DNA of 64,000 nt from Eledone cirrhosa (Eukaryota): contig OZ024743.1 of the NCBI GenBank assembly GCA_964016885.1, positions 110,732,001 through 110,796,000 of the forward strand, read 5' to 3'. Below the pieces are notes generated by a model that searched no databases, was not told where the DNA came from, and worked only from the letters and a program-made list of their open reading frames with translations. The position numbers and the translations under genes are program-made. Shown here piece after piece: positions 1 to 64,000 of this stretch; the first letter of the stretch is position 1, and every line of letters begins with the position of its first letter.

Positions 1-516
1 AATACTTTCGACCTACGAAACACTCAGTGACTCCAATCAAATTATCGAGTGTACTTTAAATATATATATATATATTCTCGGAAAAATGGGAAAAATCGGC
101 ATATGGAAATTGTTAGAACAGCAATATAGCGTTGAAGCGGCGTTGAATGAAATATTACCAAGAAGGACAGAGATCAGCGGCTAGATGTGAGTTGACTTGA
201 AGGAAAGAAGAGAAGATAGCAAGGAGGACTTAAGATGGATGAAAGCGAACATGCCACAAACATTAAACTATGTTCTTCAGATCTCGACCCTCTGCAGTTT
301 CGACATCTTATTTCCTCCTTCCTATTTTCTTTTCTTTTCTTCGAGTCAACTGACATTGAGCTGCTGATGTAAGTCCTTCGAGGTAATATTTTACGCAACA
401 TTGCTTAGGCGGAACTTTGCTGTAATAACAGCTTCCATACGCCGAGTTTTCCCATTTTCCTTAGAATCCTAATAGACTCGCGTTTTAAAACACTATTTTC
501 GAGTTAATTTGCCTCC

Positions 517-640
<124 letters not shown>

Positions 641-790
641 AATTTTGAGTATATGTTGGTTGTATACCAACACCTTAGTATGCAGATAGGAGCACTCGAC
701 GAAATGCGTAGGTTGGTTTGGTTACTCCGGAGTAATGTAAAATAAAATAAAATAAATAAGTCAAATGTTTAAAATTTAGCTTCGTTTATT

Positions 791-845
791 ACTGCTATAT
801 ATATTTCGGTGACAACCATCTTTGGCCGTGCCCTCTTCAGGCAGT
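791..845 (-). ncRNA. Minimal type I hammerhead ribozyme
   Basis: Minus strand reads ACTGC CTGAAGA gggcacggccaaagatggttgtcacc GAAA TATATA TA GCAGT: helix I ACTGC/GCAGT, intact core, palindromic helix III. Confidence 0.8.
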
Positions 846-1796
846 CTGAATTAGTGTGGTAGAGACGAGTACACATGTTGTTGAGGTGTATAACTTTCTC
901 AATACTCTGATATACCCCGTTCCTGGTTGGTAGAGACGAGTACACATGTTGTTGAGGTGTATAACTTTCTCAATACTCTGATATGCCCCGTTCCTGGTTG
1001 GGTTTTTATTTCACTGAGGAACTGGAATCATGAATTTAAAGAAACGAATTTCAGCGTCAAATGGCCTCTTCTCCTCTCATTGGTCAGTTGTTAGAACATT
1101 CCTCAGTCAAAAGTCTATAGAAATTCGTTCTGAGGGAAGCCAATCTGTAGTTATTGTTCTTGTTATTGTTAGGTACATCTGACCGCTATTCTTGTGTTGG
1201 TAGTGGTGTTGTTGTTGGGGTCAGCTAAAAAAATATGATAAAGTGGTAGAAGGAATAACACGGTAAAGGAACAAAATAAAATAAAATAATCGAATAAAAT
1301 GTGTGTGTTTGTTATACCCATATCAATGTTATAAAGATGTGTGAGGTCAATCTTCCCATTGGTCCCATGGTTCTGCCATGTATATGAAGAAATAGAAGGC
1401 AATAAAATGAAGAAAACAGAAAATAAATAATAAATAGAGAGTAAATGAAAAGTTAATGAAAAAGTAATGAAAAAGTAATGAAAATGAATATGGGAAATGA
1501 AAAATGAAAATGAAAAGTGAAAAATAAAAATGAAGATTGAAATAAAATTAAATGTGTGTGTGCTAAAACCAATCTCAAGGTCAGAAATAAGTTGGTAAGA
1601 GGGGTAGAAGGAACAAGATGGTACAAGAATAAAACGAAATAGTATAATCAAATGTGTGTTTGTGTTATAACCAATCTGAACTTAAATATAAATATAAGGT
1701 GAAATAACAACCCAACCAGGAACTGGGCATATCAGAGTATTGGCAAAGTTATACACCTCAACACCATGTGTACTCGCCTCTACCACACTAATTCGG

Positions 1797-1851
1797 ACTG
1801 CCTGAAGATGTCACAGCCAAAGATGGCTGTCACCGAAATATATATAGCAGT
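1797..1851 (+). ncRNA. Minimal type I hammerhead ribozyme
   Basis: ACTGC CTGAAGA tgtcACAGCCA aaga TGGCTGTcacc GAAA TATATA TA GCAGT; helix I 5 bp, helix II core 7 bp. Confidence 0.8.
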
Positions 1852-1902
1852 AATAAACGAAGCCACATTTTTAACATTTGACTTATTTATTTTATTTTAT
1901 TT

Positions 1903-2118
<216 letters not shown>

Positions 2119-2311
2119 ATTTAGGTTTGTTGGTTCACCACTGGATAGAACTGGACATTCCGTATGGTGAATCTCGATGTAATATTATGGTGAGCACTCA
2201 ACGTAATGCAGCTCGCCCGTCTTCGTGTGTGTAGTTGGTGGTGCGAGTACGGAGTTAATTATTATAAAATAACAGGAGGCGGGACGGGTGTAAATCCTTA
2301 AAAGGTTTATT

Positions 2312-2369
2312 ATACTATGATCATTTCAATGAACGAGTTCAGTATGAATCCGGTGATACCATCAGGTAT
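2312..2369 (-). ncRNA. Hammerhead ribozyme, core variant CTGATGG
   Basis: Minus strand ATAC CTGATGG ... GAAA TGATCA TA GTAT; mirror copy of 2424-2481 with one core substitution. Confidence 0.6.
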
Positions 2370-2423
2370 GCTGACTTTCAGCCCCATGGATTTTATCTGT
2401 TATATTTATTTGTCATATTTTGA

Positions 2424-2481
2424 ATACCTGATGATATTACCGGATTCATACTGACCCCAGTCATTGAAATGATCATAGTAT
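2424..2481 (+). ncRNA. Minimal type I hammerhead ribozyme
   Basis: ATAC CTGATGA ... GAAA TGATCA TA GTAT: canonical core, helix I ATAC/GTAT, palindromic TGATCA helix III; helix II pairing irregular. Confidence 0.75.
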
Positions 2482-2552
2482 AATAAACCTTTCAAGGATT
2501 TACACCAGCTCAGCCTCCTGTTATTTTATAATATATATATATATATATATTA

Positions 2553-3470
2553 AGAAAACCCACTGTACTAATAGGACATGTATCATATGTAAGGTAAAGC
2601 GCTGGATAAATTGTAAAACTAGAAACGTAGTCTATAGCATAAGATGTACAGAGGGTACTTGCAGAAACATGACAACAACATACATAGGCGAGACAGCTTG
2701 TAGCATAGGTGAAAGGATAGACCAACACTGTGGGAACTAAAAGGACGATAAAACGGTTCAGTACTATACGAACATACCAGACAACAACACGACGGTAACA
2801 TAGACAACATAGAAATTAGAATAATATCTAAAAATAGAAATGACCCAGCAGATAGGCAAATCAGAGAGGCCAGTGAAATAGAACTTAGAAGGCCAAGGCT
2901 AAACAGAAAAAAAATGAATGGAATAACATCAACACCCAAACAAACAACACTGACCTAAGAGAAGTATAAATAAATAAATAAATAAATAAATAGATAAATA
3001 AATAAATACATACAAAATCACAATAACAACAAACACATATAAACACACACTAGTAAAGATAGAATACATTAACCAATACACAGCCACCCAATCACGAACA
3101 CACATCAAACAAAACACTATACACACACGCAAACGCATGCGCAAAGAAGACAATAATAAAATAAACAAATAAATAAATATATAAACAGACTAAAAAAAGA
3201 TGGCATAGAAAATACAATGCAAATGGGAGGAAACAATAGCACCACTGACGATGTTGCAGATGTGCAACGAAAGAACTTTGATTAACTATATATATATGTG
3301 TTTGTGTCTATATTGTATCTGTATTTTTGACCGTTGGTCAGTCAATGGTAACATTGAGGACCGAATAAATTAGATTACCGATATAAAAGACGCAGAAGCG
3401 AAAACCAACCAAACAGTGAGTGTTTTGTGTTATTAATTCTGGCAATATTACACAAATATGACCCTCCCAT
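2553..3470 (+). mobile_element. 5'-truncated Penelope-like element: Cys linker + GIY-YIG endonuclease pseudogene + 3' pseudo-LTR
   Basis: Translation from 2612: CKTRNVVYSIRCTEGTCRNMTTTYIGETACSIGERIDQH, then after a stop/frameshift ...DRQIREASEIELRRPRLNRK. Upstream CTNRTCIIC linker is Neptune-like. Flanked by (TA)n on both sides. Confidence 0.88.
3241..3275 (+). ncRNA. Degenerate hammerhead motif
   Basis: CTGACGA t GTTGCA gatg TGCAAC GAAA; perfect helix II but helix I/III 3' strands not recoverable. Paralog at 20533-20565 has CTAACGA. Confidence 0.45.
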
Positions 3471-3474
3471 GTAT

Positions 3475-3545
<71 letters not shown>

Positions 3546-3579
3546 AAGATTTACATATACACAAAGTCACAGATATATA

Positions 3580-4444
<865 letters not shown>

Positions 4445-4725
4445 TACACGATGAGGTTTTATTTACTTGCATTTAATTTTTATTGTGCATCGATCTATTA
4501 CGCAGAGGATTGCCCCAGTCACCAATAGAATTTATGGACCCGACTACAATATAAATCTCCTCTTCAGATTGGCGATTGAGTCTTTGTTTTGCTTACACCA
4601 CCAGTAATTCACTGAATCTCATAGATTTTGTCATTAATGTTGTAACGAGGTCACACATTAATTTCATTTTACATGAAAACAATGTAAAGTAAAGTAGTAC
4701 GAATATATATTTGAAACACTTTAGT

Positions 4726-4858
4726 TCTTCTTCTTCTTCTTCTTCTTTTTCTTCTTCTTCTTCTTCTTCTTCTTCTTCTTCTTCTTCTTCTTCTTCTTCT
4801 TCTTCTTCTTCTTCTTCTTCTTCTATCTATCTATCTATCTATCTATCTATCCATCTAT
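4726..4858. repeat. (TTC)n-(TCTA)n microsatellite
   Basis: Directly visible. Confidence 0.98.
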
Positions 4859-5191
4859 AGATACCAGCATTTCATTCAGTAGAGTGTAGATTATATGATC
4901 ACATTGTGTCTTCAATTATGCTATTGGTTACTTATGTCTAGAATGTAGATAAACGATTTCTGCTTCGACGTCGAATCAACATAGTCCATTAGTGTATCAC
5001 TTTGGCAAATTATTAATTATTCTATGTTTCTTTGATTTCCAATACATTACTAATTGCTTCTTGAATGGCATCAAGTTACCTGTATTTTGAGAATGTGCAA
5101 TGCCTTAAGACTCTATAACTGTTGTGTTTCACTCAACGCATGCTCAAATACATATAAGGATATATAATCATGTATAATGAATACATACATA

Positions 5192-5400
<209 letters not shown>

Positions 5401-5479
5401 TTAAGCGAGACAGAGAGAAAATCAGATAATTGTTGTAAGGTTAAAAATGTCGATACAAATCAGTTTATGTGGGATAAAT

Positions 5480-7460
5480 AGTAATGATTTGAAAAGAATA
5501 CGACTAATGTGCTTTTATATACTACTGTAAAGTACATATCAAAAACAATAGTTTTCCTATATTTGTACTTGAACGGTTTCGCTTAAAACAGATTTGAAAC
5601 GTTTCTCCACGTCTATGTTTTTTTTTAATTTCTATTTGTAATGTTATTGTTCCTAACGTGTTTTTGTGGAAACAAGAGACGCAATTATTTATATGTTTGC
5701 CCCTTTATGTAATGATAAACACAATCTTTTATAAAGGACGTAACCCTGGTGGAACCAGATATTTAAAAAAAACACTGTCTGCCAAGAGTTCAACTTTCGT
5801 TTTTCATCTGATATGGAATGGCATCATTGGTAAATGGGAAGATATCATCCTGTATGTAGCTCCTGGTGTGTTTGAAGAGAGATTTCAATCATATGTCTGC
5901 AAGGTTACTTAGGTGAAGTCTTACAAATTGTGTTTGATTTGATGTGTCTTTGTTTTAAGTCGGCTTGTGGATATAATATGAGAATTGGTTTTATTTGCAT
6001 GTCTCATTAATCAGTTTATTCTTGTGTATTTTCTGGAAATCGGGAATTGGTGAGAAAGTCTGGTTCCTTATAGGTAAATCAGTTTCGGAATGGGTGTAGC
6101 AAATTAGTGAGTTGTTTCATCATTTTACGAAGTTCTAATTGTTGGGTTTCGTCCGGATATGTATAGCACTGCAGCATATTTTACATAACGTTTGTGTAGT
6201 GTTTTGTGACCATAATGAAAACGGACACTCCTTTGTCGGCTTTATATATGACAATATGTCTGTCTTTTTTTATCGTTTAGTTGGTTCCATTGCTGTCTAC
6301 TGCAGTTGTATTTGTCTCTGGTACTTCTAGTTTGTCTATTGGAAGGTTTTAGATGTATTCAAAAAATCCATCGAAGGCTGCGCTTCCGTATTTCGGGGGC
6401 CGATATCTTATTTCTATTTGTTGTTCTCTATATATATTTTGTTAGTGATTATTTTTCTTGAAAGGGTCTTGATGTTGTTTTGGAATTATCTAAGTACACT
6501 CGTGCCTGTCCTAAATTATTTTCCCTTTGTCGTCTATTTAGGCATTTAAATCATGGTTGTTGATTAGGGTTAGGGTTAGGTTCGTATTTTGTCAAAGTTT
6601 CTGACTATCTATTTTGGGGTTTTACTTGATGTGTTGAGTGTTGGTGTTCTGTTCTGTGGGTGATATCAGCATAGTTTTCGTGTTTGTCATCTTTCTTATA
6701 AATTGGCTTTTATAAGTGGAATTCTACTTTATTTTGTGCTTCATAATTTGGGAAGCAGTTTTCATTTTTTCCTCATTTTCGTAATAAGATTCGTTCCTCA
6801 TTCTCAGATTCTTGATTTCATATTGTATAAATGTGATTTAGTAGTTATCCTTTGTATGTTTTAGAGGTTTCGATTTCCAGTCGTTTATCAATATACTTGT
6901 AATTTTTTGCCATAGTTAGATTTCGTTTCCTATGTTTGTCACAGACATTTTTTGTCGTAGAGGTGTTTAGGGTTCTCGTTCCTCGTTGAACGTTTTTAGG
7001 TCTTTTTCTTTTCCCGGTAACATGAATGGGTTGTTCGTAAATCTCAGTCTTGTTATGTGTTGTATGTTCCAGAATGTATATTTTCTGAGATTAAGGATTT
7101 ATCAATTATTCGGGTTTTTTATAAAGAAATTAGGACTAGGAATATTCACAAATGTTTCTTTCTTTTTTTTTCGGGGTGGGGATGTGTTTTCCTCAATTTG
7201 TTTCGGTTGAAAGATCATTTTTATGCTTTTACATTGTTTTTCTATATTGCTGTTGAGTTATTTGCCTTCATCTTTCGTTGTGTGCTCTTCTGTGTGTTTA
7301 TGAAATCTGTCCTGTTTTTCTATTAGAGTTGAAAATTGTGTGTTTATTTCTTTTAGATTCAGGATTTATGCTATTGTCCGATTTTTCGGTGGTTAATTTT
7401 GTACGGATTTGTTTTAGTTGTTTCAGGATTACTTTATTTATGTCCGATTTGTTTAGTATT
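5480..7460 (-). mobile_element. Penelope-like element, internally deleted copy (N-terminal ORF/RT start + 3' pseudo-LTR)
   Basis: Minus translations: HIVIYKADKGVSVFIMVTKHY (~6260-6195), KIHK (~6030), LSNLADI*LKSLFKHTRSYIQDD (~5910-5845). 5480-5840 resembles 7500-7950, the 3' end of the neighbouring copy. Confidence 0.78.
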
Positions 7461-7499
7461 TGATAGTGAAAAAGTAAATATTTTGGAAGAATAAATATT

Positions 7500-9545
7500 T
7501 CTATATAAATTGTGTTATATGAGGAAAATAATAAAGATTTCAGAAAGAAAACACCTAATGTTATTTTATTTATTATATATACATGTTACTTGAATAGTAC
7601 AAAGCATATTTTTCACATCAAAAATGGATGTTCTATTATCTGTATTTGACAGGCTTCACTTAAAAAAACATTTCTAATAATTTTTCGTGTTTAAATTTCT
7701 AATTTTACATTTGTAATCGTATTGTCAATTTTACTTTTGTTAAAACAGTTGTTTGAATCGTTGCCCAATATGTTGACGAAAACACAATCCTTAACAAATT
7801 ACGAAACTTGTTTGAGCAAACATTGATAAATAATCTGTGCAACATATTCAGCATTATCCTACACATTTCTATAAATAATTTATTTGCCAATGCGTTTTAA
7901 CTATCATATTGATAGGTAGCGTTGATAGACATTGAAAAAATAGTAACATTTGCAGACCACATACCTCCATACTTTGGCTAACAGGGGTGTTTCTTCAGTA
8001 TGTATTTCTACTAAGAGTGAACTGGCATTCTTTCTCAAACTGTTAATATTTTTGTCCAATGTAGTGTTCATGACAACTCTTCATATTATATATATTATAT
8101 TTTCTGAGTTGAGCGCGATGTCATTTTTAATTTTGAAAATTAGTCCATCTTTGAAGTGGAATTCCTAACTTTCTAATAAGAAATTGCAGACCCTTGAACT
8201 TAGCTCAGTGGCATATTTTCTGTTCAGGCAATTTAATTGCGTTTTCCAGTATACATGTCTTAATATACTTTTAGGGACTTCGTTTGTCGTTTAAATTGTT
8301 GAATTGTGTATTTTTATTAGTGGTTCTCTATTTTTATCTTCTTTAATGTGATTTAATTATTTGATTTCTTAATTTTTTAGGTTAAAATTTAAAATAAATA
8401 ATATAACCCGTTTATCTATTTTTTTGGTTTGTGCCTGAGAGTATTTGAATTTAAATTTCTCCTGCTACTCGTTTTGGATTATGAGGGTATTTCCGTTCAT
8501 GAATATTTGTTACATTTCTCCTGGCCTGTAGTCTTTTGTCGTCTGACTATCTTGTAGATTCATTTAGCAGAGATAAATGGAGTATAGGTAAACGTTTGTG
8601 TTGTTTGGGGTATACAAGGGAGTTATTGTCAAGTGTCTGTGAGTTTGATATACATGTCAGCCTCACGATTTGTTTTTATTAGTCTGCCTCAGAAAGGTAT
8701 ATTTTCGTTGCTGAAATCACTACTGAATTGTGAGTTAGTGTTCATATTATTGGGGAGGTTCTTTATGATTATTTCTCAACAGAAACTGTTCCAGGTATCT
8801 TTTACAGTTTTCTTTAATAAAATAACTGAATTAGCACCTATAAATTTTGGAGGTTTACGTGTACATTTGTAGTACATTGTATCTTTTCACTAAATGTGCG
8901 TGTGTTGGTGCAAATTGTGTCCCCATGTTTGTTGGGGATTTTTGTCGGTATGGTTTTCATCGAACATGTAGTAGTTGTTAATTTTATTAAATTGTAGACC
9001 ATCTATTATTGGAATTTCTATCACTACGTTTTTGGTAGCTCTAAGCAAAATGAGCCTCGATATTGTAGTTCTATGTAATGTTTTTATATAAGTTCATAAC
9101 AGCCAATGTAACCATGTAAGTGTTTTGGTTAACATCATTTGGTAGATTCTTGATTTATCTAGATCAGACGTTCTCGAAGGGTTTTGGCCACCGACCCTCT
9201 TACCGCCTCATAACACCCTCAGCGCCCGCAACCCTAATTCCAGAGAAACCTGCTTTCACGCAAATTGTAAATAATATATAATAAATGAAATCACTAATTT
9301 ATATATAATAAATAATATAATATATAAAATGTATAAATACACATTTTTTATTTTACTATATTCATACATCATATGTATCATTTGATATATAATGCTCTGT
9401 TATATCATCCCTACGGCACCCTGGATGTTCTCAAGCCAAAACCACCACCCCAACCCCACCAGGGTTGGTAGCGCCCACTGTGTGAATCTCTGATCTAGAT
9501 CATCACGTACGACGCTCAGGATCTATTTGCAGATAGGTTTCAATA
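7500..9545 (-). mobile_element. Penelope-like element, 5'-truncated copy (RT core, thumb, GIY-YIG, pseudo-LTR), heavily degenerate
   Basis: Minus motifs in PLE order: LLKPICK*ILSVVRDDLD (~9545-9495), MVTLAVMNLYKNI (~9115-9077), NNYYMFD..YRQKSPTNMGTQFAPTHAHLV (~8980-8890), KRYLEQ for RYLDD (~8800), DMYIKLTDT (~8650), ENIIYII..CHEHYIGQ (~8105-8050). Confidence 0.85.
9165..9492. mobile_element. hAT (Buster-type) MITE inserted into the PLE RT
   Basis: Perfect 8-bp TSD ATCTAGAT (9157-9164, 9493-9500) with central TA; degenerate TIRs CAGACGTTCTC / GTGAATCTCTG. Confidence 0.85.
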
Positions 9546-9715
9546 ACATTACAAATGGACATTTAGAAAAGAATAGATGAAAGAAAAACGCTTGACAACT
9601 GATTTAGCGAAGCCAGGCTAGTTCAAACATTAAAAACTATTCTTAATGATGTTATGTTTTTTCTTCGTTGTGAAATATTCATAGAAATGTATAACGACTA
9701 TAAACACATTAAGTA
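9541..9715 (+). mobile_element. Inverted pseudo-LTR fragment at the 5' end of the PLE tandem
   Basis: CAATAACATTACAAATGGACATT...AGCGAAGCC resembles the reverse complement of ~5500-5650 (...GGTTTCGCT...ATTTGTAATGTTATTG). Confidence 0.6.
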
Positions 9716-12700
9716 ATTTTGTTCAAATATTATTATTTTTCATATATGTATAAATATATCTACTCCATTACCAAAGGTTTCTGGATCCCATACAATATTG
9801 TAGTAGTTATATTTTGTGTTATTCATATGTATAAATATATACACATAACTTTGATATATAGTCAAAATATTATCGAATGAAATATTTCATAAATGGTAAC
9901 AGTAGATTATAAAGATGTCCGATCTTTAGTCTAGAGTATTCGATATCTTGTAATATTAACATTATTACCTTTCTGATTATGAATAATAAGCATATCGATT
10001 AAGATACGTATTAATAATACTGCCTGTCGATTCAATTGATTCATATTCTGACAAATGTATATATCTTTACAGAATATAGAACGCATTTGTTATTTTAGTG
10101 TTTATCGATTTTTAAATCATTTGTTATGCAGATAATGATCATTAGTAAAATGTAAACGATTGTTTCACTTACATAATCAGTTCCATATCCTTTCACTTCT
10201 TGCCGTTAACCAGTGAATTATATAGAAAATATTAACCGGATTTGTATCTCTGTTGATTCTCTGCTGGAATTTCTGGTCTATAGCATCCAATTATGACTCA
10301 TGTACTGCCCATATGAATTAAAAATAGATCAGCGCACATCTAAAACATTTCTCAATATACAAATGGATCGAAAAAGTAATCCTAAAACTTTCAGAAACAG
10401 GGGTCGAATTGATAGAGCATGCCCTGCAACTAAAGAGAACGAATAACCAGATATACATTTGCGACACGTGAAACCTATCTCTTCTCAGATTATGTACGTT
10501 ATTTTCCTTTAGCCCCAAGTGTTCATTAATTTATTTACCCTTTAAATGATTTTCTTAATATATGTGACACATTATTTTGAAGTAAACTCTGGTGTATTTG
10601 TGATGTCATGTTTAGCAATATCTGTTTTCAAACACGAAAAATATTTTTCATATATATAAATATTGTTTTCGACGCCGACAAACTGACCTCGAAATGTAGG
10701 GATTAGTCACATATTGCTATGCATGTAATAGAATAAAATAGGAATGTTCCTAAATGTGCAATATACTAATCAAACAACGTCGGCCTGCCTTTCTTAACCC
10801 AACACTATATACTTTCCATATCAAAAATAATTTACGTGTGTATATGTTTCTGATATACTGAATATGATTCCAAAATTTAGGAAGATCAAACGTTACATTA
10901 CCTGACAATCTGATTCTTATACAATTATAAAAATATGTGTTGACCAACCAAATTTAAAAATACAAGCAAATATTTACCAAATTTAAATATACCAGGGAGG
11001 TAATTGTGAGAAATATAATTTGAAGAGTTTTCCCGTCTGAGTGACAACAAAATATGTTAAATGTACGTTACACTAGGCAATGGTATCTGAAAGAGGATTG
11101 CTATGTGATAATGAAATACCAATGTTTGTCCTCAATATACATATCTAATTTGCATCTGATTCTTGGCTTTGAGACAACGCAAGAGGCTCAATTGTTTTGG
11201 ACACAAAATGTGGGAAATTGAACACATATTTTCATGATTCAAAACTTATATCTCCTATATTCAGAATATACATTTATGTGTTTAGCTATAATTAGTGGTG
11301 TAATTGTTTATCTTGAATGTTGACAACTCGGGGTTACTAATATTATAAAGAATAACAAATTTGCGTTGCTATTTGTAATAGGGAATTTTGTATCATATTT
11401 CTCTCTCCGTCATATGGAGCAAATATACCCTTCATAAATGGTAATTTCTATTAGTTATTGCTCTAGTTATTATTCATATCATTCTTGTACATATCTTTCT
11501 AAGAATGATGTTATACATATAACAACCCACCTCATACCCATATTTGTTGGAATATGAATTATTTCTAATTCCATTTATTTATTTCGTAGTTATGAAGCCA
11601 ATATTCAAATCTATTTTCCATAGACAACATTGATTTCTCTTTTGCTTTTACAAAAATGTAAAAATAATTTATATACGTCATTATGTCATCATCTTCAACT
11701 TAAATGCTGAAATGAATAACACTGAATCGATAAGATATTTCTCATTATAAAGCGTAGGAGATCTTCTTCGTTTTCACTGAGACAAGGGAAGGACCGTCGA
11801 AAACATGAATAACGCAGAGAGTGATGGAAAAAAAGATAGAGAGATAGAGTGGAGAGAAGAGAAAAGGGAGAAAGCGAAAGATGAGAGAAAGATATGGAGT
11901 CACGAAGTGAGCAGGTACGGTACACATAAGGCGTGTCGCTGCGTTGATATTACTGTTATTAAAATATACAAATATACAGAGGGAGAAATGTAACTGTATA
12001 TACACCAATATGGAGACAGTGTATCTGTGAGGGAGCAAGAGAAATAGGGAAGGAGATATAGAGCAATGGATATATAGAAAACGCAAGAGAGATAGCCTTT
12101 ATCAATGTACACCGATCAATAAGTATATAAATCAATTGAAACACTAGTTTGATAAGAGAATTCAGAATAATTTTTTCCTATAATTATGACAAGGCCTCAT
12201 GATCTCTATTTATTTTATTTAAAATAGCTTTATTAAAATATAATATATGATTTTGTTTACGTTTTTATTTATTCCTTCATTTTATTTTATTTTGGGTTTA
12301 TTCCTCATATATTCTTATTGGAGTATTGGAAAACAACAAGATATTATAAAATAAATATGAGGGGGAAATATTTCGACATATTATGGAAAAAATACAAAAC
12401 CTGACAGAAGGATGTAACGTACAATTCTAAAACCGAAAAAATGGAGACAGACAAAAGAATAAAAATATTAAATATCAATTTTTCTTCCTAGATGAACAAT
12501 CAATTATTAGTTTATATACATTTTGTAATGGGTCTTTATTTTCTCATGATCAGATATCTCATTTCCCAGATTTAATCGACGTATAGAAATATTGCATCTA
12601 TATTATTGATTTCTCACATGAGCACGAAGATTCGCGTAGAATGCTGAGTCGGTAAAATGAATCTCATCAAATGAAAATTATTCCTCTTAACAACGCCGAA

Positions 12701-12871
12701 ATGATGCCCGTCAAAGATAAGCCAAAAGGGATTTTACCCCCACCCGCAAAAAATAGAAATACGTGTCATTAAAGAACGCATAGAAATTTAAATGATTCCA
12801 TACAACATAATATATATTCGTTATTATTAATAGCTCTAGTTAAGATGACTGATGCTATTATTAATCCTTAA

Positions 12872-13066
12872 TTCGATGGTAGTTGATTGGCTAACTCATT
12901 AGAGCGTGGGACAGATGGATATCAGCCTTTGTTCCGGTTCTTTAATGTTCAGAATTCAGAACCCATCGACCTAAGTCAACTTTGTAATTCATCATTTTAA
13001 CTTCCATAAAATAAAATTCGAATTACTTACTGCTGACCTTGGGCCTATATTAGAAACATTATTATT
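12872..13066 (+). mobile_element. Degenerate SINE (same family as 50862-51043)
   Basis: Ends TGCTGACCTTGGGCCTATATTAGAAACATTATTATT, similar to the family tail TGCTGGCCTTGTGCCTAAACTAGAAACAATTATT. Confidence 0.6.
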
Positions 13067-13556
13067 AATTCGTACATTGCTATCAGCGAATTCAACCAAT
13101 CGTGAATGCATAGAATAGAACATTTGCATGCATCTTCCGGCATTCGGCGATGAGAGTTAACTTACCACAGCGGTTGGTTTGCCATATAACACATGGTAAA
13201 CATCTTTCCAGACGGATACCTTTAGGTACTGTTTCAGCTATTAACCATCCGACGGTAACACCTCTTCTAATGTGCGTCGGACCATTTTCTTCACTAGAGT
13301 AATTAATGGACTACTGTAAAATAACGAAGCACAAATATCCTGAATTATGTCAGAGATTGAGGATTTCCTGATGTCAACGGAACATCTGATATATAGATTA
13401 ATATGACTGAATTTATGAAAATACTAACGGTGCCATTTATGTTATATGGGATTATCATTATATGGGATTATCATTCACCATTATCCTTCTAAATAAAATA
13501 AGTAGCAGTTATGTATTAAGCAATAATTACTCGGTCAGTATTCTATAAATCGATAT

Positions 13557-14963
13557 TTCACTAAGCTTCTTCTTCTTCTTCTTCTTCTTCTTCTTCTTCT
13601 TCTTCTTCTTCTTCTTCTTCTTCTTCTTCTTCTTCTTCTTCTTCTTCTTCTTCTTCTTCTTCTTCTTCTTCTTCTTCTTTTTCTTCTTCTTCTTGAGAGG
13701 GTCGTGGGACAAGAGTCCTGAAACGATCCTTCCAGCGGGCCCTGTCAGAAGCAACTGACTGCAACAGATACAAATGCATCCGCAAGCGAGACCAGTTGAT
13801 CTTATGAATGCTGTGCCTCTATCTTGCATGTGGCCTACCCATAGGCTTCCTACCGGAGGAACGTCCAGTAATATCTGTCCAGCGATCATTTTCTGATAGA
13901 TTCTAACCCCATGTCAATATTATCAGAGCTTCGATATCCCAATTCGGAGATGTATCGGCTGTAACTGGCGTGAGTCTCTGATCACCGAGTTACGCACTTT
14001 ATCGAATAACGTTACACCAAAGACCCTTTGAAGGCACCCCATTTCGGCCGCTTCTATTCGCAATCGTATTATTTCGGCCATTACTCAAGATTCATGACCA
14101 TAGTTAAGGGTTGGCCCGAATACCGAATTGAAAACAGCGAAGTGGGCTTTTACGTGTGCCACCCTTCTGATTAGGTAATGTTGAAGATTTTACAATTCCT
14201 ACATTTAATTCAGCCTCCTTTAATCAATCACCCGTGAATACGGCCCGAGATACATGACATGCTATACTTGCTTCAGTGGACACGTTTCCTTGAGAAGACG
14301 AGCGTCTCAGTGTCCACAGAACTAATTTAAATAAAGAGAGACGAGTAAGATTGTTCCAATTAAAGTTGGATATCCTTGCTAAGCCTCCCCGGTAAAATAT
14401 ATTTTAAGTGTCTAGCAAAAATCATGCAGGGAGGTTTCGAGTCCAAGCTAGTTAAGGAACAGTGTAGGTATTCGCCTCGAACGCAGCAAAGACTACAAAA
14501 TATTCACTCTGTGGCATGTATTCGAGACGTCATGGGATTATTACCAACAGGTATATTCTTTTTTTGCTGACCTTTAAAAGGCATATGACCGCGTTACTCG
14601 GGACATGCTGTGCATGGTTGTCCAGGAGTATGGGATCGATGGTCAGCCTTTTGCTGCCCTGATGTCTCTGCATGAATGCCCTTGTAATTTTTTTCGGATA
14701 AATTGGGTTAAAATCGAATCGATTAAATGTGGGATTCGGAACCCCCAAGTATGCGTACTTTCACCTCTCCTGTTCTTTATTTATACGAACACATTTGACA
14801 TGCGCCGCCGGGTTGTAATTGGTATCATGACTCTCGGGTATAAAATAAGTTGGCTGGAATTTCAAAATTACATGGTGTTACTTAACTCGACTGCTGGTGA
14901 TATCTGACTTGCACTCGATGCGTTTAATGCCGAGTGCTGCATGGCTCAAATGAAATTCACTAA
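13557..14963 (-). mobile_element. RTE-clade (Expander/Rex3-like) LINE insertion with (GAA)n tail and inverted 5' segment
   Basis: Minus 14312-13696: TETLVFSRK...PTLNYGHES*VMAEIIRLRIEAAEMG...ASDRARWKDRFRTLVPRP, then (GAA)n 13566-13695. Plus 14350-14960: LLSLPGKIY...AYDRVTRDML..QEYGIDG...CVLSPLLFFIY...LDAFNAECCMAQMKF. Candidate TSD TTCACTAA at 13557-13564 and 14956-14963. Confidence 0.85.
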
Positions 14964-16160
14964 TTTAAATAATATAACTTTGACCAACACTGAACATGGT
15001 TATCAATATGCCAACGATGAAGCATTTGTATTTGTTTGCCCTATATACAGGAAATATAAACCGAATATCATTCAATTCAAATACATCGCTCTCAAGAATG
15101 TAAACATATTTCACGATATAGTTATAGATACCACAATAACAGACAGATGTTGATTAAATTACTTTTGGCCATATGCCTGATCAAATAAATCTAAACAGAA
15201 GCTAAACGACGATCTAGTTGTTGCTGGTAACAATAAGTTTGATACTGATGCATATACACCATGAAATTAAATTAACACATATCGTGATAGAAAAGAGTAT
15301 AAATGTGTCTCATTAGATTATTAAGCTGATAGTGTATAATAAAAAAACAACTAAAACTAAATATGAAATACTATAGCCTTAGTTACGCTATAGTTCACAA
15401 AACCAGACTGAATATTGCGATGATTATTTCATTCCATCAATAATTGTTGATATAATTGGAAATAATATGAATCAAATTTAACTCTCCCTCTTGACTTAAC
15501 AGCAGAACAAGGCTACTTTATGATGAATTCAGCAATAGAAGCTAAGCGATTAAATGTTATCAATACGATATTTATTCTTTAGTCTCCTTTGACGAAGGCA
15601 ACGGATTGACAGTAACGTTAGGGCAAAATATTAAACCTGATTTGATATTTGTTCCCACTCATCGGCCTCTGATTTCATATCACTGTTTCCTGTCATCCTT
15701 TTGAGGTCGATAGTACCAGACATTCCTTTGTGTTAGTTCTCTATTTCTCTGAATGGAATTTGCTATTTTCCTATATAGAGAGGAATTTTCACTGCAAGGT
15801 TTAAGATATCCAGGACTCGTCATGTATCTGGATGGTACACAAAAAAGTACCATGAAACATATTTTATACATTTTGTTCCACGTTGAGGATTTTAATTCAC
15901 GTGTGTATCATAATACTGACCGGTTAAATGCTTCGAATAGGAACTGAATTAATAAAATTATAAAACGATGATTTAGACCAGTGCTTCTCAACCTTTTTCA
16001 GCCCATGGACCAATTTTCCTCAAAATATTCCAATGGACCACTCTTACTTTTACTTTTAAGCTGTTCCATGTTCACACTAAAATACTTAATGAAAAGACAA
16101 AATAGTCTATTTACACTTTAAAATTTATTTTAGTAAACAAGGATAAACAAAGGATATCAA

Positions 16161-16353
16161 AATCAATGTTGATGAAGTCATTCAGTTTTATATCATTCAG
16201 CTAGTGACTACCTTGTCTTTGGTGTTTCTGACACAATATATCATAATCAATTTTGATGAAGTCATTCACTTGTATATCATTCAGCTAGTGACTACCTTGA
16301 TCATGGAGTTCCTGACACAAGATATCATAATCAATTTTGATGAAGTTATTCAG
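16161..16353. repeat. 84-bp tandem repeat (~2.3 copies) spanning the transposase stop codon
   Basis: CTAGTGACTACCTTG at 16201 and 16285; AATCAAT(G/T)TTGATGAAGT three times. Confidence 0.9.
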
Positions 16354-18076
16354 TCTTAGTCTGATAGTTCCTCTGCTGTTGAGATATAATTTATTTATTT
16401 TTATACAGAAAACATTCACAGCAGCTGAAAATCCAGATTCCACCATCCAAGTGGTAGGGAAAGAGATAATGCTTGCCTCTACATGTTGAAAAATACTTGG
16501 GTGTGAGTCCTTTATCGATATGTAGACAAAGACACCTTCTTTGTCAGTTCTTTTTCTCAGTTTTTCATTCTCTTTCAAGTCCAACAATATTTCAGCGAAC
16601 TCAACATTTTCATCTCTTGGCTCATAAATTTCTAGATCTACAAACCAGAGTGGGTAATCCATCTTTAATAGATCAGTGAATCTTTTCTCAAAGTCTACAC
16701 GAAGACCTTCAAGAAGACTAATGCATGCAGCAATATATACTGATGTAAGAGTAGTGGTGTTGAAATGTTGAATTGATGCTAAATTTCTTTTCTTAAACTG
16801 TTTTTTCCCAAATTTCAATTTCCCCATATAGCCTCTTATCTTCTGAGCACAGATGACTAAATCTGATCTTCTTCCTTGTAGCTCCAAGTTAAGCAGATTC
16901 ACTGTTTCAAAAATATCACTCAGGTAGAATATATTTGAGTTAAACTCAGGAAGTCTTTCCAAAATTTCCTTAGCTGTATCAGCTTGCTTCTTGGAGTTAT
17001 AATGAGTCATTTGGGACTTGAACATGAGAAAGTTGATTAATGATTCCCACAAATTTACTAGTCTTTCAAGGCTCAGGCTTTTGACAACCATCTTACTTCT
17101 GTGTGAAGCAATAGTGTTTTAAAATTTTCATCTTCACAGAATTGCACAAAAAAATCTATTCTTCACCGAGTTTGATTTGACAAAGTTAATTGCATGTATG
17201 GCAATGTCGAGTGCTTCTTGCATGTCTCCTCCAATATTCATAGCAACCAAATGCTGTCTGTGGATAATGCAATGTATATAAAAGATGTGAGGATCAACTG
17301 ATTTCATTCTAGAAACAAAGCCTTTCACTTTTCCAGTCATGGCTGTAGATCCATCTGATGCAATGTTGATCAAATTAGTCAATGGAATATTTTTATCCTT
17401 AAAATACTGCATTACTTCATTGAATATATCTTCTCCATTAGTAGTTTCAGGCAAACTTTTAATGAATAACATTTCTTCCCCCATATATTCTTCATGGATG
17501 AATCTGACAAGGACCAGAAGGATAGCTTGGTTATGAATTGTGCTCTCATCAACCTGGATAGAAAACTTTGTCTTTTGCAGAATTTCCACCATCTTCTCCT
17601 CAACAAAATTAGACATTTCATTCTGTCTTCTTGCGATAGTGTCATTTGAAAGTGGAATTGTACTCAGGATAGATGCAGCATCTTTTACCAGAACCTCATT
17701 TGCACAAGCTATCATAGCAGGCTTGGCAAGCTTCTCACCATAAACCTGAGGTGTTGCAAACTTGGCAATCATTTCAGAGACCAAATAACTTGGTTTGAGT
17801 GTCTTTGCTTTTGCAATATTCGTCTTCTTTACAAAGTCGGATAGTTTCACTGGTTTTCTTTTATTTGTTATTCTCAAAATATTCCCTATCCTTACCAACA
17901 GATGAAGGATGCTTTGACTTCTGGTGCTGCTCCATCTTAACTTTCTTCATGGAATGATTTGTCAAGATGGCACCACATTCAAGACACATAGGTCTTGAGT
18001 CTACACATACAAAACCAAACATGATAACATCTGTCGAATTCCTCAGTTTTGCCTTTTTAGCAGTTGGTTCAGACAT
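16285..18076 (-). pseudogene. Buster-type hAT transposase (ZBED5/SCAND3-like), split by frameshifts
   Basis: ORFs 17861..18076 (BED finger CLEC...HQKSKH), 17134..17898 (QVDEST, ASDGS, CIIHR) and 16285..17091 (MVESGFS, dimerisation region) supply the DDE and CxxH motifs. Confidence 0.93.
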
Positions 18077-18802
18077 TCTTACAACTGATATGAAAAAAAA
18101 ATATAAATAAATACTTTATTTCTATAAATTAGAAATATCAAATTTATTATCAAACATTATTGTGTAGTGATGTATTAGCATAAATATAATTGTGTTGGAC
18201 CTTGTGGCGGATATATGTACCGAGTCTTTGCTATTCTCTTGAATATCTTACTATAATTTGCCAAATGTCCGGCTGTCTGTCCGTTTTAGTTATCAACGAA
18301 GAAGATTTCACGGTACGTACATTCGTTACAAGTACCATTGTTTATATGAATAAGAAAATAAAATAGATATAGCACTGCATAATACCTACGTAATTTCGAA
18401 ATTTTAAAATATAATGGACATGTGTGTAATTAAACAAAATATTATATTAGTTACATTTTTGTGAAATGGCTACAATTTTGTTATGACTTTGAATTCTCTG
18501 TGGACTACTAGAAATGCTATGTGGACGACCGGTGGTCCACCTGGACCACGTTGAGAATCACTGATTTAGACGTCTAGAATATTAACAGATCTTATTAAAT
18601 CGAATTTTTAAAAAAGTAAGTTCCTTTAAAGAATTGAAAACAAGTCAGAGAAAATTAGCTGATATAATAAAAACACTATTATATAATGTAGATATAGAAG
18701 GCGACAGACTTTTGTAGAAATGACTAACATGCCTTATGCGCATACAGTTAAATTAATGTTCCTTTAACATTGTGTTGAATGAAATAATGGTTACTTATAT
18801 AA

Positions 18803-18878
18803 GAACAAGGCCAGCAACGTTGCATAATGGGAATGTCGATTACATCGACCCAACTGCGTGACTGGTACTTTATTTTGT
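18803..18878 (-). mobile_element. SINE 3' fragment
   Basis: ACAAGGCCAGCAA...ACTGGTACTTTATTTT, reverse complement of the family tail. Confidence 0.65.
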
Positions 18879-19155
18879 CAATGTGTTGAATGAAATAATG
18901 ATAACGTCCTAACATTGTGAAATCTCCATCTAGATTCAGATTTGCAGTAGAAACATATACAGATAAGGAGTGATATACTGATTAGAATGAAGAACATGGA
19001 AAACGATGCTTGTTTTATATCTCATCAAGTAAGACTTTCAGAAGTTCTGTTTGATAAGCTGCACTTTCATAAATAGTCAATTAACTACACTGATTTGATT
19101 CGATATCACTATGACACTGGTGGCAGAATTATTTTTTTTTATGCAGGAAACAGGA

Positions 19156-19650
<495 letters not shown>

Positions 19651-19679
19651 ATTTATTTTTATTTTATTGTTTAGAAGGA

Positions 19680-19728
19680 GCTACTACAGGACTAGTACTG
19701 TTTCATTCAGATGAAATCTTCAGGAAGC
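19680..19728 (-). ncRNA. Type I hammerhead ribozyme
   Basis: Minus strand GCTTC CTGAAGA tTTCA tc TGAAt GAAA CAG tACTAGTc CTG TA GTAGC; helix I 4/5, helix III CAG/CTG with palindromic ACTAGT loop. Confidence 0.65.
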
Positions 19729-20220
19729 AGGGTGTCATATTACGTTCTGGTATTTATACATTTAGGTAGTGGTAAGAGTGGGGTGGTAGCTGGGGGCGGG
19801 GTAGGATGGTATTTAGATACACAGGACCACAACATGGCACAGGCCGTTTTTTCTTTGAGGGGTGGTCAATTAGCCAGAGTGCTTTAATGAAAAAATAAAT
19901 AAGTAAATAAATAAATAAATAAATGAATAAATAGATAAATGAATAAATAAATCAAAAATAAATAAATAAAAACCCCAAGAATAGAAATCCAACAGATATA
20001 TAGTAGGGACATTTTTTTTTTTTTTTTTTTTTAGGTGGGTTGGTAATAGAAGATAAACAAGACCGAATCATGGCACAGACTGAGGTGAGTGGTCAAGTTA
20101 ACATACAAGCCACAGGTGGCCAGAGTGTTTTTGTAGAATGGAAAGAATAAAATATATTTACATACTCACAACACATACATAAACACTTACACACACATAT
20201 ATATATATGCATACCTATAA

Positions 20221-20271
<51 letters not shown>

Positions 20272-20309
20272 TTTTGCGAGGTTTTTTAAATAAATAAAAT
20301 AAGATAAAT

Positions 20310-20730
20310 AAATAAATAAATAAATAAATACATACACAAGAACAATAACAACAAGCACATACACACACACTAGTCACCCATCACACAGCAAACATAACAC
20401 TATACACACACGCAAACGCATGCGCAAAGAAGACGAAATAAAATAAACAAACAAGCAAATAAATAAATAAATATATAGACAGACTGAATAAAAATGACGT
20501 GGACATACAACACAACAGGAGGAAAATATAACACCACTAACGATGTTGCAGATGTGCAACGAAAGATTTATGATAAACTATATATATGTGTTTGTGTCTA
20601 TATTGTATCTGTATTATTTTTGACCGTCGGTCAGTCAATGGCAACATTGAGGACCGAGTAAGTTAGATTACCGATATAAAAGAGAGCGAGAAGCGAAAAC
20701 CAACCAAACAGTGACTGTGTTCTGTTATAC
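20310..20730 (+). mobile_element. Solo PLE pseudo-LTR, paralog of ~3000-3430
   Basis: Shared CACACGCAAACGCATGCGCAAAGAAGAC, GATGTTGCAGATGTGCAACGAAAGA and GAAGCGAAAACCAACCAAACAGTGA. Confidence 0.88.
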
Positions 20731-20965
20731 ACACACGAAAAAACACATACACAACAAATATACACACACACGCATACACATACACACACATATATCTACA
20801 CATACACACGTGCGTATACACATATATATATGCACACATACATGTATGTATGTCTCTCGGTATAAACTATACTATACATACATATACATACATATGCACA
20901 CGCACAAACACATACATACACACATATATACATATATACATATACACACATACGCACACATATAC

Positions 20966-21064
<99 letters not shown>

Positions 21065-21150
21065 CACATACACATATACAAGCACACACGCATACATACA
21101 CATACATACATACAAATAAGTACACATAAACACATATGCACAAACACGCA
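20730..21150. repeat. Degenerate (CA)/(TA) microsatellite field
   Basis: Directly visible. Confidence 0.95.
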
Positions 21151-21494
21151 CTCGTTCGAACATATACATGTGTCTATAATATAATGGGAAAAGGTAGTGG
21201 GACAAATTTTAAACTGGGCATGATAGAGGATTAAAATAATTAATATCACTACTAAGTTATTAATATTATCATCAAGTAATTAATTACTATTTATTATTTA
21301 CTATTTACCATTCACGATTCGTTACCTATCTTTTATCTTTTTTCTATTCATTACCTAATCATTCACTCATTAATTAATAAATAAATGAGTTAACTAACAA
21401 ACAAACAAACAAACAGATAAACAAATAAACAAGTAAATAAATAAATAAATATATAAATAAATAAATAAATAGATAAATAAATAAATAAAGTAAC

Positions 21495-21525
<31 letters not shown>

Positions 21526-24035
21526 ATATACAAATAAATAGATAAATAAATATCGAACGTGTGCGTGCAGCAGTTCATAACTGCACCTATGCAAACATGA
21601 GCATACGTGAATTTGTGTGTGCGGCCACGGAACCTCACTCCGAGGCATACAACACAATATATAAGACCTGGAGGGGAGGAAAGAAGGTAATAATGAGAGA
21701 TAGATGGGAGGAAAGAAGGTAATAATGAGAGATGGAGGGACGGAAGTGGGATGGGGGACGAGGGTGGGGTGGTAATACGGGGGGGGGGCAGTTATTTATT
21801 TATTCATTTATCTATTTATTCATTTATTTATTTATTTATTTATTTACTTATTTATTTATTTCAAAAAAGCACTCTGGCTAATTGACCACCCCCCAAAGAA
21901 AAAACGGCCTCTGCCATGTTGTGGTCCTGTGTATCTAAATACCATCCCATGTGTGTGTGTGTGTGTGTATATATGTGTGTGTATGTGTGTGTGTGCATGT
22001 TGTTAGTCTTTTCTAACCTACATATTAATCGTGAAACAATATATGAAAATATAATTGGCGTAACATATTTATTTTCAGCAACAATTAGATTTTCAGAGCA
22101 TAGAGGCAGAGGTATAATTATGATTTTAGATATAAGGACATGACACATTACCTGAAACGACCATATTGAATGTCCATTATAACAACTGATCAGTGGGATT
22201 TGAACAAATATGGCGTCCAAAATCAATCAAATGCAGAAGTATTTGAGATAGTCACATTATGATTTTTTTATGATTTACTATTATTTGTCACTGTTCCAAA
22301 TGTTGTCGGGTCATTCAGATTTATTCGTTTCAGCATCTTCTTATATATTAGTTCTGCGTAGAGTAAAGAAATGGATATTACTGATGACGTCACATAAAGT
22401 GTTTATATAATGCTTGTGCTATCGCATTCGTTTTATTATCTTCTTCTAAAATTGTAAAGAATGGAAATGTTAAAGAAGGAATGAAAAATCTATTTTAGTT
22501 ATCAATCATACACTAATTATTATTATAAAATGTCTTCGAAATCATTTCTTTCCAAGTAAATTGTAAAGTCATCAATTTCATAACTAAATTAAATACTCAG
22601 AATTCTATACTAACTGTGCTATTCTAACTGATTATATGTGAAAATCATATTATTTTAACAGGCAAAGATTCATGGAATCACAATCCTCCGGAAGACAACT
22701 TCAAATGACGTTCATAAAATCGATTTTAATACATGCTCGATAGTACGTAATATTTTCAATTTTGTTGGCGTTCATTTTTCCCGCTAGCAAAATATGCAGA
22801 AATGTTTTGACCAAGCTGTAGATTCGATTTCATATAGAAAGACACAAGATGCTATTTAGTAATACTATTACTTTAGAAATCTCTTTCATTCAAATTATAT
22901 ATATAAGTTATACATTTGGACTGACCGATGAATGTAAAATGACATCTAAAGTATGTTAATATGTCATAATTTGTGATATATAGAAAATACATGGATTAAC
23001 ACAAAATAAAAGTTAATAATTTGAGACTGAAAAGATCTCTCGCGTTCATACTAACATTACGTCAGGCTACTTGCTCAACTGCTTATGAAGGTGTGTATTT
23101 ATAATTTTCTTACAATAAATAGACGGATTCAATTCAGTCCAAGTTCAACAATCCTTAAATTCAATTTCATTTTTTTTTTAAATACTACTATTCTATAAGC
23201 TACTAATACGATTTAAGAGAAACATATTGAACGAAAGACACCAGTCATCGATTAAGAATATGTTTTCCATATACTGGTTTATGTCAAATATAATGATGAT
23301 TGCCTGTCACAAACTACCTTTATACGGATATATGTTTAAATAAATTGTTGCAGCTAATAGATATGGGTGTTTAATTAAACTCCGGCGATGTTACATCTCA
23401 CCAGTGCTACTTTGGCTTTTTTTAAGAACTGGACATCCTTTGCTATCATATATAAGTTGAGTTATAACCAGCTGGTTAAACTGCAATTCCCAAGAAATTG
23501 TTTCCCTGTACAATCCCTCAGCATGACAATTTGGCTAAGTTTTAATGTAGCTTTGATTTGACAAATGACTTCTAAATGGAATTGACTGGTAGAAGACCGT
23601 CATACATTCATCGATCCATGTATATATATATATATATATTTGTGTAGATGTATATTTGTCTAGAACTATGTAAAAACGTATGTATTTACGTACGTACATC
23701 TATGTAAAACCAGTGACAAAACAAGAAGCAAATCTAGAGTATTTGGAAATGAGAATATCGAAAAAGAGAACCAGGCTAAAATGAGTTCGGAGTTAAAAGA
23801 ATGATTCAATATTAAACCATATTCAACCATATATGCCGCGTTCAGCGAAATATTCTGCCTTGGATTTCTTTAAAAGCACTCACTAATTTTGTAATTATAT
23901 GGCATTATTAAAGATGTTTCGAGTGTATATAAATAATTACAGGATTAAAACTTCTGGCTACATTGCATTCGATATTTAACAACCATCCGCTATGTTATGC
24001 CTTCCGATTCCAAACGTTAGCAATACTGAAATATG

Positions 24036-24069
<34 letters not shown>

Positions 24070-25181
24070 AAAACAGAAAAACATATTTGCATGTATGGAT
24101 ATGTAAATCAAATCCCTTACGCACACGCAAACATGAATATACTTAAAGAAAGTTACATACATATGCATACTTTTGAACAGAAACTTGCACAACCTAGTTT
24201 TACATTAACTGAAGTGTAAATCATTTAATAATGCCTGCCTGTTGAAACAATTGTTCTGTAATAGTTTAACAAGAATGATCATGCCATATGGACACTAAAT
24301 TTTCTCTCAGATTGCCAGATTGCCTTCCCATATCCTAAGAATATTCTCTAAATCAGCGAGAATGAATCTTCTTATTAATGCAACAAAAACTTGGATATGC
24401 ATACCTGTAAGTTTATATATATATACTGATGTATGTATATCTTCTGATCTAACTACCAATCTCTCGCACCCACTTCTTATTTTATATCTTAATTAATTAG
24501 CAAGCCGAGCGCTAATTATATGCACATTAGTGGGTCCGTTTCAGATTAATGTAATTAGAGCGAGTGTGTATATAAACACACCAAATGTATTTTTCATTGT
24601 TTTTGTTTGAATAATTTACTCGCCTTTTGATGAAGGCCAATTAGGGATGAAAATCAATTTAAAGTGCCTATCATTTTTACAGATTACGTGGAAATTAGTA
24701 TTTTCTCCCAACCTTATACACATACATATTTCTCCCAACTTTATACACATACGTGTTGGTTTAGTCTCAGTTATCCACATTGTATTTATATAGAGTAGAT
24801 AACCTTTTCATTGCCTTCGATGGCCACTCATTCTTTTGAAATTAATATTCGAAAACCTTTGCCATGAAGACCTTTCTTTGAACCTTCATATTAATAGATG
24901 TTAACGCGGCTTGTTTATTACCCCTCCTACACACTTTAACACCTCGTTGTCTTTTCTATCTATGAGCTGGACTCTTATTCCCTAACTCTTCCTACTCTAT
25001 ATTTTTCAACTATATTTTTCAACTTCGTCAATGTGTCGACGGACTAGTTTCCTTTCGTTTATTCGTATCATTTAATTTTTATTATATTACATTTTTTTAT
25101 TTTGTTTTCCTCTTTAATTTTATAATTCACCAAGATGTATATTTGTCCTCTCTTTGTTCCTTTATGTTCCAGTATGAAGTA

Positions 25182-25286
<105 letters not shown>

Positions 25287-28223
25287 AGTGGGGGGAATGT
25301 GTATGATTATAAATATATGTATATATATATATATGCTTCTATACATGAATGACAGGGATTCAAGTGCCTCGTTGTACGTTCTGTATATAAGCATATATAT
25401 GTAAGCTTGTATGTCGTCTTCTCAAAGAAAATCATAGTTTTCTTCTGAGCTAAATGCTTGTGTAATATCCGAATTATAAATTGTTCATTCGTAAAATTGT
25501 TTCGTTGAATATGTCTTTTTTTCCATACATACCATATGTAATAAAAGTCAGAATATATTACAAAAAACAAATCAGGTCTTCTGTGTGTGTTTGTCTTATC
25601 AGTATATGGTTATCGAGAGATGGGCCTTTAATTTCGTTACAGCGAACATAATCATTGCAAGCACAATATTTCCTACCATCTAGAATTATGTTTCGGTACA
25701 ATACTCGTAGATATTTTGTTTATATATTTATTGATGTATAAATGTGTCATATGTGGGACTAAACGGTTGTGATGTTCCTCAGATTTCCAATGTTATCATA
25801 TATGTTTCTCTAAAAGAAATCGTCTGTGTTCCAACATGTTAAGAGAGGGCAACCCCAAGGTGAAATGCTCTATTATGTTAAAAAGCCACATTAAACCACC
25901 CATCATTCTTTACACCTCCAAACATACACTCATTAAGGAGTGTATGTTTTGTTAAATAGAGAAAATAATATTTATGGATCTATCCAAAATAATAGGTGAA
26001 ATTTAACTTTAGTTATATTTGAATAACCAGGGAAATTTATTATTCTTTCTATTGTGTCTAAACATCTACTTTTCCATTAAGATTAACTTAGGTGACAATT
26101 TCTACAAACGAGGCAAGTAATACACACTATGTGCGAACCATAGCTATGTCGCATCTACACAAATATATCATTCTCATCTCTTTACTTTGTCTTGTAAATC
26201 TTTGACAACGAATGTCTAGATCCATCCTTCTACATCAAATCAATTGTTGTCTATCCAATTATTGAGTTTTCCCCGGGCCATATAGTCATCCTATATATAT
26301 TTTCTATCCTTAATATGTTTTATATTACTTTCGCACGCACATCACCCCAAACACGCACACACTCATACATAAATAAATACATAATGTGTATTTGTCTGTG
26401 TTGTAAGTGAAATTGAATTCTGTCAAATTTAGTATTGTCGTTATGAATACCTCTTTGGATACGACACTAATCTACATGAGGAGAATGTTATTACACACCT
26501 AGAACACGCCCATTACAAGGATTTTCTCTAGCATAGGACAGAGAATTGTATCCACAATTGCATTATGATATATGCAGCATATATCAGAAACTTCTCTCGC
26601 CGGGGATGAGTACTAGTGCAGAGTAGAAACCTCGGTCACATCCAACAGTTCTTTGATACAGTACATATTTGTCAGGAACACCAAACTGATGAAGTAAATG
26701 AAATATATAAGAAATGATAATTCAAGTTGAATGAAACAAATAGTTTCGATATCCGAAAATTTAATTAAATAATACTCTTCCCCGTCTTTTAATAAATTTC
26801 TCTTAAATTTTGAAATTGTTCAATAAATCCATAAAAACTTTACATTTCCAAATCCTACGCAACAGTTGATACACAATATAACGATTTAAAATATTCCCTC
26901 CGCTCAAATAAGTAACGATTTCATTTGCCAATTTATTAAAAATAACCATGACTCATAATGAAATTTCGCAAATATTTTTAGCAAATATATCCATTTAAAT
27001 AGTTGTGTATCACATTCGAGAATCTATTATTTACTGCATCTATTTCATTTAGTTGTTTAAAATGTCTGGTCAATTAAGAATTCTATGTAGCTATTCCCCG
27101 TGCGCTGATTCACATGTTATCTTACATCTAAAATGTTTCCGGAAGAGAGCCTACCGTTGAGTGGCAGGCAGTCTTCGGTTAGGTGATAAGGGAAGTATCA
27201 ACAGTCTCAATATATGAATTGATTGAGACAATCAATGACTCACCATTTGAGATAATCTTTAAGGGTCTTCATAGAAAAACATGCATCAATAAAAATCCTT
27301 TGGATTTATTTCTGTGCGATATAATCGGTACATTGTGAGCATACACACTTAGGTGAGCCAATATTGATCTCTACCAATGGAATGTAATTCATGTCAAAGT
27401 ATGCAGAGTATTTGACAATGTGAGTATATCTCCAGAGAATTTACGAATTCAAACCGTTCTATGCTATTGACTCATTATGTTTCAGTACATCAATCAACCC
27501 ATGTCCCATATTTAGCAATGAGTTGGACATGCGTTATAATATATTAGACATTACCATCAAGTATTGAGTCACAATAAACATTCGAATTCACTTTCCATCA
27601 TGTAAGATTGTAAGATTGTGGTCATAAGATCGATATTCAGTTGTATGATCACTGTGTCAATATTTTAGGAAATATTATAATATATTAGGACAACAATTTA
27701 TACGAGCTAACTACAATATATTTTACACCATAATGGAATGTACACTCATAACTGTATGGGGAAATATGATAGAATTGTATGAATAACTGTACCCAGAGTT
27801 ATGACCATACATATATATATATATAAATTTAATAAATATGGTCATCATACATGCACACACAAATTACAAACATTCAATTATGTATCTGTGTATGTGTGCG
27901 TGTGTTTGTCTGCGTGCATACAGAAGTATGTTGTTTAGTGGCAAGTATGAGTGGGGAAAAATTGTAGTGATGTGAGTTCAAATTGCAGCGTTGTATAGTA
28001 TCAATGCGCAGAATATTGTATTTCATACTGCTCAATCTAGAAGACAATAAACCATGCTGAATTTCACAACGAAGAAAAAAGAGACACCGATTTAGAATGT
28101 TCAACTACTTTTAATTTCGAAATTATTTGCACACTCATCACATCTAAATATACACTATTTATCAATCTCTGTCTCCGCTTCTCACTCTTTCTCTCTCACT
28201 CTCTCTCTCCCTCTCTCTCTCGC

Positions 28224-28290
<67 letters not shown>

Positions 28291-28293
<3 letters not shown>

Positions 28294-28599
28294 CAAAGGG
28301 ATATTTAATATGTTGGTAATTCAATAAATATATATATTTATAACCGATACGAAGCACTCTACAGATTTTTTCTGGAGTATAATATCAATAATGTTAATAA
28401 ATGTATGCTATTATATATATTTCAATGGTACCAAAACTTTGGTACGTTCGCATCAGATAAAATACAAAGTTTGTTTTATAAATATTGTCATGTCCAGGAA
28501 TCAGACCTTAACGGTTCAAGTTTTAGCAGGTAAAACTTGAACCGTTAAGGTCCCATTCCTGGATATGTCAATATTTATAAAACAAACTTTGTATTTTAT
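28291..28599 (-). mobile_element. PLE-like short element next to (TA)n with terminal fold-back (28457-28599)
   Basis: Near-perfect ~69-bp inverted arms around the loop GCAGG; outer end AAGCAAAGGGATATTTAAT recurs next to (TA)n at 48827; hammerhead inside. Confidence 0.75.
28408..28460 (-). ncRNA. Minimal type I hammerhead, core variant CTGATGC
   Basis: Minus strand TTAT CTGATGC gaacGTACCAAA gt TTTGGTACcatt GAAA TATATA TA ATAG. Confidence 0.65.
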
Positions 28600-28639
28600 G
28601 GTTTTATAAATACAGTTAAATACGGGGAAATATTGTGCT

Positions 28640-28862
28640 CTCAGTCGCTTCACGCCATGAAACCGGGAAAAGAACTTGCCAATTAACTCTGTTGGAGCCC
28701 CTTGTATGGACACACTGGAAGAGGAAAACCAAGGTTAACATATGTTGATGTCCTAAGGACAAACACTGGTCTCTAGGAGATGCAGTACATGGCAGCGATA
28801 ATGAGAGACATAGTTAGGTGGAGAGAACTCGTCCATGGACCTCGGGAAGTTTACCCTCCCTA
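28640..28862 (+). mobile_element. 3' end fragment of an RTE-like LINE
   Basis: Translation EPLYGHTGRGKPRLTYVDVLRTNTGL*EMQYMAAIMRDIVRWRELV resembles the RTE C-terminal RGRP...DR..WR signature. Confidence 0.65.
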
Positions 28863-29247
28863 GACATATATATATATATTAACACACGAACAAATGCACA
28901 CGCACGCACATACAGGCGCATATATGCACACTCACCCACTTACAAACGCACACATATATTTATACACCATTTTACCATGTGATAATTCTCCCTCCCGAGG
29001 ATTCAACCATTCGTCAGTTCACGAATTTGTCTTTCATTGTGGAGGTCTCTAAACAAAACGATTAAATCGTGTTCCCAGTGCACTTTAGTTGTATTCTTGC
29101 TGCATCACACTCGGGGAACTGCATCTGCTCATGTTGTTGTTACATATTCCCCAATACCAGTGCCGATCAACTCAATTTGTTTGCTTCTCGACCCACTACA
29201 GTGGTATCATTGGCATGAGCTAACGCAGTTCTCTCGTGCCCTAGTTT

Positions 29248-29305
29248 GAGCCACTACTGTGCAAATTATTGACCCCAAGGTCAATAATTTGCACAGTAGT
29301 GGCTC
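29248..29305. repeat. Perfect 27-bp-arm hairpin with 4-nt loop
   Basis: GAGCCACTACTGTGCAAATTATTGACC ccaa GGTCAATAATTTGCACAGTAGTGGCTC. Confidence 0.97.
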
Positions 29306-29339
29306 GTTTGTCAAAATATAAAAATGAAACGGGAAGGCA

Positions 29340-30340
29340 CAAACTTGGCGAACCGAATGCCCGATGTTGAATGATTCTAAGATTAGCCATTCACTCTATC
29401 CACTGAACAGATGTTGCTGTGCATTGCAGCAATACATATTCTAACTAAAGGCCGAAGCACGTTAACTTGAGTTATACGGACAGCTACCGATCTTTGATCC
29501 GAATGAAATCTTTTGACTGATCCAAGTTGAATAGGGCCCCACACGTGCCAAGTTCTTCATCTATCCACTCCGGGATGTATCGCATAGCGTGGAAGTGGCC
29601 GAGAATGGGTCCATACAAAATGACACTAGTTTGCCCCTCTCCTACCAGACCAGCAACGCCAATCCCCAACCATGTCACTAATCCCTAATGCATTGGCCAA
29701 AATCGTAAACTCTGCGTTTAGCATAGCTATTGGCTTAAATCATCAATATATTCCCTTTTGTTTGGATCCACTCTCAGCAACGCCCCACAGCTTGGATCAC
29801 GGAACTGAATTGTTCCATCCTGTTGTGAGTTGGCGAAAACGGCAGCTAAGACGTTGGCAGATAAATATGGCATGTTTGCCTAAAGGTCATATGTCAGACC
29901 ATCCAATCCAGGAGATTTGCCTCTCGCGGAGTTAGCTATCACGTCTCTTATTTCATCGGCTCTTCGCACACACCGCCTCCATCGCGCTCACCCGTGGTTA
30001 GCCATTGAGTTAAGAACTACAATCCATCCCTGGATCTGAACCATCAGCGCTTCCGATCATGTGCGTGAAGTGACGATGAAAAATCGCACACATCTGCATG
30101 GGATTGCGTATCGTGCGCCCGTCGACATCCAAAGAATGAATTGTGATATTGCTGCCACGGCACGCCGTCTACACTCGGTTCCACCTAACTACTTTCATCC
30201 ACTCGTGTCGAAGAGCACGCTCCATAGCTCTGACAATGCACATTTCATGTTTCGCATTGAAGAATTTGTCGAGTTCCAATCTCGCAGCAAGTATGTCGAC
30301 TGCCATGACTTCTCTAATGTCCTATTCGATCTTCCTGACT
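29340..30340 (-). mobile_element. Tx1/L1-clade LINE RT fragment
   Basis: Minus KPIAMLNAEFTILANAL (~29737-29687) and GQTSVILYGPILGHFHAMRYI...GALFNLDQSKDF (ORF 29484..29678), matching RPITLLN and LDQxKAFD motifs. Confidence 0.75.
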
Positions 30341-33300
30341 AGTACTCCTTCAAGTGTAGTTTGTCTATGGCTACTCCTTTACTAAATCTTATCGATTCTA
30401 TTCTTATTGATGTTCTCAGGCGATCCACCATATATTGTTGATGATTGGCCACGTCAAATCTCGCTTACCTAATTCACTAATCTGGTCTCTTTAATCAGTG
30501 CACACCAGAAACAACGATTTCAGGTTCCAGTACCCGGGTTCCTCTCTATAATTCCTATCAAAGTTGACTGCACAGGTCGAAAACTCATGGTCTATGTAGA
30601 CGACTACTTTAATTGTGGACAACCTATACTAGATTTAGTTTTCCCTTCAGAATACCCTGTGTCGTTACCATGTGTGTGACCCTCTGCGGTTTACCATGTC
30701 CACTTTAGCACACATGCGACATCCATTCGGTACCTATCAGATAGATGGAATATTGCATGAACAATCTCTGGGTGTATTGATTCTGTGATGTGTGTGTTGA
30801 TATCATTGCCCTACTGATATCATGCTACAAGACATTATCACCTCAGGTATATAAAGCTAGTGAGGATAGGGTAGGGCAATATTTACTCTTAATGCTTTAT
30901 GGCTTATTTCATTTTCTCATTTGATGAATTTCTTTTTTAAAAGTATATAAGTGACCATATATGTAGATCTTGTATTTGATCGAGTCCTTCCGTGGAAATA
31001 TAATATTAGTACATGCAGACACTGAACATATTATTCAAAAAGGGAGGTGGCTGAGATTACAATAAGCTGTAGTTATTATAATGTCTTTGTAAGTATACAT
31101 CTAATGGACAATGTCCATATATAGGTAGTGTGAGATTGAATGGGCTGCGATTATTTTGAAAGAGTACTAAGATAATGTGATTCATAATAAATATGTGTAA
31201 GTAATTTTATGACCTTTTTGCTATGCTAACTTCTCCATTGATGATATACTGTAGATCAAAGTACGAGACAACTATGATCCGATCTACACTTATTTCAGTT
31301 CATACAGCTATTCACTATACAAATAATCGCCATGACATATACGCTAGAATTCCCACTCAACACAACATAAAATCACATTAGGTTTACTACTATCTCCCCC
31401 AATAACTTCACGATTTAAGAAATATAAAATTACTCTAGTGAGGGAAAAGCACCTCCAGTTTATGGCTTGTTTATTACATCGGTGCAACTGGTAAAGAAAA
31501 CGTCAGTTGCTGATTGGTCTAATGCAAGTTTATCGATGAAATGAAGACGTAGTGGTAACACAGTTATCTCCCTCCAGTTATGTTCAATATTCATATAAAA
31601 TTGAAATTACCAATCAACATGAATATAATAATGAAGTGATTCTATATGTGAAAACTTTCTGTTTAAAACCTGAGGCTTACGCACAAGTTATTGTATCATT
31701 TATTGGTGAATACTTACAATATTCTATAATGGATTAGATATAAAAAGAAACGAAAAAAGAGAAACGATGAATAAATGCCCAACAGCTGCAATCCGCTTGT
31801 TAATGGAGGGTGTTGTGTACATAATAGCATACAACAAATTTATCTGAAATTATCCTATACCTCCTTGTTACATATTAACTGCGAAAGAGCATTGTGTTCA
31901 CACACGATCATCAAAAGTGTACATATGTACGGGGTGAGCATCTTTATAATACGGTCAGTATATTTCTCTTAATATAATGCAAACAAAGGAAGTTTGTGAT
32001 GGAGTGAATAAGTATAAATAAAACATCGGTCTGGTATTGTGAGATACAGTAGAAAATATTGGCATCTACATTTCAATTAGGAACGACCATGTTTAATACA
32101 CACAACATATTTCTACAGAGAGATTTACGATGATTTAAAGAGATTAATGTATCTATTTGCTACAAGAAATAGAGTGCATATTAAAACTAATGTACGTGCT
32201 ATATCCACGGACATATACAGTACAGTAATAATATATTTGCAATTATTTTTATTAATTTCCTTCTAATTCGTATATGTACACACACACACGCCCACACATA
32301 TATATATATATATATTTATGGGTGTGTGTGTGTGCGTGTGTTTGTGTGCGGGTGTGACGTGTGTGTGTGTGTGACGTGCGTGTGCACGTGTGTCTATATA
32401 TGTATGCTAACATCATATTCTTCAAATAAATTGTGTTTGTGTTTTTGTATGTGCACACTCTCCTTCACACAAACATAATACACACACCAACATATGAATA
32501 CATATATTATTTATTTTTATATGCTTTCGTATTTAAATGAGTATGTTTATGTAAATACACTTTCTTGAAAGGTAAAGTGTGTGTAAGCTCAACCAATATT
32601 GATATGTTTACGTGTATGTTCCAAGCAAAATAACTTTGTACAGAAACAAATGTTTTAATACGGTAACGATTCTACAACTAACACGAAATATCATCTATCT
32701 TGAGTATCGCTGTCGAGAAAAAAACCTGCACTGTACTGTGTTAGTATTTCCCTATCATTAACTACAAGTGCCATATTTAGATGATACGGTTATACGTATT
32801 AATGTTCCGGTTGTATATTGAAGGATTTAGTTTTGTATGTAAAATATATAATTACCTGTCTTATATAAGCTTCGGATAATTGAAAATCATTACAGGATTT
32901 GTACCATTCCTACAAAGATAACTTGTCACTGCCTTCTTGTAAAACGAAGAGCATGCACATGCGCAATAAAACTTATCTAATTCGTATAATGCATGCATAA
33001 GCAGACACATCCCGGACTTTAATAACGTGTTAAAATGAAATACTATTTCTGGATATCTTAACATGAATCACATACATATATATCTGTGTATAGCCTGAGA
33101 TGTTCCATTACCTCATTCGCATGCAGAATCCATAAAATATACACCCATGGATTGCTGCTTAGTTTAATTACAGGTTTACTCTAGGACTCCCCTGTTTCTT
33201 TTTATCTCTACCATGGAGATATCGTTACAATTTATCAGCGGGATTGCAAATGAAATTACTATAAATCTAATAAGAACTACTGCTTTAATGAATCATTCTT

Positions 33301-34255
33301 GTACCACCAATGGATTATGAATACGAAGTATGTTATAGAATTAATCCCTTTCGTATTGCTGCAATGATAATCACTGAAATACTGCGCTGTTCCAGATAAA
33401 ACCCGGTGCCTAATTATTCCTCCTGATATATATATTCTTACAGTTCATTATATAATTCGCATATATATAATTATTCACAACCATGATGAAATAAATTTGA
33501 AAGAATCTATTTTAACGATAATAAAAATAATGTAACTTTATGTCTGAAAAATAGAAACTCCTCGTTTAAATACACCGGAACCGATATCGTGTTTAGAGTT
33601 TTAATCAAATATAATTTAAATTTGAATCCACATTAAGACACCAATGAATATAATTAAAAATCAAAGAAACATATAATATAAGTAGCCAGATAATATAATT
33701 ATATTTCTGAGATTGGCTTAATGCATTGGTTTAAATCGTTATTTTCTTACTATTACCCCAATGCATAATTATATGCAGCATACAATTGTGGATTAACAAC
33801 TTAGATTAATTGCCTACGAAATTGCTATTTTTGTTATACTGTACTCCTTGTATTCACATTCCTTATTCGTGTGTTAAAATGTTAAATATGGCCAACCACG
33901 AATGTACTCTATTGCCACAAATAAACACATACACGAAAGAGAGCCATGTACCAGGAACGTGAAACTGGAAGGCAGGGAGAAAGAATGATATGCAGGGATA
34001 TTTACAGTCGATACATGCTGCCGGGACCCCCCCCCCCCAGTATTGGGAATGCTCATTAACTGACAGAAAAAGAAAACGTAGAAATTCTCAGTATGGTTAA
34101 AATGGCAGAAATACCTCTTATTGGCTATGGAGCAGCAGAGAAGAGATAAACTGCAAGAAAAAAAAGAGAAAATGGCTAGTGATTTTTCTATCACGTCTAG
34201 CCCGCACTCGAGAAAATCTATGATTCAGGTTCGAAACAGCGAATGAAAGATCGTT

Positions 34256-34289
34256 ACGGTCTGATGAGATCGAAACCGCCTGGTCACGT
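34256..34289 (+). ncRNA. Ultra-compact hammerhead-like motif
   Basis: ACGGT CTGATGA GATC GAAA CC gcct GG TC ACGT; canonical core and GUC site; helix II reduced to palindromic GATC. Downstream AREAIRIK (~34390-34412) resembles a GIY-YIG C-terminus. Confidence 0.5.
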
Positions 34290-34640
34290 CTTCTCTCAAT
34301 TATAAATGCAAAGAGAAAATATGCCCAATTTTTATTCAAAGTCCCGACTGTATAGTCTCACCAACTGGTATGTAACCAAACTGCACCAGGCTCGTGAGGC
34401 TATCCGCATTAAAAGAGAGGCCTCAATGAAATGACAAATTCTCGAACAGAACGCTACAACAGGAAATGTTATCGCGAGGGAGAAATTGTCACGTGTTTTA
34501 ACGGTCGCAAAATTGAGGGAAATGCTTGATGTTTGGTGAGTAATACATCTGCAAGTAGAAACAGCCAGTACCCGCTTAATTTACTTGACTGTAAGGGAGT
34601 TGGGATAAAACAATAAGATGCACACGCACATAGATACATA

Positions 34641-34677
<37 letters not shown>

Positions 34678-36031
34678 ATGTTTACATATCGAGAGAGAGA
34701 AGGAAGGATAGGTGATATATGTAGTTATTTGCCAATAGCGAATGCAAAGGGTGCTCAATACTAGTGCCGGCAGTGTTAAATATTACAAGTGTCAATATCT
34801 AGTGTGCAAGAGAATTAGCAGAGCGTAAGCATGGGGAGATGTAAAATACAGGAGAACAAACCGTTAAAACATGTTTATTTAAGATAGCACCTACGTACCT
34901 TTCACCCGAATGGGCTTCTCAAGGGCATAAATAACTAAAAAGTGTTCCTTACATGACTCCGAATAGGTTTTTAGAGATAAATACACGTCAGAGTTCATTC
35001 TTCGTAAAAAAAATATATATATATGTGTGTGTGTGTGTGTGTATGTATGTGTGTGTGTGTGTGTGTGTGTATGTGGGTGGGTGGGATCTCCCACCTTTAC
35101 GAGCCACAGATCTGTAAAACCATATAATCTGGTCTTTAATCTGACCAGATGCCCCTCACACGATAAATCTAAATCGCCTCCACATCAAATCCATCATAGT
35201 ATAAATGCCTTAATCTAGAAAATCAACTTCTTTCGATCCACGTACGAATTTAAATCGCTAATTACCATTGCTAGCAAGATAACACATCCTGAATTCTCCA
35301 GCTTCCAGGCCTAAATAGCCAAACACCTGATAACAGAGACGTTTAGAAATATTCTCGCAAAATATAAGGCTTCTATTTCAAGCCTCCCGATGAAACAATC
35401 AAAGAAACATACATCAATTCAATAATGATAATCCTCATTCGAGAGAATGATTAAATATAATACTTCCAAATGCATACTGTCTAATTTGATCTTCATTTTG
35501 CATTCACTTAATATTACATGGATATGGTAACATTAATTTGAACTATTGAAATACTTTTGATGCCCCTGACGAATCTATGTTATTTTCATTTAATTTAATT
35601 AAAGCCTCCAATTAATAGCTTCCATGCATATAATTTGTTTTGATTATTGATTAGCAACATTCAATTTAGTTTTATTTCCAATCTAAAATTAATTATTTAT
35701 TGCTGACCATAAACTATACAAACGGGCTGAATTCAACATGAGAATCATAGTAGCGAATCCAAAACACATACACACGCAAACAAACACACATATACATATA
35801 GACACACACACACACCTACACACACACATACACATACATACACGCATACACACACATACACACATACAGACACCCAGACAGTCACACACACGCAGACATA
35901 TATAAATATATATATATATATAGATGCCTGTATTTATCTTATTCATAATAAATCATCAGATTTCGTTTGAATTAAACAGTTCTGGTCCTGTAGAGGTCAT
36001 TTCTGTATTAAACTTTATATATATATATATA

Positions 36032-38135
36032 TAACGGAGGAGTTGTGGTGAGGAACCAAATGGACCATAACGCAACAGAATACTCAATACTTAGGGTAGT
36101 AGAGTGGGTAATAAGAGAAAGTATGACCCCGAAGGCAGAGCTGAAGCCGTTTCGACGGCTATTTCTGGACTAAAGTGAGAGTTATTTTTTAGTCTGATAA
36201 ATAAATAGCCGAACTTTACAAGGGTACTTCCTTATACAGATTGTAGTTGTCAAGGGGATTGGTCAACTTTGTAGCGGACACAGAAAAGTATATCATGGCA
36301 GTGGGTTCGGTGTGGGGTGGCTGAACTTGCCTGTAGAACTATAGGGGAGTGGCTAGAGCCGGTCAAGTGTAGAAGGTGAAATATACACGGCAAATTCTAA
36401 GGAATGTGTATGAAAGTAGACCAGAGGAGGTTGGCGAAAAATTGTATATTTAAAATGTGGAGGAGGGACGTTATTATAAATCAAATGCGATTAGGGGACA
36501 AAGTAAAAAATATAATAAAAAAGGAATATAATAAAATATGAGAGAAAGATGTAACAGAAATAAGATTGGAAAGTGAGAAGTGAAATAAGGAGTCTAACAG
36601 AGTTGCTATATTTCGGCCAAAGCCACAGAATGAGTTGCTAGATGAGAAGAATTGAAACATTTAGAATTCAAAAGTAATACCACTTATCTGGGGTCTAACA
36701 CAGCTGCTAAGAATAGTTAGTATAGCGTAATCGGCGAATGCTATCTGTAAGTTACTGGGGTGGGGGTACTGAGACTAAAGAGGCCCAATGGGTTGCCTCG
36801 TGGTAGGTGAAAGGGCAACAAAACAATGAAACGAACGAGGTGGAAGTTCCGTGGTATAAAGAAGTGATAGGGGGAGACAAAGGGAAGACAAAAACACGGA
36901 GGAAAAGAAAAGCGGTACATCTACTTATATCAGTAGGGGTTTACCCTATCCTATTCGCCAAGTGGGGTGTTTCAGCCCTAGTCCACCCACCCGGATAGTT
37001 AGCGGGTTTGAGGGCGAGGTAAGTATTCCGCAATCTGTGTTTTCATGCAGTTACCAGTTCGTCTCTTTTGTTTAGGAGTTGATCCTTGGTAAACAGCATT
37101 TGTAATGTTTCTTTCGAGCATAAGTTACACGGACGGCGTCCTCCTGTGTAAGAGTTATCTCTGAACAGTAAGTTCCAAGTAAGATGCTAAGTTATATTAT
37201 CATCATGGAGGTCCCAGATATGGCCTGAAAGTGTGGTGGCGTATCACCGGACCGGGTTCCGGAACGTATGTTGGTGTTGGTAGAGCCGGGTCTTAAAGTC
37301 ACAGGCGGTTAACCCTCTACAAGCGGAGTAGCTTCCAGGAGGAAATATCCTTTTATCCAGCTTCCCTTGGCGTAAGGTGATCTTCCAGTGCAACGTGAGG
37401 ACGGACACCTCCAACAAAGATTATATAGGTTTAACCGCTTGTGAAGTTAAGACCCCGCTCTTCCAACACCGACATACGTTCCGGAACCCGGTCCGGCGTC
37501 ATGCCACCACACTTTCGAGCCATATCTAGGACCTCCATGCTAATAATATAACTTATCATCTTACTTGGAGCTTACTGTCCAGAGCTAACTCTTACACGGG
37601 AGGACGCCGTCCGTGTAACTTATGCTCGGAGGAAACATTACAAATGCTGTTTACGAAGGATCATCTCGTAAACAAAAAGACGAACTGGTAACTGCATGCA
37701 AACACAGATTGCGGAACACGTACCACGCCCTCAAACGCCCTAACGATCCGGGTTGCTAGACTAGGGCTGAAACACCCCACTTGCCGAATAGGATAGGGTA
37801 AACCCATACTGATATAGGTAGATATACCTCTTATTTTCGTCCATGTTTTCTTCTTCCCTTTATCTCACCTTATCACTTCTTTCTACCATCGAACTTCTTC
37901 CTCGTTCGTTTCTCTGCTTTTTTTCCCTTTCGCCTACCACGAGGCAGCCCATCGGGCCTCTTTAGCCTCAGTAACCCACCCCAGTAACTTACAGAAAGCA
38001 TTCGCCGATTACGCTATACTAACTATTCTTAGCAGCTGTGTTAGACCCCAGATAAGTGGTATTAATTTTTAAATCTAAATTTTTCAATTATTCTCATTTA
38101 GAAACTAATTTTGTGGCTTTGGCCGAAATATAGCA
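36032..38135. mobile_element. Penelope-like element as a large fold-back (arms ~36604-37315 and ~37428-38135)
   Basis: Plus 37375-37705: VIFQCNVRTDTSNKDYIGLTACEVK...ATTLSSHI*DL...RRPCNLCSEETLQML...VNKK, a GIY-YIG with CxxC tail; mirrored on the minus strand. The left arm continues to (TA)n at 36032. Confidence 0.92.
36124..36227 (-). ncRNA. Decayed hammerhead in PLE pseudo-LTR
   Basis: Long helix II (CGGCTATTT/AAATAGCCG), GAAA CGGC...GCCT TC GGGGT, but the core reads TTGTAAA rather than CTGANGA. Confidence 0.35.
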
Positions 38136-38244
38136 CCGTATACCTTCCTGCCAGATGATTGAACGTGTGAAAGTATATACTTTCCTTATGCATATTAACG
38201 GCTGAGCAACCTAATTTGCATATCGAGTGAGTTAATCGCACGTA

Positions 38245-38371
<127 letters not shown>

Positions 38372-38793
38372 GGTGAGTGAGTGTCAGAGAGAAAGTGTGT
38401 GTTAGAGAGAGAGCCAGAATGTGAGAGGTGCGGGGGACATTTCGAGTATAAATAAAATCAATATTGCTTTGCCGATACACCCTCCCTCTCCGCTTAAAAT
38501 GAGTGTATATCTATATGTTAGGCAATATTATGCTTTACCAATTCTAATGATGACTGTTCAGTGGACATGGAGAGGGAGTTATAATGGTCGTAGCAGTATA
38601 TGGCCAAAATAGGTTATTTCACTAAAATGATTCTATGGCCAAACGTTCTACTTCTCAAAATGTTATAAGACCGTTGATTAATCTATTTAATGATTATTGT
38701 TAATCCCTTGTGGGTTGTCAACGTAATTTGCTCCTAACTATCAAGCAAGCTTCGTTGCAAACTATGGAAGATCTTACCCGTCTATGCTGTTGT

Positions 38794-38823
38794 TTAGTGT
38801 TAGGGCTAGGGTTAGGGTTAGGG
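38794..38823 (+). repeat. Short interstitial telomere-like array (TTAGGG variants x5)
   Basis: TTAGTG TTAGGG CTAGGG TTAGGG TTAGGG; a shorter array lies at 6564-6580. Confidence 0.85.
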
Positions 38824-39399
38824 GTTCTTAGCTCTAAAATGTGCTGGTGTTTCCAGATTCGTCTGTGCAATTCAAATCTAAGAATTTTGTGTTTTTTTGA
38901 CAAAGTCATGCTCTCTACAACACAGTCCAATATAATTATACGCGGAAGTACAAATGAACTCTAGATATCCTGCAGGTTCACACCCGCCCGCATAATGTAA
39001 GTGACTGTGCACGCGTATATACGCATGTGAATCCACATACGTGGAGGTAGATACATGGAGGAAATGAAGAAAGCAACAGTTGGCCTTTGACTCAATAGCT
39101 TCAAACTTTTTAGTGAAATAGCCTACCTATAGCAACACCCACTCTCATGTCCACTGCTAGAATGTTTATGCCTCATGCTGCCATAGGTCGAGATGTAAAC
39201 CCCTCTTCCATGTCAGACATATAAACACAACATTTACTTTGTTTTAACATTTCAATTTCCTCTCTGGCGAAAGGTTATTGAATAATCTTTAAATGACGAG
39301 CTTTCTGTACTTTCAAAATGTGCATAACATAACGATGTAATGAAATAGAATGATGTTCATTAAGTGATTCCGTCTCACTTGCAGTTCTTAATATGCATG

Positions 39400-39870
39400 A
39401 ATATATGCATGTATGTTTGTATGTATGTATGCACGTATGTATGCATGTATGTATGTATGTATGTATGTATGTATGTATGTATGTATGCTTCACGGCACAT
39501 GCATTGCTTTATATCTGGAGATCTCTCTGCACTTGACATCACATGGTACCATGGGCCCAGCACTATGTGTCAGTAATTGTCACAAATGTAGTGTCTGTAC
39601 CAGAGTTCAGTGCATCGGTAGGGGTTCTCCTACATGAATATAAGGTAGTGGCCGTACTCGAAAACTGGTTGGCAGCCACCATGTAAGTATGTATGCATGT
39701 ATGTATGAATGTATGAATGTATTCATATATGTATGTATGACAACGGCCATCAACATACTACATTTCTTTTCTTTTGTTACTAACCTGGGAGTGGAATGCT
39801 CCCAGTTGTTGTCATAGCACATTTCTAGGAGAGGGAAACTCTGGAAAAAAGACATGCGGCTTCGGAAGCA
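39400..39870 (-). mobile_element. Two probable retroposon 3' ends with (CATA)n tails
   Basis: Two relatively GC-rich segments (~39490-39685, ~39740-39870) each end on the minus strand in CATA repeats; family not recognised. Confidence 0.35.
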
Positions 39871-40191
39871 TCCGATGAGGACGACCAGTTCTCTTTTTCG
39901 TGTAGTGTTTTAGATGCTCAGAGATTGGGATTGCTCGAGTTGAAGGCTTTTTCCCACTTAAAAAACTGTCACAGTACAGTTATTTCTACAGTACTTGTGG
40001 CTGGCCGTAGCCTCATCGTGCCCCATTTTCTGTAATCCGACAAGCGATTGCAATACACTTATCAGAGTTTGAAACCATCCTGTATGTAGGTATTTTATAT
40101 TTTTACTTATCAAATGTATTATGACTAATTGAATTGTCAAAGAATATCGCAGCTCCAATGTTGAAGGTATGGAAGTCCATAGTGTCATAAC

Positions 40192-40295
40192 TGTTTCTAC
40201 TTTAGGCACAAGGCCAGCAATTACCCAGTGCATTACTGATACTTTATTTTATCGACCCCGTAAGGATGAAAGGCAAAGTCAATCTCGGCGGGATT
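40192..40295 (-). mobile_element. SINE (octopus-type), 3' half
   Basis: TTTAGGCACAAGGCCAGCAA...TTTATTTTATCGACCCCGTAAGGATGAAAGGCAAAGT is the reverse complement of 57900-58010. Confidence 0.85.
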
Positions 40296-40394
40296 GTCAT
40301 AACGTCACGTATTTTGACTAATTTATTACAAATATATACACTTATCTCTCAATTCCTTTCTTACTCTCTTATATGTATGTGTGTAGCTGTCTGT

Positions 40395-40417
40395 CTATGT
40401 GTGTATATATGTGTGTA

Positions 40418-40487
<70 letters not shown>

Positions 40488-40490
40488 CAC

Positions 40491-40555
<65 letters not shown>
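40395..40555. repeat. (TA)n-(TG)n microsatellite
   Basis: Directly visible. Confidence 0.97.
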
Positions 40556-40557
<2 letters not shown>

Positions 40558-40999
40558 ATGGCTGCAACTCGATTTTGAGTAATTACATCGCTTGATATTT
40601 AAGCAGGAGGAGCATCACAGATGTGGCTTTATAGTCCTGCTAGGAACTTGCCTACGGCTAGCAATGCAATGCATCACAAAAAATGTCACATTCCTTATAA
40701 TAGTGTGTAAAAAAGTGTGAAACATTGTTGGTATAAGAGGAACACGCATTGATATACCTATTGCATCCGTATTCTTGTATGGCCATAAACGATAATTTTG
40801 ATTTCAACATATCTTCTTTCACTAATGTGTTCTATCGTCAATTGACTTTATCTCAATACTCTACTATTATTTATTTTATAAACCATGGATTATTGATACC
40901 AAAATTGTCTTCTCTTGTATTCAACCGTTCATCATATAACTTAACGTTTCGGCTATTACGTGTTTTACCTTGCTGAAAATATTATTTTCCAATTTAGAA

Positions 41000-41185
41000 A
41001 TGATGCCCCATAAATCCATTAGTTCGGTACTACGACCTAACATGTACTTTATTTCATCGAGCACGGAAGGATGAAAGGCAAATTTGAACTCTGTTGCTTT
41101 TACACTCAGAATGAAAAGAGTGGTTTTCAATTCCTGAAACGGCAATTTGCCCGACACTCAAATATTTCTGCCAATCGGCCGCTCT
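41000..41185 (-). mobile_element. SINE, degenerate
   Basis: GTACTTTATTTCATCGAGCACGGAAGGATGAAAGGCAAATTTGAACTC core. Confidence 0.7.
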
Positions 41186-44100
41186 ACTTAATTGAAATAT
41201 TTATATTTTATTTCTGCCTTGCTTCGCATATATGTATACAGAATGCATACTGATTCATATCAAGAGATTCAATACCCCACTCCCTGATTTGTTGTAGAGA
41301 TTTTATGCGTTGATGAAAATATAATTATCGTCCTCATCACATATACACTGATAAGAGATGAATGCAAAAAATAGAGCTGGAGTTGAGATTAGGACTCTGG
41401 ATATAAGCCTTCTGTCATATGGGTTAATTTAATCCACCGTTATATAATTCACACCATATCACACGTCATTGTCATTTGACAAGAAATTTCCAATTTTTCC
41501 CTAGTGAACACATATATGAAATACAAATAAAAGAAAATAAATATCATGACGATAAATAAGAAAATAAATATTTGCATGACTCAACGGATTAACGAATATA
41601 CGAATAGATAAATAGAAAGCTTAAGAAACAAATTTAACCGAGACACTAATTTTCTTATCATTTCAAATTACAATATATGTAATTGGCTATTGGCCAAAAC
41701 TAACCGGGAGCCTGTGGGCCATTTCGGGTGGGGGAATATAAATACGGAGTCCCAATATTTTGTTGTGTCACGTTACTGAACGTTTATCTGAAAGTTGGAC
41801 CTTTAAGTGAGTTTAGATGTAAATCATAGTTATCTACATACCTAATGTATATTTGATGAGAGCATATATTTTATAGATTTTCTCCATTCTAACGTTTTGA
41901 TCGCGTCTAATTTAGTATTTATTTATTCATCTATTTGGATAATTGTTTGTTTATTTAGTTAGATATATGTGGATAATGTAATGTTTAGTTCCTCTATCCT
42001 CTATCGTGCATGTACTTTTATTGATATTTTGTATGACGTGTTTTAAGCAATATATTGTATGATGCAATATATCGCATAATGCAATATATCTTTTAAACTG
42101 TATATTTTATTAAGATATGAAGGATGAAGCATCAGCTGAAACGACCCCGAAAAATCACAATGTAAGGGAGTTATTACTTAGAAATAAATGAAACTGGTCT
42201 ATGAAATGCATTGATAAACCTAAAGAGAAACAGCAACAAATTTATCCGTCTATACAAAATCAAATTATTCCTCATATACAGCGATAATTTTGCACCAAAC
42301 AATAAAGTTATCAAAGTCAGAAGTTTCTGACTATTCACGCAAACCGACGCTAATGGTCACTTAACCCATTCGATATAACATATAGTTCTCCCTCAAACTA
42401 CACATCATTCCCTTAGAATAGGAACAGGAATGTAGATAAAGAAATGCTAGATATCCACAAATACAGAATGATCCAAATGTAATTGATGAAGATGAGTAAC
42501 ACAATAAAACAGTTCTGACCGGGTGTCAGAACAAAAGCAACGAACTCTATACGCCGTATACAAAGCTGTAACAGCATTCAGAAATCGTAATGAAACGTAT
42601 TAAATTGGGAACGATAATGTATTACTGATAAGCAACAGTTTAAATGATTGTAGTTGGAACATAGATCAATTTGCTTACTCGACCAATGCTAGCATTGTCG
42701 TAAACAGAAAGCAAATCATGAATGACGATAGAACTACCATAATTGCAATACTAGGAACAGTCGAATTCCACCATATCACTATCTCCTATACTTCCCAATG
42801 TACTATGATGACCAGTAAATTTCTATTTAGAAATGAAATAAAATTTATATTCATATCATCATTATCAATAAAAAAAAATGTATCACCTGTATTCGCTCGA
42901 CCCCCGAGAAATAGTCGCTGTTTCTCCCGCATGCTATATACTGCAAATTTAAAAGATACAACATTGTGGATAATTTTCATTCTGGATATGGACAAAGAAA
43001 TGATAGTTATCCCAGGAATTTATCTTACCATAAGGCAACTTGATACACAAATTCACCAATCACAATAGTGGCATGCGAAATATGACTAGTATAACTACGC
43101 TATCTTAGACAACATACTTTAATACAAGGGTTTATGTACTATAAATCCTGAATATTCGAAAAAAGAAAACATGTTATCTGTTCGAATATATTTGATTAAA
43201 GGCTTAAACAAATGGAGCTGAACTGTGGTGGATTGTTGCAATATAAAAATAATGTTTTCTATAATGTATGTATCATTATTCTATCTCCAGGGGTACTATT
43301 GATAGTAGTTACATGTACATGACCCTTAGTGACTGTAGCCCTATATTCAATCAACAATATTTATATTTCCAGTAGCATACATTCTCTGCAACCAACTACT
43401 ATAACAAGCTGTATAATTGCCGCTATACAATAAAATCATCACTATTAACACCAACAGCAGTGAGGACATATAGTCGAGATGGACACTATCAATTTCACTG
43501 AACAATGCATTATCCGACTCACCAGTGCTTAATATACATCCGTCTGTATCATTCTAGATCTTCAGAAATGATTAAAACGAGCTGCTGAAGCTTTCAATTA
43601 TCTTCGGTAATTGAGTCGAAATGTTAAATCTAAACTTGCGGTGGATCAAAACCACTTGTAAACTGGATATCTCGTTTCGATCAAACCTGCCACTACCTCA
43701 GACTCTAGCACTGATAACAACCATGTTATAATCCAAAACTATGCTTATACTATTAAACGTTATTTTTTTCCTTTTCTTCTTTCTCTATCTGTACGATTTT
43801 ATGCATGAATCTCAGTGTGATGGATTTTCCTGTGAGATAGCCTTTGTCTTTCTAACGTATTTTGAGACCTGCATTGTTTTCCTTGTAAGGGGTTTACACA
43901 TACATAGGATATGTTATATATATATATACATTCACATACGCGGAAATACTTACGGCTATAGAAGACTGCGCGTAAGCATGCAGTCATTCACTCACTCTCT
44001 CTCTCTCCCACACAAACACGCGTACACATACACACACATATACACACACAGGTATATATATGCATGCATATATATCTGTACACTCACGCACACACGCGCA

Positions 44101-44768
44101 CATACACATACACATACACAGATATATATGCATTTGTGTGAGTGTGTGCGCGCGCGTTGTGTCTATGTATATTAGTAGCAAGAGATATGCACGTGTTAAT
44201 GTTTCAGTGTTTGGCTACATATGCGTGACGTTTGCATATATATAAGGAATACACATAATCACTGTTCGCTTGGAGCAAGTCAAGATAAAGGGATGTGAAC
44301 AGGAGATCAGTTACTCAATTGAAATTTACTATTGATATTAAGAAAATAAATTAGGATAAATGACAATGTGAAAATAATTTGCTGTGGGAAATCTAAAGAA
44401 GATTAACCATGACAGATTTAATGCCCCGTGCAGTGCGTGCTTTGATTGTGTTGCCTTTCGAAATAATTATTTTGATATTATTGTGAGGGATTAATTTAGG
44501 TAAATCTTCTACATACGGTGAATAAACAGTTTCATAGTTATCTATCTGATACTTTCCTTTTATGGTATTATAAAATTCTCATATTATCAAATTGTTCGCT
44601 TCTTTGCGGCAAAACTCTGGGAATGTTAATATAACTTCAGAAAAATTATTCTGTAAAGAGAAAGGATAATATATATACTGTTCAAACCACATTTTTGAAA
44701 ATACAGGGAATATATTAATTTTGCGCTCGACGAACGTGTGATGGAGTATGTCTTTAATTACTCTATAT

Positions 44769-45081
44769 CTGGCATGGCCAACCTTTTTCAAGAAGCGGGT
44801 CGCATTAGATATGGTTTCATCAGATAGGCCACAAGCGCTAATTTACATTCGTGTCCACCTTGAAAAAAACCGGTGGTAACTCAGGTTGTTTTGATTTGTT
44901 TCTTCAGAATTCGTACACGTTATTTTCCTCGATCGTAAAAATGATAGGAGGATAAATTACGACTGAATAGTTGGGGTAACCAAATCAGAAATATTTCATT
45001 TACTTAAGTGACTTAGGCGAGGCATTCAGAAAGCTTAGCGGGCTGCATGCGGCTCGGGGGGCCGCAGGTTGCCCCATACTG
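44769..45081. mobile_element. hAT (Buster/Charlie-type) MITE
   Basis: Perfect 8-bp TSD CTCTATAT (44761-44768, 45082-45089); degenerate TIRs CTGGCATGGCCAACC / GGTTGCCCCATACTG; GC-rich subterminal GCGGGC/GGCCGC motifs. Confidence 0.87.
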
Positions 45082-46299
45082 CTCTATATTATAGAAGTAT
45101 ATAAAGCTACCCATCAGAGTGTATCTAGTAGTCTACGCGCCTATCTACGGAAGACGAGATGGCTAAACGTACAGCTTTTCGTGTAGCATGACAACCTGCG
45201 CACCAGTTTATCGTTTTAGTGTAGATTTTACATTCTTTCGTTATTGAGGGATTATTTTCCGTTTGGGATCTGGAATCTGTGACCATGTTCAATATTTTGC
45301 GAAGTCTAGGTATTCAAACACACTCATTGTTGTAATATACGACTGATTCAGTGTGTCATTCCAGCGTCTCTGCAGACACAGATGAACATTTTCATCAGGG
45401 TCGGTAGTTTCGTTGGATGTCAGCATATATCTGATAAATTGCGTTAATAATTGATAAGAAGATGTAAGATAAAACTATAATTGTTAAGATGGCACTGCTT
45501 CTTAAGTCTTATTCATCGTCGAATAATAAATAACCTGTTTTTCATTTCACTCATTTTTAACTTCCCCTTTTTGGAAGTACCTATTGCAATCCATCCCATA
45601 CCAAACACCATGACTAAGACGTCAAGAGTTGAAAGTATTATGGCTTTTGTTGTCGTATTTATTGTAAATATTAATATTTTCAATATTATTCTTTCTGGGT
45701 CGACAAAATTGTACACAAGTCAAACTTTGAAAAGGGTATTATATTTACCCCAAGAAAGGTGACATCATAACATGGAGGATTATAACCAACATATTTGTAA
45801 TCTTAATCACAACTTACCCCCAAAATTTAATAAACTGGAATCGCCATACACTTCCAAATCGACGAGTCAGTGCAGCGAATACATTTTGTGAGAGAAAAGA
45901 TGTTACGACAACACTTCAGACTTGAGTCTAAAGAAACACAAAAAGCCCCCTACAACACTTCCGACACTACCAAAACTACCACTGTAACTACTACCACTGA
46001 AGACATCACAAAGAACAAAACACTCGGCAACATCAATTGAAGCAAAAGCAATACCACCATTGTTAAAGACATGGATTGTCGAACATTCAATAGCGATGCG
46101 GTGTGAAATTTAAATGGGGCTGCCTCCAAAATGGCACAGACACTTCTGTCCAAGACGATTTAAGGGAAACCACGCTGGTGATTAAGACGTTCCTAGAAAT
46201 GTCTCTTGTAAGTAAAGTTACAATAGGTTGTCAATATCAAAAACATTAACTACACAGACCAACATATTTAGCGCGCAAAACGTACAGACAACGGATTAA

Positions 46300-47400
46300 T
46301 TTATTAAGTGTGAAGAAAGCTATCGTCAACAACAGTGTGTTTCGCCTTGGAAGGGATGATTAGAGTCGAATCGATAAGGTTTAGGATGGAGTATTGATAC
46401 AGAAATATAGACTAGAGATATTACTAGTTAGAAAGCGAGAAGAAGATTTGGGAAAGGGAAATCAACTGACATGTTTGTGGTGATTTTGACCATCAACCAA
46501 TTCTTCAACGCGAAGCATAACGGAAGGCCTGTCAGAGTTAGGGAAAGCCGTCGCAACAAATCAACAAATCGGTTTTTGGTAGAACAGGACGGTTACATGT
46601 TACTCCATTCCAAACAGGTATGTGTGGCTTTCCAGCGACAGTTCCCTCAAGTGTTCAAATGTAATAACGGGCTGGATTGAGGGGTGGACTTCATAGGATT
46701 AGTGGGGAGGCTATCTTTGTTGACAAAAATCAATTAGCCAATCTTTTACGTGGTACCTTCTGTCTAGAGCCCATGGACAACTCACAGAAAACCCTGGCCT
46801 GGCAGTGCTAGCGAGGAACTTTGCCAGTTTGATATAGAATCTACAAGCATAGAAGTGCCTTCAGTCGGGCCTATCCCAGGTGCACGCAGGGCGACAAAAC
46901 AATATTTCACACAGTTGTCGAGGGTCTTTGTTTTGCTGACCAGTGGATTTATATTGAACACATGCTGTCACGAGTAGGATGTATACGGCTAACAATTTAG
47001 TGCATTGTGAGTATCGCTGCACCGTCTTCCTTTAGAGTAGGACAGGCAGTTTATATGTACCTAGTGGCTATGGCAAAATAGGTCGTTTGCTGGAAGACCT
47101 GATTACTTTTTGAAGACCTGATTACTTTTTCAGGTTTCCCTTGAAGAGGAAAATCAGGGTAGAGAGGGAAGTGCTTCCTTCCAACCAGTTTGGTGAAAGG
47201 TGGGTGAGTGTGGCCACCAGGATCAATTTTAATAGGCCTGCCCTGAGTATACATCAGTAGATTAGTATAGAAAACGTGGGAGAGGTTACTTTACCCTTGC
47301 TGACAGTGTGCTCATGGCTTTTGACAGATTTCGCCAAGTGTAATTCTTGGAGTTTCATAAAATTTGAGAAATTTGTTGTTTGTTTTATATGTTAATTTTC
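46300..47400 (-). mobile_element. Possible 5' region (Cys-rich ORF1) of a degenerate LINE
   Basis: Raised GC and scattered Cys/His-rich translations on the minus strand; no diagnostic motif recovered. Confidence 0.3.
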
Positions 47401-47539
47401 TTAATTTTCTTAGTCTGCGTTATATATTTTATTTTAAACAAAAACACATACACTGTCTCGCCATGTCCCGTCATTTATGTCTCCTTAATGTGAGCCCTGT
47501 GTGAGTAATAAAAGAATGTTGGTGCTGGTGTTTGTGGTA

Positions 47540-47540
47540 A

Positions 47541-47603
<63 letters not shown>

Positions 47604-47615
47604 CAGCAGCAGCAA
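47540..47615. repeat. (TAG)n-(CAG)n microsatellite
   Basis: Directly visible. Confidence 0.97.
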
Positions 47616-47917
47616 CAGCATTATAAATATGCTTAAAAAGCCTTGTCTATGCTTTTACATAAATATTTCGTTTTATGATTTTAACCTATCATTTATTTAA
47701 TAATTTATTACTCCAGCACGTGTGTTTCTGTGGCTGCTTATTCATCACCTTATTTTTTTTTCCTTTCAGTTGTAAATGTTGTTATTATTCTTGGCATACG
47801 TATGATCCTTCGCACCTAAAGTTATTGTTTAATCTGATGACATTTCTTATTAAATTTAAACACTATAAAACAAACTAATTAAGGGGTATCTTCATCATCG
47901 CAGCCATTATCATATTC

Positions 47918-47986
47918 TCTTCTTCTTCTTCTTCTTCTTCTTCTTCTTCTTCTTCTTCTTCTTCTTCTTCTTCTTCTTCTTCTTCT

Positions 47987-48021
<35 letters not shown>

Positions 48022-48098
48022 TTCTTCTTATTCTTCTTCTTCTTCTTCTTCTTCTTCTTCTTCTTCTTCTTCTTCTTCTTCTTCTTCTTCTTCTTCTT
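47918..48098. repeat. (TTC)n microsatellite
   Basis: Directly visible; explains the poly-Arg ORF. Confidence 0.98.
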
Positions 48099-48556
48099 CC
48101 CATTATTTACTTCGCTGTCATTATTATTACCATTATTAGTGTATAATCATAATCACCTAAACAACACCAACCATATTATCGCCATCAATGTCTTCATTAT
48201 CAGTACCACGAACGCTATCATCACTTTATTATGTATCATCATCTCCATCATCATTATCCCCTTTATCGTTATCGCTGTGGATATTATCCCAGTTATGTAT
48301 GTTTTCTCCTTCTCATTTGCACGAACTGCAGAATAATTTTGTTTTGTTCTTTTTTCTATATTAATTTTCTTGATGCTATTTAGGTAATATTTGAATATTT
48401 CTATCTTATACTTATAATTGATTCTGATGGTGTTTAAGATTATAAAATGGTAAACGAAATTAATTAGGAAAATCAATCGTGGTTTATGAAAGTTAGAATG
48501 AATTAAAAAATCCGTATGTGTACTAAGAATTCATATACATATACATATATATATAA

Positions 48557-48808
48557 GGCGCATGGCTTAGTGGTTAAAGCATTGGGCTTGCAATTGAAAG
48601 GTTGTGAGTTCAATTCTCTGACCGGGTGATGTGTTGTTTCCTTGAGTATGACACTTTAATTCATATTGCTCCAGTTTACTCAGCTGTAGAAATGAGTACT
48701 GGCCTGCCCGCCCTGCCGGTGGGATGGCATTATCTTATGGCTAAAACAGCACGATGTGCTGTGACCAGCGACGCCGATTGGCGCCCAACAGACTGGTCGG
48801 TCAAGGTG
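48557..48808 (+). mobile_element. tRNA-derived SINE (CORE-like body)
   Basis: A box TGGCTTAGTGG (48563-48573), B box GTTCAATTC (48608-48616), then TGTGTTGTTTCCTTGAGTATGACACTTTA and CTGTAGAAATGAGTAC; between (TA)n tracts. Confidence 0.8.
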
Positions 48809-48826
48809 ATATATATATATATATAT

Positions 48827-48915
48827 AAGCAAAGGGATATTTAATCTGTTGGTAATTCAACAAATATATTTATAACAGAATCGAAGCACTCGACTGATGT
48901 TCTGTAGTATAATTC
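48827..48915 (-). mobile_element. Terminal fragment paralogous to 28291-28383
   Basis: AAGCAAAGGGATATTTAAT(A/C)TGTTGGTAATTCAA...CGAAGCACTC shared. Confidence 0.85.
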
Positions 48916-48959
<44 letters not shown>

Positions 48960-50063
48960 GATATGTTATATCTATACTCTAATATATTATCATGTATATA
49001 TATACACACACGCATGTGTGTGTGTATATATATACATATGTGGTTATGTGTCTTTCTCTGTGTGTGTGTGCAACAATCTAAGTTTAAACATTAAACAAGT
49101 AATACAGATACAAATATCGTATATTGTTGCTTATTACCAGTTATAATTGATATGCAATATTAAAGTTGAATGTACAATTTCTTTTCCGATGCAAAACTTT
49201 CGTTAACAATTTCATTTAAATATAATAAAATATAATAATCAATAGAAATGTACTAATCAATACAATAGTTCTGTATTTATTATTACAATTCCTATCTCAT
49301 TATTAAAGCACGCAAATATTTTCTTGATATCCTAACATTACATAATGTTAGTACGCCAATTTTATTTCAGATAGGATTGAAATTATGATGATTAAGCATG
49401 AATAAGATAATTATTAGCAAATACAAAAACAAACAATGTTTTTGCATTATTTTTCATGTTACATTATGTGGATACACCTAATTATTATTGTCCAGACTGT
49501 AAAATACTTACTTCATAAATAAAATGAAAAATGTATATGATAATAAATATTTATAGTATCTCAGATATCCAGCGGCTGACAATATATGAACGATTCCTTC
49601 TAAACCTAGTTGGTTGTTATTTAATTAACTACTCAGATTACAAAACAGAACCAGAATGCAGATGCAATACATAATTAATGTATATTTTATTTATATGTTC
49701 TCTTCACGTATTCATTGGAATTCGAAGAAAAGTGATTCAAGTTTGTTACACTTCTAATGGATTAATAATATGATGTTGTAGTGCGCTATATGGAAAGAAA
49801 TAACAACAGTGAAAACAATAATTTATTTTGCGCCCAAATATTATTTTGTCAACACATGCCGTTAATAAATGTTAACACTGATGGCTTTGGATTTAATTTA
49901 ATGGATAATTAATGACAACTGAAATATTATTTCAGTATTTTGTTAAAACTCACTCTTCAATTCTACAAAGCTTTATGACATTTTGAAAACATGTTCATAA
50001 TAACAAAATTAAGTGCTCTTCATTCAAGAAAGAAATTAGAATGACAAACGGGAGAGTGTCACC

Positions 50064-50798
50064 TGTCAGCCCTGCACCGTCGGCGGTATATATTTATCTC
50101 CTGTTTGTGTTCCCTTACCTTTCTAACACTCGTTATCGGTAACCATGCAGCCTCGTCCCTCTCAATCCATATTTATTTATTATTGCTGTGATCTCCGCTC
50201 CATTCTCTCTATCGATCTCGTTTATTTTTGTTATTCTTGGTCAAACCTATGTCTTACCACTTTTTTGGATTAACTATTTCCCCCTCCTACCTTTCTCTCA
50301 ATTGTTATCTCTCCCCCTCACCCATCCCCTCTCACTTTCGCCGCCGCACTTTTTTCTATACTCCTCACTTCCGTTTCTATCTCACTCTCTCCCCCCTCTC
50401 TCTTGTTACGCCGAGAATAGACATTTCATCTCAGCTCTCTCGCTGTTAATAAAGCCTTTGGTCTTAAACACAATTGCCTTTTTTTAAAGATCATCCTCTC
50501 TTCCCTCGATTAAGTACATACATGTAACATTGTCCTGTTTCCCACTTCTATCGATATATATTTTCCTCTTTTTTTCTTTCGCCACTTTTTCGTCTTTTCT
50601 TTCCCTCATAACTTGTTGATAATATGTCATGGGCACACTAGAGATATATGTATTCTCTGTAATGAGCTGAAACATCCGAGACCCGTAGTAGCCAACTGAT
50701 CAAGGGAAAATATATATCTTTTGTTTGTGTTCCCTTATCTTTCTAGCACTCGTTATCAGTAACCACGCAGCTTTGTCCCTCTCAATCCATATTTATTT
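50064..50798 (+). mobile_element. LTR-like or tandem element with ~90-bp direct repeats (50087-50178, 50711-50798)
   Basis: GTTTGTGTTCCCTTA...GTCCCTCTCAATCCATATTTATTT repeated at 619-bp spacing; TG start at 50064, AATAAA at ~50448, CA at ~50471. Confidence 0.55.
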
Positions 50799-50861
50799 GT
50801 GTATATATATATATAACCACCAATTTCATCGTATCACGATTACACCTTCTCTATCATTAAT

Positions 50862-51043
50862 TCGCAGTATCGGTAGAGGGTCGGATGCCATACTTTGCAA
50901 CAAAGAGTTACGGTCCTTTATGGTCTGAGTTCAAATCCCACCGAGGTTAACTGTGCCTTTCGTCCTTACGGGGTCGATAAAATAAAGTACCAGTAATACA
51001 CTGAGATTATTGCTGGCCTTGTGCCAAAAGTAGACACAATTAT
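50862..51043 (+). mobile_element. SINE (octopus-type), near full length
   Basis: tRNA-like head with GAGTTCAAATCC B box, core GCCTTTCGTCCTTACGGGGTCGATAAAATAAAGTACCAG, tail TGCTGGCCTTGTGCC; close paralog at 57832-58012. Confidence 0.88.
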
Positions 51044-51174
51044 TACATCCTTCATCTAAGCCATGTCTTCCTTATATATACTGTGTCTGTAAACGTTAGT
51101 ATTTCTCTGGAACCAGGTGATAAACCTGCGGAACTCCAGGGTAACAGTACTCAATTATACTCTTAATAAAGATG

Positions 51175-51211
<37 letters not shown>

Positions 51212-51224
51212 ATATATATATATA

Positions 51225-51441
51225 TAACGAAGGAATTGTGGTATGGAACCAGATGGACCATAACACACCAGAGTACTCGATACCTTTGGTAGTAGAATGG
51301 GTAATATGAAAAGCGTCAAGACCTCGACGGGCCGTCGGGCTCTTGACAATTTTCCTATTACCCACTCTACTAACCAAAATATCAAGTACTCTGGTGCGTT
51401 ATGGTCCACCTGGTTGCTTAACACACTTCCTTCTTTATATA
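51225..51441. mobile_element. ~215-bp spacerless fold-back of a PLE terminus in (TA)n
   Basis: Arms pair to the apex CGACGG g CCGTCG; the left arm is homologous to 36032-36130 (GGAACCA.ATGGACCATAAC...GGTAGTAGA.TGGGTAATA). Confidence 0.85.
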
Positions 51442-51442
51442 T

Positions 51443-53222
51443 AAAGAACGAGGAATCAGTATTGCATCAAATCACACTTTAATAACATATTAAATATGTT
51501 TCTCCGTAGATCAGCTAAAGGCAATATCTGTTACAGATCGAAGCCGTCTCTGCATTCGAAAGGTCTTCAGATATGTCTTGCGTGTTCAAACATGTCAGCT
51601 GTTCTTTATCTGTAGTACATGTTACTATGAGCGCCTTAGAAGTTTTTTAGAGCAACACGTATTATTCATAGAGACAGACTCTAGCACAAGGACGGTGAAA
51701 TTCCTGGATGTAACCCTAGAGTTTCTCACAGGCATTCACCGGCCCTATAATGAGACTAACGAAAACTTACAATATGTAAGCAGACGTTCGAAAAATCCTA
51801 AGTCAGTAATCAACACTATAGTTAAGGGGGTTTCCAACCGTGTGTCTACCTGGTCGGCCGGCGCAGATGTGTTAAGCCAGTACGCCTAATATTATAAAGA
51901 GGCACTGGCTAGGACTGGTTATACAGAAGCCATAATATATACACCGGGCAAGGGCGGGTGAAACTGCGTGAATACACGGATAGCAATAATATAGTTATAA
52001 GCAGATACAATAACCGCGAACAGGCGCGAAATAATAAGCCCCGGAAAATAGATCAAAACAGGGATAATAGCATGACAGTCAAACAGATTCCGACGCCGAG
52101 AGACTCTAGGGCACATAACACACGGGAATAGAACCTCCATACCAGTACAACTAGGGATAAGAGAGATAGCGATAGCGATTGCATACGGACAACACACATT
52201 TTTGAACTACCTAGGGACACCACATTGGTCACTGACAAAGTTATATCACCGGCAACGTGGTCAGACAGTACGAACGGGAATGGTTTTAGGGCCATTAACA
52301 CTACGCATTATAATTCAGAAGTTGAAGACAGTAAATCTGACATATACGGTAAAACTAGGAATGGCGAGAACATGGGGTTGGAAAGATCGGATAAGCACGA
52401 CACGGGTAAACAACATGATTTTATACCTACTACAGACAGACAACACAATAGGACTAGATCTAGAAACATCAGGTGGTTCAATGCACCGTACTCGAATCAC
52501 GTGAGCACTAACATACCCGGCCTTTTTTAGGGCACTAGATGAGTGTTTCCCGGCCACACACAGGTACCACAGGCTATTCAATTGCCACACAGTGGAGTTC
52601 TCATTTTCTACTGAACCCAACAGGGGAGACTATATAGAGAAAACCAACTCTGTGAAGATGAGAAACTTCGAACTGCACCAACAAGAGACGAGGGGGTATT
52701 TCTGGAGTGACAGGGAGCACACTTAGGGACACGGCCAATACTTGCGGCACATACTCCACTGACAATCGACCCACAGTGTACCGGGAGCTCGACAACCAGG
52801 TGACACAAACAGTGAACGAGGCGGCCCAGTACGAGCGCAGATCGTCATGGAGGAGGTGAGGTGTGCGCCGAAACACCATCCCATCCCTAAGTAAATACCG
52901 AGCAATATGAAACCTGAATCTGTAACTGCCGCAATAGTACACGATACCCAATACAGGGGTACTGTCTAATGAAAGGCATCGTATATAAATGTGTGATTGA
53001 CACACACAACACAAAGCAGATGTACATCGGTGTAACATCCACGACGTGTAAATCGAGGATGTACAAATATACAAATTCTTTCAAGCACCGGGCTAGGAGG
53101 CACTCCACTAGATTGGCGGAATTAATCTGGAGCTTGAAATATAGTGGCACAATAAGAAAACTGGAGTACTATTCAATGTGCAAATGCATACTTCGCCGGT
53201 GAGAGACGGTGCAGACAATGTA
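51443..53222. mobile_element. Penelope-like element with inversion: 3' end on minus (51443-51695), thumb-to-GIY-YIG on plus (51690-53222)
   Basis: Plus: VKFLDVTL...HRPYNE..LQYVSRRS, RSRNIRWFNAPYSNHVSTNI, CNCR, KGIVYKC...MYIGVTSTTCKSR...STRLAELIWSLK, ending AGERRCRQC. Minus starts RPCARVCLYE*YVLL and has a decayed CTGAAGA motif at ~51564-51570. Confidence 0.88.
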
Positions 53223-53628
53223 TTAACATATATACATATGTATATCTAATAGAATTAGGATTTATCTTCATAGCTGTATACAGATATGAATTGAAATTTC
53301 GTATTTCGAAAGTTATTTTCTGAAATTTGATACATTTTAAAATCTGGCTTTACTCAGCATGACATCAGTCATACTCACTGTACCGGAACATTCTAAAATT
53401 CTCTTCTCTCACTTTCTGATCATCCTTTTTTGGGCGCAAAATTTGCCTAATTAGGTGACAATGCCCATCCATTTTTTGGTGCAAAAATTAGTATGTCCAA
53501 TGGCGTGACTGTCACCAACAAATAAATAAGTAAATAAATTTTAGTTTTGAAAATCATAAGAACTGTGAAACTGGTAAATTAAATAAGCATTCTTAAAATA
53601 CTCCTGTTGCATTTTTTATTTCATTTCC

Positions 53629-53629
<1 letters not shown>

Positions 53630-53711
<82 letters not shown>

Positions 53712-53802
53712 CATATAGAGAACGAGGGAGAGAGAGAGAGAGCGAGGAAGAGAGGGGAAGAGAGAGAGATGGAGATAGATAAATAGATAGAGAGATATAT
53801 AG
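53630..53802. repeat. (TA)n-(GA)n microsatellite
   Basis: Directly visible. Confidence 0.97.
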
Positions 53803-53864
53803 ATATGCTTCGGTAGTGACCGAACAAATGCTTGGAATTGAGTACCTCCAAATGTTTCTATTCT

Positions 53865-54200
53865 AAGCTGACTCGATATTGTGTGTGGCTTCGTAATCAG
53901 AGACACACTATAGGATAAGGCACTCATTCTCTAAATTAAGAGACCACATGTACGATACTACGGACATGTGCTTACACTTTGTAAGGAAAGAATCGCTGGA
54001 CAGATTTAAAACACAAAAACAAAGAGCAGGAGAGCAGAGTGTAGAACCCGAGCGACTTTCTTTGATAACATCCTGGTGATCACCTGTTCTCGCTTAGGAA
54101 TCAACCTGATCAATTGGAGACATCGGCTTCTACCAGAATCATTGTAAGGAGCACTTGAGAACTGTGTCCCTACGATCCTCCAAATAATAAGCGGGTGAAA
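53865..54200 (+). mobile_element. RTE LINE 3'-terminal fragment
   Basis: VIRDTL*DKALIL*IKRPHVRYYGHVLTLCKERIAGQI aligns with the minus-strand copy at 13700-14010 (VIRDSR...MIAGQIL). Confidence 0.72.
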
Positions 54201-54289
54201 AAGAACATAAACGCATAATGAAAATTATATAAAGCGTATGCGTGTCGCTGTGTGTGTGAGCGTGCATGTAAATTTAACCGCAGAAGGTT

Positions 54290-54790
54290 TCGATCTAATT
54301 ACCCCATGAACTATTTATCTTCAAGAACAGCATTGACAAGTGATATCACGAAGGGCAGGTGTCGGATCAGTCGGATGGAATTTGTCGACGATATATTATT
54401 ACTTAACTCGTTAGAACATGATCTCAGACTTGATAGGTTTGATGCTAAATGCTAAATGGCTGGAACGAAAACTAATCCTCTGAAGGGAGCCTGCTATGTT
54501 TTCTATACATATGAATGGAACTCCGATGAAGCAGATGGAAACATGCGAGTACCATGAGTGATGGAAGTCAGGATGCTGAATTAAGTGCAATTATTGCAGG
54601 AGCTGGTACAATACCGAGCTAGTTTCAGTACTCGGTAACCTGAAGAAAGGAGGTAACTGTAAAATCCAAACACGCTATATTCAATTCCGTATTCGTGACA
54701 ACCCTTATATATGGCCATGAATCTTTAATAATGCCAGAAATAATGTGATCACGAATACAAGCGGCAGAAATAGGTTCACTCCATATTCAT
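54290..54790 (+). mobile_element. RTE LINE RT fragment
   Basis: RMEFVDDILLLNSLEHDL..DRFDAKC, then TLIYGHESLIMPEIM*SRIQAAEIG; same family as 13557-14963. Confidence 0.8.
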
Positions 54791-56384
54791 TGAGATATAA
54801 TATTGTTAAAACAAATGTGTTGAAGCAAATTATTAAAACAAATTATTAATTTGCTTGAAAGACGAGATGATATTTTATCCTTTAATTATCTAAATGCATG
54901 AGGTTGTAATATTTAAAGGAATGGAATTACAAATTTTGAGAATTATTGAATTGGATATTCCCCTCTTCAAATATTTTCCCAATTTAGTTTTGCATCACCA
55001 CCAACATTATTTCATTTCCTATAATATTATTATTATTTATCAAATCATTGTTATGTAGCTAAAATGGTAAGATTGAAGCGAAGTTCTTCCAGCCTTTAGC
55101 TTTGCTGGCTACGTTTTTGTAGATCCGTGGGCTTTCTAAAATAACCTTGAATATTCCACTGTATTTTCCAGTGCTGAATGATTAATATAATCGTATAATA
55201 TGTGTGTTTACCATGTATACTTATGTACTAATTACTCATTTCCTCATTTATTTGTAAATGTCCACCTTCATTGTTTGTTAACCTGTTTTTAAAATATTTC
55301 TGCTAAATCATTATATATCAATGTATAGCTAAACTAAACTCTATATGAGTGGGTTAGTTTATTTCTACAGGCAGTACTTCGTCGGTAAACCTGTTTTACT
55401 TTAAGAAAAAACGCCCCTCCATTTTTTTGTTGGAATTGAAATGGCGGACAAAGATTTTGCGTCCACTACAAAGATTAGTTGACTTTCTATTGAATGGAAC
55501 ATTTACAATTCACAGAATAATGACTGCAGCAGTAAGAACGAGAACAACAATTACAGCAACCAATACCTAAAATGCTGTGCAGCAAGCGCAATGCTTGAAT
55601 TTCATTTTCCACTACTACAAGTTCTACCACCAAGAATGCCAGTGCCCCACCACCACGACATGAAAACATCTAAAACAATACCACTAACACCAACATTACC
55701 ACTACCACCACCGACGTCACCACCCCAACCAACAACAACAGCAACAACGACTTCAAAATAAAGCTAACACAGACAATAGCAACAACACACATGAAAACGA
55801 AAACAAAAGACAATAAGTAAAGCGCCCAGTGAGTGTCCCAACTAAATTCTCCCTCTCCCGCTTTCTCTCCGTCTCCTCTACACATAAACTCATTCATAGT
55901 TTCCCACACAAACTCAAACTTAAAGTCACATCCGAGGCAGGAACCTCCTCATCTCGAACTCAAGATGAGCAGGAACATCTGACCCAAAGCAAAAGGAAAC
56001 AAAACGCACAAAACATCTTTCCACACAACAACACACACAACTGTGCGCCAGGAAACACTGCATTCATCCCAACAACAACTACATGCACAGCCACATGAAC
56101 ACCACAACCGCCTACACAATCTCTGCTACCACCACCAGCACCAGCACCAGCAAAGATATCTCAAAACGAACACCAGTGAAACAAAAACCGAACCTAGTAC
56201 CAGTGAGAATTTAAGATATTGAGAGAGTGGGCAAGATTTTCGGCACCAGCACTTTCTACATAGCACAAATATTAATGGTGTTGCGAATATCTCTAGAAAC
56301 CTACAAAAACACTGTTCCGACAGAAGGAGGGACCCCTAATATAAAAGCAATGAGTAGGCTTTTCAAGGAGTTCCATTTAAAGTA

Positions 56385-56388
56385 GTAT

Positions 56389-56452
<64 letters not shown>

Positions 56453-56486
56453 GGTACTACTACTACTAGTAGTAGTAGTAGTAGTA
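56385..56486. repeat. (TAG)n microsatellite with internal inverted (TAC)n block
   Basis: Directly visible. Confidence 0.96.
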
Positions 56487-57831
56487 TTTAGTTTTGGTGG
56501 GTGGTTGTCCAGGAATAATTTTATTTTTGAGCTTTCAAACAATTTACGAGTTATTGTTGTAAAACTGTCGTTACACAACGAAACTAACCAACAAATAAGA
56601 AACAAAAGAAATGAAACATATTTTATGACAATATATATCATTCGGAAAAGGAAAAAGAAATGTCAATATTCAGTCCATGATCATAAAGTTCATTAAAGAC
56701 TTCAACTAAATTAACGGAAAACTTAATTTGTCACCCTTTTCATCATCTTAGAATAAAGCATTTCTCTCCGTGCATATACGAAGCATATCACGAAGTTTGG
56801 CAATTGTTTTATTGCATTTCGCTTGTTGCTCGGTCTAGATCACCTTTACAAGCGGTAAATAAGCAAATAAATCAATTGTGTAATTGCATGAGGAATCGAT
56901 AGAGCAACTGATCTGGAGATTCAGGCGCTGCACTAAGGATTTTCGCATCACGTTCCATAATGCTTCTGGATTAGGGTCCTGTGCTAATTTGCATTTAAGC
57001 GACTTATTGATCGATGTGTTGATGTCGACGAAAATTTCGATTCAGGGATATCCCCTTTTCTATTATGTTAAAGAAAATCACAGTTAATCTTCATTGAATG
57101 TTTCTAGCATGTAAATAGAAATGAAAGCATACAAGTGGACAAGTTGAACATTTCTAACCGGACACGACAAAATAGTTTAATCTAGTAGAAACCAAGCGGA
57201 AATCTCCACAACGGCGAACAATTTCACTTGCATATCCTAGAGTTTACTTAGTTTCATGACTAAATTCAGATCCCTTACATTCCTTTTGTACGTATTTGTT
57301 TAGTGCTGATTCGGGTGCTATACGTTTTCTATTTTAAATCTGCTCCTGTTCACTTCGCATATTGAGTTCCAGCATTTTCACCCACTGAGTTTTCCAATTC
57401 AACCGACAGCAGCTCCTTTATCCCCCACAATACAATCTAGAAATCCTGTTTTGTAATGCACTGGTAAGAGAAACTCTCATATCTCTAAACCAGAACTTGT
57501 CTATTCAAGGAAAATATCATATTTGAAGGCATATTTTAAATAGAAAGTTTATTATTTCCCTTGATTTCAATTTTCACCTTCTTAATTCAGTTAGCTTTCA
57601 AATATATATAATATAATTTTTTCTACGTTAGGCACATAATGTAATATAATATAAACGTTTCACTGAAACTACTAAAATAATTATATATATTATCATGTTT
57701 TCTCTCTGGTTCAGTTGTAATCATTGATCTAATAAACATCAATAAAATCTATTTTCTGTTATTAGATGTTTACGTTTTCTTTCATCTATTTGTAAGTTTG
57801 TATGTCATAGTATGTCATTGAAGTGTCACTT

Positions 57832-58012
57832 TGGCAGTATCGGTAGAGGATTGGGCGCCATTCTTTGCAGCACAGTTACATCCATTTACGGACTGAGTTC
57901 AATTCCGCCGAGGTTAACTTTGCCTTTCATCCTTACGGGGCCGATGAAATAAAGTACCAGTTATACCCTCGGATAATTGCTGGCCTTGTGCCTAAACTAG
58001 AAACAATTATTT
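57832..58012 (+). mobile_element. SINE (octopus-type), near full length
   Basis: TGGCAGTATCGGTAGAG head, GAGTTCAATTCC B box, GCCTTTCATCCTTACGGGGCCGATGAAATAAAGTACCAG core. Confidence 0.88.
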
Positions 58013-58599
58013 AACATATTAAACGTGTTTATAGATGAATCACCATTCTTGTTACGTGGTATGAGTTTTATGAACACCATGAAACATTATTTTAAAAATC
58101 TAAACGAATATAATTGTTTATCAGTTTTAGCATAGTTTCATACATATGAGAGAAACAGCTGTTCAACGTCCAATGACATATGCAACTCCATTCAAATATG
58201 TTTATAGTATTGTTTTAATGTAATAAAAAGGGCGCGTGGGCTGGAGAACCATTGAAATGATGGAATTTACTTATTCGTCTAGTAAAATTGTTTTCAATTT
58301 ACAAATATAATTCTTTCATCGTAGTTATGCATAAAGTTTAAGAATCACAAATCAGGGGATCTGCTGAAATTCCTTATAATCTTTCCAAGTGGTGCTGAGA
58401 ACATTATTTTGTATACACGTGTTGATATCATAATATAACAATCAGTTCGTAATTCATCCACCTCTAACAAATTATTGAAGCAATCCTTTTGTTTTACACG
58501 TGTAGTCCGAATGAATATTTATCTCATTAAGTCCATGATATTTTAAAGTTTGTGCATACTCTAAAAAAACAGTTTATGGGATTGTATTACGTTAGTCCC

Positions 58600-59330
58600 G
58601 AGGGATACATGTTTTCTTTTCCTCGATTAGTCATCCCTACGTTCGTTCTATATCTTGCAAAATATCATTTTTTACTTTAGCAATTAATAGATGCTACCTG
58701 AGGCTTAATTTAAGATTGTGATAGGAAGAGTTGATTTTATTACAACTTATCTTATATACTTTATCCTATTCAATACGCTTTTAGTCACATCCGAAAATCT
58801 TATTTTCTTTCTCACGATTATTCAATGCTCATACATAACGTTTCGAATGGTGTCGCCCGTGGTAATCAATCCACTGACTAATTTCCTCCTCTGAAAACCA
58901 AACCCTTTTTATTGTAGTTAGTGCTGCATAATGTATCTGTTTTTGCACAATCCTGAATAAATTCGCTGTAGGCTGGAATATAGGTATTTGTTTGGTTCCA
59001 ATACGTTAAGTCTATTTTTTGTATTTTTTCATAGTTTTGAATATTTTGTAATTTGGCGCAGATGTCTTGGGCGCAAATTTTCTCGAGTTGTCTTTGTCGC
59101 AAGCAATCTTTGAATTATGGGAGTTTTCCTCATTATTATATTTACTTTATTTAGATCATTATCGATGGAAAAGTCATAATCGCGATTTGTCCTTTTATGG
59201 CATGTATTTTGTTTCTTTCTCTTCATATTCTATACTATTTACTTGGCTCGAGATATTATTTAGTGGTAGATCTGTCAGGGAGCTTGTTTTCTTAAAATAG
59301 AATGTATTATTAAAACGATTTCTTTATTTC
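58600..59330 (-). mobile_element. Possible very old PLE relic
   Basis: Minus NNTFYFKK...DLPLNNISSQ (RT-like) and YWNQTNTYIPAYSEF (weakly GIY-YIG-like); strand asymmetry like 5480-9545. Confidence 0.3.
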
Positions 59331-60524
59331 CCTGGGTATAATGAGTTGCAGTACTAACAATAGACGGAATTTGTTATCTCCTTCACTATACATTAAGATG
59401 TACGAGATTCTACTGTTTAACATTTTTTTTCCGAATGTTCATTGTATTAATAAATATGTAAATACCTGGCAAAAGTGTATGTGATATAATATACCAGAAA
59501 GTATTCTTATTAAAAACAGCAAATTTTTATGATAGGATAACATATTTATTAAATTTATCCACATATATTTATCTTAGAAATGTGTGTACTTAATTGTGTT
59601 ACATGCATTACAGTATTTTCTTGGTAGATAATATCTTTATATTCCGGGGTGATGCTGTCTTTCGTTGCTTCAAGAATATTGTGTAATCAAAGATATATAG
59701 AATACTAACACGTTGATATGATTAGATAAAATTCATTGTAGTTTTGTTGCTATCTAAAATGTCATGTGTTTCATGTATATAACCGATACAGCTGATCACC
59801 ATCTTAAATTATGAAATTAAAACTGAAGTATTATGGTAATTACGCCAACACTATTTTCAGTGTTTCAAAATGTGTCCTACCTTCTAAAAAATACCAAATG
59901 TACAATCATATTATAGGTAGCGTAATTGATGTATATCTTTCCTAGAGGATTTAGTTGCCCATACATCAGTGAGAAGATACAATGTCTACACCCACCCTCT
60001 GGAATGCATGTCATCTCCAACGGTATATGAACGCAAAATGGTGAGAGAGGAAACTAATATCCAACGCACTAACATCTCTGCCAAATTGACCGCCATGCAC
60101 AATGTGGGTAAAAAATAATAGTGATTTATATCAAGTAAACATTCCAACTCAACATTTCTATAAAACTAACCACTACTTTCCACAGTACCTATTGTTGGTT
60201 GCTTTACATGCTAGACTAGCAATCATTGGAGGTTCTAAAAACAGTAAGAATATCGTAGACATCTTGACTCAGAACATCTATGCTCAATACGAAAGGTGAA
60301 AAAAATATTAAGTTCAAGCACATCGTTAACAATTGTCCCTATTACAAATGTGGTTGACAGGACGAAATTGAATAATATATATTTCAACAGCAACAATAAT
60401 AGACCTTCTAGGTTCTTAAGTAATCAGTTGCTTTGCCAGTGATCTATGTCTAATAAACACAAATTATTAAACAGATGTGGAGGTGATACAATTCTTATGA
60501 TTAATCATATTGATTTCTTATTCA

Positions 60525-60655
60525 GGCAGAAGCGCAACAGCTTTCTGGGCGTGGAATTCAATTAATTCTACTCCAATGCGTTACTGATTCTTTATTTTCT
60601 CGACCCAGTAAGGATGAAAGACAAAGCTTACATCAACAGGATTTGAAATCATATT
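60525..60655 (-). mobile_element. SINE fragment
   Basis: TTTATTTTCTCGACCCAGTAAGGATGAAAGACAAAG core. Confidence 0.7.
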
Positions 60656-60799
60656 TTAAGGAGGAACATTTCTAATTTTCCCTACCGAACCGTTTCATAG
60701 TTCGTACGTATTCCGAAGCAAATGTGTGTGTCTATGTAATCGATTATTGATAATCAGCTATTGATTTTGTTAAGGCTACGAAAGACGCGAAACTATTCA

Positions 60800-61330
60800 G
60801 CAGAGGAATCGTCTTGACGTCCTTGAGAGTATGAGTGTCTCAGACTTCGCAGCATGATGTTTATTCTTCTGGGGCAGCACTTGGCAGCAAAGTTATTAAG
60901 TACAGGTCACAGAACATCTCATGTCGAGTTAAGTAATATGATATTGTCTTCAAATTACAGCCGACTGGTCCTTCACCCACCAATCATAATAGAATTTCCG
61001 ACCCGGCTTGTGCGGAAATTTATAATCAGGAGGTGTGACATTTCGCACCAATCCGTTAAATCCGACAGCCACTTTGAGATGTTTCTACAACATTCTTATA
61101 GATACATCAGGACAAGAGGCATTCCATTATTCCCTTGGTTATTTGCAGGATCTTCCAGAACAGGAGTCTTAAACACTGCGGTATGTTTTTCCAAGTTTAC
61201 GAATCAAGAAAAAGGCTCCCTCGATTTCTCAAAGACAAACCACAGTGAACATGTTGGGTCAGCTCTGCTGTGTGTGGGCAGAAGGAAATCAGCTCACAAA
61301 TGCATCAGATGTTGCTGTGAACGGGTATAG
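60800..61330 (-). mobile_element. RTE LINE RT fragment
   Basis: Minus SRL*FEDNIILLNST...VLNNFAAKCC, matching the FVDDILLLNS...FDAKC block at 54380-54452. Confidence 0.65.
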
Positions 61331-62284
61331 AAGATGGGTAAAATATTTTCTCCATCTCGCGAGGTAGATCGGAATATTAAAATCATGCTTCGGTTTTTGA
61401 TAGGAATGGTATGTCATGGAAGTTTTCAGATAATATGAAATATAGCAAAATAATGCAAATTGAAAACATGTTAGGATTGTATTGTTAACTGTAGCAGCAG
61501 TATGAATTTCTAGAGTGGTTTTCATGAAATCAGATGCCAGTACAAATTCAGATTACACTTAATATTTCAAGCTCCGCAATTCACGTCATACAAGAAGAGG
61601 TTTAATATCAAAGCACCATAACATTCCGTATATCATCATCAAACTATTTTTCATATCCTAGCTCATACAACCTCGTGAAATACGTACACATATTACACTT
61701 CTCTCTATCTCCCTCTCTCCCTCTCTCTCTCTCTCTATCATGTGTGTGTGAGTGTGTGTTTTTGTTTGTCAACCCTTGTGTGTGTACTTACATTTATGAA
61801 ACCATATAGATATATATATATAAATATGCATATCTGTGTATGCATTCATGTATCCTGCTTATTCTTGATTGTTGTGTGTATTAAATAAATCGTGGTGATA
61901 CAAATAAGTATGAAATATCATTGCCAAGTAGATCTTGCATTGATTATAGAGTATAGGATTACTTTTTGTAATTATTTTATTCGTTCTTATATATTTTTTG
62001 TCCCCACTTGAATATGAGCCTTCGACGAAACAGAAAAAAATCGATAAATTGTGAAGTGTTGTATGTCAATACAAAGTAGACGTGAAATTTATGAAGAAGA
62101 GAAACTTCAGTGTTCATGCCAGAGGCTTAGCTTTTCTAACTTAAACAAAGCAACAATTCACTTCACTCAAATTGTTAAAGCAGATCTCAAATGAAATATA
62201 CGTGCATATTTCTCTTGATACAAATTTATATTTGTGCTACTTCCTATTCCATTTTTGTCAACAAATTTCGTTATATACATGTAT

Positions 62285-62285
<1 letters not shown>

Positions 62286-62366
<81 letters not shown>

Positions 62367-62460
62367 CCATCGTCATCACCATCATCATCATCGTCATCAT
62401 CATCGTCACCGTTCATCATCATCATCATCAACAACATCACCACCGCCATCATCATCATCA
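62286..62460. repeat. (CAT)n microsatellite
   Basis: Directly visible; explains the poly-His/Ser/Ile/Met/Asp ORFs. Confidence 0.98.
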
Positions 62461-62942
62461 TTGTTATTATTATTGCTGTTATTGTTGTTATTGCTGCGGC
62501 TATTATTATAGTTGTGAATGTTACTTGATATTTATGCACATATATAATACATACATGCATACATACATCTATATAAATGATTTTATTTAAAATGATATCC
62601 ATTTTATGTATTGCTCTATTAGCTGATTGAGTTGCTCTAGTTAAAGGTGTTGGTGAGGTATTTCTTGCTCTGCTCTCTACCACTGTTCAATCCATGTGAT
62701 GCTAAAATGGACATGGTTTTCAATCTATTCTAGTGTGACGTTAATACCTATCTTAACAACATACGCGTGTTGGTTTTTCAACTCACATTCCCAACGAATA
62801 ATGTGTATTCCCTTAAAGAATTCCTTAGTTGGTGGTGTTTTCTACGGTGTAATTCTTGATATTACGCGATTCCATATGGAATCCATAGCAATAATTACTT
62901 AACTATGTTCTTTTTCCATCTAATTACAAACATTTATTATCA

Positions 62943-63640
62943 AAACTACAATAAAGTGAGGTCTGCAGGACTGCGTACGGTTTATTTCTTTTAATCCAGT
63001 TAGTAAAATAAGTTGGATTACTTTGAATAAGTAACGAATGAAAATTAAATAATTTATGTACTAAATTTTGTAAACATAAATAATTTCTTAAAAATAAATC
63101 ATTTAAAATTGACTTATTTTCAAAGTTGCACGTCCGGTATATCGTCGCCAACAACACCACCTCAACTATATATATATAGAAATATAGAGTGTGTGATGAG
63201 AGAGATAGAGAGATTATGATTTTCTGCACATATCTTCGACACATACTTTCACACAAACATACATACATTCACACATAGTTCACACATACTTTCACAAAAA
63301 TATACATACATTTACACAAACACACACATACAGTCATGATAGCGTTCGTTGAAGTGGAAATGGGAGGGTAAAACAAGCATGACGTTTTATGTATTTATTA
63401 ACTCTTTTTTTTAAACTCATCGAAACTATAATAAAGTAAGGAGCGCGGGACTGCGTACGGTTTATAATTGTTTATCCCATTAGTATTTAAGTTGGATTAC
63501 TTTGAATAAATAAAGAATGAATATTACATAATGTATCTACTAAATTTCGTGGCTGTTGATTAAATATGTTTTATTTATTTAAAGATTCACTTTTTTAAAA
63601 TGTCTGAAATGTCAACACTTCCGGTTGGCGATCGCTTAAA
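62943..63640. repeat. Diverged ~215-bp direct repeat (62943-63160, 63423-63640)
   Basis: GGACTGCGTACGGTTTAT at 62968 and 63448; TAAGTTGGATTACTTTGAATAA in both copies. Confidence 0.88.
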
Positions 63641-63845
63641 TAAACATACTAATTTTCTCCTAATGCAGTTCATATATAATATCGTCTTTTTTAATGTATC
63701 ATGGATTACGTTACTTATCACATAAGACAGTGTAACCCAGTGTTCGTTCAATTTCTATGTATATTGAGAATTACGATTTTATTTGATGTATTATATCTAC
63801 CTGTATATATACCTGCGTATAATATCAATATACACACTAGACCTG

Positions 63846-63883
63846 CTAGCAGAAAACCCACCGAAGGGTGCTTTTTCTGCTAG
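63846..63883. repeat. Short hairpin ending in CTAG (Helitron 3'-end-like)
   Basis: CTAGCAGAAAA cccaccgaagggtgct TTTTCTGCTAG followed by T. Confidence 0.5.
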
Positions 63884-64000
63884 TTTAATATAGTGGTTAC
63901 AGAACGAAAACACTAACAAATATACAAATATACAAAGGAAAGGGAAAGGAAAAACAGAAAGTGCACGCGAAACTAAGGAAAAACGAGCAATATAGCGAGG

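Follow-up and report, generated by a model that had tools for sequence, protein, structure and literature searches.

A twin-hammerhead insertion in Eledone cirrhosa as a probable decaying Penelope-like element

A stretch of 64,000 nucleotides from Eledone cirrhosa (assembly GCA_964016885.1, contig OZ024743.1, positions 110,732,001 to 110,796,000 of the forward strand), called the window here and numbered from its first letter, contains two type-I hammerhead motifs that point outward from an insertion of 1.2 kb. The arms in which they lie are very probably the pseudo-LTRs of one Penelope-like element (PLE) insertion, 5'-truncated or non-autonomous, the target of which was likely a (TA)n microsatellite and which has probably decayed from then on. 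The insertion is probably ordinary mobile-element debris rather than a new RNA switch, and the outward-facing layout of twin hammerheads is already in print for PLEs. The proposed attribution to PLEs is based on architecture and context, because no remnant of a reverse transcriptase (RT) or an endonuclease was found in 644-1908. As no open reading frame for an RT with a GIY-YIG endonuclease was found in this segment, the focal element is not classed as an autonomous PLE but as a likely derivative of one.

Anatomy of the insertion

Tandem Repeats Finder placed a (TA)n tract on either side of the insertion: one at 553-640 on the left, which is the likely insertion target, and one at 1908-1936 that adjoins the right arm and is followed by (TG)n. 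The left arm, on the minus strand, is 277 nt long (738-1014) and the right arm, on the plus strand, 206 nt (1699-1904). Using BLAST, they were found to match at 92.7 % identity over 738-930 and 1904-1712 and at 93.1 % over 928-1014 and 1785-1699. Included in the left arm is an internal duplication of 71 nt that the right arm does not share; its two head-to-tail copies (857-998) are 99 % identical and without a hammerhead, and it is likely younger than the divergence of the arms. Both arms are pseudo-LTR-like and show the same order, namely a leader of about 100 nt (in the left arm, lengthened by the duplication, about 170 nt), the hammerhead, AATAAA (1852-1857 in the right arm, directly 3' of the hammerhead), and about 50 nt more. 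The homology between them begins at a GT dinucleotide at the inner boundary of both copies. Inverted pseudo-LTRs of about 200 nt that hold a hammerhead, together with (TA)n on both sides, are features of PLEs.

The left arm is prolonged on one side by 94 nt (644-737, minus strand) that reach the (TA)n tract and contain a palindrome of 14 nt (722-735) as well as a terminal hairpin. This extension is a candidate for a Penelope-type "tail", albeit one of 94 nt against the 30-40 bp of published tails. Between the arms lies a spacer of 684 nt (1015-1698) that is purine-rich on the plus strand and has an internal direct repeat of 74 % identity (1219-1320 and 1579-1673).

No coding remnant was detected in the spacer or elsewhere in 644-1908 by a tblastn comparison with the remainder of the window, by Pfam scans of seven readings, or by an endonuclease HMM (see below) that is weak for other PLE clades, giving E values of 0.2 and 1.1 on the other two endonuclease remnants in the window. 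A search for a junction palindrome or a target-site duplication at the focal insertion was negative, and for none of arm, spacer, and extension was another copy found in the 64-kb window. Two candidates were rejected: the minus-strand spacer resembled an endonuclease C-terminus by eye, for which the HMM gave no backing, and a hammerhead-like word at 665-715 (plus strand) passed no scan.

The hammerhead motifs

Each motif is 55 nt long, the right one at 1797-1851 on the plus strand and the left one at 845-791 on the minus strand. The catalytic core CUGANGA ... GAAA ... UH is present in both, and the copies are identical in helix I, the CUGAAGA box, the GAAA box, and the helix III palindrome AUAUAUAU, an 8-nt sequence located at 1838-1845 in the right copy. 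They differ at 4 of the 55 positions (1809, 1811, 1815, and 1827 in the right copy), every one in the 26-nt segment of helix II. Two of these differences lead to G-U pairs, both in the left copy, while the other two each disrupt one basal pair of helix II, one per copy; a C-C mismatch is common to both. Two-sided, compensatory changes were seen in 0 of 18 pairs, a count from two sequences that cannot test covariation. In the left copy, helix II has a 2x2 internal loop in addition to the two G-U pairs, and the G10.1-C11.1 position is closed by G-C whichever register is used. The base of helix II is weakened in the right copy, where, according to the register, a U-C is either the closing pair or the one after it, and where an ATG at 1808 overlaps the start of the helix. 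Cuts are predicted after 796 in the left copy and after 1846, at an AUA triplet, in the right copy.

In these respects, the first-pass annotation of this DNA was confirmed: it had described two 55-nt copies at these positions with a shared core and helix III and a variable helix II, had read two of the differences as G-U pairs, and had predicted the plus-strand cut after 1846, with which the AUA triplet agrees. That the motifs are hammerheads, as it claimed, is borne out by a strict descriptor, which matched the focal pair alone in the 64 kb and had 0 matches in each of 20 shuffles. When one core mismatch was allowed with helix I kept strict, there were still two matches, against 0-1 in 10 shuffles. 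The focal motif is not explained by chance. An Rfam scan gave no match at the gathering threshold, and no hammerhead family was among the six matches obtained at E ≤ 10.

Other hammerheads, fold-backs, and endonuclease remnants in the window

The focal layout is a recurring local pattern. A second outward-facing twin is located some 600 nt away in the fold-back 2260-2533, the 110-nt arms of which are 90 % identical. Its hammerhead-like motifs (2424-2481 on the plus strand and 2369-2312 on the minus strand) have a different 8-nt palindromic helix III of their own, and the left copy carries an A9-to-G change in the catalytic core. A covariance model made from the two focal motifs had 12 matches at E ≤ 5, including both focal copies, and among the weaker ones were both arms of 2260-2533. 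The same model identified a third hammerhead (28461-28407, minus strand; E 2e-7) with the core CUGAUGC and the helix III of the focal pair. It lies directly downstream of a fold-back with 69-nt arms that does not include it (28407-28599 for the whole). Using a looser descriptor, which was tuned after the candidates had been seen, nine matches were obtained in 64 kb as compared to a mean of 0.35 (maximum 3) in 100 shuffles. Six of the nine are followed by a (TA)n tract within 80 nt, against a background of 5.6 %. With these nine matches in 64 kb, the genome is dense with hammerhead motifs that Rfam does not detect.

A hammerhead-like motif at 19680-19728 (minus strand), 32 nt from (TA)n, has a stable 4-bp helix III resembling that of Hydra-clade motifs. 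Another, at 3245-3278 (plus strand), ends a GIY-YIG remnant just before a short (TA)n. Weaker descriptor matches at 48424-48474 and 49878-49937 (plus strand) have a non-palindromic helix III and may be due to chance.

In five of eight fold-backs, one arm end is found within 10 nt of (TA)n, as is the case for 1.4 % of positions in general. The fold-back 36604-38135 is 1.5 kb long, with 719-nt arms at 89 % identity that each carry a broken Penelope-type endonuclease end, in a head-to-head arrangement. Both of its arms end in what seems to be a hammerhead reduced to its 3' half. In the fold-backs 74-467 (arms 77 % identical) and 3639-4325 (94 %), in neither of which a hammerhead was detected, one arm abuts (TA)n and the other is extended before the next microsatellite.

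A broken remnant at 2549-2928 (plus strand) is that of a GIY-YIG endonuclease: an exhaustive protein search returned 31 relatives at E ≤ 0.001, and the Pfam GIY-YIG domain was found in 6 of the 12 relatives scanned, in one of them above the curated cut-off. The endonuclease HMM was built from 28 of the 31 relatives, three long multi-stretch proteins being left out, and it also recovers the C-terminal part of the remnant in another frame (E 4e-11). An upstream cysteine pair makes the remnant Neptune-like in the terms of the description in PMC8557442. Word-indexed protein searches with the neighbouring endonuclease remnants gave no relatives, whereas the exhaustive search did find some. Neither GIY-YIG nor RT was matched in direct Pfam scans of window fragments (11 and 10 readings). 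The Atlas clusters close to two of the neighbouring remnants are eukaryotic; among the few with a recorded group, Mollusca or Chordata prevail, and the window itself is AT-rich, microsatellite-rich, animal-like DNA.

Several other repeats and frames were observed. A direct repeat of 580 nt (76 % identity) occupies 2967-3545, downstream of the endonuclease remnant, and 20287-20846. At 51219-53200 (plus strand), a short fold-back follows (TA)n and directly precedes a decayed ORF, the end of which is endonuclease-like (E 6e-7 against the remnant at 37.4 kb). The start of this ORF is one that we take to be RT-thumb-like; Pfam gave no match. An arm of this fold-back recurs at 36018-36119. Two adjacent open frames of 270-277 amino acids at 16285-17946 (minus strand) presumably represent a frameshifted hAT-type transposase, with no match in Pfam, and have a direct repeat of 115 nt (16154-16352) at their end. 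A short frame at 14578-14907 (plus strand) is presumably a fragment of a LINE reverse transcriptase. Dispersed repeats of 50-180 nt (40183-40296, 41038-41110, 50861-51047, 57831-58011, and 60573-60651) probably form a SINE family.

Proposed origin of the insertion

The geometry of the insertion matches that of published PLEs in its opposite-strand twin hammerheads, its inverted repeats with a one-sided extension, and its (TA)n flanks. An RT/GIY-YIG protein of a PLE, acting in trans, would have nicked the (TA)n tract, after which the 3' end of the element would have been copied twice, so that a truncated copy came to lie head-to-head with an inverted one, likewise truncated. Such copying would have put one outward-pointing hammerhead near each outer end, and the arms would then have drifted apart by about 7 %. 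The one-sided extension suggests that the minus-strand arm is the main copy. An inverted 5'-truncated PLE copy has been described to produce flanking inverted repeats and a one-sided tail, with (TA)n as target (PMC8557442). For inverted pseudo-LTRs of about 200 bp, of which the head-to-head form is the commonest, self-priming has been proposed (PMC3846280).

The hammerheads would have been inherited from the terminal repeat of the parent element. According to published work, PLE hammerheads cleave weakly, as dimers via a palindromic helix III or with the help of the protein of the element, and would probably serve to process tandem transcripts. The focal hammerheads most likely do nothing at this locus. 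From read-through RNA, a long hairpin would arise in which the ribozyme is unfolded, and small-RNA silencing would be a more likely outcome than a switch. siRNAs that match inverted regions of rearranged Penelope copies have been reported (PMC3681739).

Substitution pattern and alternative explanations

Substitutions were counted over the 193-nt ungapped inverted repeat, which has 14 differences in total. Hammerhead and flanks have diverged equally (4/55 vs 10/138, p = 1), while the core with helices I and III has none in 29 positions against 14 in the remaining 164 of the arm (Fisher p = 0.13, hypergeometric 0.094). The confinement of all four hammerhead differences to helix II has a p value of 0.044. 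In simulations, an invariant core with at least four changes in helix II, a pattern defined post hoc, had a probability of 0.015; this fell to 3e-4 when two G-U pairs were required as well and the upper 7-bp stem had to be intact, also post hoc and with the disrupted basal pairs left out of account. Pooling with the second twin pair (2260-2533) gave 1/56 in the core vs 24/247 in the rest (p = 0.059), which is a trend only. The contrast between an invariant core and a variable helix II, on which the first-pass annotation had built, is thus visible in the motifs but fails to reach significance when all 193 nt of the arm are counted. The hammerhead taken as a whole has changed as much as its flanks (p = 1), and the deficit in the core is non-significant (p = 0.09-0.13; 0.06 when pooled). 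Substitutions do lean away from the core, and therefore the ribozymes may be under some constraint.

This lean, with two of the helix II changes giving G-U pairs, is also what speaks for another reading: the whole 1.2-kb unit would be a mobile non-autonomous family carried by PLE enzymes, with both hammerheads functional, arms that diverged in the replicating lineage, and divergent spacer transcripts that could dimerise in trans. The words that adjoin the inner arm ends, which we take to be TATA-like and initiator-like, would suit it as well. The capture of unrelated DNA between pseudo-LTRs is known (PMC3846280). We nevertheless consider this reading improbable, as two of the four changes disrupt basal pairs of helix II and none is compensatory, the 71-nt duplication is private to one arm, the sister twin (2260-2533) has a core change, helix I has a probability of at most 0.1 in all six flanking contexts that were folded, and the 64 kb hold no second copy. 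It is quite improbable, too, that a compact non-coding retroelement moves as a unit with two outward hammerheads under selection, with divergent spacer transcripts that cleave as a trans dimer, read-through that silences both, and several such families in the genome. If true, a selected divergent-transcript unit of this kind would show that ribozymes of a retroelement can be controlled in a new way.

The long terminal inverted repeats, the non-coding interior, and the TA-rich flanks would also suit a MITE-like fold-back element of DNA type, or a local inverted duplication in which a hammerhead-bearing repeat was included by chance. Such an origin is nonetheless very unlikely, since the ends are asymmetric, with the 94-nt extension on one side, and hammerhead, AATAAA, and (TA)n succeed one another as they do at further hammerhead-like sites of the window; even then, the hammerhead would stem from a PLE.

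Folding and the switch model

Minimum-energy folds of both 55-mers contain helices I and II (z scores of -2.5 and -1.3). Formation of helix III as a monomer hairpin was calculated to cost +3.7 kcal/mol, against -3.2 kcal/mol for the intermolecular 8-bp duplex. These values fit the dimer requirement of hammerheads with a short palindromic helix III, which the first-pass annotation had invoked and which is published (results of PMC4209133; the dimer model is reviewed in PMC6765202). In a transcript that spans both arms, the predicted probability of helices I and II is 0.0. When the opposite arm is left out, helix II is regained in three of four contexts, while helix I stays at or below 0.1.

The same annotation had proposed a switch at this locus, in which pairing of the arms stops cleavage and a dimer arises in trans from sense and antisense transcripts; this is hardly credible. 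Its first half holds as physics, the fold-back being predicted to abolish helices I and II, but not as a mechanism, because a fold-back unfolds the ribozyme in any inverted repeat and the "off" state is generic. As to the second half, the palindromic helix III can pair intermolecularly, but a sense/antisense trans dimer is implausible because such RNAs would be paired arm to arm: they would fold back or anneal, and the predicted arm duplex (-284 kcal/mol) would outcompete an 8-bp AU helix of about -3 kcal/mol. Moreover, the antisense arm is transcribed ahead of the ribozyme on either strand, and PLE insertion commonly yields such a geometry, which recurs 600 nt away. Free ribozymes are to be had only in divergent transcripts that start in the spacer, and such transcripts are not antisense to each other. 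At the level of titles and abstracts, no published antisense switch of PLE hammerheads was found, which does not prove its absence. The simpler context that was overlooked is that of the inverted pseudo-LTRs of a Penelope-like insertion.

Read as such a decaying insertion, the focal element extends the set of Penelope-type hammerhead families by one and matters little as it stands. Inverted twins provide a useful natural test because both arms start out identical: arm-to-arm differences pooled over many loci would show whether the core is constrained after insertion.

Comparison with known systems

The comparisons that follow draw on excerpts of the cited papers; further background on PLEs is given in PMC8969392 and PMC544870. 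Hammerheads are located in the terminal repeats of PLEs, and the type-I motifs described there by Cervera and De la Pena (2014, PMC4209133) resemble the focal ones in the CUGANGA/GAAA core, the 5-bp helix I, the long helix II, the palindromic helix III (8-10 nt in their motifs), and the AU-rich flanks. Variants with a palindromic helix III were reported, as was a low activity even of dimers. Dual hammerheads on opposite strands, 100-700 bp apart, were also described, such opposite-strand twins being known in Schistosoma and in a truncated PLE that has a second, minimal hammerhead at its 5' end on the opposite strand. From the motifs of Aedes aegypti and Drosophila willistoni (Fig. S3 of the same paper), the focal pair differs in primary sequence and in a helix II of 11 positions with an internal loop. 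U-U closings occur in Hydra-clade motifs (supplement of PMC8557442), and a 16-nt stretch of the focal motif was absent from that supplement.

Two likenesses concern one copy each. In Poseidon of Anolis carolinensis, the ORF starts at stem II, cleavage is assisted by protein, and hammerhead cleavage is dispensable for insertion in vitro (PMC11167929); the right focal copy likewise has its ATG at the start of helix II, although no reading frame follows. In Penelope of Drosophila virilis, an intron ends at the 5' side of helix I (PMC4209133); an AG directly 5' of helix I is found in the left focal copy only. Both likenesses are treated here as leads.

The non-LTR retrozymes (bioRxiv 10.64898/2026.07.22.740005) are, like the focal insertion, non-coding and PLE-related with a type-I hammerhead. 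Their copies are arranged head-to-tail with a hammerhead per unit, whereas the focal copies are inverted and the sole tandem unit, of 71 nt, has no hammerhead; this assignment was rejected on these grounds.

The closest parallels in arrangement are with Pen2/Pen2a of Adineta vaga (PMC3846280) and the Hydra-clade Penelope-13_HM, the consensus of which has a hammerhead on each strand and (TA)n as target (supplement of PMC8557442). Whereas the focal insertion has no ORF remnant, no readable target-site duplication, and an extension of 94 rather than 30-40 nt, it shares with these elements the head-to-head inverted repeats of about 200 nt, the presence on each strand of a hammerhead some 100 nt from the outer end, the (TA)n flanks, and the one-sided extension.
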